Source of the DNA: Octopus bimaculoides
Taxonomy: Eukaryota
Direction of reading: 5' to 3'
Assembly (NCBI RefSeq): GCF_001194135.2
Contig: NC_069002.1
Coordinates: 23,870,633-23,934,632 of the forward strand
DNA: 64,000 nucleotides
Part shown: one piece after another, positions 1 to 64,000 of the stretch
How the letters are laid out: every line of letters starts with the position of its first letter
Position numbering within the stretch: the first letter of the stretch is position 1
Notes under the pieces: model-generated
Databases searched by the model: none
Told to the model about the DNA's origin: nothing
Seen by the model: only the letters and a program-made list of their open reading frames with translations
Made by a program: the position numbers and the translations under genes

Positions 1-111
1 AATAACTGATCCAATAACTCAATACCTACAAGAAAAATTCTCGGACCTTTGTTCCAGACTTTTGACCAAATAGTAATATATTGCAAATTAAATATAACTT
101 TGAGTGTTTAA

Positions 112-332
112 CCCTTTCATTACTGTATTTATTTTGAGATGCTTTGTGTTTGTTTTAATTACTTTAAATATAACAAAGAATTTAGTAAAATAACTTAGCT
201 TTTATTCAGCTCGTGTTAGGAACATAGATTTTGACTAAGGTTCGGTGGAAGATTTTAATTCAAAACTTATAAAAGCAAGACATTTGTACTACAGAGCCAG
301 AGCTGGTTTCAGCCGGGTTGGTAACGAAAGGG
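112..332. mobile_element. piggyBac-type MITE (221 bp)
   Basis: TTAA at 108-111 and 333-336; TIRs CCCTTTCATTAC / GTAACGAAAGGG; no ORF. Confidence 0.8.
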
Positions 333-493
333 TTAATATAAAGATTCTAATTTTCAGACTAATGTTCCAAATCTTTTGGCCACAACTGTATAGCCTTGGG
401 GAAGGGAGGTAAATCTCTTTGCCTCATCTTGTTTGAGAGAACAAGTTTGTTTCTTGTGTTTCAATAGTTGGGTGAAGAAAGAATATCTAAATA

Positions 494-670
494 GGTGCAG
501 GTGTGGCTGTGTGGGTAAGAAGTATGCTTCCCAACCATGTGGTCTTGGGTTCAGTCTCATTGTGTGGCATCTCAAGCAAGAGTCTTTTTCTATCGCCCAG
601 GGTTGACCAAGGCCTTGTAAGTGGATGTTGTAGGCAGAAACTGTGTGTATATGTGTGTGTGTTTATACAT

Positions 671-714
<44 letters not shown>

Positions 715-935
715 CGAGGAAGAGATGTGTGTGCGAGTTGTGTTTGGTTGTGAAGTGGTGTTGAGGAGTCAGCGTTTGTTCACATTCCTTTAACTTAGTG
801 GTTTGGCAATAGAGAGTGATAGAATAAGTCTCAGATTTCAAAAACATAAGTACTCAAGTTGAGGTGTTTGACTGAACCCTTCAAAGTGGTGCCCCGGCAT
901 GGCCACAGTCCAATGACTGAAACCAATAAAAAGCA
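494..935 (+). mobile_element. tRNA-derived SINE, family A (most abundant family in the window)
   Basis: Head GGTGTGGCTGTGTGGGTAAG with degenerate B box GGTTCAGTC, central CA/TG microsatellite, tail ending GACTGAAACCAATAAAAAG; more than 20 related copies in the window. Confidence 0.8.
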
Positions 936-1389
936 AAAAGGTGAAATGAAATTAATGCAGAAAGACTCAGAGAAAGAAGGGGCAGTGCCCAGGGTCTTTT
1001 TCCAGGAAGAATAGGAAATATTTTCAGACCAGAGAACTGGTCTGAATGTTCACAACAAAGTGGACACTACAAAAGGGATCTAAGAGCCAGATTATGGTAT
1101 TAAAGCTGGCTTAAGACTAAATCTCATTACTTGATAACCCTCAGCTATTTATGTTTCTATTGCACTTCCAGGTACCCTAAACCATCTACTTACAATGTTG
1201 AATTTCTTTTTATTGTATGAATGGTTGGATCTCTGTCATTTGGCTATAAGGATTCAGTTGTTTGATCTAATGAATTATCTCCCTTTGAATTAACATGTTG
1301 AGTAGGGTTGAATAGGTTAACATGTTGAGCAGGGCTGAATTAACATGTTAAATACAGGTTGAGTATTCCATAGACATGTGGATCCTTAT

Positions 1390-1602
1390 CCCTTTAGCAT
1401 TCAGATTACTCTGTCAAGCATAATGCTTATTTATTAAAATTGGTTTGAATTAATCATACATTATCTCATAGCTTTGAGATTTGTGATTCTATATTTTTAG
1501 ATCGGCATTGTATGGTAAGTGTAAGAGGCCATATCTGGCCAGTTTGAACGTAAAATGTGCAGAATATTTGGGCCGGATATGGCTGGTTTAAATGCTAAAG
1601 GG
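1390..1602. mobile_element. piggyBac-type MITE, second family
   Basis: TIRs CCCTTTAGCATT / AATGCTAAAGGG; right TTAA intact, left TTAT; homologous to 55221-55440. Confidence 0.75.
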
Positions 1603-2104
1603 TTAAAGTAATTCTCAGATAGAATCATTATGTTGTGAAACAATGGTAACAAGACTGTACGCTTTGAATTATTGTACAGTCCACTTGTCAGGCTTCCATA
1701 TAGTTTCTGTTTACTCATTTTCAGTCACAAAGTATGGGTTGATCCAGGGCTATATAAAATGACATTTGCTCAAGATGCCACATGATGGAATCAAAACTGG
1801 TACCGCATGGTTGTAAAGCTAATTTCTTAACTATTTGGCCATACTGCACCTCCTCAATTGTTCGTTCCAACATTAATTAGATCTTACTGTGTCTAATTTT
1901 TCTGTTATAACATTAAATAGATTTACTTACAAAGTCTAATTTCTTTTTTATTAGAACATTAAATAGATTTATTTTATGTTGCAATAGAAAGAAATTAGAC
2001 ATTATAAGTAGATTGACTTACAATGAATAAAATAATTTCTTTCCTATTAGAACATCAAGTAAATCTATTTACAGTGCCAATGTTTCTGTAAAGATTTGCT
2101 CAAA

Positions 2105-2272
2105 GTGTGACAGGCACAAGCGTGGCTGTCTGGTAAGAAGCTTGCTTCCCAACCACATGGTTCTGGGTTCAGTCCCACAGTGTGGCAACTTGAGCAAGCG
2201 TCTTCTACCGTAGCCTCGGGTTGACAAAAGCCTTGTGAATGGATTTGGCAGACAGAAACTGAAAGAAGCCCG

Positions 2273-2325
<53 letters not shown>

Positions 2326-2335
2326 TATATGTATA

Positions 2336-2368
<33 letters not shown>

Positions 2369-2583
2369 CTTTTTATCTGTGTTTGTCCCCCACCACCACT
2401 TGACAACCAGTGCTGTTGTGTTTATGTCCCTGTAACTTAGCAGTTTAGCAAAAGAGACCAATAGAATAAATGCCAGGCTTATAAAAAATAAGTAAGTATG
2501 GGGGTAGATACAGTTGATTAGAAAATTCTTCAAGGCAGAGCCCCAGCATGGCCGCAGTCTAATGACTGAAACAAGTAAAAGAT
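2105..2583 (+). mobile_element. SINE family A, full length
   Basis: Head, body and tail match the other family A copies; internal (TA)n(TG)n tract. Confidence 0.8.
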
Positions 2584-4794
2584 TATTAGTCTTCTTTGGG
2601 TGCTTTTCCACCATTTCGCTGCCATTTTGTTAGCAATGAATTCTTTTGTTTGGAAGGTTATTTTTTGTTATCACTGTCTAAGCAAGTGTCTTGTAGTATA
2701 GTCCCTCGTTGACCAAACCCTTGTGAGTGGATTTGGTAGATGGAAACTGAAAGAAGCCCATTGTATTATGCATGGAGATGTATATGTATCTACGTACATG
2801 TGTATATGAGTGTCTCCCTACCTTGACTTTCTGTGATTGTTGTAAACGAGTGTCTCCATCATGCCAGTGGTGTCGATTTTCAGTCTCCTGTAAAAACATG
2901 TCTGGTCACAAAGAATATTGCCTTACTTGGAAACAGGTAAGGGTTTACAATTGGAAGGGCATCTGGCTAGAGAAAAATCCACCTCATTAAATCTCATCCA
3001 ACCCATACAAGCATACAATAGTGGAATTTCAAATGAAGATGTTCACTCTTTGTAAAAATGAAATAGCCATGTTTGTAAGCTTCTAGTTTATTTACTCATA
3101 TCTGATGAAACTAAACACAAGTCTGTTCTTGTAGATCGGTTTCTTTACATATGGCTCTATTCTACATTGTATTGGTTTACCTCTGTCTGTTGGAAGTAGT
3201 TCTTCACCAATTATCTCAGTCAGCCTTGCTGTTTGATCTAAACTGTAATAATGACTATTGACCATATTCCTTACTGGTTTCCTCAGTTATGAGAGTTCTC
3301 ATTGCTGTTTGTCAAGGCACAGCAGCCTAGTGGAAATGATGTTGAAATAATTGCTTGTGATTTATGAATTCAAGTATCCTTGCCAGTCGTCACTCATGAC
3401 CACTCATTATTGACATTGATCATATTCTCTTTTCTTACCAACACTCATCTCTGTTACTATGCTTTTCTGTCAAACACATTGCTACTGTCACCATCCCTCT
3501 TCCATCAGGTCCATTTCTGATATCAATGCCTTCTCTCAGACATGTTGCTATTAGTTTCCACCAAACATGCTGTTGCTTCAATGCCCCTCTTCCATCAAGC
3601 ATGTTGTTGTCTTGCTGTTATCAATGTTTCTCTTTCATCAGACTTGTTGCTGCCATCACTGTCTCTCTTCCACTACTCCCTCCTCTGCCACCATCTCACC
3701 CCAAACACTATTTCGTTCTCTTCTTTCTCTCACCTTTCATCACTCTTTTCTCTTTCTCTCTCTCTCTCTCCCCCCTCTCTCTCTCCCCTCTCTCTCTCTC
3801 TTATATTCATCCTCTTGTTCACCTTGCCTTGAATGAAGACAATGTAAAGTAATATGTCCTCTTCAGATTTCTGGGTTGCAAAGGTAACCTCAGCAGTACT
3901 GGAGCCATGATAATATACCCCATCTACTTTCTGTAAAGTGGGTGACAAATGTGACAATGGATGTTCAAAACGACTCTTTAGTCTTGCAGGAGACATGACA
4001 ACCCCTCCAATGCTGGTGCTGCAATAAAATGCATTCAGTACATTGTGTAAAGCAATTGATGTTAGGGATGTCATCTAACCATAGGAACCAAACCAAAATT
4101 GAAATATATGAGTTAAAAGGGTTAAAAAAATATAGTCCCCTGACCCATCAAGAAAGGCAGCACCTTTGAATAATAAGTTACTGAAACCATAACGAATCCA
4201 TAAATTAGGACTAACTGGGACCAAGGCTTGCTGTCTAACCCATTACAGCAAAGAAAGTGATTATAAGATGATGATGATGATGTTGATGACAATAGTGACG
4301 TGTGTTAGATTAGGGACAGTGAAATGTCCATTATCTCAACTTGCCAAGCTGTCAGGAAATGTTACATTTTCTGGTGAGAAACAAAAATCAATAAAACCGA
4401 ATCATTAATTGATCTGATAAAATTATCAAATGTCAAGGGAAACTTAAATGGTTTTAACTTTTCTTTTTTCTTATTTTTTAAAACTAAGCCAAGAAATAGA
4501 TATAAGTAAATTCTCGACAATTTTATTTTCTCGGAAAAGTTACACTTGGGAAAATAATGAACAAATATTTTGGTGCTTCATTGCAAGTGAAGAACAATCA
4601 ATCTGAAATAGATGATAAATGTTTGTGAGACGTTTTCAGCTCTTATCATGATTTCTCTTGAAACAATCTGTATACACAGTAAACAGAATATGATAGTTGT
4701 TGGCAAGTCCATGTGTATTTTTGTAATTCATTGTGTCTGTTGATTAAAGAGTGATGTTTTATATATTTTGATATTTGTTTTTTATCTGTCCTAG

Positions 4795-5028
4795 GTACTA
4801 CCTTCGTTTCAAAGATGACTACAGACAAGCAGCCATTGATGTGTTGTTAGGCCAACCAATTGCTGAAGAGACATTATTAAGTGCTGGTTTACAGGAAGAG
4901 GACATTGAAGGGGAACTTCTGGAAAAGGAAGAGAATGTACGCACACTAATTGACGATTTGAAGAAGATGTTAATTGTGGAACCAGAGCAATGTCTTGGAG
5001 GATGGAGTTTGGTTAATGCTGATCCTGT
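4795..5028 (+). CDS. INPP5F: INPP5F/SAC2 internal exon (YYLRFKDDYRQAAIDVLLG...CLGGWSLVNADPV)
   Basis: Acceptor tttatctgtcctAG, donor GTAAGT at 5029; 234 bp, phase 2-2; peptide resembles my recollection of human SAC2 (RYYLNRFKDAYRQAVIDL...GGWALIDCDP). Confidence 0.93.
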
Positions 5029-5183
5029 GTAAGTATATATAAGTTTCAGAACAATTAATTCAATACAACATTCTCATGATGTTCACATGGAACTTTCACA
5101 GGAACTGGTCTTTTAGATTTAGGCATATATTATGCATATTAAAGAGTGTATGCATGCGTTATACATATGTGTGTGTATATATG

Positions 5184-5229
<46 letters not shown>

Positions 5230-5269
5230 TGTGTATGTATATGTATATAGATATATATACCCTCATATA

Positions 5270-5305
<36 letters not shown>

Positions 5306-5379
5306 TGTATGTGTGTATGTGTGTATATACACACACATTATATACATCTGTATCCATGTATATATATGTAAGATCTACC

Positions 5380-5532
5380 TGTGCTGTGGGTAAGTAGCTT
5401 GCTTACCAACCACATGGTTTCAGGTTCAGTCCCACTGCGTGGTACCTTGGGCAAGTGTCTTCTACTATAGGCTTGGGCCGAACAAAGCCTTGTGAGTGAA
5501 TTTGGTAGACGGAAATTGAAAGAAGTCTGTCG

Positions 5533-5583
<51 letters not shown>

Positions 5584-5830
5584 GTATGTATGTATATATG
5601 TACATATATATATGTATGTGTGTATATGTTTGTGTGTCTGTGTTTGTCCCCCCAACATCACTTGACAACCGATGCTGGTGTGTTTACGTCCTTGTAACTT
5701 CGTGGTTCGGCAAAAGAATCCAATAGAATAAGTACTAGGCTTACAAAGAATAAGTCCTGGAGTTGATTTGTTCAACTGAAGGCAGTGCTCCAGCAAGGCC
5801 ACAGCCGAATGACTGAAACAAGTAAAAGAG
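5380..5830 (+). mobile_element. SINE family A, full length
   Basis: Near-consensus copy with internal (CA)n(TA)n tract. Confidence 0.8.
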
Positions 5831-5924
5831 TGTATGTATATATATATATTATACATCTTTATATATATGTGTGTAATGGGTTAGACAGCATGCCTTAGTC
5901 CCAGTCAAATTCAGTCCTTTAGAG

Positions 5925-6315
5925 ACACAGGTGTGGCTGTGTGGTCAGAAGCTTGCTTCCCAACCACATAGTTTTGGGTTCAGTCCTATTGTGTGGCACC
6001 TTGAGCAAGTGTCTTCTACTATACCCTCAGGCCAACCAAAGCCTTGTGAGTGGATTTAGTAGACAGAAACTGAAAGAAGCCCTTTGTAAATATAAATGTA
6101 TATATATTTGTGTGTGCGTCTGTGTTTGTCCCCCCACCATCGCTTGACAAACGATGTTAGTGTGTTTACGTCCCCTTAACTTTGAAGTTTGGCAAAAGCG
6201 ACCAATAGAATAAGTACTAGACTTACAAAGAATGAGTCCTGAGGTCGATTTGTTCAACTAAAGGTGGTGCTCCAGCATGGCCATAGTCAAATGACTGAAA
6301 CAAATAAAAGAATAT
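5925..6315 (+). mobile_element. SINE family A, full length
   Basis: Follows the previous copy in tandem; same head and tail. Confidence 0.8.
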
Positions 6316-7861
6316 GTGCATATGTATGTACATGTGTGTGGATGTGTGTGCTTCCTTGTCTTGACATCATGTGATAGCTGTAAATGAGTGTCACTGTGAG
6401 ACAAGTGAGGTTGTTTATCTCCAGTCTTCTGTGAATGACATGACCAGTCATGTGGAAATATTTCCTTACTTGGGAACAGGTGAACATTAGTGATAAGAAG
6501 AGCATTCAACCGACCCATGCAAGCATGGAAAAGTGGACATTAAAATGATGATGGCAATAACAATGATGATGATGGTGAAACAAATATAACATGTTGGCAT
6601 GTAGAATGAAAATATTCGATAAACTCAACTGATTCTCCCTGTAAGGCAATCTGTCGATGGAAAGGCAAGTCACTTTGATTGTCTCCGTCCTTCTCCAGGT
6701 TGTGGACCTCAAATTGATATCACGGATGTTATGAATAAAGTATGTGATTTGTGAACTGGTTCTCTTGTAAATAGTTGATGGGAACTTGCCACCATTCCAC
6801 ACCACTTAGAAAGTGAGGTAGAATCTCTAAATGGTTGTTCAGTCTGCTAGAGAAAAGTAATACCATCTCTTTTATATCCAAAATTATACCCTCCTCGACC
6901 TGCTAGAAACAAAAGCAACAACCATGTATGCACACTTACTATCTTTGGCCAGCTAGAAGCAATAGTAACACCTCCCTTATGTCCACATTATACTGTCTTT
7001 TAAAAGGAACAAATCCGGGAAAAAGTTTTGGATACATTACAGCTAATTAAAAGACATCGTTCAATGCTAGGACAATTTTGGTTGTGCTATGTGGTTAAGA
7101 AGTTCTACACACATTTGGGCACAGATGTGGCTGTGTGGTTAAGAAGTTCATTTCTGAACCACTTAGCTTTGGGTTCCATTCCAAGGAATGGCATATTTGA
7201 CTGGTTTCTACAACTGTAGCTTGTGATGAAATTTAATAGATAAAAACTGTACAGAATCCCTTTATACACATGTAGGCACAGATGTGGCTGTGTGGCAAGA
7301 AGATTGCTTCTCACCCACATGGTTCTCAGTTCAATTCCTCTGCATAGAAACCCTAGGCAAGTGTCATCTGCTATCACCTTGGGTTGACCAAAGCCTTATG
7401 AGTGGATATGGTAGACAGAAACTGGAAGGAATCATAGTATATGCACGTGTGTGTGTGTGTTAATGTCTCTTAGCCATGACATTGTGAATGAAAGACCCCA
7501 CATGCATGACAGAGACACTCATTTACAACTATCATGCAATCTTCTGTCGTAAAACATGTTTAGTCATGGCGAAATGTTATCTTACTTGGGAACAGGCGAT
7601 GGTTAGCAACAGGAAAGGCATCCAATCATATAATATCTACCTCAACAAAATTCTGTCCAACCCATGCTGGGGCACCACCTGAAAGATTTTAATCAAACAA
7701 ATTGACCCTAGCACTTATTGTGTTTTACGCCTGGTATTTATCCTATTGGTCTCTTGCCAAACCCCTAAGTTATGGGGACATAAATGCACCAACACTGGTT
7801 GTCAGTTGATGGTGGAGGACAAACACAGACACCCACGCATTGATACATACATATATGTATG

Positions 7862-7901
<40 letters not shown>

Positions 7902-8117
7902 TAAATTATAGGGCAGCAAAAAAAATTTTAGAAATTTTATTTACCGCCAGTGGTCTAGCGAGAATAAAAATCAGTCAATAGACTATATATTATTCATTTA
8001 AAATACAGAGATGCCTATAATAGGACATCTGACCCGCTAGAAAGAGCAGCAAAACACTCTATACCACAAAAATAGGAATAATTTCGAAAGGGAATTATTC
8101 CTATTTTTGTGGTATAG
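7902..8117. repeat. Probable palindromic MITE, truncated by an N gap; contains a perfect 25-bp inverted repeat
   Basis: CTATACCACAAAAATAGGAATAATT (8059-8083) is the exact reverse complement of 8093-8117; the gap starts at 8118. Confidence 0.5.
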
Positions 8118-8405
8118 NNNNNNNNNNNNNNNNNNNNNNNNNNNNNNNNNNNNNNNNNNNNNNNNNNNNNNNNNNNNNNNNNNNNNNNNNNNNNNNNNNN
8201 NNNNNNNNNNNNNNNNNNNNNNNNNNNNNNNNNNNNNNNNNNNNNNNNNNNNNNNNNNNNNNNNNNNNNNNNNNNNNNNNNNNNNNNNNNNNNNNNNNNN
8301 NNNNNNNNNNNNNNNNNNNNNNNNNNNNNNNNNNNNNNNNNNNNNNNNNNNNNNNNNNNNNNNNNNNNNNNNNNNNNNNNNNNNNNNNNNNNNNNNNNNN
8401 NNNNN

Positions 8406-8444
<39 letters not shown>

Positions 8445-8603
8445 ATATATATGTGTGTGTATATATATATATGTGTGTATATATATATATATAATATCAA
8501 AAAGGATGTGTTATAACACTATTCCACATTTACAATAACAGCCATACCAACAATCCAACATACCCCCATCTTCAGCTGCCACATGGATATCATTATGGTT
8601 TCG

Positions 8604-8634
<31 letters not shown>

Positions 8635-9508
8635 CATATGCATCCAATGGTCTTCTTTTAGCCTTCGTCTGCGAAATCCACTCACAAGGCTTTGGGCAGC
8701 TTGAGAATGTTGTAGAAGACAGTTACCCAAGGTGCCACGCAATGGAACTGAATCTATCACATGGCTACACCAGCACCTATATATATATATATGCATTGAA
8801 GGACATATTTTAAAAGCTGTAAGCAAAGGACAGTGTAACCAGCTTGTAGGATTTGAATTTTTTTTTCTGCTGCAAAACCTGTTTTAGTTACATTTTGCAC
8901 TAAAATTTATTCAGGAAAAAAAAAATTAATATGCAAATTTTTTTGCTTTATGAAACCGTTTCTGTAACATATGATTTTCTTTGTTTTCTTTGCATGTGGT
9001 AAAAAATTCACCATGTGAAAACATACACTAATATTTTAACAGTAAAACTGTTACGTAAAAATATCTTATGTGAAAACAATTTTGTAAATTTATTGTCATA
9101 TACACATGTGTGTGGGTGTGTGTTTGTGTATATACAAATATGTCATAGAAATATTTACTTTCAATATTAAAAACCAAAACTTGATTTTTTCAAACAAATA
9201 TATATCATAGAATAAAAAAGAAGGAAAGATAAGCAAACAACAGGTGTCATGTCAAAAGATGATAGCATTATATAACATACAGAGAAAAAAAAATGTATGA
9301 AGGAACACAAATCACAGGATATTGGTAAAAGTTGCTCTGAAGGATGTTTGTATAACAACATACATCCATACATATATATACATATGTATGTATTTCACAA
9401 ACTGGAAAACTTGGACTTAAGATGACTTTCCTTATAGTGTCATCAATATGCTACCAGTGTACGATACATGACGATGGGGATAGCTATATATATGTGTGTG
9501 TATTTGTA

Positions 9509-9807
9509 TAAAAAGTAATGTTTGTCACCACTTCAACATGACTGTTCCATATGAACCAACATTACTTCCATTTTTAACATCGAAAGGAAGCCTCCTCCAG
9601 CTGGTTATCGATGAAGTCAGCACCCGACATATATTACAAGCAGTGGAGCATGAGAAGATAGTAGGAGTTCGCTCCCCTGCTTGCAATATATGTTGGATGC
9701 AGATTGCATCGATGACCAGCTAGAGCAGGTTTTTTCTTGGTGTTAAAAATGATAGTAACATCAGTTCCTATGGAATAGCCATGCTGAAGTGGTGACATTA
9801 CTTCTTA
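9509..9807. repeat. Long imperfect inverted repeat (arms ~137-141 nt, loop ~21 nt)
   Basis: 9509-9649 aligns to the reverse complement of 9671-9807 at about 80% identity with one 4-nt indel (manual alignment). Confidence 0.9.
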
Positions 9808-9867
9808 GTATAGTAACTACTTTCATCTATGATATAAATTTTCTAACTAGCTACTTTGCTTCACATC

Positions 9868-9990
9868 ACCCCTCCTCCCTCACCCCTCCTCCCTCACCCC
9901 TCCTCCCTCACCCCTCCTCCCTCACCCCTCCTCCCTCACCCTCACCCTCCTCCCTCACCCCTCCTCTCTTACCCCTCCTCTCTCACCCCT
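9868..9990. repeat. Pyrimidine minisatellite, unit ~CACCCCTCCTCCCT
   Basis: About 8 direct 14-nt repeats visible. Confidence 0.85.
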
Positions 9991-10177
9991 CCTCCTTCGT
10001 CCCTCCTCCCTTGCTCACATGGCTCCCACGTAACCATTGGCCATCTTTCTTTCTTCTCCTAACTTGTGTTTCTTTCTTTCCATTAGCTGGAACAAGCAAG
10101 ACATGTTCTTGTTTGTCTCCTGTCCATGCTTGATTTATGCATTCGCTACCACAACCTCATTTAGGATTAGCAGCCCT

Positions 10178-10258
10178 TCCTGTTTGTTTTCACTGTCCTG
10201 TTTGTTTTCACTGTCCTGTTTGTTTTCACTGTCCTGTTTGTTTTCACTGTCCTGTTTG
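10178..10258. repeat. 18-bp tandem repeat CTGTCCTGTTTGTTTTCA, about 4 copies
   Basis: Visible directly in the sequence. Confidence 0.85.
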
Positions 10259-10648
10259 TATTACCAATTTTGACTCCGCAAAATCCTAAATTTTATTTTA
10301 TTTGCTTTGAGAGAGCAACTGTCTTATCGAAAGTGTACATTGTTGTTAAATGCTCAAAATACGAGACTAGAAAAACAGCCAACAACTGATGAAGGGCCGT
10401 TCTTTATGTTGTTTGTTTTGTTTTCCATTTGTGTCTCATTGTTCGAAAGAATAGTTCATGTTCCATGTACTCGTGCTTTGTATTTTTTTGTTGTACATGT
10501 TTCGTGACGTCTTGTGCCCACATATGCATATATATATATATATATATANNNNNNNNNNNNNNNNNNNNNNNNNNNNNNNNNNNNNNNNNNNNNNNNNNNN
10601 NNNNNNNNNNNNNNNNNNNNNNNNNNNNNNNNNNNNNNNNNNNNNNAC

Positions 10649-10860
10649 CTACACCTTAGCCCTTTCATGGCGTCTGATGTGGCTTTTTAAACCAGACAGT
10701 GTTTTGAAAAAACACCCACACAGATTGCACCTCTGATTTGCACTACCAATACCTGCAAGTAAGTTCTGCTCATTGTGGATCCTAACATGTCTTTTATATA
10801 TGTATGATGGACTCATCCGTTGAAGACAACATGAGTATGCAGCTTTTTTGCCAGACAACC
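10649..10860 (-). mobile_element. 3' end of an RTE-type LINE ORF with terminal C2H2 finger
   Basis: CNLCGCFFKTLSGLKSHIRRH fits C-x2-C-x12-H-x3-H and is followed shortly by a stop; single finger; resembles RTE C-termini. Confidence 0.55.
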
Positions 10861-11187
10861 TACACAAATGATTTGTTAATAGTGATCAGATGTTTGTGCC
10901 CTACATTAGCTCATTCCCTCCATCAAGTCAACGTTACCTGAACAGGTGCACCATGTACCACATGTCAGGTATTGAACTGATCACAGTGCAATGTGAGATG
11001 AAGTGTTTTGCTCAAGAACATTATAAACCCATGATCTCACAATCATGAATATAACACCCTGATCATTAGGTCATGGTATATATACATTATATATACATTA
11101 TATATATATATATATCATGTGTGTTTTTAAACGAGCAAATGGTGCGTTTGTTTAAATCTCTTGTAAACAATATGTCTTGTCACTTAT

Positions 11188-11610
11188 GTGGCGAGCTGGC
11201 AGAAACTTCAGCATGATGAAATGCTTAGCAGTATTTCATCTGCCGTTACGTTCTGAGTTCAAATTCCACCGAGGCCGACTTTGCTTTTCATCCTTTCGGG
11301 GTCGATAAATTAAGTACCACTGGGGTTGATGTAATCAACTTAATCCCTTTGTCTGTCCTTGTTTGTCCTCTCTATGTTTAGCCCCTTGTGGGCAATAAAG
11401 AAATAAGAGACGTTAGTATGCCAAGAAAAAATCTTAGTGATATTTCATCTGTCTTTATGTTCTGAGTTCAAATTCTGCAGAGGTTGACTCTGCCGTTCAT
11501 CTTTTTGTGGTTGATAAATTAAGTACCAGTTGTGTACTGAGGTCAAGCTAATCGACTGGTCCCCTTCCCCCAAAATTTCCGGTCTTGTGCCTTGAGTAGA
11601 AAAGAATATG
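11188..11610 (+). mobile_element. Two adjacent tRNA-derived SINEs, family C
   Basis: Head GGCGAGCTGGCAGAAA...GAGTTCAAATTCC; body CATCCTTTCGGGGTCGATAAATTAAGTACCA; related copies near 35540-35860, 61121-61304 and 62370-62600. Confidence 0.7.
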
Positions 11611-12071
11611 ACTTGACACTTGACAGTTTAATCAGTTTGGTATGAAGACAAAAGTACTGTTAAAAATCAGGAAGAGTTTGCAGCAGGAAAGGAAGCTGGC
11701 CATAGAGTAGTGACTCAATAAATCTCATTCAGCCCATGCCTAGAAGACAGACATAAAACTGAAAAGATAAATGGAAAAATGGTATTGTTAATACAGATTT
11801 GAGCTTTATCCTTCTTTGCATTCAATATGATAGACTGTATACTTGTAAACAGTGCTACAGCATGGCTACAATCCTTGACTAAAAATACTAACTGCATAGG
11901 TTTATAGAATACATAATCTCATGCACTCACACACAGTCACACAAGTACATTAAAAATACATACACACACACACACATGTCTAACTAAGCACTCGGTATTA
12001 ATAAGTTTGTTTTTTTAGTTATATTCTTGTTTCTTTTATTATTTGTTTTTTTTCTTCTTTTTTTAATTTAG

Positions 12072-12143
12072 AGTTGGAGATCACGATCGACAGGAAATGG
12101 ATATAATACTGCTTTTGAGTCAACGGGCATTCTACGTTGGTTG
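12072..12143 (+). CDS. INPP5F: INPP5F/SAC2 internal exon (VGDHDRQEMDIILLLSQRAFYVGW)
   Basis: Long T-tract acceptor ...aatttAG, donor GTAGGT; 72 bp, phase 2-2; joins both neighbouring exons in frame; resembles recalled human HRDVDVLLLLSNSAYYVAY. Missed by the ORF track. Confidence 0.9.
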
Positions 12144-12624
12144 GTAGGTGATCTGTTCTTCTATACACGATATTTAATATGCATGTGAGTGCATTTACAT
12201 ATATCTGTCCATACACACTCTCACACACACGATACACAATATATATACAAACACACACAAACATACTATATATATATTATATATGTAATATGTACATAAT
12301 ATATACATTCATATATGCCCAAATATATATATANNNNNNNNNNNNNNNNNNNNNNNNNNNNNNNNNNNTCTTATATATATACAAGTTTAATATACATATG
12401 CATACACTATATGTATACATGCATATACACACAAGCTACATATGTAAAGTTCCACAGAAAATATGAGTATAATATAAATTCACACAGACATTATGACATA
12501 CACACAAAATATGTATACATGCACACAATATACATAATATGCACAATATATATATACACACACAATATATGTAATATGCACAATATATATATACACACAC
12601 ACAATATATGTAATATGCACAATA

Positions 12625-12790
12625 GGTGCAGGAGTGGCTGTGTGGTAAGTAGCTTGCTTACCAACCACATGGTCCCGGGTTCAGTCCCACTGCGTGGCAC
12701 CTTGGGCAAGTGTCTTCTACTATAGCCTCGGGCCGACCAAAGCCCTGTAAGTGGATTTGGTAGACGGAAACTGAAAGAAGCCTGCCGTAT
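12625..12790 (+). mobile_element. SINE family A, 5' half, young near-consensus copy ending in a gap
   Basis: CpGs retained (CCCGGG, CTCGGGCCGACC); runs into (TA)n and then Ns. Confidence 0.8.
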
Positions 12791-13294
12791 ATATGTATGT
12801 ATATATANNNNNNNNNNNNNNNNNNNNNNNNNNNNNNNNNNNNNNNNNNNNNNNNNNNNNNNNNNNNNNNNNNNNNNNNNNNNNNNNNNNNNNNNNNNNN
12901 NNNNNNNNNNNNNNNNNNNNNNNNNNNNNNNNNNNNNNNNNNNNNNNNNNNNNNNNNNNNNNNNNNNNNNNNNNNNNNNNNNNNNNNNNNNNNNNNNNNN
13001 NNNNNNNNNNNNNNNNNNNNNNNNNNNNNNNNNNNNNNNNNNNNNNNNNNNNNNNNNNNNNNNNNNNNNNNNNNNNNNNNNNNNNNNNNNNNNNNNNNNN
13101 NNNNNNNNNNNNNNNNNNNNNNNNNNNNNNNNNNNNNNNNNNNNNNNNNNNNNNNNNNNNNNNNNNNNNNNNNNNNNNNNNNNNNNNNNNNNNNNNNNNN
13201 NNNNNNNNNNNNNNNNNNNNNNNNNNNNNNNNNNNNNNNNNNNNNNNNNNNNNNNNNNNNNNNNNNNNNNNNNNNNNNNNNNNNNNNNNNNNNN

Positions 13295-13343
<49 letters not shown>

Positions 13344-14185
13344 CATACATATATACAATTCATATATACATAATATGCAATCCAGTAACATATCTATTCA
13401 TTGTGAATATGTGTTGACAGATTCAGACATGAATATCTGATCCTGGTTAATTTTCATCATCAGAGAACACCTCCCTTTAGACGACATGTATACAAAACAC
13501 CTGATTTAACAGTGTAAGAAGACACTGGGATACTGCTGTCTTTCAGCCTTATTGTCTCTCCTGGTCAAAGCTTCCCTGCCAGATTGATGAAGCTCACACG
13601 AACATCAGCTTTCATTTATAGGGATCAACAAATGAATTATTTACTGATGTGCGCTGATATCTACCAAACAGAAAAAAATTCATGGGGTGCATTTAGAAGA
13701 GTGAGAATCCAGACAGTTATATATTTATTAATTTGTAATAATTTCAGACAAATTTGAATGTGAATATCTGATCACTGTTGTATTTTGTTGTTGGTGAACA
13801 TCCTAGTTTGTTCACTGGTTTCCATAAACAAGAGCTGATGCCCTTCTTAGATGACTGAGTGAGGTCAAAACACCTGCACATCCATACATACATACACACA
13901 CACATCCATACATGCATACACACACACATCCATACACATTCCAACTCACATCACACCCATTCACTCACATCAGTACAGTCTCTCACACACTTACTCTCCT
14001 GCACCTTCACCCCTAAAAACAGCAAAACCTGCACACGCACACACTCTTACAGCCATATGCACTTACAAACTCTCACTCAGACCAAACACACACATTCTCA
14101 CACACACCTGCACTCAAGTACACTTTCCCTGTCATGCACACTCACTCTCACATTCATAAACACCTATAAACATGCTTGTACACAC

Positions 14186-14225
<40 letters not shown>

Positions 14226-14519
14226 TCTCAATCATACACACTCACACACACACGCTCCCTCCCCACACATAATCCCCCCACCCTCACACCCTTCCCTCAC
14301 ACTCTCCCTCCCACACACGCACTCCCTCACACACTCCCACCCCTCCACCACCCTCCCACCCCCTCTCTCTCACACACACACATGTCTCCTCTCACATAGT
14401 GATGCAAGAATAGATTTCCTTGTGCATACAGATTGTTTTGTGATGAAATGTGTTGTGGTGTTTGTCCTTCTGTTTTGCATGTGTTTCTCAGTGTTTATGT
14501 ATCTTTGCCAGATTCTTTG

Positions 14520-14925
14520 ACAGCACCACCCTGCTGGCTCTTTTATACATGAAACATGGAGCTACTACGAAGACGACTGATCGGCTACGATGCAAAAGGC
14601 TAGAGAAAAATCCATGCTAGAATTATTATTAAGGGATCATATTCACAATGAGATAATTCAAGAACAGAACAGAGTGAATGATGTGATCCCAGAATATCAA
14701 AAGCATTAAGTTCTGCTGGGTCTGCCTTATCGTAGGGCTCACAGAGAATAGGTGAACCCACACAGTTGCCCAGTGGTATCCAAGAGGTCAAAAAAGGCCA
14801 CTTGGGAACACGATTCAGTTGAGCTATTGGGGTCAAGATGGAAAAGAATGGAACCAATTAAGACAGAACTGCAAGCGCATTGTGACCAGTGGTGTACAAT
14901 AGCATCTGATGATTTATCAATTCGT
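14520..14925 (+). mobile_element. Degenerate RTE-type LINE 3' fragment
   Basis: Translation KSML..LRDHIHNEII..QNRVNDVI resembles the RTE post-RT region; stops and frameshifts. Confidence 0.55.
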
Positions 14926-14976
14926 TGATGATGTGTTCTTGTTATATATGTCCTTGTGTTACATATATGTAGTGAA

Positions 14977-15307
14977 GGTGCATGGCTTAGTGGTTAGGGC
15001 ATTCGGCTCATAGTCGTAAGGTCGTGAGTTCAATTCCTGGCAACGCATTGTTTCTTTGAGGTAGACACTTTATTTCACATTGCTCCAGTACACTCAGCTG
15101 GCAAAAATGAGTAGTACCTGTAATTCAAAGGGGCCAGCCTTGTCACACTCTGTGTCACACTCTGTGTCACACTGAATACCCCTGAGAACTACATTAAGGA
15201 TACATGTGTCTGTGGAGTGCTCAGCCACTTGCACTTTAATTCCATGAGCAAGCTTTTCCGTTGATCAGATCAGCTGGGACCCTCGTTATAACTGACAGAG
15301 TGCTCCT
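14977..15307 (+). mobile_element. tRNA-derived SINE, family B
   Basis: A box TGGCTTAGTGGTTAGG, B box GAGTTCAATTCC, body CTCAGCTGGCAAAAATGAG...GGGCCAGCCTTGTCACAC; related copies near 20380-20640, 52735-53120, 53478-53855 and 60985-61370. Confidence 0.75.
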
Positions 15308-15791
15308 TTATATATATGTGTGTGTGTATACATGTTCATGTTTTGTATGTAATCTCTATATTCTTCTGTTATCTATATTTTTGTGTGTGTTACTCAAATG
15401 TTTATATTATTGTTTTGTTTTGTGTATGTGTGTGTATATCATGTATACGTTCTTGTGTTATGTATGTATTTATATATGTGTTTATTTATGTTATTATGGA
15501 AGTATATATATATGATGATGGCTGCCCCCTCGTTATTGAGTATGGCCATTGCACAAAGCTTAACATGTTGTTATCGTGCAGTGCCTATGCAAGAAGATTT
15601 TTTTTTAAAGTGAGGAAAGCTGTGCACTGAGTCAATCCCACTCACTAAGCAACAGTAGCCATAACCCGAAAAGAATAACAATTCAACATCATTGGTAACC
15701 ACTGAGCCGCATAGATATATACATACATACATTGATATATACATACATACATACATACATACATACATACATACATACATACATACATACA

Positions 15792-15843
<52 letters not shown>

Positions 15844-16185
15844 NNNNNNNNNNNNNNNNNNNNNNNNNNNNNNNNNNNNNNNNNNNNNNNNNNNNNNNNN
15901 NNNNNNNNNNNNNNNNNNNNNNNNNNNNNNNNNNNNNNNNNNNNNNNNNNNNNNNNNNNNNNNNNNNNNNNNNNNNNNNNNNNNNNNNNNNNNNNNNNNN
16001 NNNNNNNNNNNNNNNNNNNNNNNNNNNNNNNNNNNNNNNNNNNNNNNNNNNNNNNNNNNNNNNNNNNNNNNNNNNNNNNNNNNNNNNNNNNNNNNNNNNN
16101 NNNNNNNNNNNNNNNNNNNNNNNNNNNNNNNNNNNNNNNNNNNNNNNNNNNNNNNNNNNNNNNNNNNNNNNNNNNNNNNNNNNNN

Positions 16186-17110
16186 GGGTCCTCGGAAAGG
16201 AAGCTTTGCTGTTTGAAGAGAATTGTGAAAAACAAACCCCGTTTGAAGGCTCCTGACACTGCAAAACAGCTAGAAGTTAGTCGAAGAATGTGTGTTACAT
16301 ATCTGCATAAGCTTGGGTGTTATGGACGAGCAGCTAGAAGAAAACCTCTCTTTCAACCAATTAATATCATGAAAAGAAAGAAATGGGCTGAGGAGATGTC
16401 AGAAAAATCCAGTTCATTTTGGGATAGAGTGATTTTCTCAGATGAATCCAGATTTTCATTATTTTTAGACAGTGGACGTGTTTGGGTCTGGAGGCTTTCC
16501 AATCAAGAATTTGATTTGAAACGAGTCCAACCAACTGTGAAATATGGCAGTATCTCTATAATGGTATGGGGAGCTGTCTCCAGCAATGGTCGTCCTGAAC
16601 TGATCGAATGTGTTGGAACCATAAACTCTGAAAAATACATCGTAATACTTAAGCAAGGACTACTTCTGATGTGTTCACACGATAACATAACAAAAAATGA
16701 GTTTTTATTCATGGAAGATGGGGCTCCATGCCACACAGCAAAAGGAAATCAACAATGGCTGACTGAAAAAGCTTCCTTGGCCGAGCAAATCTCCTGACAT
16801 GAACCCAATTGAAAATGTTTGGAACATACTAGATAGAGCTATACGAAAAACTGGACAGATACCTAAATCTAAAAATGAATTGTTTCGATTGTTGCGTGAA
16901 AAGTGGGCAGAAATTCCACAAGAGACAATCACAAAGCTCATCAGTTCAATGCCAAAAAGAGTTTCTGAATTAAAAACTGCAAAGGGAATGTCAACTAAAT
17001 ACTAAAGTATGTAGTCCTACCTATCGATTACATTCCAATTGTTCGCTTTGCGTATTAAATGAAAGATTTTGAAAATTAAAAGGTGTCTATTTACTTCCTG
17101 CATGTTTGTG
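16186..17110 (+). mobile_element. Tc1-family transposon, right part, frameshifted transposase
   Basis: VIFSDESRF, FMEDGAPCH and WPSKSPDMNPIENVW motifs; frameshifting deletion near 16770; end ...CATGTTTGTG followed by TA; left end lies in the N gap. Confidence 0.9.
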
Positions 17111-17524
17111 TATATGTATCTATTTATTTATGTGTGTGTGTGTGTGTCTTTGTGACTCTGTTTGTCCCACCACCATCATTTGACAACTAATGCTGGTGTG
17201 GTTATGTCTTCATAGCATACCAGTTCAGCAAAAGAGACTGATAGAATGAGTACCAGGCTTAAAAAGAGAAAGTACTTGGCTTGATTCAATTGACTAAAAA
17301 TTCTTGAAGGTCGTGCCCCAGGATGGCTGCAGTCTAATAACTTAGACAAGTAAAAGAATATGTATGTTTGTGTGTGTGTGTGTGTGTGTGTGTAAACTTC
17401 AAAGATAAGTCCTGAGGTCAATTTCTTCCACTAAAACTATTTAAGGTGATGCTGAAGCATGGCCACAATCAACTGAGTAAAAGAATAACAGAATTACTTA
17501 TGATGGGATAGTGTGAATGGCAAA

Positions 17525-18720
17525 AAGTTAAATATCTTAATTTTTGAGAACATTTCATTGGGAGTCTAGGTCCTTGTAGGTAAAGGTGTAGATAACCAGC
17601 AGCAGAGGACATACTGGAGTTTCTGGCTAGAGTTCAATACCATCCTGAGCAGAACCAAATGGTTTTTCACTTACTTTTTGTTTCTACATCTGCAAAACTA
17701 TTAAATTATATAATAATAATTAATGTAGGAGTGGCTGTATGGTAAGAATCTTGCTTCCCAACCTTTCTGGGTTTAGTCCCACTGCTTGGCACCTTGGACA
17801 AGTCTTTTTCTGTAGGCTCAGACTGGTCAAAGACTTGTGAGTGAATTTGGTAGACAGAAACTGAAAGAAGCCAGTTGTGTGTGTGTGTGTGCTCGGAAAG
17901 ATGAGATATTTAAATCAATTTTTATTATTGATTGGACGCAATTATAGATTTAAGTATCTCAGCTTTGACAGCAATTATTGGGCGGGAGGGACCCGGTAGA
18001 CTGGTGGGTAAAGGTGAGTGTAGATGAGCTGGACACTCTGAAGTGTCCTGCCAAGGGTTCAAACCTGGTCAGGATAGGGGAAGAAGGTGAGAGTCTTTTT
18101 ATTTTTTTTTCGTTTATACAAAAATATTTCTAGATAGAGATCGAAACCTCTACCTTCATACAAGGTTGTTAGTTAAATTACTAACACCTTTACCTATTAG
18201 GCCATCAAACCAACACCTAAGAAACAACTTAAAAATGAGATATTTAAATCTATTTTTATTATTGATTTGATGCTGTGGTAGATTTAATTATCTTATTTTC
18301 CACAGAAATTAACAGGGCACCCAATGTAAGTAAAGACACAGATAAATAAGCAGTGATAGGACATCCTGCATAATCTGGTAGTGAATTCAAGTCAGACCAG
18401 AGTGTAAGATTTTTCATTTAAATTTTTTTTTTTTGTTTAATGGTTTCAAAAAAAAAAACTTTAATAAGTGGAGATTGAAACCTCTATCATCTTGCAATGC
18501 TATTCAACTAATTATAAATACCTTTATTCAGAAGGTCCTCTCTGCAGCAACAAGAACAAGCTTAAAAATGGGATATTTATTTAAATCTATTCTCAATAAT
18601 GATCTGATGCTGTGTTAGATCTAAATATCTCATTTTTTACTGAACCTAGAAGTGGGAGACCCAGTAAACCAGTGGGTTAATGGCATGGTGAGGCAGAACA
18701 ACAGCTAAGATGTGAGATAA
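17525..18720. repeat. ~333-bp-period array of head-to-head tRNA-like units with junction hairpins
   Basis: Hairpin motif starts at 17901, 18235 and 18568; A-box-like GGTAAAGG and B-box-like GTTCRA motifs on alternating strands; SINE A inserted at 17725-17890. Confidence 0.6.
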
Positions 18721-18739
18721 TGTGCAATATTATCCAACT

Positions 18740-19556
18740 CTCTCTTTCTTGGTCTACCCTAGGTCCACAACTTCTTGGGGCAGAGTCCTCAAGTACCTCC
18801 GCCATAGGGTCCTATCAGAAGCAGCTGTCATTAGACCTTGTAGATGGATTCCCAAGCATGACCAACACAGGCTATGGACATTATCCAACCATTTCATTCT
18901 TGGCCTACCCCTTGGTCTCCTATCTGCAGAGGGGGTAGAGTCCTCAAGCACCTTCTCCACAGGGTCCTTCTTGTTTTTGGTCTACCCCTTGGTCTCCTGC
19001 CAGTTGGCTCGGCTTGAAGAATTCGTCTTACGACCCTTTCTTGCAACATTTTAAATACATGTCCGTACTACCGCACAGGTGACTTCTCAATATGGAGCAG
19101 TAGATGCACGGTGTGCAGCGACTCCCTGATCACCGAGCTACACACCCTGTGGAATAACTTTCTTGCAGACACCCTTCGGAGGAAAACCATTTTGGTTGAT
19201 CGTATTCTCGATCCTGCTCTTTCGGTCATTATTCAACACTCATGACAGAAATTCCATGTTGTCTGCAAATATCAGCTAAGCCATTCAATGAATGCTGGAG
19301 ATTATCTTCTGATGAACCAAGTAGCACCATGTTGTCTTCAAATATCAGCTAACCAACCTGATCATTGTGATACCATTTCCACAACTGCTGCACATGTTAA
19401 TCCAGTTATGAAAGCTATGAAGAAGAGAGGTAATGATATATATTCCTGCTGAGTCTAACACTCATGTTGAAAGCCTTTGACTTAGCACCATCTGGGCATT
19501 TGTATAGGGACTTCATGGCAACCAGAAGCTGTCCATTAATCCCAAAGTCCTGAAAA
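18740..19556 (-). mobile_element. RTE-type LINE remnant (RT and C-terminal region)
   Basis: RRPRGRPRMKWLDNV..LMTAASDRTLWR and FGINGQLLVAMKSLY peptides; degraded xADD-like motifs; many stops. Confidence 0.75.
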
Positions 19557-20116
19557 NNNNNNNNNNNNNNNNNNNNNNNNNNNNNNNNNNNNNNNNNNNN
19601 NNNNNNNNNNNNNNNNNNNNNNNNNNNNNNNNNNNNNNNNNNNNNNNNNNNNNNNNNNNNNNNNNNNNNNNNNNNNNNNNNNNNNNNNNNNNNNNNNNNN
19701 NNNNNNNNNNNNNNNNNNATCAAGCAGTGGTGGGAAGACGCACACACGTGGGGATCTGATCAAAGATTTTACAATTAAACAAAATAGGAGAAAACTTTTC
19801 AAATATAAATGGATTGGAAGTATACAAGAATAAACATTATTTTCCATCTTCTTGTTTAGTTTTGTTTCATTTTGAAAAACAAATATATATTTTATGGTTT
19901 ATTAATTATTGTTTATATTTTGAATTATATATATATAAGGGGGTACCAAAAATCTATTAAATGCTAAGGGCTTCATCAGGTCTTAATGCGGCCCTGGTCT
20001 TGGATTTCACTTTAAACTTTAAAATAATATTCCATGTGGTTTATATGATCGGAAATGTAATATCGAAGTGTTCATAGTGCCATTGTGAGGATCTGATCAA
20101 AGATTTTGCAATTTAA

Positions 20117-20740
20117 CCCATTACCTCCCATAATTCTATTAACTGGAACCTTTTTTTTTTTATGAAACTTTGATTTCTAGCATAAAACAGCCTTAGAAAC
20201 ACGCTGGAATGATCAAATAACATTTCAAAATAACATTTTAAATAGAAATAAGCGAGATATTGGGTGAAAAATTAGCAAACCTCATTTGAATATCAGAGAA
20301 ATATACCTAGANNNNNNNNNNATATTGGGTGAAAAATTAGCAAACCTCATTTGAATATCAGAGAAATATACCTAGATGTGGAGGCAGGGGATGGTGGCGA
20401 ACCCTGCTGTACTCTTTCATCACAACTTTCTCTCACTCTTACTTCCTGTTTCTGTTGTGCCTGTGATTCAAAGGGGCCAGCTTTGTCACACTATGTCATG
20501 CTGAATATCCCAGAGAACTACGTTAAGGGTACACGTGTCTGTGGAGTGCTCAGCCACTTGCGCGTTAATTTCACGAGCAGGCTGTTCCGTCGATCAGATC
20601 AACTGGAATCCTCAATGTCGTAAGCGACGGAGTGCCAACACATACCTAGTAGATATAGCAAAAAGGTTAGATACGTGTAAATATTTACGAAATTTGTAAT
20701 TTTTAAGTGATCTCATATGAGATCACTGGTAGGTAATGGG
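20117..20740. mobile_element. piggyBac-type MITE interrupted by a family B SINE
   Basis: TTAA then CCCATTACCTCCC at left; GGTAGGTAATGGG then TTGA at right; subterminal perfect 22-bp palindrome at 20706-20727. Confidence 0.65.
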
Positions 20741-21096
20741 TTGAAAACGAGTAGGAGAAAGTTTTTCAAATATAAGTGAAACAGAAGTATACAAAAATAC
20801 ACATTATTTTCCATCTTACTGTGAGTTTTGTCCTAAGCACTTTGCTGGGAGTACTAACGATTCGCCCAGCTCGTAGCATATACATACATACATACATACA
20901 TACATATAGATATATACATACATACATACAGATATATACATACATACATATAGATATATACATGCATATAGATACATACATACATACATATAGATATATA
21001 CAATCATATATATGGTCTTATGCCTGTATATACATGTTATTGCATTATGTATATATGTTGTTATGCACTTATGTTATTGTATCCTGTATATGTGTT

Positions 21097-21137
<41 letters not shown>

Positions 21138-21303
21138 ATGTATATGCTTATGTACATATTGTGTCTGTATTCTTATATATTTCTATGACTTCGTGTTTGT
21201 GCCATGCCTTATAATTCAAGGTGTGTGCCTTTGTCTTAATCATACACATTTCATCTCACCTCTCTGGATTATCACTCCCAATAACCTTTTCTCTATTCTT
21301 CAG

Positions 21304-21377
21304 GTATGACGATGAGAAGGAAGCCGTGACGCAGTACCAGCAGGTTCTCCTGGAAGACATTGTGAAAATCGAAATTG
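21304..21377 (+). CDS. INPP5F: INPP5F/SAC2 internal exon ([25 protein letters not shown])
   Basis: Acceptor ctctattcttcAG, donor GTAAGG; 74 bp, phase 2-1; resembles recalled human YDDEVDKVNQYQRLSLENLEKIEIG. Confidence 0.92.
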
Positions 21378-22498
21378 GTAAGGTCTAAATCATTGGTGGA
21401 TCTAACATACGTTACAGTTATTATGACAGCAACATATCACATTATATTACTATTCACACTCTGTATCACCTTATATGACAATTAAAGAGACGGCTGCTCA
21501 CTGCATTACATCATTGGCAACCACACAGCGCATTACATCATGTGTGTGTGTGTGTGTGTGTGGCAGCACACTTCACTATATATCCATAATGATACACTAC
21601 TACAGAAATATATTGTTCACTGCATTACATGAAGCCATGCACATTCTCACACACACACACGTTATATTGCATTATTATGAAACACCCTTAGAGCACATAC
21701 TGTGACACTGCACCACACCCATACTGCATTCTGCACTACAAAATACAGTGTTGTAAAAGTAGGGGTAGGCTTGACGTGGTTGCTCAGTTTGGTAGAAACT
21801 GCAGCTAAATCTCTTTCAAAATTACACCCTGTTAAGAAAATTTTAACAATGCAATAAATAATATGTTCCTAGAAAGAAATGTTGGAATGGTCATGTCTAG
21901 CATGTCTTTCATTTGTTGGTTCATTGAATTTGGGCTGATCTGGGATTAACCAACAATGACAACAGCACTCAATATGACACAGCACAGCATTATATCCCTT
22001 ACATCACACTAGGCAGAGAACATCTTCCCCACCACCACCATCATTATGATTACCACGTCTGCTTGCTTGCTTGTTTGTTCTCCTCCCCCTTCCTCTAATT
22101 ATCATTAACTTAATTAACATCATCACAACCACCAATATTTCAAACATATTCACCTCTATCGCTACCACCACCATCACCAACTGTTTTCTCCATTAACTCT
22201 TCTGAAACTAAGAAATGTTGATATAGGTGGGGGTGAGTGAGTGGGCTTGAGTGGCGGTGGTGGTGGTGGAGTAGCTTTGCCAAATCTAATTCTGCTTCAC
22301 TCCAAGCTTTTTCTGAGATTTAGAATTTAGAGAGAGAATTTGTGAATCTGGTTTTGAGTTATTATTTCTCAGCACTGTTGTGTGTAGTGTGTGAAGCTTA
22401 CTTTGTAACCATTTGGTTTCAGGTTCAGTCCCACCATGCAGTACCTTGGAGAAAATCTTTTCTAGTATAGTCCCGTAGACAGACACTGTGGAGACCCA

Positions 22499-22551
<53 letters not shown>

Positions 22552-22799
22552 NNNNNNNNNNNNNNNNNNNNNNNNNNNNNNNNNNNNNNNNNNNNNNNNN
22601 NNNNNNNNNNNNNNNNNNNNNNNNNNNNNNNNNNNNNNNNNNNNNNNNNNNNNNNNNNNTGGTGGTGGAGTAGCTTTGCCAAATCTAATTCTGCTTCACT
22701 CCAAGCTTTTTCTGAGATTTAGAATTTAGAGAGAGAATTTGTGAATCTGGTTTTGAGTTATTATTTCTCAGCACTGTTGTGTGTAGTGTGTGAAGCTTA

Positions 22800-23145
22800 C
22801 TTTGTAACCATTTGGTTTCAGGTTCAGTCCCACTGTGTGGCACCTTGGGAAAGTGTCTTCTACTATAGCCTCGGGCCAACCAAATCCTTGTGAGTGGATT
22901 TGGTTGACGGAAACTGAAAGAAGCCCATCACATGTTTATATATATTTGTGCATGTATCTGTGTTTGTCTCCCAACCATCGCTTGACAACCAATGTTGGTG
23001 TGTTTACATTTTCATAACTTAGCAGTTCAGCAAAAGAGACCGATAGAAAAAATACTTGATTTACAAAGAATAAGTCCTAGGGTCAATTTGTTTGACTAGA
23101 GGCAGTGCTCCAGCATTGCCACTGTCAAAATAACTGAAACCAGTA
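22800..23145 (+). mobile_element. SINE family A
   Basis: Body and tail match the family. Confidence 0.75.
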
Positions 23146-24019
23146 AAATAGTATATGTTGGTGCCTGTATAATATATATAGAGGCACAGGTGTGGCTGTG
23201 CCTATAGACGCAGGTATGTCTGAGTAATAAGAAACCTGCTTCGTGAACTGAAAAAAGTAAGGTATTGCCATTTCTGTTGCATACTCTATGTCACTATCAT
23301 TAGTTGGCAGAATACTGGATATGGACAGATAGAGTACCATTAATCCATTACACAGGCATCGTGACAGAAGAGAGGTGACGATGGGTGAAGTTGGAGACAT
23401 TGGATATAACGAATCAAATGCCATTCCTTGTTAAGTGTTGGGTTACAGTGGAGAGGGTGAAGAGTGAAAGATGAGCAGATAATGAAGAGAGCAGTCGTTG
23501 GGGATTTAACATGGAGACAATAAAGGGGAAGGAGAGATCAGACAATGCAGCCCCAGATATACAAAACAGAAGAGACCGTCATGGATGGAATACCTTTGAT
23601 CAAAGGAGCTTTGCTTCATCAGAATTGTCTTGTTAAATAATTGTGGTTAAATAACAACAATAACAGAAAAATAATCAATATCATTTGGGAAATAAATTAA
23701 AAAAAAAACATTAAAAAAAATCACATTTCTGATAATTATTCTAGTTAATCAGTTCACATCTAATTCTAATAGAAATCATAAATTATCATTGTTTTTTTTT
23801 TGGTTCTTTTAAAAACTTCAAAATTTTTTTAAAAGTTTTTTTTTATTATTTTGTATAAACAAATTATAAAGCAACATTTTGCTTTTTGTTGTTTTGGTGG
23901 GGTTTTTGTTTTTCTTTTACTATTTTCATGGAAGAATGACTAGAATGATGTGAGAAAGATAGCTTAAATCACAGATTTTATAATTTAGAAATTAACAATA
24001 ACAACAGTAATTAGAAGCT

Positions 24020-24380
24020 GACACGGCTGTGTGGTTAAAAAGTTTGCTTAGTAAGCACATGGTTTGGGGTTCAGTCCCTCTGCACGGTACCTTGCTCAAG
24101 TGTCTTTTACTATAACCCTGCATCAAACAATGCCAGACAGTGGAATTGGAGAATGGAAACTATGTGGAAGCCTATCATGTGTATGTGTGTGTGTGTCCCT
24201 TCTTCCCCGCTCAACAACTGGTGTTGGTTTATGCCCTCATAACTTAGCAGTTTGGCCTAAGAGATCGATAGAATAAGTGCCAGGCTTAAAACCTAAGTAC
24301 CTGCATTGATTTGTTTGACTGAAACCCTTCAAGGCAGTGCTCCAGCATGGCCACAGGCCAATGACTGAAACAACTAAAAT
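24020..24380 (+). mobile_element. SINE family A, diverged
   Basis: Head and tail recognisable. Confidence 0.7.
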
Positions 24381-25282
24381 ATACAAATCACACAAAACAT
24401 TTTCCAGTTCATCGTGTTGCATCCATTTTTCCATGCTGGAATGGTTTGGATGGATGGCTTGCCATGGTTGGACTCTGCGTATATTTAAAGGTGTTGCTTG
24501 TCTAGATATATCATAGGACTACATCATGTTCATGCATTTCATTTTACACATGGTTTCTAAGTCTAGGTGCCCTTCCTAATGCCAATCACTTTACAGTGGG
24601 GAATGTTTTTTTTTTATCTTTTGCATGGTGTCAGTGCTGGTACACTTTTACAGCCAAGTGGACTGGAGTAATATGACATGGAGTGCCATGATCAAGAATA
24701 CAATGCACTGCCCTATTTAGGAACTGAACCCATGACATTGTGATCATAAGTCGAATACCTTTACCACCAGATCACATGCTTTCATATTTCCAGATTTACT
24801 GATCTTTAAACTTTTAACATTTCAGTTGGCCATACCTGGTACAGATATTCTACTTGTTTTATTGTCAAATCGCCCAGAACTGGCCTCTCTCTCTCTTACC
24901 TATCTTACTAAGGCATTTTAAAAATAAACAATCACACCATTGAAATCTCAAAGCTATGAGATAATCCATGATTAATTCAAAACAATGTGGATAAATAGGG
25001 ATTACATTTGACCAATTAATTTGAATCCCACTTTTTCTTTTCACACCTGCCCTTCCTTCTTACTCTTCTTTTGTACATTCCTGGCTCTGCCTTCATGCAC
25101 TTAAACTGACCACATCTGGCCTAAATATTCTGCTTGTTTAATGCTGAGATTGGCCATATTCAGTGTCTCACACCTACCCTACAATGTCATTCTAAAAATA
25201 AATGATCACATGATTGAAATTTCAAGGCTATAAGATAATGCATGGGTAATTCAAAACTATGTGAATAAGTATTACATTAGAT

Positions 25283-25872
25283 CACATGTTCTCAAAGTGG
25301 GTGCTCCCCCCCCCCCCGGTGGGCATTGAGATGGTCCAGGTGGACACTGGTGCCTAAGGTACAGTGGGTGGGGGACGGTAGAGAAAAAGGAGGTGTTGAG
25401 AGGAAGGTAGTGGACTGGGGAACGCTATCACCATCATCATCATCATCATCATCATCGTCGTCGTCGTTTAATGTCCGCTTTCCATGCTAGCATGGGTTGG
25501 ACGGTTTGACTGAGGACTGGTGAACCAGAAGCCTGCACCAGACTCCTATCTGATCTGGCAAAGTTTTTACAGCTAAATGCCCTTCCTAACGCCAACCACT
25601 CCAAGAGTGTTGTGGGTGCTTTTACATACCACAAGCACAAGGGCCAGTCAGGCAGGACTGGCAACAACCATGCTCAAAAGGTGTTTTTTACATGCCACCT
25701 GCATATAATATTATTATAGTATTGTTTACAAATTATCTGATATTCTATTAAATATCAATTTATTCATAGTATTTATAAATTAGTAAAATATAAAATAAAA
25801 ATAAGAGTGGAGGCGCTGGGGGTATTATGTAGCCATGAGTGGGGCAGTGGCCCAAAAGTTTGAGATCCTCTG
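25283..25872. mobile_element. hAT-type MITE with 8-bp TSD
   Basis: TSD CATTAGAT at 25275-25282 and 25873-25880; imperfect TIRs CACATGTTCTCAAAGT / AGTTTGAGATCCTCTG. Confidence 0.75.
25430..25705 (-). mobile_element. Retroelement family D (GAT-repeat tail), inserted in the hAT MITE
   Basis: Tail GGAAAGCGGACATTAAACGACGACG(ATG)n on the minus strand; body shared with 27405-27835 and 55500-55945. Confidence 0.7.
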
Positions 25873-27404
25873 CATTAGATGGAATAATCTAAATGGTAAA
25901 GTGTTAAAAGAATTTACTGTCTGAAGATCTTGAAATGCCAAAACAGAGACTGACTTGGTACAACATTGCAAATCTGGGAGGGTATTTCAATTTAGTGACA
26001 CTACCTTCACAATGCAAATCCTATTTAGTTTCCTCACCCAAAACACAATTTACACAGCAAATATTCTACACAGTTTCCCTATCAAAATTAGAAATCCCAT
26101 GATGAACCAATCTATTGGATGTCGTTATAATTCACTGGTCACAATGTGTTTTGCATCATTTTAGCTTTTGAATGTCACCTTGCTGATTTGGCAAGCAGGC
26201 CAACATTCCCCCACACCAGAAGGCTATTCGATTGCAGGGTTATCCATTTACAGCTAAGTGGACTGGGGCAACATGAAATGAAGTGTTTTGCTCAAGAACA
26301 CAATGCGCTCCCCACTCTATAATTGAACTCACGACCTGAAGATCCTAAGTGCAATGCCCTAACCCACTATGCCATGCGCCTCCACACTCTACAATAAATA
26401 GAAAAGTAAGAGTCGCTCAAGCATCCACCATCATCCTTTTAACAAAAACTATGTTATTTTACTGCAGAGCCTGTGTTTCTCTGGCCTTTATTCTTGATTC
26501 TCTTTTAACCCTAATGTGACCACCTCTGCCTTATAGATGCATTAGTTGGAAAAATAAATCTATTATACTATTTCTGTAATGACCATCATTGTCTTTACAT
26601 CCAATTTTTCCATGCTGGTATGAGGTGAATGAAACTCACAATAGCAGTGTTCAATGGCTGGATGCTTTTCCTGTTGCCAACGTTTTTTTTTTTTTTTTTA
26701 ATAAACTGTTTTTCCTTTCATTGAACTTTACACTTTGAAATGTTCAAAACCACTAAGGTATTGCTTACAGAATATGTAACAATCATCTCCAGTTCTCATA
26801 TATAATGTCAATATATGAAGACACAGAGACATGTGCACACATGCATCAACACATACACATGCATACACACTCATTCAAACACTGGATTACCAATATCATA
26901 ACCACCAATTCTTCTTCAAACAACCATTGTAATTTTACGTCCATTTTTCTCTGCTGGCATGGGTTAGATGATTTCATAAGATGCATTAGGACAGCGGCCC
27001 ACTTCTTACTCTAATGTCACACTTTTGACATGGTTTCTATGGCTGGATACTCTTTCTAATGCATACCAACTATTTTACAGTGTACTGGCTGGGGTATACT
27101 ATGGGCTTCTTTACAGTTTCCTTCTACCAAATTTCACTTACAAAACCTGGGTCAGTTTGATGCTGTCATAAAATACACTTGCCATACACTAGGACAAGGT
27201 TGCAAACATCATTAGCATGTTGGAAGAAATGCTAAGTTCAAATCCCACTGAGGTCAACTTTAGTTTTCATCTTTTCAAGGTCAATAAAATAAAGTACCAG
27301 TCAAGTACTATGGGCAATGTGATCGACATGTCCCCTCTCCTCAATATAGCTGATATTGATCCCTGCAATGGGCTAGCGCCCTTTTCAAGGTGAATGTTAT
27401 GATC

Positions 27405-27835
27405 GAGATTACTTGGCATGCAATAAGCACCATTCATGCGTGGATCATTGCCAGTGCCGCCTGACTAGCTCCCCATGCTGGTGATGCGTAAAAGCATCAT
27501 CCGAATGTGGTCGATGTCAGCACCCCTGCCCCGACTGGCTCCTGTGCTGGTGGCATGTAAAAAGCACCATCTGAATGTGGCTGATGCCAGTGCTGCCTGA
27601 CTGGCTCCCATGCCAGTGGCATGTAAAACACACCCACTACACTCTGGGAGTGGTTGGCGTTTGGAAGGACATCTGTAGGAAGGGCAGCTGTAGGAAGGGC
27701 AGCTGAAGAAGCCATGCCAGATCAGATTGGAGCCTGATGCAGCCTCCTGGCTTGCCTGTCCCCAGTCAAAACCGTCCAACCCATGCCAGCATGGAAAACA
27801 GGCGTTAAACGATGATGATGATGGTGATGATGATC
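27405..27835 (+). mobile_element. Retroelement family D with three ~66-nt internal tandem units
   Basis: Units AAGCACCATT...GCCAGT...ACTGGC...GGCATGTAAA; (GAT)n tail. Confidence 0.7.
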
Positions 27836-28289
27836 TGGAAACCAGATAACCATCCTTATGAGTCACAGGACTCAAGAAAAGTATTTTAAAATACATCAGA
27901 ATGAAAACCCGAAACCACATGTTTACAAAGCAAGCTTCTTGACCACATAGCTATGTCTGCACTAACAGCAATGTTTATTTATCTTATAGATGCAAAGTGT
28001 TGCCATTAGCATACAAAGATAATCAGTTCTATGTAGATTGAATATTAATGAATAGAATTGTGTATCAAGTGAACTGCCATCTATAAAAACATAAATGTGC
28101 AAGAGAAGCAGAAGATATAAGCACTACCAAACATTAAGTTAAAGAACAGGTAATTTATTTATGTAGAAAAAGAATTCTTAGTACACAAACTGAACATTTC
28201 TTGCGACTGGATATTTTATTTAATGAGAACCTTGTAGCTGATGCAAACTCACAAGTTTTTCAATAACTGATTACACTTACATTATTTAC

Positions 28290-29390
28290 ATTACACGGAT
28301 ATTTGTCCTCATCTTGTTTGTCGTTAACACGTTTCGGCTGATATACCCTCCAGCCTTCTTCAGGTGTCTTGGGGAAATTTCGAACCTGGGTTCTCATTCC
28401 TAAGATATTTTTCAATGTTATTATTATTATTATTATTATTATTGTTCAGGTCACTGCTTGGAATCAAATTCGGAATCTTGGGGTCAGTAGCCCACACTCT
28501 CAATCACTATGCCATATGCCTGTGGGCAATTATGAAGTTAATTTTAGGGCTTATAAATCTAATATTCTCCCATCCTTCCTTAGTACCGGTTCCCATATGC
28601 TGCTCATATCTGCACTCAGACTGCTTAGGAGGTTGTTGTGTTCTAGCATACGTGCTGCTTCTTTTAGTTTTCATATTTTCCAGTGGTGTTCTCTGTCTAT
28701 TGTTTTCACTTCATCCCACAAGGAGAGGTGGTCTCCATTTTTCCATACATGATCAGCTATACTCAATTTATCAATATCTCGTGTCACATCTTTGTTCATC
28801 TACCCTTATTTTGAGGGGATGGCATGTTTCGCCTTTGTATAACCTACCACAGTTGCGGTCTTTGGTCATTTTCTCTTCTATTGGTGGTTTTACTCGAAGG
28901 AGATATTTGCGAAGTGTTGTATTACTCTTGAATACTGTCCTGATGTCATATGGGCCGCATATCTTTTGTATCTTTTCGGAGAGGCCTTTCACATAGGGTG
29001 GACAGTGTATTGGCCTAATCCTCTCTCTTCTTCATAACTGGAGTGGATAATATACTTTCGGGGTAGTTGTCGCTTAACAGATCATTAGGACACAACAACC
29101 TCCTAAGCAGACAGTAGTGGTTAAGAGTGCAGGCTACTAACCCCAAGATTCCGAGTTCGATTCCAAGCAGTGATCTGAATAATAATAATAATAATAATAA
29201 TAATGATAATAACAACATTGAAAAATACCTTAGGAATGAGAACCCAGGTTCAAAATTTCCACAAGACACCTGAAGAAGGTTGGAGGGTATATCAGCCGAA
29301 ACATGTTAACGACAAACAAGATGAGGACAAATATTTGTCAAATGTAAATAATGTAAATAATTCCTCATCTCTTAAATATAGAACTGAACT
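28290..29390 (-). mobile_element. Penelope-like element remnant: GIY-YIG endonuclease fragment flanked by inverted pLTR-like segments
   Basis: Minus-strand peptide KGLSEKIQKICGPYDIRTVFK...CGRLYKGETCHPLKIRVDE resembles the PLE GIY-YIG region; 28290-28620 and 29085-29390 are inverted copies of each other. Confidence 0.75.
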
Positions 29391-29695
29391 GATTACACTG
29401 TTATTAATGACAAATGAAAATTCCTTCTTACAACATCCTGACAGGTGTGAGTTTTTAATAAAAGTCACCAGAACATTAACAGTCAACTATTAGAATGTTT
29501 TATAGGTATGTTTGCTGACAAAGAATGAAATATAAGGATTATATGTGAGTATACATATAAGAGACCCTTCTGAAATATCTGTTGACTTTCCATGTCCCTT
29601 ATTTTCTTTTTTATTTTGTGATATGCCTTAGAATATGGAATGGCACATAAAGGGTCATATGGCTGGTATATAGCATTGGTATATAGTTTGTAGTG

Positions 29696-29900
29696 TACGA
29701 GGGAGTACTGAAAAGTTCCTGGCTTTGGGTAAAAGAAAATAGAGGAGGATCAGTTAATTATGATTTTATCCAACATATTCTCCTCTCTGATTCACACACT
29801 TATTACAACAGTCCTTTAGTAAAAGGACTTGGAAGGCTGGACCTCCAACCAGGCCTTTCACAATATGCTTAAGGTCAGGAACTTTTCAAGACCCACTCGT
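29696..29900. mobile_element. Mariner-type terminal fragment
   Basis: Starts TACGAGGGAGTACTGAAAAGTTCC, a typical mariner-like end. Confidence 0.5.
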
Positions 29901-31029
29901 ATGAATTCTGATGATCAAAAGTATGGATTTTATCCTCATCATTTAATGCTGATATTTTTATGCTTGCATGGGTCAGACAGGATTTGCTGGGGTAGATTTT
30001 CTACCCCCAGATGCACTTCCTGTCATCAAACCTCGCCTGTTTCCAGTTAAAATAATATTTCCCCTAAAGTAGATATGATTTTCACGAAAGACTGGAAGCT
30101 AACAACCTCACGTGTATGATGATGATGCTCATTTACAACCATCACAACAAGGTTACACAAATATGCATACATACATACACACACACACGATGGACTTCGT
30201 TTAGTTTCCGTCTACTCACAAGGCTTTTATCTATAATAAAAGTCACTTACTCAAGGTGCCACACAGTGGGACTGAACCCAAGACAACTTGACAGGGAATC
30301 AAGTTTCTTTACCTCATCGCCACACTTGCTCCTATTACATTTGTTCACTTGGAATATATTTGTATCTTGTTATTCTTTTCAAATCTGATATCCTGCTCAT
30401 TTTCATTTCGAAATTCTTTTCCCTTGATATTTCTATCACTTGTATTCAAAAAAGGATTGCTGTATCTATCAAAATAATGGCTTAATACAGTAAAAGATTG
30501 CTTTTGTGCAATACGAGCATTTGTCACTTTACCATTTGGTGCATCAGTACTTTACATGTCTCCTCTCTCATCATACACAAATAGAGATTGAGGGTGGGGT
30601 TCGCAACCACAAAGCACATCAAACATTTTATTACACTGGCTGGGGTAACATACAAGTCTGCCACAATAAAATCAAATCAACTACGTTGTTATCTACTGGA
30701 AGGTGCTCTATAGGCAGAAACAGTTAAGATTCTCCAGTTGACCATAACACATTGGGCGAAATGCTTCGCAGTATTTTGCCCATTGCACTGTTCTGAGTTC
30801 AAATTCTGCTGAGGTCAAGCTACATCTTTAGATGAAATGTCAGCCAGGTCTCAAAGGTGGTGTCTTTTTCTTACCAAGCTGATGTGCACCTTGCTGTAGT
30901 GTTGTTCAGTTTAACCACTGTTTGTGGTTAAGGATGAAGACTCACAACCGCAATAGGGCTAAAAATTAGTGTATAGCTGCCATATTCTAGAAGGCTTGAG
31001 ACTTCTTCAGGAGAGACAGATTCGTTTCA

Positions 31030-31790
31030 AACAAATACAAAACTCTATTCTCCTTCAAAGTAGGATCCTTTAACTTCAATGCATTTTCTGCATGTCAGTT
31101 ACTTCACGAAGACCCCTTAAAAGTCCTCCAAAGTGAAGTTGTTCTCACAGCCTCCATCTTCTCAATGCTGTTAAGATTACTGCCCAAGGTTCTCCTTCAG
31201 CTTGAGGAATGACCAAAAGTCACAGGTAGCAAGGTCTAGACTATGGGGAAGGTGAGGGACAGTTTTGATGCCCATCTCTTTCAAGTAGTTGGTTACCAAG
31301 ATGGAACTGTGGACTGGTGTGTTGTTCTGGTGCTGATGCCACCAACCTGAGTGGAAGAGCCTTGGTCTTTTGCAAAAAGAAAATTTCTTCCTGAACTCCC
31401 TCAGAACCTCCACAATGTATTCATTGTTGATTGTTTGGCCAGAGGGAACCCAATGGATGTAGATGATGGCCTTGTGGTTGTAAAAGGGATCATCATGGTG
31501 GCCTTGTTTTGCCTTGGCCTTCTTGGATCTGGATGAGTGAGGATACTTCTATTGGGCACTCTGTCTATTGGTCTCTGGATCATAACATTACACCCAGCTT
31601 TCATCACAGATCACCAGAGACTAAAGTAATCTTAGATTGGAGATAATAAGCTCAACCATTTCCCTTCTGTCACCAATGCTTATTTCCTTCGGTTCATCTC
31701 TGACCACCCTTGGAACGAAGTTCAAGTTTTCGGCATGTTCAGATCTTTATGAATAATTCTGTGTAGAGTTGCCTCGTCAACTCAGAACTG
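31030..31790 (-). mobile_element. Mariner transposase remnant
   Basis: HQNNTPVHSSILVT, HLPHSLDLATCDFW and ESWxYCYDPETxRQSxQW-like motifs (degenerate DD34D-type). Confidence 0.8.
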
Positions 31791-32169
31791 TATGCTTATT
31801 GTCTTTATAGACAAACAGTTTCATCCTGATAATTGTGAATTTTTTCAATTGGCTGTAATGTCTCTCTCCTTCCCACACTCACCTCCTCTCTACCTCTTTA
31901 AACCTCTTGTACCAGGAAGGAAAAAACATGCTCAGCTCATACAAGTTAATCCATGCCCAGTTGAACACAAAACCCAATTGCTTAGCAAGCTTCCAAATTG
32001 TCTTCACATCCTGACAGCATTCCACAAAACTAGTCAGCCATAACAAGCAGGGTTTCGTAGGGTGTATTATATGGGCTGTTACAGAAGTTTCCTTTTATCT
32101 GGAATAAAGAAAAGTTGGTGGCAGGTCAGCTTATTAGATGTATACTTATTAAAAATCACCTGGATCAGC

Positions 32170-32450
32170 TAGGCTGTCTGGTGGTGAGTCAGCTCCACTA
32201 GCCACGGTATTTGCTCCATTCCACTCGTGCTCTCACCATTCTCCTCCACATTGTTCTAAACATCTTTCTTAAATCATCTTCCCACCTGATTGGAGATCTT
32301 CTGAGTGGTCACTTCTGTTCATGCAGGTACCACTCAACAACTGCCCAGCTCCACCGATTGTCTGTGAATCTTGTGACATGACCAGCTCATTGCAGCTTTG
32401 CATGGTGGTATTCACTCAGTGGTTGGCCTGAAGAGCAACCATATCAAAAC
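32170..32450 (-). mobile_element. RTE-type LINE 3' fragment
   Basis: Degenerate RWAGHVARFTDNRW...RPPTRWEDDL-like coding; similar to 14520-14925. Confidence 0.5.
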
Positions 32451-33199
32451 AACTTAGAGATGTCAATGATATATTAAAATTACAATAATCTGGGATAGTT
32501 ATAACTGTCACTCCTAAAAAAAGTCTCAAAACTTCTGGAATGCAATTCATGTGGGTTTGTATTGTACACAAATTTCTAGAATGAAAACCAATTTTTGATT
32601 TCCTTTCAACTTGTTCATATTACTAGTTATCTTTAAGTCTGTGGATATTTTACCAGATACTTGATTAATATTGTTTTAGCCAGGATTGACCAATTTAAAC
32701 AAGAGAGAAAGTGCAGGAGAGAGACTATTTCTTTGTATAATATTCTCTACACATCAGACAGCATTAGCAGGTATTCTAGCAACAGATGTTTGGCAGTTTG
32801 ATAACTTCTTAAAGATTAATTTCATTTTTTGTTCTTCACACCAAGGTAGATGAGTTGAAAAGATATTTGGCATTAGTAGCACATTCTGGCATTCTTGTCA
32901 GTGTTTAGTGTTCATCAGTATAACTTGATGTAATCTGAAGACCAATTTTCTCAAGGAATATACCAAAATAGCAAATGTTGTCTTTTAATCATTTCATTAT
33001 ATTTATTACTGAAGCTCAAATAACTTCAAAGTTAAATTATTTAATTTGGCATTCAATTTGGCCTGTCTGGTTCAATTAACACCTGGACAGGTAGGAATAA
33101 GCAACTTTTCCTATGCCAGCATCTTACTTTCAACAACGGGTGTTTTGGGTAAGTTACGCATAATATATTCTAAGTATGAAATAAGTAAAAGTGACAACT

Positions 33200-33575
33200 T
33201 CAATACTTGCATTTCTGTTTTAAACGTTCGGGAACAATGTGAAAGCAATGAGAAATTCTATATTTTGTGCTTTTCTTCTTTGTTCTCTGAATTATTTCCT
33301 GGGAGTATCTTTGACTTATGTGTTAGATGAAAGTTGCAGCTAACGAAATCATTAAAATAAAAAGCTTGGCATTATTTACCCATTCATATACCATCAGCAA
33401 CAGCCACTTAAGTTTCACTTATTCACTTATCTTTAAAGTGAAAACCATGTGTCTGGACGCACAGGTATGAGCAATAAAAGCAATGCTTTATGTTACCAGA
33501 CAGTGCTGCTGCATCTACTTGTTACAGAGATGTACAACTGTCTTAAACAGTAATCTTAGAAGTTACGTGTTCTTC
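33200..33575. repeat. Unclassified dispersed repeat, copy 1
   Basis: Direct homolog at 36610-37010 (shared AATACTTGCA...GAGAAATTCTA...GAAATCATTAAAAT...CACTTAAGTTTCACT). Confidence 0.7.
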
Positions 33576-33625
33576 AATTTTGTTTGGCCCATGCAAACAT
33601 GGACGTTAAACCAATGACAATAATG

Positions 33626-33668
<43 letters not shown>

Positions 33669-35089
33669 GCATATATATGCCTACACACTCGTGTGTATAT
33701 ATATATATATATATACACATGAGTGTGTGGGCATATATATGCAAGTATATATATATATACCTACATCCGTACACACACACACACATGTATGTATATATAA
33801 TCTCCAGACATTATCTGTTTATATACACAATAGAACAGACATCATTATTTGGTACAAGACTTATTCTTTCACATTTAATTAAATACATGAAGCATTTATA
33901 TCAAGAAATGAAGCAACTGTATACATTGCAGGCCATAAAAGGTGAGTTTGGAACTACTCGAGTAAAAAAAAAATAAATAAAATTCTTCAAAGAAGAGGAA
34001 AGATTGTTGTAGCAACAGCAGTAGTAGTAATTTTCCCAGTGTATTTCTTAATAAATGAATCTGATGTATGTTATTATTTTTTACAACGATATTGTTCTAG
34101 CCTCAGCTTGTTTCAACTGTTTGTACTTGTGCAAGTAAAGTAGTTAGTGTAATAAACAGAATCAGTAAGAGCTAATGTGTCTAGTAAAGTGTCCTTTTGA
34201 CTCCGTCACCCATTCACGCTGCCTTAATAACAGCTTTACTTCTTAAGAACGGTCTGTGGAATCACAAATAGAAAATAATGACATAAAATACTTCTTCATA
34301 ATTTCTTCAATCTCCACATAACAGTCTCTCTTTTATTTCATCCTATTGTTTGTTTTGTTTTGTTTTATTTTTATTTTACATCTAAGTTTGGTTTGGTTTG
34401 GTTAAAATTGATGTTTTTGTTGTCTTTTTTGGTCAGAAAAATTCCTTTTTTGCTTTGTTTTTCTTAAAACTTTTCTCGACAGTTTTCCATTGAACCATGG
34501 AAGATTAACATGGGGAAACCATAAAACAACCAGTTATTTATATAAAATGATGGCCAAGAGACACTGGATTTACTCTGGCTTGAACTCTTGATCATATAAT
34601 TATTTGTTTAAAATCATTATCACACAATTATTGGCACTGATTTATCTAGAAATGGTAAATTTGATCTACAGGTACCAATGTTTCCAAAGAATCTTTTGAT
34701 TATCTGATATCTTAACTAGTACAATCAGGAGCGATATTTGACTATATTTGACTATCATTAGTGCTAGACCCAGAGAAGAGATCCAGGAAGGGCCATAAGA
34801 CTATTTAACAGAAGCCCCCCCCCCCCCACAAAATAATTAAAAGAAATTCACCTGTTGAATTTTGAAATACTCTATCTTCCAGTAGGGCCTAAAAGCACTG
34901 GTTCTGCTTCATAAAATTAGGGTCTCTGAGTTATTGACTACTTAAATAGAGTAAGGCAATGAGGAATCATATAAACATTTCCCTGTCATGCTAGAAATAG
35001 CAGTTAAATCTCCTTAGAATCAAAAAATTCACCCTATAAAAGCAAATGACAATAGATAATTTACTTGCAGGTATTTTGATAAAATTGGA

Positions 35090-35223
35090 TGGATATTTGT
35101 CCTCATCTTGTTTGTTGTTAACACAACGTTTTGGCTGATATACCCTCCAGTCTTCATCAGGTGTCTTGGGGGAAATTTTGAACCTGAGTTCTCATTCCGA
35201 GTTCGATTCCAAGCAGTGACCTG

Positions 35224-35278
<55 letters not shown>

Positions 35279-35455
35279 TTGAAAAATACCTTAGGAATGA
35301 GAACCCAGATTCAAAATTTCCCCAAGACATCTGATGAATGCTGGAGGGTAGAGCAGCCCAAACATGTTATAACAACAACCAAGATGAGGACAAATATCTG
35401 TCAAATGTAAATAATGTAAATAATGTACATAATTCCTCATCTCTTAAATATAGAA
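35090..35455. mobile_element. PLE-derived inverted pair with two hammerhead-like motifs
   Basis: Minus copy at 35120-35165 and plus copy at 35326-35370, separated by a B-box fragment and (AAT)n. Confidence 0.75.
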
Positions 35456-35919
35456 CAAAATTGGATAGGTTCGGCTAATCCTAAATCTGCTTCGTCAGAG
35501 CTTGTCTCTAACTAAACAACATTATCAACAATAATAATAATCCTTTCTATTATAGGCACAAGGCCTGAAATTTGGGTGGGGGGCAGTCAATTATACCAAC
35601 CCTAGTACACAACTGGTACTTAATTTATCGACTCCCGAAAGGATGAAAGGAAAAGTTGACCTGGGCAGATTTTGAGCTCAGGTACTAACAAATCTACCGG
35701 CTCACCGCCTTAATAATAAGAATAGTGGTTTCAAATTTTAGTGCAAGGATGAGCAGTTTTGGACGAGGGTGCAAGTTGATTAAATTGACCCCAGTACTCA
35801 GTATTTTATCAACCCTGAAAGGATGACAGGCAAAGTTGTCCATGACTGAATTTGAAATCAGAAAAGTCCACTAGGCATGTTTTTTGTAATGATTCTGCTT
35901 GCCTTAATGATTCTGTAAT

Positions 35920-36260
35920 GGAGTGGCTGTGTGGTAAGTAGTTTGCTTACCAACCACATGGTTCCGGGTTCAAAGCCTTGTGAGTGGATTTGGGAGACGG
36001 AAACTGAAAGAAGCCCATCGTATATATATGTATATATATGTGTGTGTGTGTGTTTGTGTGTCTGTGTTTTTCCCCCCACCATCGCTTGACAACCAATGCT
36101 GGTGGGTGTGTTTACGTTCCTGTAACTTAGCAGTTCGGCATAAGAGAACAATAGAATAAGTACTAGGCTTACAAAGAATAAGTCCTGGGGTCGATTTGCT
36201 CAACTAAAGGCGGTGCTCCAGCATGGCTGCAGTCAAATGACTGAAACAAGTAAAAGAGTA
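35920..36260 (+). mobile_element. SINE family A with internal deletion
   Basis: Head joined directly to AAAGCCTTGTGAG; tail intact. Confidence 0.8.
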
Positions 36261-36609
36261 ATAATATTAAGAATAACAATGATGCTAATGTGCAACAATA
36301 ATAATAATAACATGCTAGAAATTGTATTTGAGGGAAAATAAACTATTTCATAAGTTGCTTTTAATTTTGGGGTCATGATTATTTTTTCATCATTTGTGTC
36401 TCCATCTGCAGCACAAACACCATACATACCACTAGATACTACAGCACAACCACCATGAATACACTACAACAGTACATTGCTCTACTCCACCACCACATAT
36501 GAACCCTTCCAATCCCACTGTCATCACATATTAGCACTGTCATCATCACCCCTCTCACCACCACCTCACCATTTATATATTCTTCGTATGAAATAAGTAA
36601 AAGTAACCA

Positions 36610-37010
36610 TACAAATACTTGCAGTTCTGTTTGAAACATTTGTGAACAATGTTAAAGAAATGAGAAATTCTACAATATTATGGGTTTTTTTTTTTCTTTG
36701 TTCTGTGAATTATTTCCTGAGAGAAACTTTAACTTATGTGTTAGATAAAAGTTGTGGCTAATGAAATCATTAAAATCTAAAAGCAAGCATCGTTCAGTGG
36801 TTCGTATCCCATAAGCCATATGACACAGTGCTATGTTACTAGACAGTCACTTAAGTTTCACTAATTCACTTAGCTGTAAAATGATAGCAGGTGCATGGGT
36901 GTGCAGATTGACACAATTGCAGCAATGTTAACTTGCATTACTGCATCTACTTATAACAAATGCACAACTGCCTAAAAAGTTTTACTATGAGAGTGTTAGA
37001 TGTTCTTATC
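36610..37010. repeat. Unclassified dispersed repeat, copy 2
   Basis: Homologous to 33200-33575. Confidence 0.7.
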
Positions 37011-38034
37011 AGTATGGAGTTGGATAGGGGATTTCTTCAATTGCAGAAGATCATTGCTGGCTGTTTAACCGAAGGACTGATATTCTGGAAATAAGGTTAT
37101 AATGTGACATACTTCCCCAACTTCACCATACGGCCTTTTGCCTGTCCAAAGTATTTTCATAAGTTTGTCCTAAACATCTAGGTTTCTTGTTTTTCAGGCT
37201 TTTAGTCAGCCCTTGTTTCATATGTTTTGAGTAATATAAAGCTTTCCTTTCACTGGTCTCAAGATATTGTAGTGATTGAAAAAATTTGGGAATTTGCATC
37301 GTATATGATGCACGGACACCTTGTATATTATATATCTTGTATATGGCTTGTATATCATATGTGATACACAGAACAGGCAATGGGTTAAATTTAAATACCC
37401 ACCAAATTGGGAATGTGTATCTTATGTGATTATTAGATGTCAGGGAAATATGTCCCTGTGTAAGACATATGATACACAGGACAGGCAAACAGTTAACTGA
37501 CCGTCATGAGCCAGTACTCGAACTGGTAGAAATAGCAGCCAAATCTCCCTCAATTATATCTTACTCTCCTAATGTAGGACAGTCAAAATTGATAGGCCTT
37601 TGGTGATAGAACTATTTGACCTGTCATCTCCATCATTACTATTGCTATGTCCCCATCACCTTCAAGAACAAGCAATTAAAGGAACCTTTACTTGGTTGTT
37701 GATCCTACTACAAATAACAGTCAAATCTTCCTGAAATCGCATGCCACCTTAAAAAAGGACACACTAAATAATATGGGTGTCTTCTTCGTTTTAACAATGT
37801 GGATTCATTGGTTTGATCAAATGAATTACCTTCCCTTGTTTAGCCTTTTAGTGACTGAGTATTCCTCAGACGTGAAAGGCAGGATCTGGTCAGTGTTAAC
37901 ATAAAACAGAATATTTGGTCCAGGTATGACCAGTTTAAATGCTAAAGAATGACATTATACACTGTGTGACTGCTACTTCTCTGAACTGAGAGGTCACAGC
38001 TCCAATCCATTTTATTAACTTTTGATGGTGTTGT

Positions 38035-38300
38035 TATTTACATTATTTACATTTGATGGATATTTGTCCTCATCTTGTTTTTTGTTAACACAATGTTTTG
38101 GCTGATATACCCTCTAGCCTTCATCAGGTGTCTTGGGGAAATTTCAAACCTGGGTTCTTATTCCCAAGACACCTGATGAAGGCAGGAGGGTATATCAGCT
38201 GAAACGTTGTGTTAACAACAAACAGGATGAGGACAAATATCTGTCAAATGTAAATAATGTAAGTAATGTACATAATTTCTCATCTCTTAAATATAGAACT
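38035..38300. mobile_element. PLE-derived minimal inverted pair with two hammerhead-like motifs
   Basis: Minus copy at 38087-38132 and plus copy at 38168-38213, joined at CCTGGGTTCTTATTCCCAAG. Confidence 0.75.
38168..38213 (+). ncRNA. Minimal type I hammerhead ribozyme motif (best-preserved copy)
   Basis: GACAC-CTGATGA-A-GGCAG(GAGGGTATAT)CAGCT-GAAA-C-GTT-GTGTT: stem I GACAC/GTGTT, intact core, stem II with one mismatch, palindromic ACGT in place of stem III. Confidence 0.65.
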
Positions 38301-38579
38301 GTATGGTGTTGTTATCGTTAGAGGCTGTGGTGATGTATGTGGTTGTGGTCTGGTCATGTCTGAGTGGTGGAGGTAGTGGCAATGGTAGTAGCATTGATGA
38401 CGGTTTTCGTGTGGTGATGATGCTGAATGTGTGGTGCTGCTCATCGAGGTTATGCTACATCATGTTCACTCTTTTAGCATCTTTCCACCATTATTTATAC
38501 TAAAATTAGTTTCCATTTCCTGTGTTCTGGATGTTGTTACTGTTGTGGTTCCAGATGTTGATGTTGTTGTTGTTGTTGT

Positions 38580-39160
38580 TGATAATAGTACATGTTGATA
38601 GTAATGATGATGTTAATGATGTTCAGAATGATGTTTTTTTTTGTTGATGTAGTGGTTGTTGGTTGATGTTGACAACACTGACAACAATGTGGCACCTGTT
38701 GTTGAAATTGACAATGGCATGATTAGTGTTGAAGACATTGACAATTATGTGGTTGTTGTTGTTGTCGATGGCATTGACTATGTCATGGTTGGTGTTGACG
38801 GTATTGACAACTGTGTGACTTGTTGTCATTGGCAACAGCATGATCAGTGTGGATAACATTGACAACAGTATTGTCGGTGTGGATAACATTGGCAGCTATG
38901 TGCCTGTTGTTGGCATTTACAATGACATGGTTGATGCTGACGGCATTTGCAACTATGTGGTGGCTGTTGTTGACAATGACATGGTTGGTGCTGACGGCAT
39001 TGATTGCTTTGTATCTGTTGTTGTCAGGAATTCTTCAAATCAGAAAACGATAGAAAACGTAGATTCAGCTGTGGTAATTATGGTGACAGTCTCTGTTGTT
39101 GTTGTAATTGTTGTGGTGGTGGTGATGTGGGTGGTAGTCGTGTTGGCTGTAGTGGTATAG
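38580..39160. repeat. Diverged GTT/GAC/GAT-rich minisatellite
   Basis: Recurrent GTTGACAACATTGACAACTATGTGG-like units. Confidence 0.7.
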
Positions 39161-40812
39161 TTGAAGGAAATATTGATAGTATTTTCTGCAGGTGCCACTG
39201 ATTAGAGAATGGCAGATTTTAATTTGTGTCTTGTATTCAGTGTCATATCATTTGATGTGGAATGAAGTGGTGTAAGTGGGGGGGGGGGCATTGAAAAGAA
39301 AGAGAGAAGGAAGGACAGAGGAAACACAACAGTGAACCTTTTCAACATGTCCTCTATTTCCAAGCGATGCTTTGGCAGCTTATGTAATAAACTTTACACA
39401 GCTGGTTGTTGTTGTTGTTGTTGTTGCTGATGTTATTCTTCAGATAGGAAGTGATTAGAGATGTTGGGGTAATTCAAAAGAAAATTTTTAAGTAGATTGC
39501 AGCAGGTGATGGCCATGTTGTATGTGTGTGTGTGCGTTTGTGTGTGTGTGTGTGTGTGTTATAAGCATCTCTATGGGTGGTGAGAGGGGGGGAAGGAAGG
39601 GGAGAGAAAGAAGACAAGAAAGATGTATTTATTGTTCATGGGGAACATAATCAGGACATCACATTCTCTTACTCAGAAGATCTCATGCAAAGTAGCAGAA
39701 ATGAGAATCTTGGCCTACCTGCTTACACACACACACGCACGCATGCACGCACGCACACACGCACACAAGCACGCACGCACGCACGCACAGAGGATGTGCT
39801 CCCATACAGTTTTCATCTTCCAGTTCCACTCACAAGACATTGGTCAGCCCTGTCCCAAAATATCCTACTGTCAGACTGACCCAAAAAGCCTGTGGTTACG
39901 ATGTTAACTAAATCATACAGCCATGCCTCTGTGTGTGTGTGTGTATGTGTGTGTGTGTGTGTACCAGAAGACTTGAACTGTGACAACTTGACCATTCCAT
40001 ACCAACTTGGAAAAGTGGAAGTAAAATATGATTCTATATCATCGTCACATTTTAATGTCCATCTTCCATGCTGGCATTGGTTGGATGGTGGTCAACTAGA
40101 ATCTGATGAGCCAAAGAATCAGGTTGTGTTCCAATGTCACCTTCAATATGATTTCAAGAGCTGGATGCCCTTCGTCAGACCAACCAGTTTACAGTGTGCA
40201 CTGGGTGCTATTAGGTCCTCTTCCCATGTCACCAGTAGTAATGAGGATGACAAGTAACTTGAAAGACAAGCCCTTCCCAACAGAGGTGGGATGCAGTATT
40301 GAGGGAGGTGGCTTTGTGCCAGGTATTGAGGGGTTAATGTATGATAGAGGATAGAGGAACAGGTGTGTTGTTGTAGTGGAGATACATGCTTACTCTATCT
40401 GTTAAAATAGAAAGGTGGTGGTAAGAGGTCAGGGTACATGAGGGTGAATATGAGAGAGAATAGGAACAGAGAATCAAGGCTGGTTCATTGGATGGATAGG
40501 TTCAGAAGTGTGTGAAAGGAAAGTAACAGAATGTTAGAGATGAGGACAGAGGAGAATGCAAGGGATGAGGAAACATGGAATGGAAGCAGAGTCTGTGGGA
40601 AATCTTGGTTTAGAGGAAGGTAAAAAGTATAGAAGAGTGGGTGGGAGAAGATGAGGTAATAGATGGCAATACATGAAAAATATATATAAATGTATATAAT
40701 TTTAAGAAACATATTAAAGACTCAGGGTATTAAGGATTCTGTCAGCTTTTAAAAAAATATTGTCATATGGTATTTTTTCTTAGTTCATCCATATAGAACA
40801 CTAGATTAAGAT

Positions 40813-40857
<45 letters not shown>

Positions 40858-42280
40858 GCATGCATGCATGTATGTATATTGCATTAAGATTATGCAGTGT
40901 TACTACTCAGAGTAATCTTAGCAACAGAATAAATATTTACATTTTACTATTTTTCCTTCCCTTTGTGAACTCAAACATACATATACATACATATATACAT
41001 GCACCCCCACTAATACATATATATTTATATTTATGTATATATTTATATATATGCTGTGATGGTCTATGAAAAGGCTTTAACAAATCATAAAAATCCTGCT
41101 TTAATGCAAAGAGTAAAAAAAAAAAAAAAAGACAATGCAGCCAAAAAAGTAAATAATAACAAAAAATTTTTTTTTAAAAACTCAACAGAAAATTGCAAAC
41201 TACTCCCTCAATATAAAGTATTTTCTGGAAAAAGAAATTGGCAAAAAAAGTATTAAAAAATATATTTAAATGTAAATTGATAAATGAATTTAATCCAAAA
41301 TTGTTTTTTTCCTGGTTAGAAAGCATCACAGATTTTTTTTTTTTCTTTCATTCTTTCGAAATGCATTCTAAAATGATAACAATGACAATAGTGCTGCTGC
41401 TGCTGATGATGATGCTTTGCATTGTAATGTATTGCGAAGAATTTCAGGCAAAATGCACAGGTAAAAGAAAAAAGTAAAAAGTATTTGAAGAAATTTCCCA
41501 ATAATTGCACGTAAGAAGCCAAGCCACTCCCACCCCTCACTACCTCCCCTCAATGTATATGGGTAGAAAGAAAGAAAGAAACTACATGAATTATGGTATT
41601 GGATTCTGCAAGTAGGCAAGATGACATCAATATCTTCTTTAATTGAAAAAGAATATATGTAATATATAACATACACAACAAAATTATACACACACACGCA
41701 CATACACACATTCACACACGCGCATGTGGGTAAGTGGGTTTAAAGATGTATATGATTCTGTTTAAATATATCTGTATATACGTATGTGTGTGCGTGTGTT
41801 TACATAAATTTAAGTGTGTATGTATATATAATTGTATGTGTTTGTGTGTGTATATATATGTATGCATATTTGTGTTTATATGTGTCTACCTGTATGTATA
41901 TATGTATATATTTGTATGTGTCCTTATATATGCATGTATTTATATGTATGCTATATAATTTACACACATTCAACGCATGTGCATATATATATTATATGTA
42001 TGGATGTTATGTATATATATGTATGTATGTATGAACAAACCTATTGATATGAATATAGGTATATTACTATGTGTGCATACATGTATGTGTATCTATGCAA
42101 ATATATATATAGTTAAATATTAATAAATGCATACTTATGCCTATTATAGTATCTCACACACACACATGGACAAAATCCATATGTGATTAATGAAGTAGCA
42201 TTTGTATTTAGGAAGAGATGGCATAGAAACTTCAGTGTCTCTAATACTGAGTGCAAGCAATGAATACACTCGGACACACC

Positions 42281-42327
<47 letters not shown>

Positions 42328-45300
42328 NNNNNNNNNNNNNNNNNNNNNNNNNNNNNNNNNNNNNNNNNNNNNNNNNNNNNNNNNNNNNNNNNNNNNNNNN
42401 NNNNNNNNNNNNNNNNNGAATGCACTGACATATATACATACACATTATATATATATATCCATACACACACACACACACACAAATATAGTGTATACACACA
42501 ATACATACACAATATATCCATACATACACACACAAATATAGTATATACATACACACACATAAAGTGTATGAATGTACAGACATACACATATTCATATAAA
42601 ATTAGTGTACATTTAAACACATAAGAGGTGACCCTAGCCGGACACCTAATATGCTAGAAGGAGCAGTCAGAATCCAAACCACGGTTAGGGGTAATTTCGA
42701 GAGGAATGAAAAAAAAAAACATTTACCATATTTTGTTACTGGACCATGGTTTTGAACTTTAATTAGCAAGTAAAATAATTTCCTAGGTAAAGCTCTCATC
42801 AGCGGGTTCGTCAGAGATTAATATATAATTATGAAGCAAAATAGCCCATGTCTCATCTTCATGTATTATAATTTTTCAAATCCACTGTGCAAGCACAGTT
42901 TTAGACACACACATATTGTGTATATAAAGAAGGTACTGCTTTTGGTGTGTGCTCTGTGGCACATTGCCAGAATATAAGAATTCAAATATTGTAAATGTGC
43001 CATAGTTTAGAGGAGAAACATCCACAGAATTGATGGAGGGTTGAAATTGTTTTGGAGATACATCAGTGTTTTTTCCTTGGGTGATCTAATTAATATTAAG
43101 GGCTCAATGATGATTGAAGTAATTAGTATTAGAGGGGTTAGTAAAGTTCAATTAGATATTTCAGCGCACCTTGAAGCAAACCAGAGTAGCAAGCTGCAAG
43201 ATTTAATATTCTAAAAACTGGAATAATGGGGCTTATCTGGCTGGTTCATATCTTTTGGGTATTCCAGGAAATATTACCATTAAAAGATCTGAGCTTTACC
43301 ATTATCGAAATCATTGTAGGGCTTCTCAGCCAGAACATTAGATTCTTCGCATGAATGTTGTTCAGTAAATGATGCATCCTACATCATGCTTGCCTCGTAC
43401 CCTCACAATCATGGAAACAAAAGGTTGAAATAATTCAACTAAATCTCATCTGTCGGTGATAACAAAAGAGCTTGTAAACAGTCAACTGATCTGCTAGAAA
43501 TAGCAGTCAAATCATGCTCGACTATCTTAAAATGGAAATGATATGTTGGATAGTGTAACCATAGATGGAATGGTCAGGACTAGAATGTCTCTAATCAGGC
43601 CAGACCTGATTGAGCCCATCTTTGGCTAAACAATAACACAGAGGGCTCCTATTCATCATGCAGATGTAGGCTCTATGAAGTTTGTGTAAAGGATAAGATG
43701 TTGCTGGAGAACCCCGGAACAGAAGGCATCTGTGAAGGCCAGAAGGAGATGATGGATATGGCTTTGACATTAAAGATACATTGGCCAATGTATGTAGGAG
43801 GTTGAATTAAAGAAAAGTTAGTCACTTGACCATTTCTTTTCGGCAGGGTCTTTAAGAATTAGTTGAACAAATCAAGTAAGTTTTATTCATCATCATCATC
43901 GTTTTAATGTCTACTTTTCCATGCTTAGACTGAATTTGTCAAAGCAGATTTTTAACAACTGGATGCCCTTCCTGTCACCAGCCCTTACCTGTAATATCTC
44001 CCCATGACCAGACAGGTCTTCACAGAAGTTTTGAAATGATGGACACTGCTTCTATGTCAGTGACACTCATTTACAACTTTTACATGATGCCAAGACAAAG
44101 TGGCACTAACACACGCACACACATATACACATGCAACTGGCTTGTTTCAATTTCTATCTACTGAATTTACTCATAAGGCTTTAGTTGGCCCTGGGTTATA
44201 GCAGCGGACACTTGCCTGAGACTCCATGCAACGGAACTGAGCCACAACTGTATGGTTGAGAAGCAAACTTCTGAATCACAGCCATTTAGGTAAAGTTACC
44301 CAAAGGCCAGGTATTAGAGCAAGTGAAAGATGAAGTCAACAGACCATGAACAACTACCATTCATCTTATGGAGATTTTCTCTCACCAATTTTGCTCATAG
44401 CATCACACCCTCTGCACAAACTTCGTAGAAATGACATCTGCACTGAGACTGAAAACCTCTGCTGTTTAGCTGCAAATCAGATCTAACCTGATTGGAGGAC
44501 ATTCCAACCATGAACATGCCATCTATGACTGCATTGTCCAATCTTTTACTTGCTTCAGTCATTGAGCTGCAGCCATGCTGGGGCACCACCTTGAAGAGCT
44601 TCAGTCAAACAAATAGACCCACCCCCATTACAGAAGCTTTCTTTTTTATGCCTGGTCCTGATTTTATCAGTCTCTTGTCAAACTACTAAGTTACAGGAAT
44701 ATAAACAAACCAACACTGGTTGTCAAGCAGTGGAGGGTAACAAGCACCAACATGGCTCTGATGAAACTATAAGGCATTACTCAGGCACTCCACCATGAGT
44801 CCACCACATCTTATAGTGGACACAGCTGTAAGCCAATGAAGTTTTAAAGCTCTCTTTTCTTATATCATCATTGTTTAATGTCCACCTTCCATGCTGGCAT
44901 GGGTTGGACAATTTGACAGGAGCTGGCCAGTCAGAAGGCAGCACCAGACTTCTGTGTCTGTTTTGGCATAGTTTTCATGGTTGGATGCCCTTCCTAACAC
45001 CAGCCACTCTGCAGAGTGGACTGAGTGCTTTTTATGTGGCACCAGCAAGTCTCCAAGTAACTTGCAAGACAAGGAATAGACACACAGAACAGGGTTCCAA
45101 ATAGTCTCCATCTCTCATGTTCACTCAAAATGACACTGGTCAACCCAGGGTGACACTTGCCTAATGTGCCATTGTAGTGGGACTGAATATGTGCAAAGGA
45201 ATATTCTTCAGACATACTTTAAAGGTGACTTAGCTGCTCTTTCTGACATATCAAGTCAATTCTTACAACCTTTTACACTGTTACAAACAAATGATAATTT

Positions 45301-45635
45301 TAACTCTTTTAATCCTTGTCTTACAGTCATGTCATTATGCCTCTAGGACTGAGCCTTGGGTCACCCAGGGGTCAGAGACTAATATAAGTTACGTGTTACT
45401 GTGAATCAAGTGTCTTAAACTGTGCAGGTATGACCACGGAATGATCGAATGATATGTGCTGGGTGCAGAAGCAATATGTCTAGGGGAAGGTTTTGGTAGA
45501 AGTTACGATGCTAGGGTCTCATAAGATTCAGCCTCACAAACACAACATTGAATTACAATTTGACATAACTTCGCACTTAACCAACATTAACACTGCCTTC
45601 AAAATTGTGGGTGTATGCACATGTGTGTGTGTGTG

Positions 45636-45700
<65 letters not shown>

Positions 45701-46249
45701 NNNNNNNNNNNNNNNNNNNNNNNNNNNNNNNNNNNNNNNNNNNNNNNNNNNNNNNNNNNNNNNNNNNNNNNNNNNNNNNNNNNNNNNNNNNNNNNNNNNN
45801 NNNNNNNNNNNNNNNNNNNNNNNNNNNNNNNNNNNNNNNNNNNNNNNNNNNNNNNNNNNNNNNNNNNNNNNNNNNNNNNNNNNNNNNNNNNNNNNNNNNN
45901 NNNNNNNNNNNNNNNNNNNNNNNNNNNNNNNNNNNNNNNNNNNNNNNNNNNNNNNNNNNNNNNNNNNNNNNNNNNNNNNNNNNNNNNNNNNNNNNNNNNN
46001 NNNNNNNNNNNNNNNNNNNNNNNNNNNNNNNNNNNNNNNNNNNNNNNNNNNNNNNNNNNNNNNNNNNNNNNNNNNNNNNNNNNNNNNNNNNNNNNNNNNN
46101 NNNNNNNNNNNNNNNNNNNNNNNNNNNNNNNNNNNNNNNNNNNNNNNNNNNNNNNNNNNNNNNNNNNNNNNNNNNNNNNNNNNNNNNNNNNNNNNNNNNN
46201 NNNNNNNNNNNNNNNNNNNNNNNNNNNNNNNNNNNNNNNNNNNNNNNNN

Positions 46250-46282
<33 letters not shown>

Positions 46283-47112
46283 GTTCCAAGATGTTCTAAA
46301 ACTTCTCAAACAAGAAGTGATTCTTGGGACAACTCTCTCTTCAACACTTAGACTTTGTTAAAATTCTTCATCAAAAACAGAATCAAAAAACCAAAACAAA
46401 GACTCTGCAGTCCTTAACAGCTTTTCTGCTTCCTTCATTTTATTCTATTCTGTTTATTTTTGTCTCTATTTTCCTTCTTCCTCATATCTTTATTTATCTC
46501 AACTCCATTGTCTTCATTTTGATGAATGAGTTTCTCTGAATATTATTTAAAAAGGAAAATGAAGTAGAATCTAAAGTTAGGGTATTTCTAAACTAAAATA
46601 TTTTGATTCGACAAAGATTCTCCATTAATATATTTCAATAAATATTTTATTTACGTTTCCCTTATGTTTTTTTGTGTTTTTTTCTTGTTTCTTTTTATAC
46701 ACTATTTTACATAAACACAAGTTAAACTTGATAAAAACCATTCTAGAGAAAATAACCCAAAGTAGCAGCAGCAGCATGACGATGTATTGCCTCCTTTCAT
46801 TCTCACTTCCACTCTTCCTCTTTCTAAAAAGATTACAGCATTTTACAACCCCCCCCCCAACACACTTTTACAAATATACACATATAGACAAATATATGTA
46901 TAGATATGTACATCTACATAAATATACATGCGTGTATATATACAAATGTAAATATATAAACTATATGAATAGATAAATGTATATATTTATACAGACACAT
47001 ATAAATAGATTTATGTATAAATAATTATTGCTATATAACTATATGTATAAATAAACGTGTGTGTATGTGTGTGTGTATACATGTGTATATATATATATAT
47101 ATGTGTGTGTTC

Positions 47113-47166
<54 letters not shown>

Positions 47167-48159
47167 NNNNNNNNNNNNNNNNNNNNNNNNNNNNNNNNNN
47201 NNNNNNNNNNNNNNNNNNNNNNNNNNNNNNNNNNNNNNNNNNNNNNNNNNNNNNNNNNNNNNNNNNNNNNNNNNNNNNNNNNNNNNNNNNNNNNNNNNNN
47301 NNNNNNNNNNNNNNNNNNNNNNNNNNNNNNNNNNNNNNNNNNNNNNNNNNNNNNNNNNNNNNNNNNNNNNNNNNNNNNNNNNNNNNNNNNNNNNNNNNNN
47401 NNNNNNNNNNNNNNNNNNNNNNNNNNNNNNNNNNNNNNNNNNNNNNNNNNNNNNNNNNNNNNNNNNNNNNNNNNNNNNNNNNNNNNNNNNNNNNNNNNNN
47501 NNNNNNNNNNNNNNNNNNNNNNNNNNNNNNNNNNNNNNNNNNNNNNNNNNNNNNNNNNNNNNNNNNNNNNNNNNNNNNNNNNNNNNNNNNNNNNNNNNNN
47601 NNNNNNNNNNNNNNNNNNNNNNNNNNNNNNNNNNNNNNNNNNNNNNNNNNNNNNNNNNNNNNNNNNNNNNNNNNNNNNNNNNNNNNNNNNNNNNNNNNNN
47701 NNNNNNNNNNNNNNNNNNNNNNNNNNNNNNNNNNNNNNNNNNNNNNNNNNNNNNNNNNNNNNNNNNNNNNNNNNNNNNNNNNNNNNNNNNNNNNNNNNNN
47801 NNNNNNNNNNNNNNNNNNNNNNNNNNNNNNNNNNNNNNNNNNNNNNNNNNNNNNNNNNNNNNNNNNNNNNNNNNNNNNNNNNNNNNNNNNNNNNNNNNNN
47901 NNNNNNNNNNNNNNNNNNNNNNNNNNNNNNNNNNNNNNNNNNNNNNNNNNNNNNNNNNNNNNNNNNNNNNNNNNNNNNNNNNNNNNNNNNNNNNNNNNNN
48001 NNNNNNNNNNNNNNNNNNNNNNNNNNNNNNNNNNNNNNNNNNNNNNNNNNNNNNNNNNNNNNNNNNNNNNNNNNNNNNNNNNNNNNNNNNNNNNNNNNNN
48101 NNNNNNNNNNNNNNNNNNNNNNNNNNNNNNNNNNNNNNNNNNNNNNNNNNNNNNNNNNN
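47167..48159. other. Assembly gap (largest of about 15 N runs)
   Basis: Ns; most gaps in the window abut (TA)n or (CA)n tracts. Confidence 0.99.
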
Positions 48160-49764
48160 CTTTTCTCATAAAATTTTATATTTCATATTATTATCTTCAT
48201 TGTTTATGTTCATTTTTATAGATTTATTTTGTCTAAAATCAAAAACTCCAAGAGTTCTCGAATTTTGTGCTTTTTTTGTGTTTATTTATTATTCTTTTTT
48301 TTAATTTCATTTATTTATTTATTTATGTACTTATTTACTAACTTTTTTTTTTTTTTGTTAATTTCTTCTTTAGAGTAGATCTTATCGTTTTCTATTTTTG
48401 TTTTCTGCAACAGGAATCTTGCTGATTTCCATCATTTCCATTCCTTGTACAAGTAAAATCTCTTTGTATTCATTGGAGAATTATTTTTGTTTTTCTTTCT
48501 TTTAGCATCAAACTTTCTTTTTTTATAGTTTTCTTCTCCTCTGCATACTAAATCATGGTACCTTCACACACACACACACATATTTATTCCTCTTCTCTAA
48601 ACTAAACCTTTTTCTCATGCTCCTGATTTATTTTCCCTTATGTAATCAAGGTGCAATCTATTATTACAATATGCAGCCGAGTATATGGTGGTCTTTTTGG
48701 AATCACTTACTTCTAACAATGAAATACTTCAGAATAAATAACATTCCATGAGATTTAGGGAGGCCACCAGTTTTGTTGGAAAGTGGGTAGCTGCCATATA
48801 ATCATTTCCATTATGTGTCAAGTTTTACAGGTGCAAAAGAAAAAAATAACATCACCAGGTCACTGTGACACAGGTGTGTGTGTGTGCACGTGCATACATG
48901 CACGTGCACATATATATACATGAAAATATTCTCATTCTCTAAAGCATATGCACATATGTATATATACATGCATATGCACGTACACATACATACACACGCA
49001 CACATAAATAGATATATGTGTGTGTGTATATATATGCATATATATGCATATGTGAAGTTGCATGTGTGCTGTAGAAAACAGAAGGCATGTGTGTGTGTTT
49101 ATGCTTGACGTGCGGTCATGCATGTATTTGTTGAATAGTGATATCATTTATGTATGGTGTGTATGATAGAAAATGCAGATGTGTGTGTATGTATGCAATT
49201 TAGTTCCATCACTAGCAGTCTGGGTGTTTGATGGTTGAATGATGGTGATTGTCATGCAGTTACACTCTGTAAAGTGGTTGGCATCACGAAGTGCATCTAG
49301 CCATAGAAACCAAACCAAAACAGACAATGGTGCAGCTCCCAGACTTGTCAACTTCTGTCAAACTGTCCAACCCATACCAGCATAGGAAATGAACGTTAAA
49401 GGTTGATGATGAGGATGATGTATTATGTGTATGTCTGAAAAATGGTGTAAATATGTTGGCTATTTAACACTTTTACTGCAGAAATCAGATATATCCACTC
49501 AAAATTTCATTATTCCTAACCTTGGAAAGCAGTGTCATATAGCAGTGTCATTGTTTGTAGAGGAATATCATGTTTGAAATTATTTTCTGTTGAGATATGT
49601 CAAATTTCTTAAGGCAATGTAACTTGCAGAAAATACTAATTCTATGTTTTGGTAGATGTTTAACATCATTACTGGAATAACAATGAAATTTGATTTCACA
49701 GTAAAAGGGTTCAAGAATGTAGTTGAAAAGTTCTAAGAAGGAATATGTTATCCTGTTCTTAGGC

Positions 49765-50140
49765 ACAGGTGCAGGTGTGCACTAAGAAGCTTGCTTCCCA
49801 ACCACATGGTTCCAAGTTCAATCTTACTGTGTGGCACCTCGGGCAAGTGTCTTCTACTATAGCCTCAGGCTGACCAAAGCCTTGTGAGTGGATTTGGTAG
49901 ATGGAAACTGAAAGAAGCTCATCATATATATGTGTGTGTCTTTGCTTCTATGTTAGTACCCCACCACCACTTGACAACTGGTGTTGGTGTGTTTACATCC
50001 CTGTAACTTAACAGTTCAGCAAAAGAGTGATAAAATAAGTACCAGGCTTTTGAAAATATGTACTGGGTTTGATTCATTTTACTAAAATTTCTTCAAGGCA
50101 GTGCTCCAGCTTGACCAGTCTAGTTATTGAAACAAATGAG
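49765..50140 (+). mobile_element. SINE family A, full length
   Basis: Head, body and tail recognisable. Confidence 0.8.
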
Positions 50141-51489
50141 AGATAGAAGTTTCTCTTTGAAAGGAGTGGGGTCATAATGATGTAAGAGGTATCCATCAAG
50201 AAGCAGGAATGAAATCAACAGAAACAGCAAAATATAGGAAAATATATAAAGTCAGATAAACATTTGTGTGAAAGCTATGTTTGGAGAGACAACACCTAGA
50301 AAAGGAAATCAGAAAATATAATCGAATACATATGAGAAAAAAGGAATGGAAGCATGGAAAGATGGTGCAAAGTGGGTTCCTCCTACTGGTGTGATGTGTG
50401 ACTGCCGTTGTACTGTAATTGCTATTTTATGCTAGTAGCCACAGTAGTTACTAATCATTGGATACCGTTGTATCTCTTCATACCAGAATAATAATACACT
50501 AACTTCTCTCTTACTGTTGCTGATAGCTCCACAAGATACCAACTAGAAGTGTCGACTCAGCTCTTTGACTCTCGACCCTCACTTGATGACCAGCTACTGG
50601 TCTATTTATAATGGCTGGTTCCTACTACTTTTTACCAGATGGGGTATACAGTTTCACTATACAACAAAAGAAAAAGGAGCTATGGAGAGAGTGTTTGTGA
50701 ATTGAGAGAGCTTTGAGTGAATAACAGGGCATGATTTGGAGATAAGTTGTTTTTGGGGAAGAAATGATTATGTTAAGGGCATCTGAATACGGTAACAAGT
50801 ATAAGACATGCTGAGGTGATGCGAGTGTAATATAAGGGGTTATGAGATTAGGATCGGGTGGGGGATAGCAGGTTTATGTGTACAGAGCGCTTCAGAGTGT
50901 TTAGGTGGAAAGTCAGCTGTGATGAAAGAGTGATTTGCAAAGAACTGAATAAGCAGAAAATGAAGGAAAAGTGAAAGAAAGATGTGAGAAAATTGAAGAA
51001 GGAATACTGACATACATGTAACATATTGTGAAATGTAATTCAATATAGAAATCAATTGCATTTCTTCAATAATCACATGCATATGTGTGTATACATTCAC
51101 TCACATATACATACACACACACTCATCCAGGCACACATACAAACACATATGTGTGTGTGTGTGGCCTAGTGGTCAGGGTGTTGCATTTACAATGGCTAGA
51201 TTGTGGTGTTTGATTCCCAGACTAAGTGACACATTGTGTTCTTGAGGAAAACACTTCCTTTCACATTTCTGCTCCCCACTTAGCTTTAAATGGACAACTC
51301 CTTGACAGACTAACCTTCCAATCAATTGGGGAGGGGCGGATGTCAGCCTGTTTGCCAACGATGCAGAGCACATTGTGACCAGCAATGTAACAACATCCAA
51401 TAATGTTGAAAGTGTTTTTGGTCACTTGATTGCATGATATATACATATATGTAATTACATATATATATATATATATAATGTGGTCGATG

Positions 51490-51687
51490 CTGGGTCCATC
51501 TGACTGGCTCCTAAGCTGGTGGAAAAACACACTCTCGGAGTGGTTGGCATAAGGAAGGGCATCCAGCTGTAGAAACATTGCCATATCACATTGGAGCCTG
51601 GTGCAACCTCCTGGCTTTCCAGACCTCAGTCAAACCATCCAACCCATGCCCATATGGAAAGCGGACATTAAACAATGATGATGACGA

Positions 51688-51690
<3 letters not shown>
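51490..51690 (+). mobile_element. Retroelement family D, 3' part
   Basis: Ends GGAAAGCGGACATTAAACAATGATGATG. Confidence 0.7.
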
Positions 51691-51724
<34 letters not shown>

Positions 51725-51737
51725 CATACACACACAC

Positions 51738-52027
51738 TATTTACATTTGACGGATACTTGTCGTCATCTTGTCTGTTGTTAACACAACGTTTTGGCTGAT
51801 ATACCCTCCAGCCTTCATCAGGTGTCCTGGGGAAATTTTGAACCTGGGTTCTCATTCCTAAGACATTTTTCGATATTATTATTTGACGGATGTTTGTCCT
51901 CATCTTGTTTGTTGTTAACGCGACGTTTTGGCTGATATACCCTCTAACCTTCATCAGGTGTCTTGGGGAAATCTTGAACCTGGGTTCTCATTCCTAAGAC
52001 ATTTTTCAATATTATTATTATTATTAC

Positions 52028-52060
<33 letters not shown>

Positions 52061-52130
52061 CGTCACTGCCTGGAATTGAACTTGGAATCTTGGGGTTAGT
52101 AGCCCGTGCTCTTAACCACTATGCCATTTG
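51738..52130 (-). mobile_element. PLE-derived unit: tRNA-like head, (AAT)n, then two tandem hammerhead-like motifs
   Basis: On the minus strand: TGGCATAGTGGTTAAG...CAAGTTCAATTCC (52126-52062), then hammerhead copies at 51962-51917 and 51826-51781, 136 nt apart. Confidence 0.75.
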
Positions 52131-52369
52131 CACATAATATAGAACTGTAATATATACAGAGATAGATAGGTAGATAGATAGATGATGTTAGGAAAGAAAT
52201 TGAGCCATAGAATCCAGGCCAGTGCTGATACTGGAGTTCAACACAGTCCTGCATTTTGTTAGGTCCTGTCACTTCATCTGACCAGTGACATCGTGGAAAA
52301 GAGACATTAAATTATACTGAAGAAGATACCTACATGGATACACATTCCTGTATACATTCTTTTACGTGT

Positions 52370-52720
52370 TTCACTTATTTGACTGCGACCATGCTGGAGC
52401 ACTGCTCTGAAGGGTTTTAGATCCCAGGACTTGTTTCTTTTTCAAGCTTAGTACTTATTCTATCAATCGTTTGCTGAACCACTAAGTTACGGGGATATAA
52501 ACACACTAACACCAGTTGTCAAGCAGTGGTGGAGTGACAACCACAAAAACAAAGACATGCACACACACATATATATGATGAGCTTCTTTCATTTTCTGTC
52601 TGCCAAACCCACTCACAAAGATTTGGTTGACCCGAGGCTATAGTGGAAGACAGTGGGACTGAACCCAAAACCATGTTTGGGAAACAAGCTTCTTACCACA
52701 CAGCCATACCTGCACCTTGC
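52370..52720 (-). mobile_element. SINE family A
   Basis: Reverse complement of the family head and tail. Confidence 0.75.
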
Positions 52721-52734
52721 ATACTACAAATCGT

Positions 52735-53120
52735 TGTGGTACTCCATTGGTTGCAACGATGAGGGTTCCAATTGATCCGATCAATGGAACAGCCTGCTAG
52801 TGAAATTAACGTGCAAGTGGCTGCGCACTCCACAGACACATGTACCATTAATGTAGTTCTCTGGGAGATTCAGCGTGACACAGAGTGTGACAAGGCTGAC
52901 CCCTTCAACATACAGGTACAACAGAAACAGGAAGTAAGATTGAGAGAAAGTTGTGGTGAAAGAGTACAGCACAGAAGGGTTCACCACCGCTGCCAGAGCC
53001 TCGTTGAGCTTTAGGTGTTCTTGCTCAATAAACACTCACAACGCTTGGTCTGGGAATTGAAACCGCGATCCTACCATCACGAGTTTTCTGCCCTAACCAC
53101 TGGGCTATTGCACCTCCACC
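52735..53120 (-). mobile_element. SINE family B
   Basis: Reverse complement similar to 14977-15307, with an inserted or alternative middle segment. Confidence 0.7.
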
Positions 53121-53477
53121 ATGCTACAAATAAAGTGATGTGCAATTATTACAATACACACAAACATACACATTGTTGAAATTTTATATGAGAGAAATTG
53201 TAGAACTTGAGTGATATGAAATATCCAGAAAAGTTCATCTATCTTTCATATATAATTAACACAGTAAAATGAACCTTACATGCACATAAATGTATATATT
53301 TACAGAAATACACACACATGCAATATTACATGAGTGGGAAAATTAATTATGCACGCATTATTTGTATTGATTTTGCTTTAGTCATTACACAATGATTTGA
53401 CCTTCAAATATCAGTTACGTTATCATTATGTCCAGTATGGTCACTCTACTCTTTAATGGCTTTAAAGAAGAGTAGTA

Positions 53478-53855
53478 CCTATCTATCATGGCACTCTGTT
53501 GGTTACGACGGCAAAGGTTCCAGTTGATTCTATAAATGGAACAGCCTGCTCATGAAAAATTCATGTGCAAGTGGTTGAGCACTCCACAGACATGTGTGCC
53601 CTTCACGTAGTTCTCCAGGAGATTCGGCATGACACAGAGTGTGACAAGGCTGGTCCTTTCAAATACAGGTAGAAACATTGAGAGAAAGTTGTGGTGAAAG
53701 AGTACAACAGGGTTCGCCACCACCCACTGCTGAAGCCTTGTGGAGCTTAATGTGTTTTCGCTCAATAAACATTCACAACACCTCGTCTGGGAATTGAAAC
53801 TGCGATCCTATGACCACGAGTCCGCTGCCTTAACCACTGAGCCATTGCAACTCCA
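53478..53855 (-). mobile_element. SINE family B
   Basis: Close paralog of 52735-53120. Confidence 0.7.
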
Positions 53856-53889
53856 CAAAGAGTAGTATTTATTATCTATTGATATGTTT

Positions 53890-54830
53890 TTTATGCCTGA
53901 AGGTGATTCAGGGTGTGAAATCCATCGAAAGCTTTCAGCAGTAAATGGAAACATTGTTTTGTTGCTAGGAATTGTCTACAAATAGACTGAAAGACTGAAA
54001 TATTCAAAAGTGGTTGCAGAAGTGTCTCACTTCAAGAAGGAATTGGACAAGTGAGTTTGTGACATGATCCTGTTGAACAGGTGTAACTATTGATGAAGTG
54101 GCAAAGGCTATGCAAATTAGACAACACCCTGACATATGGAAAATTGTTCTGAAATATTCCAACCACTTATGGACTGCTATGGTAACAATGATGACTCCCT
54201 GGAAAAAAATTATTATTGATGACAAAGCAGTTACACTTCTACAAGCTGGATTACTGAAAAGAAATGTCCACAATCTCAATGAAAGAAGAAAAAAACATCA
54301 AAAGGCAATGAACAGAAATGAAAATTACAATGTTCCAGAATTAGCAAAAAAGGAAAGAAACATATTTGAGATAACCTTATCAGGAGATAATGAGCAACAA
54401 ACACTGCTCGTTATAGTGAGGCAGTGAAGGACAAGTTAAGTTGAAACAAAAGTTTAAGACTACTTTCCAAAAGCATTCTGTTGTTACAGACAATGCCCAC
54501 AAATTGTTGATGTTCAGAGTATTAGAATCTTCCAGAAACAGAAATTCCAAATTCTGGAGTGTCCTTCTTTATAGTCCAGATCATGTTTGTTCAATTTATC
54601 ACCAGTTTTCACCATCGAAACATACCTCAAGAGGTTGAAGATTAATTTCAAGAAATGAGAGACGTGGTACATATATGGCTTATATCTCAACTCAAAATGT
54701 TTTTTGAGAGTGTAAAAAAGCTTATGCAGACATAGGACTGTGTTAGAAAGCAAGAGGACTGTGCTGGAAATGATGCACTCTATGGTTGTGATGAACTTTT
54801 AAATATAAATGATAAAAAGTTTGGAATGTT
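53890..54830 (+). mobile_element. Heavily degenerate mariner transposase, near full length
   Basis: EIHRKLSA, VTIDEVA.AMQI, LYSPD and FFESVKKLMQ remnants are collinear with a mariner transposase; many indels and stops. Confidence 0.75.
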
Positions 54831-54951
54831 GCTCTACTTTCAAGCAAACAAAGAAGGAAAAGATTAAGGTTCACTTAATAACAACAAAAACCCAATTCCT
54901 CTTTCAAGTTCAGACCAGCGCCACGCACACACACGCACACACACACACACA

Positions 54952-55002
<51 letters not shown>

Positions 55003-55040
55003 NNNNNNNNNNNNNNNNNNNNNNNNNNNNNNNNNNNNNN

Positions 55041-55102
<62 letters not shown>

Positions 55103-55220
55103 TGTCCATATATGTATATACAATTGATATTCAATAGTTTTCTTCTTCACTTGGATTTTCTTACATTTCTATGTTAAGAACTGCTTCATTATCATGAAAA
55201 AACAGAGTTTTTATATTTAA

Positions 55221-55440
55221 CCCTTTAGTGTTCAAATTAATTTGTCAAAAGTAATCCTTATTTATTCACATTTCAAAAAATTTATCTGATATTATTTTGT
55301 AGCTTCAAGATAGGAAAGATGTAATTGCTTATTTTTAGAATGACATTGCAGGGTAGGTGTGAGAGGCTGGTTCTAGCCAGTTTGAGCATAAAATGTGTTG
55401 AATATTTGGGCCGGATACAGCCAGTTTAAACACTAAAGGG
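55221..55440. mobile_element. piggyBac-type MITE, second family
   Basis: TTAA on both sides (55217-55220, 55441-55444); perfect TIRs CCCTTTAGTGTT / AACACTAAAGGG. Confidence 0.85.
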
Positions 55441-55499
55441 TTAAAAGTGGGAGTTACTCAATATGTAAGTGAAGTTGTCGAAGTGGCTGATGACAGTAC

Positions 55500-55945
55500 C
55501 ACCTCATTGGCACCTGTGCCGGTGGCACCTAAAAAGCACCATTCAAGCGTGGTCATTGCCAGTGCTGCCTGACTGGCTGCCATGATAGTGGCACATAAAG
55601 AGCACCATTCGAATGTGGGCGATGCCAGTGCTGGCTGACTGGTCCCATGCTGATGACACGTAAAATGCACCATTCAAGCATGGTCATTGCTAGTGCTGCC
55701 TGATTGGCTCCCATGCCGGTGGCACATAAAAAGCACTATTCAAGCGTGGTTGATGCCAGTACCACCTGACTGGCCCTCATGCCAGTGGCACGTAAAAAGT
55801 ACCCACTACACTCTCAGAGCAGTTGGTGATAGGAAGGGCATCTAGCTGTAGAAACTTTGCCAGATCAGATTGGAGCCTGGTGCAGCCTTTTGGCTTGCCA
55901 GCCCTCAGTCAAACCATTGAACCCATGCTAGCATGGAAAGATGAC
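55500..55945 (+). mobile_element. Retroelement family D with ~4.5 tandem 65-66 nt units
   Basis: GCAC anchor at 55536, 55602, 55667 and 55733. Confidence 0.75.
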
Positions 55946-56683
55946 TACAAAATATAGTTGTTTTACAAGAAAGCAAAATTTCTTGTGATTGCTTAAAAAG
56001 GGCTAGAATGACAATGCTAGAATGTATTTGAAACAATGGACAACAGTCAAAATATCAATGGATGGGTAAATAAGCATCATTAAAGTGAAACCATGCATTG
56101 GTAGGTAAACAAAGATATCAACAAATAGAAAAGAGGTAAGGGACCATCACCTTTCAAGTAACTCAGAATAGGTGAAGGTGAGCTTGCCAAAGTTTAATGC
56201 CGTTTAAATATAGAAATTAAGATAGTTTGGTATTGGATATTCATTGCTTACAGTGTTCCTAGTCAATTTAATCACCGTTGCAGGTGGACAGTTGAAATAA
56301 ATAAATAGACAAAATCCTTTCACTTTTATAGTATTCTCTAACCAAAACACTCAATACACACCAATACACATAAAAAGATATATAAAGTAATAATACACAA
56401 TTATAACATAGTAATCAATCAAAAAAATGTGAAAACCACTAAAAAATATGGAAGACACTACATACAAAAAACTATGTATATACAAGGAATTAGAGAAAAA
56501 ACCCATATAAACCACCGTTTTTTCCCAGTTTGTCCATTTACACAGGAGCTCTGGGCAAAATGTTATAATGCATGACCATCCTTAGGACATAATGTGTGTA
56601 AAGTTTGATGAAATTCAGTTGAGAATTGTGGAAATATATGCATTAGTCAATATACACACACACATATGCATATATATATAGTA

Positions 56684-56825
56684 ACTGAGGGTGCTATTCA
56701 GCACCAGTTGTGCTAGAAATAAGAGTCAAAACAACTCATAGCCACAATAAAATGGTGCTTATTATGGCTATGAGTTGTTTTGGCTCTTATTTCTAGCAAT
56801 ACCAGTACTGAATAGCACTCTCAGT
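56684..56825. repeat. Fold-back of ~67-bp arms with ~8-nt loop
   Basis: ACTGAGGGTGCTATTCAG...CATAGCCACAATAA pairs with TTATTATGGCTATG...CTGAATAGCACTCTCAGT; the inner ~40 bp has only 2 deviations. Confidence 0.9.
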
Positions 56826-56875
56826 AGTTTTAGTGACATTACCTTTCGGTTGAAAAGTTGCTAACAAGTCACCCT

Positions 56876-56960
<85 letters not shown>

Positions 56961-56995
56961 CACACACAAATAGGTGTGCATTATATATATATATA

Positions 56996-57295
56996 AGCAC
57001 CATTCGAGCATGGTCATTGCCAGTGTCGCTTAATTGCCTCCCATGCTGGTGGCACATAAAAAGCACTATTCAAGCGTGGTTGATGCCAGTACCGCCTGAC
57101 TGGCCCTTGTGCCGGTGGCCCGTAAAAGACACACACTACACTCTTGAAGTGGTTGGCGTTAGGATGGGCATCCATCTGTAGAAACTTTGTCAGATCATGT
57201 TGGAGCCTGGTGCAGCTTTTAGGCTTGCCAGCCCTCCGTCAAACCATCCAACCCATGCCAGCATGGAAAGCAGACGTCAAACGACGACGATGATG
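56996..57295 (+). mobile_element. Retroelement family D with two tandem units
   Basis: Same unit; tail GCAGACGTCAAACGACGACGATGATG. Confidence 0.75.
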
Positions 57296-57749
57296 ATATA
57301 TATACATACATGTGTGTGTATGTGTGTTACATGCATACACAGAAACAATTTTATTTTTTTATAAGAGAGTTTTTTGTTTTTATCTTACTGTTTCTTTAAA
57401 AAAATATTTTTTTCATATGTATGGTGACTTTTGAATCACCCTGTAGAACATATGAGTGCATATATATATATATATATATCATCATCATCATCATCATCGT
57501 TTAACGTCCGCCTTCCATGCTAGCATGGGTTGGACGATTTGACTGAGGACTGGTGAAACCGGATGGCAACACCANNNNNNNNNNNNNNNNNNNNNNNNNN
57601 NNNNNNNNNNNNNNNNNNNNNNNNNNNNNNNNNNNNNNNNNNNNNNNNNNNNNNNNNNNNNNNNNNNNNNNNNNNNNNNNNNNNNNNNNNNNNNNNNNNN
57701 NNNNNNNNNNNNNNNNNNNNNNNNNNCTGAATTTACAGGGTGGCGGTTT

Positions 57750-57815
<66 letters not shown>

Positions 57816-57961
57816 CACTAATCATTTCTAAGTCTTGTCAATTCAGCTGGATATGTTTTTTTGAAGAATTTCCTTCACAAGTATATGAATTTGAATGAGT
57901 GTAAGAGAGAGCAAATAACAAAATAAATGAAAAAAATTCTGAATTTACAGGGTGGCGGTTT

Positions 57962-58001
<40 letters not shown>

Positions 58002-59009
58002 TAGATAGATAGATAGATAGATAGACAGGTGTATGTAGGTACAAGTGTACATGTATTCAAAATGTAAAGGTTAAAAATATACAGATGTTCATAAATCCAC
58101 AGCAAAAAACACAAAAGATACCAAAGGGAGACAATACTAGAGTAATAAGTTCCAGATTACAATATTTCAAATACAAAACGGAATCAATGAAAACCAGCAT
58201 GCAAGAAGTAATATACAAATGGAAGTTCCAAAATGCTAAATAATCAAAATTTAATGATTTTAGAATAGTACAGTGTTATAATTTCATAGTCACATAATTT
58301 TATGTTACAAATTTGATAATCATATAATTTTGTTAATTTTAAAATGCTGCAAATTTGTAAAATTTTTAATTTCATAATGTTACAACTTTGTTATTGTAGT
58401 CTGTAAGTCTCAACATAATTTTCATTCAGTATTCTATACTTTTGCAATTTTCATGATGATAATGATGAACAGGAGCTAGAATGTGCAATTTAACGAAGGA
58501 AAAAAAAAAAATCAACAATGTATAATAGAAGTAGGTATATATCGCATATATGTACACTATTTCCTGTTATCTCTCATGAAAATGTAAGATTTATATTAAA
58601 ATATAATTTATTATATGCCTTCATTTCTGTACCTTATGTGCATTGCATATCTTGCATTCATCCAAGTAACGTTATGGCTGTTATACATGCACACACACTC
58701 AGACAGACAGATATTGTATCTACTTAAAGGAAACACACAAATACTTATATTTATATGGATACGGTGTATATCCACACAGATATAAAATGGTAACGAGGAC
58801 ATCTGTACATAGAAGAGTGTTATTCTCTTTTATTGACAAAGCATAAGATTAAAATATGTACAGTATAAAAGAAACCTTAATCATCATTAGATATTCAAAT
58901 AAACTAATTAATTAAAAGATCAGGATCCAAAGCAAAACAGTTGTAAATATTATGGAACAACGTCATTAGAAACTACAAGTATTAAAATACATGGACAATG
59001 CATAAACTA

Positions 59010-59217
59010 CATAACTTGTTTCAGTTATTAGATTGCAGCCATGCTGGGGCACCACTTTGAAGAACTTTTAGTCAATTGAATCAAACCCATTCCATTTTTT
59101 GTTTTTAAGTCTGATATTTATTCTATTGATGTCTTTTGCCAAACCACCAAGTTATGGGGATGTAAACAAACCAATACCTGTTGTCAAGCAGTGGTGGTGG
59201 AACAAACAAAAACTTAC

Positions 59218-59261
<44 letters not shown>

Positions 59262-59415
59262 TGGGCTCCTTTCAGTTTCCATTTACTAAATCTATTCAAG
59301 TCTTTGGTTGTCCCAAGGCTGTAGTAGAAGGCCCTTGCCCAAGGTGCCACATAGTGGGACTGAACCTGAAACCATGTGAATGGGAAGCAAGCTTCTTACC
59401 ACACAGCTATACCTT
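59010..59415 (-). mobile_element. SINE family A
   Basis: Reverse complement of the family head and tail with a central (CA)n. Confidence 0.7.
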
Positions 59416-59943
59416 AGTTGAAGTATAATTGAAAATATAGTCATAAACCACCTCCTCATCATTCTACATCATTCTGTGTTTGTATGTATGTATGTGTGTA
59501 TATGTATATATCTTTCATCATGTTGAACAATTAATTCCTTCACAATTTTTTCTCTCCCTTTTTTGTTCAGTCTCTATTCTTTTCCTCTCAGTTCTTTTTG
59601 TTGAAGAGCTTAGGCTCAAAATGTCAAAGACTTTTCCCATTCTTCCCGAACGTCAAATACATCTGCTTGTTGTTCCTTCACCTGTCTTTGTCTTCTGTAA
59701 ATTTGAACTACACACACATACACACATAGAATGAGTTTCTTGTAGTTTCCATTTATCAAATCCACTCACAAGGTTTTGGTTGGCCTGGGGCTACAGCAGA
59801 AGACACTCCTGCTTCGCCTATGGTGCTGCACAATGAGAATGAACTTGCAATCAAGTGGTTAACAAGTTAACCATTTAACAACACAACCCCCAAAATATTT
59901 TTCCTGTTTTTACTGATTTGTTTTGTTTCAATCTATTTTACAG

Positions 59944-60099
59944 GGTTGGAACCATTGCTGTTTAAGTCGAAGCATGTATGTATGCGAATACATTACAATG
60001 GTCTTACTGAAGAAGGTTTCTTTCACACATTTCGTGTACCAAGCACTCGGCTCTTCAATAATGTTGTGGTTTCAGTGAAGAATGAAGACGACGCTAAAG
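59944..60099 (+). CDS. INPP5F: INPP5F/SAC2 internal exon (LEPLLFKSKHVCMRIHYNGLTEEGFFHTFRVPSTRLFNNVVVSVKNEDDAK)
   Basis: Acceptor tctattttacAG, donor GTAAAG; 156 bp, phase 1-1; in frame with the 21304-21377 exon; resembles recalled human GPEPTLFGKPKFSCMRLHY...GYFHTLR. Missed by the ORF track. Confidence 0.92.
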
Positions 60100-61120
60100 G
60101 TAAAGGAACATGAAAGTGTTTGTGTGTGTGTGAATGTACACAGCTCTCTTTCTCTCTCACTCCATATCCACTTATTTTTGTTTTCACTTTCACACAAACA
60201 TACACACATGCATGCAGTCATGCATACACACACACATCTCCAAAACTTTATGGAAGTTTAATATGCCAACTCTACACTGCTACTGGTTCTTTGTTTGTTA
60301 AAAACCAAATTCCTACTCATAAAAAAAAAAATCACCGAAAACTTAAAAAGAAAACAAAATGAGATGTAAATCGACCCAGAAGCACATGGGGACACACAAA
60401 CTCACACCTTTATAAATACAAAAGACTTTCCAATTGATTTTGACAAATCATTGTACTTTTGCAGTTCATGTACACGCATGCATACACACACAGATTATAT
60501 ATAACACACAAACACTTATGTATGTATAGCAGTGTTCCAGTTGTTTGGTCAATGGAACTGGTGGTTAATTGAATTACTGTGATGGAATAGTCCACATATA
60601 CTTGTGTTCTTAACATAATTCTCAAGCAGAATCAATGCAACAAGTCCTGGTCCTTGAGTCACTGTTATAGTCTATTTGACAGGCTTTCAAGTAGTTGCTG
60701 TTAATCTGATTGTACTGACGCATGTCTAACCAGTCCTAGAATTAGGGGAAAGAGGCAGCACAATGGGATCTAAGAAACGGGTGATTGCCAAGTAAAAAAT
60801 CGTAACTTCAAAACCATGTCATTGTCTTAATGCACCTACACACAAACACACGGTTAATACACACAAACACATTCTTATTGATAAATATGCACATGAACAA
60901 GCTTACACACAGATACATACTCTTACTTACGGACATGTACCTGCATTCAGTTACACATCTGGTCTTAGTAACTCCCATACATACTTAAGTCCACTCAGCT
61001 GGCAAAATTAAGGGGCCAGCCTTGTCATATTCAGTATGTCACTCTGAATTTCCCTGAGAACTACATTAAGGGAACACATGTCTGTTGAGTGCTCAGCCAT
61101 TTGCACGTTAATTTCATGAA

Positions 61121-61304
61121 GGCAACGAGCTGGCAGAATCGTTAGCACATTGGGTGAAATGCTTAGCAGTATTTCGTCTGTCTTTACATTCAACTTTGCC
61201 TTTCGAGGTTGATAAATTAAGTACCAGTTGCATACTGGAGTCTATCTAATTGACTGGACCCCTCCTCAAAAATTTCGGGCCTTGTGCCTAGAGTAGAAAA
61301 AAAA
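61121..61304 (+). mobile_element. SINE family C inserted into a family B SINE
   Basis: 11-bp TSD AATTTCATGAA at 61110-61120 and 61305-61315; short A tail. Confidence 0.8.
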
Positions 61305-63819
61305 AATTTCATGAACGAGTTGTTCTGTTGATCGAATCAACTGGAACACTTATAACCAACAGAGTGCCCCAACCTCACATCGTTAAATATATAGAGAAAA
61401 AGCACATTTATGTAAACAGACACACATTCACTTAAACACAGACACTGATACATACATAGGTGCTTATATGTACATATGTACTTCTAGATACAGTTAGAGA
61501 TACACAAACGCACACCTAGATACATATTTGCACAACCCTTTCTGTTGAAGAGCTTAGGCTCAAAACGTCAAAGACTTTTCCATTCTTCCTGAGTGTCAAA
61601 CAAACATTGTACTCATTGTACTCTTACAAACCCCGTATGTAGAAACTTCAACCAACACATACACATAGACTTACCTTTTCTTACTCATTGACACACATAC
61701 AGGTATCTAGGTCCACTGACAGACGTGCACGTCCATACCATCACATGCTCACACACCTAGGCTAATCAACAAGCAAACACCTGCACACCGACAAGCATAC
61801 AGTTATCCAGACACATTGAAAGGCAAATGCCATCTTATCAATAAAGACATACACGCCAAAATTCCTCAAGAGGCCAACATCTTCACCAACACACACATAC
61901 ATGTATCTAGGCACATCAGTAAGCAAACACCTACACACCAACCCACAGGGAACACCCACACAACAAAAGTCAGGCTTATAACAAGACTATCAATATTTCT
62001 ACCCAGTCATGCTTTAAAGTTATAATAAAACTACTCCATTGTTCATTCAATAAAACCTTTTATACTAATCTTGTCATCTAAGATCTGCAGAAATGTTGAA
62101 GCATTGCTTCAGTAATGACATCTAATGAGAGGAAACAGATCTGTAATTGGCTCTTTTAGTAAATTATTATACTGTGACTGGAAGGAAATAGAATTTACTT
62201 AGAAAACTAAAATTGATATGTATTGAGCTATAGCCTTGTCTTCATTTATGGATCTGAAATCGCCTCTTAATATGCCCCATGGGGAACAATACTTTCCATA
62301 GATGTTGCTTGCATTAACATTAACATATGTGGATATATGTGGACAGACAAAGTCTGTCCTGTAGATGGTCAGCAATTTTGAAGGGAGGGAGAGAAGTTAA
62401 TTCCATCTACACCAATACTAAAAAGGTGAAAGGCAAAGTTGATCTCAGCATACTTTGAACTATACGCACAAGGCCTGAAGTTTTGTGGGAGAAGGCTAGT
62501 TGATTTCATTGGCCCCAGTGTCAAACTGGTACTTTTCTCATCAACCCCGAAAGTATGAAAGGTAAAATTGACTTCAGTGGCATTTGAACTCAGAACGTGG
62601 GTCCTCCATGATGGTGTTCCTCACACTAGGGGCCGAGTGCGGTGTCTGAAAGGGTTCTTTGTCACACAGTTCCCACAGTTCACTGCAAGAAAATGCCTGT
62701 CAATGTTGCACTGCCATTCTGACATTAGACCAAAATACTGGAAGTAAATCTGATCACCATACTTCTAAATGATTTCTACCAAAACATTCAGTAATCACTT
62801 TCCATTCGAGAGAGAGAGAGAGAGCGAGAAAGTGTGTGTGTGTGTTGCTGTAATGTGGAAAATGTTACACGTGTTAAGTGGAATCAACACTGTATGAAGT
62901 TGAACAGAGTCTCTGGACCCCAATCTTCAGAAAGTTTTGAAGTTAATGAAGCTTTCTAATAAATGTATTCATCAGATTAGATGATCCTGAAAATAATATT
63001 AGCAATAGAATAGTGAAAATGCATGAAAAAGAAAAAAAATTGTCGAGAGGTAGGGGTGGGGGTAGATTAAAAGAAGGAAACAATAGACAGAAGAAAGAGA
63101 AAAAGAACAGAAAAGAAAAGGCTAAGAAAAAGCAAGTAGTAGTAGTAGTAGTAGTAGTAAAGGTAAAAAAAAAGAGAAAGGAATGATTCTCAAAGAATTC
63201 AGCCAACTTTGATTAAGTGACATTTATGGGTAGAAAAAGAATTTTATATGGATGACTACATACAACCTACTTATCTTGTGGATTGGCACTTAATTTGGTT
63301 TACTGGAGAAATGTAGAATATGTTCTAGAAATATGGGGAGGGGATGGATTCAATGTTTTTCTTCTGCCAAATATAACATATTTCAACCTGTCTTTTGTTT
63401 TGATTAACAGACTCCTAATATAGTTTTGTGAAATGAGGGATGGTTCAGGGTTTTATCAATTTGAAGTTGATTGTTTTATTTCTTGAAGTTAATAGTGCAT
63501 ACATGTACATGTAGGAGGGTTCAAGATGTTTATGTTACACCCACCACATGTTATAATGTTTGCACACACACACACACAGAGGTTTCACTAATAGATTTGC
63601 ACACACATATTTACATATAGCTCACATATCCACATAAACAGGGTGCATAAGATATTTGAGGACAGATTTTTGTTTATAAAAAAACAGATATATAATAAGA
63701 AAACTTTATTTATCAAAAAATGCTATGAGGATAAAAACAAACCTTTTCTATGTTATTCAATAAAGCCACCTTCAGCTTCAACAACTGCTTCTGTATGAGA
63801 TCAAAATCATCTACATGCT

Positions 63820-63975
63820 CGAATCAAGCGGTCCTCTCAGAGCAGTTGGCGTTAGGAAGGGCATCCAGCTGTAGAAACTTTGCCAGATCAGAGTGGAGCC
63901 TGGTGCAGCCTTCAGTCAAACCGTCGAACCCATGCCAGCATGGAAAGCAGACGTTAAACGATGATGATAATGATA
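63820..63975 (+). mobile_element. Retroelement family D, 3' part
   Basis: Ends GGAAAGCAGACGTTAAACGATGATGAT. Confidence 0.7.
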
Positions 63976-64000
63976 TATATATATTTATTATATAAGCACA

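What the first reader, a model, noticed from the sequence alone, without database searches (positions are those of the whole stretch)
17525..18720. 333-bp-period array of head-to-head tRNA-like units sharing a palindromic upstream element
Seen: the motif ATGAGATATTTAAATCTA...~28 nt...TAGATTTAAATATCTCAT (about a 20-bp stem) recurs at 17901, 18235 and 18568, with spacings of 334 and 333. Each arm leads outward into a unit with an A-box-like GGTAAAGG and a B-box-like GTTCRA; neighbouring units meet tail-to-tail at T-rich tracts. The minus unit at 18212-18128 folds as D arm GCCT/AGGT, a 7-bp TGTTAGT/ACTAACA arm, a variable arm ACCTT/AAGGT and a T arm TAGAG/CTCTA. The plus unit near 17985-18075 keeps a 7-bp GGACACT/AGTGTCC variable arm. 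Further plus units lie at ~17560-17655, ~18315-18400 and ~18650-18700, and a second minus unit at ~18465-18545. Acceptor stems and anticodon loops are non-canonical, and the units have diverged strongly while the junction hairpin is conserved. Inference: a decayed or atypical cluster of long-variable-arm tRNA-like Pol III units driven from a shared bidirectional AT-rich element. I do not recognise this arrangement from known SINE families.
Basis: partly seen in the sequence, partly recalled or inferred. Interest (0 to 1): 0.72.

Follow-up and report, generated by a model that had tools for sequence, protein, structure and literature searches.

The report
Decayed inverted tRNA-like repeat array
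A short, old and partly broken tandem repeat in an octopus genome is built from back-to-back copies of a tRNA-like unit that share a better-conserved AT-rich hairpin; the architecture is curious, but nothing shows that it is active or that it exists anywhere else.

Summary
Three 70-nt hairpins (22-nt arms TAGATTTAAATATCTCATTTTT, 26-nt loop) lie 334 and 333 bp apart at 17897-18637. Each arm leads outward into a 140-167-bp unit with the same order of blocks: a TATA-like arm, GGTAAAGGTG, a GGTTCAA-like block and a T-run. The array therefore alternates in orientation (p0, m0 remnant, p1, m1, p2, m2, p3). It is old. Plus units are 51-58% identical to each other and the two minus units 68%. A SINE replaces most of m0, and a retrotransposon-like tail cuts p3. 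The tRNA reading is only weakly supported. ARAGORN finds units only at relaxed thresholds, Rfam finds nothing, and my class II tRNA covariance model gives m1 10.8 bits (E 0.36). The unit bodies have no consensus fold. The hairpin is significantly better conserved than the bodies (81% against 52%, p = 9e-6), by sequence rather than by compensating changes. No other copy was found in the window, in 51 kb of other Octopus DNA, in metagenome or viral contigs, or in papers. Read data were not available. Best reading: a relic tandem amplification of an inverted pair of tRNA-like Pol III-type units with a shared promoter-like palindrome. MITE, plain satellite and small-RNA hairpin readings are not excluded.

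The parts
17524..17683 (+). Unit p0. It has a partial arm (TTAAATATCTTAATTTTT, 17528-17545), GGTAAAGGTG at 17579, GAGTTCAATACC at 17631 and T-runs at 17664-17679. The left edge of the array lies inside the arm, next to a SINE tail.
   Evidence: nhmmer E 9e-30; ARAGORN -ps70 'Leu taa' at 17564-17651
17684..17723 (-). Remnant of unit m0. Only its middle part survives, and it aligns to the middle of m2. Its 3' T-arm and T-run and most of its 5' part are lost.
   Evidence: alignment, read by eye
17724..17891 (+). Inserted tRNA-derived SINE (GGAGTGGCTGTATGGTAAG...) with a (TG)n tail. It interrupts the array.
   Evidence: about 20 copies in the window at 65-82% identity; ARAGORN -ps75 'Arg tct' at 17717-17790
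17897..17966 (.). Hairpin 1: arms 17897-17918 and 17944-17966, loop about 25 nt.
   Evidence: (-26.1 kcal/mol, z -5.3)
17945..18112 (+). Unit p1, the most G+C-rich and best kept plus unit. TTTAAGTA at 17949-17956, GGTAAAGGTG at 18007, 7-bp GGACACT/AGTGTCC stem, GGGTTCAAACC at 18056, T5 and T9 at 18096-18110.
   Evidence: ARAGORN -ps85 hit at 17990-18076, one of only 7 in 64 kb
18113..18252 (-). Unit m1, the best cloverleaf-like fold. T5 terminator-like run at 18124-18120.
   Evidence: RNAfold z -3.1; ARAGORN -ps80 at 18128-18210; class II tRNA model 10.8 bits, E 0.36
18231..18299 (.). Hairpin 2: arms 18231-18252 and 18279-18299.
   Evidence: (-21.0 kcal/mol, z -4.5)
18279..18441 (+). Unit p2, strongly decayed towards A+T. 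AGTAAAGACA, GAATTCAAGTC, T5 and T12 at 18410-18434.
   Evidence: (E 1e-25)
18442..18589 (-). Unit m2. It is 68% identical to m1, and its cloverleaf is no longer favoured (z +1.5). T11 at 18458-18448.
18564..18637 (.). Hairpin 3: arms 18564-18585 (with a 4-nt insertion) and 18616-18637.
   Evidence: (-19.5 kcal/mol, z -4.0)
18616..18728 (+). Unit p3, cut off after about 113 nt.
   Evidence: E 1e-10
18729..19556 (-). Sequence that truncates the array. It has an internal 151-155-bp duplication, and its minus-strand ORFs look like the C-terminal tail of a non-LTR retrotransposon (…RPRGRPRMKWLD…DRTLWRR…). An assembly gap follows at 19557-19718.
   Evidence: No Pfam match, so the retrotransposon reading rests on my own knowledge of such tails.

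Best explanation
This is the relic of a local DNA-level amplification. An ancestral unit of about 150 bp looked like a Pol III gene of the tRNA type. It had a TATA-like box about 30 nt before the start, internal A-like and B-like blocks 45-55 nt apart, a stem between them, and a T-run terminator. That unit, together with its 5' flank, was first duplicated in inverted orientation. The two promoter flanks then faced each other and formed the palindrome. The resulting 334-bp inverted dimer was next copied in tandem at least 3.5 times. The unit bodies have since decayed towards A+T and have been hit by a SINE and a second insertion. The promoter-like palindrome, both arms and loop, changed much more slowly. 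This implies either past constraint, for example shared TATA and upstream elements serving both directions, or local homogenisation. Shown: the anatomy, the order of duplications, the decay, and the excess conservation of the hairpin. Inferred: tRNA ancestry, Pol III transcription, and the promoter role of the palindrome. I expect no present function.
For: All units share the same order and spacing of blocks. m1-m2 identity is 68%, p-p 51-58% and p-m 45-52%, so the inversion came before the tandem copying. The m profile finds p0 and the p profile finds m1 (E 0.014 and 0.008). Without the arms, the m-body profile still has p0's A-block as its best non-self hit (E 0.11). p0 and m1 are 89% complementary over 18 nt around GGTAAAGGTG (pair I7). 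At -ps85 ARAGORN gives 7 hits in 64 kb and p1 is one of them; at -ps80, p1 and m1 are among 31 hits, and their drawn cloverleaves have a long variable arm. m1 ranks 7th in the window with a class II tRNA covariance model, just below true tRNA-derived SINE heads. The best non-self hits of the unit profile fall on two tRNA-like SINE heads, on the same strand and, where the alignment is long enough to judge (53127-53052), in the same order of blocks. TTTAAATA lies 38-41 nt before the ARAGORN 5' ends, and T-runs follow each unit. The units carry an upstream flank and a terminator, which retroposed SINE copies do not. Hairpin identity is 81% against 52% for the bodies (p 9e-6), with only 39 of 70 matches expected from base composition. 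In the bodies, G/C sites are kept at 39% and A/T sites at 61%, which fits neutral decay. A SINE insertion and a truncation interrupt the array.
Against: No tRNA signal reaches significance. ARAGORN finds 0 at default. Rfam finds nothing. Human tRNA sequence profiles miss all the units. The covariance-model E-value is 0.36 for one unit only. There is no consensus structure across the unit bodies. The B-like block has an extra T in both m units. Homology between p and m bodies rests on about 33 nt once the arms are removed. There is no evidence of transcription, because reads were not available. Only one locus is known, so the family context is missing.
Confidence: 0.45

Rival explanations
1. 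It is a tandemly duplicated MITE or foldback-type DNA transposon. The element would be the 308 bp from one right arm to the next left arm. The 22-nt arms would be its terminal inverted repeats, the p and m halves its subterminal inverted repeats, and the T/A-rich tract its centre. The A-like and B-like blocks would be coincidence.
For: There are perfectly placed inverted termini of 20-22 nt (pairs I1-I4). TA dinucleotides lie next to GATTTAAAT... at most arm ends. The size and overall dyad symmetry are typical of MITEs. The region is full of transposons, including a Tc1-like element 0.5 kb away.
Against: The 26-nt spacer between 'elements' is as conserved as the arms (80%). This means element and spacer were copied together rather than inserted independently. 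No other copy of the arm occurs in the 64 kb, and profile searches found no unit or hairpin in 51 kb of other Octopus DNA. The end of the neighbouring Tc1-like element does not resemble the arms (by eye). The TA is part of the palindrome, so it is not evidence of a target duplication.
Confidence: 0.17
2. It is a plain low-copy tandem repeat (a satellite-like array with a complex monomer made of two inverted subunits), with no tRNA ancestry and no function. The Pol III-like signals would be chance features of an AT-rich sequence.
For: All formal tRNA tests are non-significant. A period of 334 is twice 167, which fits nucleosome-sized satellite monomers. From my own knowledge, satellites with inverted subunits are known in Tribolium beetles. 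A/T sites decay more slowly than G/C sites here, which explains part of the apparent block conservation.
Against: Four signals occur in the right order and spacing in every unit. Three independent weak tRNA-likeness signals point the same way. Hairpin conservation exceeds what composition predicts (57 observed against 39 expected). There are only 3.5 copies at about 64% identity, unlike a homogenised satellite.
Confidence: 0.2
3. The conserved hairpins are themselves the functional part. They would be a cluster of small-RNA (miRNA-like) precursors, or the units would still be transcribed as a lineage-specific tRNA-like Pol III RNA family.
For: The hairpins fold far better than shuffles (z -4 to -5.3). 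Arms and loop are conserved well above the flanks. There is one compensating AU-to-GC change and several G-U changes. Weak Rfam resemblance to a miRNA precursor model: MIR1223, 18 bits, E 1.3.
Against: The continuous stem is only 22-26 bp of weak A-U pairs, with a 26-nt loop and no basal stem in hairpin 2. The covariation term is unfavourable. The MIR1223 score is far below its gathering score of 77. The array is broken by insertions, and hairpin 3 carries a 4-nt insertion in one arm. Any unit transcript would run away from the hairpin. The arm sequence appears in no searched paper or held supplement, although the supplements do not list precursors.
Confidence: 0.08

Closest known systems
Tandem or clustered tRNA genes and tRNA pseudogene arrays of animals (own knowledge: Xenopus 3.18-kb tRNA repeat, zebrafish chromosome 4 arrays)
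   Same: DNA-level repeats that carry Pol III units together with their flanks and T-run terminators, in both orientations.
   Different: These units fail every standard tRNA detector. The period is much shorter, the orientation alternates strictly, and the upstream flank forms a conserved palindrome.
tRNA-derived SINEs of cephalopods (own knowledge: octopus OK/OR SINEs, Ceph-SINEs), represented by the SINE copies in this window
   Same: A degenerate tRNA-like head with A-like and B-like blocks. Scores with a tRNA covariance model are similar: 10.8 bits for m1 against 9.7-13.6 for SINE heads.
   Different: There is no LINE-derived or A-rich tail. The units end in T-runs and carry a conserved upstream element. 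They are arranged as an inverted tandem array rather than as dispersed insertions, and no other copies were seen.
MITEs and MITE-derived tandem repeats of molluscs and insects (own knowledge: pearl and Helentron-associated elements of bivalves, Tetris/TIR-220 of Drosophila virilis)
   Same: Short inverted termini around an AT-rich unit of about 300 bp that has become tandemly repeated.
   Different: Here the 'flanking' spacer is conserved with the element. No dispersed copies or target duplications are shown. The internal halves carry Pol III-like blocks.
Satellite DNAs with inversely oriented subunits (own knowledge: Tribolium madens and T. brevicornis satellites)
   Same: A tandem monomer made of two inverted subunits that can form long dyad structures.
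   Different: Those are high-copy and homogenised. This array has 3.5 copies at about 64% identity in a transposon-rich region.

Membership tests
Canonical tRNA gene | Detected as a cloverleaf by a standard tRNA finder | tested here: not met
   ARAGORN at default settings finds 0 genes in 64 kb. Units appear only at -ps85 (p1), -ps80 (p1 and m1) and -ps70, where the background is 2.9 hits per kb.
Canonical tRNA gene | Significant score with a tRNA covariance model | tested here: not met
   Rfam gives no tRNA or tRNA-Sec match at E<=10, even on 266 nt alone. With my class II model R1, m1 scores 10.8 bits (E 0.36) and the other units are not listed.
Canonical tRNA gene | Structure kept across copies | tested here: not met
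   RNAalifold on 5 units predicts 0 consensus pairs.
tRNA-derived SINE | tRNA-related head with A and B boxes | tested here: inconclusive
   The A-like and B-like blocks are 45-55 nt apart. The scores are like those of true SINE heads but are not significant.
tRNA-derived SINE | Retroposed copies: dispersed, with a LINE-like or A-rich tail and no upstream flank | tested here: not met
   The units end in T-runs, keep a shared upstream element, and lie in an inverted tandem array. No other copies occur in the window or in 51 kb of Octopus DNA.
MITE | Terminal inverted repeats | tested here: met
   The 20-22-nt arms are 87-95% complementary and would bound a 308-bp element.
MITE | Target-site duplication and independent dispersed insertions | tested here: inconclusive
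   The TA next to the arms is part of the palindrome. The spacer is conserved (80%), which argues for copying of element plus spacer. No other copies were found in about 115 kb.
Satellite DNA | Long homogeneous head-to-tail arrays, high copy number | tested here: not met
   At this locus there are 3.5 periods at about 64% identity, which is below the Tandem Repeats Finder threshold. Genome-wide abundance is not testable.
miRNA precursor | Hairpin with a stem of about 33-35 bp including a basal stem, and small-RNA reads forming a duplex | tested here: inconclusive
   The stem is 22-26 bp with a 26-nt loop. The Rfam MIR1223 score is 18 bits against a gathering score of 77. Reads were not available.
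Hammerhead-bearing tandem repeats (retrozyme or newt satellite 2 type) | Hammerhead ribozyme motif in each ~330-bp monomer | tested here: not met
   No hammerhead family appears among the Rfam matches at E<=10. There is no CUGAUGA...GAAA core by eye.
Pol III transcription unit (type 2 with upstream TATA) | TATA about -30, internal A and B boxes, T>=4 terminator | tested here: met
   Positions only. TTTAAATA lies 38-41 nt before the ARAGORN 5' ends. A-like and B-like blocks are present, though imperfect in p2, m1, m2 and p3. A T5-T12 run follows every complete unit.
Pol III transcription unit (type 2 with upstream TATA) | Transcripts with defined 5' ends and ends at the T-run | not testable with these tools

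The most novel reading that the evidence does not exclude
The locus is a worn copy of a still undescribed, octopod-specific family of Pol III-transcribed tRNA-like RNA genes. These would be organised as divergent pairs around a compact palindromic promoter (TATA, upstream element, TATA). Alternatively, the conserved palindrome itself gives rise to a small-RNA hairpin. In either case, intact and expressed arrays would exist elsewhere in the genome.
Probability: 0.08. Interest if true: 0.6.

Novelty: new variant of a known kind. Interest (0 to 1): 0.3.

Why it matters
If the promoter-like palindrome was truly under constraint, the locus would show how a small Pol III unit can be amplified as an inverted pair with a shared bidirectional promoter. 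It would also point to a possible lineage-specific small-RNA family in octopods. As it stands, it is mainly a useful annotation. The array is a low-copy composite repeat that tRNA finders and tandem-repeat finders both miss. It records the order of events: inversion first, then tandem copying, then SINE and retrotransposon insertions.

Tried and rejected
- Relatives elsewhere: a degenerate two-arm hairpin pattern gave 7 unrelated chance matches in metagenome contigs and none in viral contigs.
- Relatives through proteins: exact look-up of 10 ORFs in and around the array found none in the protein collection.
- Anchoring on the neighbouring Tc1-like ORF showed the window is octopod. It gave no copy of this locus. 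The best hit is 85% identical, so this species is not gene-called in the collection.
- The O. vulgaris and O. bimaculoides loci that were fetched hold no unit or hairpin and are not orthologous. I therefore did not spend further protein searches on array ORFs.
- Papers: no paper holds the arm sequence.
- The octopus miRNA paper's held supplements have no match, but they do not list precursor sequences, so that negative says little.
- Searches on octopus SINEs, satellites and tRNA-derived tandem repeats found no description.
- Hammerhead or retrozyme reading rejected: no Rfam hit and no core motif.
- Mitochondrial-type tRNAs (a nuclear copy of mitochondrial DNA) rejected: ARAGORN -mt finds 0.
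- By eye, the units resembled human tRNA-Leu(UAA) or tRNA-Ser. I tested this against sequences taken from PMC10359600, and it was not supported by nhmmer.
- Vault RNA, 5S and U6 rejected: no Rfam signal, and p1 has no terminal panhandle.

Full report
**Setting**

The window is draft eukaryotic DNA of about 35% G+C, rich in microsatellites and with many N gaps. A Tc1-like transposase pseudogene at 16186-17109 has its best named relatives in Octopus vulgaris and O. bimaculoides. SINE families in the window match O. bimaculoides DNA at 80-93% identity. The window is therefore from an octopod. ARAGORN finds no tRNA gene in the window, and no Rfam family reaches its gathering score.

Three hairpins lie at 17897-17966, 18231-18299 and 18564-18637. 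Their left arms start at 17901, 18235 and 18568. The 17-mer from the arm occurs 5 times at up to 3 mismatches, only here, against 0.6 expected. Each hairpin folds much better than shuffled sequence, with z from -4.0 to -5.3. Tandem Repeats Finder missed the array because neighbouring periods are only about 64% identical.

**Anatomy**

I aligned the half-periods outward from each hairpin. Plus and minus units share one plan:
- an arm (TAGATTTAAATATCTCATTTTT);
- about 35 nt of spacer;
- GGTAAAGGTG;
- 45-55 nt holding a stem;
- a GGTTCAA-like block;
- a T-run.

The array is thus a chain of units of about 140-167 bp in alternating orientation. The units meet head to head at the hairpins and tail to tail at T/A-run palindromes (pair I6).

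The two minus units are 68% identical, plus units 51-58%, and plus against minus 45-52%. The inverted pair therefore arose first, and the 334-bp dimer was then copied in tandem.

Cross-detection supports homology of the two unit types. The m profile finds p0 (E 0.014) and the p profile finds m1 (E 0.008). With the arms removed, only the block around GGTAAAGGTG still links them (E 0.11). In that block p0 and m1 are 89% complementary over 18 nt (pair I7).

**Decay**

- A SINE with about 20 copies in the window sits at 17724-17891 and replaces most of m0. A remnant of m0 survives at about 17684-17723.
- p3 stops at 18728, where a sequence begins whose minus-strand ORFs resemble a non-LTR retrotransposon tail. 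It has no Pfam match, so this reading is my own.
- The left edge of the array lies inside an arm, next to a SINE tail.
- Between periods 1 and 2, G/C sites in the unit bodies are kept at 39% and A/T sites at 61%. This is the pattern of neutral decay towards A+T.

**Is it tRNA-like?**

Signals in favour, all weak:
- At -ps85 ARAGORN gives only 7 hits in 64 kb, and p1 (17990-18076) is one of them. At -ps80, p1 and m1 are among 31 hits.
- I took thirteen human tRNA sequences from a table in PMC10359600 and built a class II tRNA covariance model from the eight Leu and Ser ones. With filters off, m1 scores 10.8 bits (E 0.36), 7th in the window. True tRNA-derived SINE heads score 9.7-13.6 bits.
- The best non-self hits of the unit profile fall on two of those SINE heads, on the same strand. 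The longer alignment (53127-53052) also runs in the same order of blocks.

Signals against:
- ARAGORN finds nothing at default settings.
- Rfam finds no tRNA or tRNA-Sec match, even when given 266 nt alone.
- Sequence profiles of human class I and class II tRNAs hit other SINE heads (E down to 3.6e-7) but none of these units.
- RNAalifold finds no consensus pairs across five units.

I conclude that tRNA ancestry is plausible but unproven, and that these are not tRNA genes.

**Pol III-like layout**

- In each arm, TTTAAATA lies 38-41 nt before the ARAGORN 5' ends of p1 and m1. With a short leader, that places it near -30.
- Runs of T5 to T12 follow every complete unit.
- The units keep an upstream flank and a terminator, which retroposed SINE copies would not. 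This points to DNA-level copying of a gene-like unit.

All of this is positional. No transcription data could be used.

**The hairpin**

Between periods 1 and 2 the hairpin is 81% identical (57 of 70), against 52% (134 of 257) for the bodies (Fisher p 9e-6). Base composition predicts only 39 matches. The loop is as conserved as the arms: 80%, against 91% and 74% for the two arms.

Conservation is by sequence, not by covariation. Of 29 predicted pairs, one shows a compensating AU-to-GC change, and the covariation term is unfavourable.

The loop conservation has three implications:
- It argues against the arms being transposon ends next to unrelated flanking DNA.
- It fits a compact shared promoter region.
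- It does not exclude an RNA hairpin.

**Relatives elsewhere**

None were found:
- in the rest of the window;
- in 51 kb of O. vulgaris and O. bimaculoides DNA;
- in metagenome contigs, where there were 7 chance hits, or in viral contigs;
- in the protein collection;
- in the literature.

These samples are tiny compared with an octopus genome, which is several gigabases by my own knowledge. The copy number therefore remains unknown.

**Verdict**

Its most likely nature is a decayed local array of an inverted pair of tRNA-like, Pol III-type units around a promoter-like palindrome (confidence about 0.45). The rivals are a plain satellite-like repeat (0.2), a tandemly copied MITE (0.17) and a functional hairpin or live RNA family (0.08).

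It is a new variant of known kinds of repeat rather than a new kind of system. Interest is modest at 0.3. It would rise if intact, expressed relatives exist.

Noticed in passing
window 16186-17109 (+): Frameshifted Tc1-like transposase pseudogene, with weak HTH_Tnp_Tc3_2 and DDE_3 Pfam matches (both below their curated cut-offs), just after an assembly gap (15844-16185). It is 93% identical to an ENA contig (L010) and 89% to an O. vulgaris copy (L008). This is what identifies the window as octopod.
   Followed up: yes
window, e.g. 496-662, 2122-2273, 5383-5533, 5929-6087, 12607-12800, 17724-17891, 49783-49938, 59239-59430: An abundant SINE (GGAGTGGCTGT.TGGTAAG... head, microsatellite tail) with about 20 copies at 65-82% identity. 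One copy sits inside the array.
   Followed up: partly
window 14977-15045 (+), 26320-26378 (-), 51155-51223 (+), 52645-52713 (-), 53046-53114 (-), 53792-53851 (-): tRNA-like heads of other SINE families. They are the best hits of human tRNA profiles and of a class II tRNA covariance model (E down to 3.6e-7), yet none reaches Rfam's tRNA gathering score.
   Followed up: partly
window 27449-27628 and 55489-55803: Two arrays of a related 66-70-bp tandem repeat (TGCCAGTGCTGCCTGACTGGCTCCCATGC...AAAAAGCACCAT...), 2.7 and 4.4 copies at 71-76% match. The second also reads as a 131-bp higher-order period.
   Followed up: no
window 51745-52019: A 136-bp unit repeated twice at 92% identity, followed by a (TAT)n microsatellite.
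   Followed up: no
window 31180-31548 (-) and 10652-10885 (-): A mariner-like transposase fragment (weak Transposase_1 match) and an ORF with a weak C2H2 zinc-finger match (below Pfam's cut-off). Both are probably transposon remnants.
   Followed up: partly
window 17176-17360 and 17395-17490 (+): By eye, one full and one partial copy of what looks like a second SINE family (…AAAAGAGACTGATAGAATGAGTACCAGGCTT…GTAAAAGAAT + microsatellite) directly to the left of the array. I did not confirm the repeat identity with a search. The Rfam SCARNA7 'match' here (27 bits against a gathering score of 65) is driven by the (TG)n tract.
   Followed up: no
window 9866-10011 and 10178-10259: A C-rich 14-bp minisatellite (about 10 copies) and a perfect 18-bp repeat (4.6 copies, 100% match) close together.
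   Followed up: no
window 18418-18464: The tail-to-tail junction of p2 and m2 is itself an 18-nt T-run/A-run palindrome (94% complementary, 11-nt spacer). The 334-bp period therefore has two centres of dyad symmetry.
   Followed up: partly
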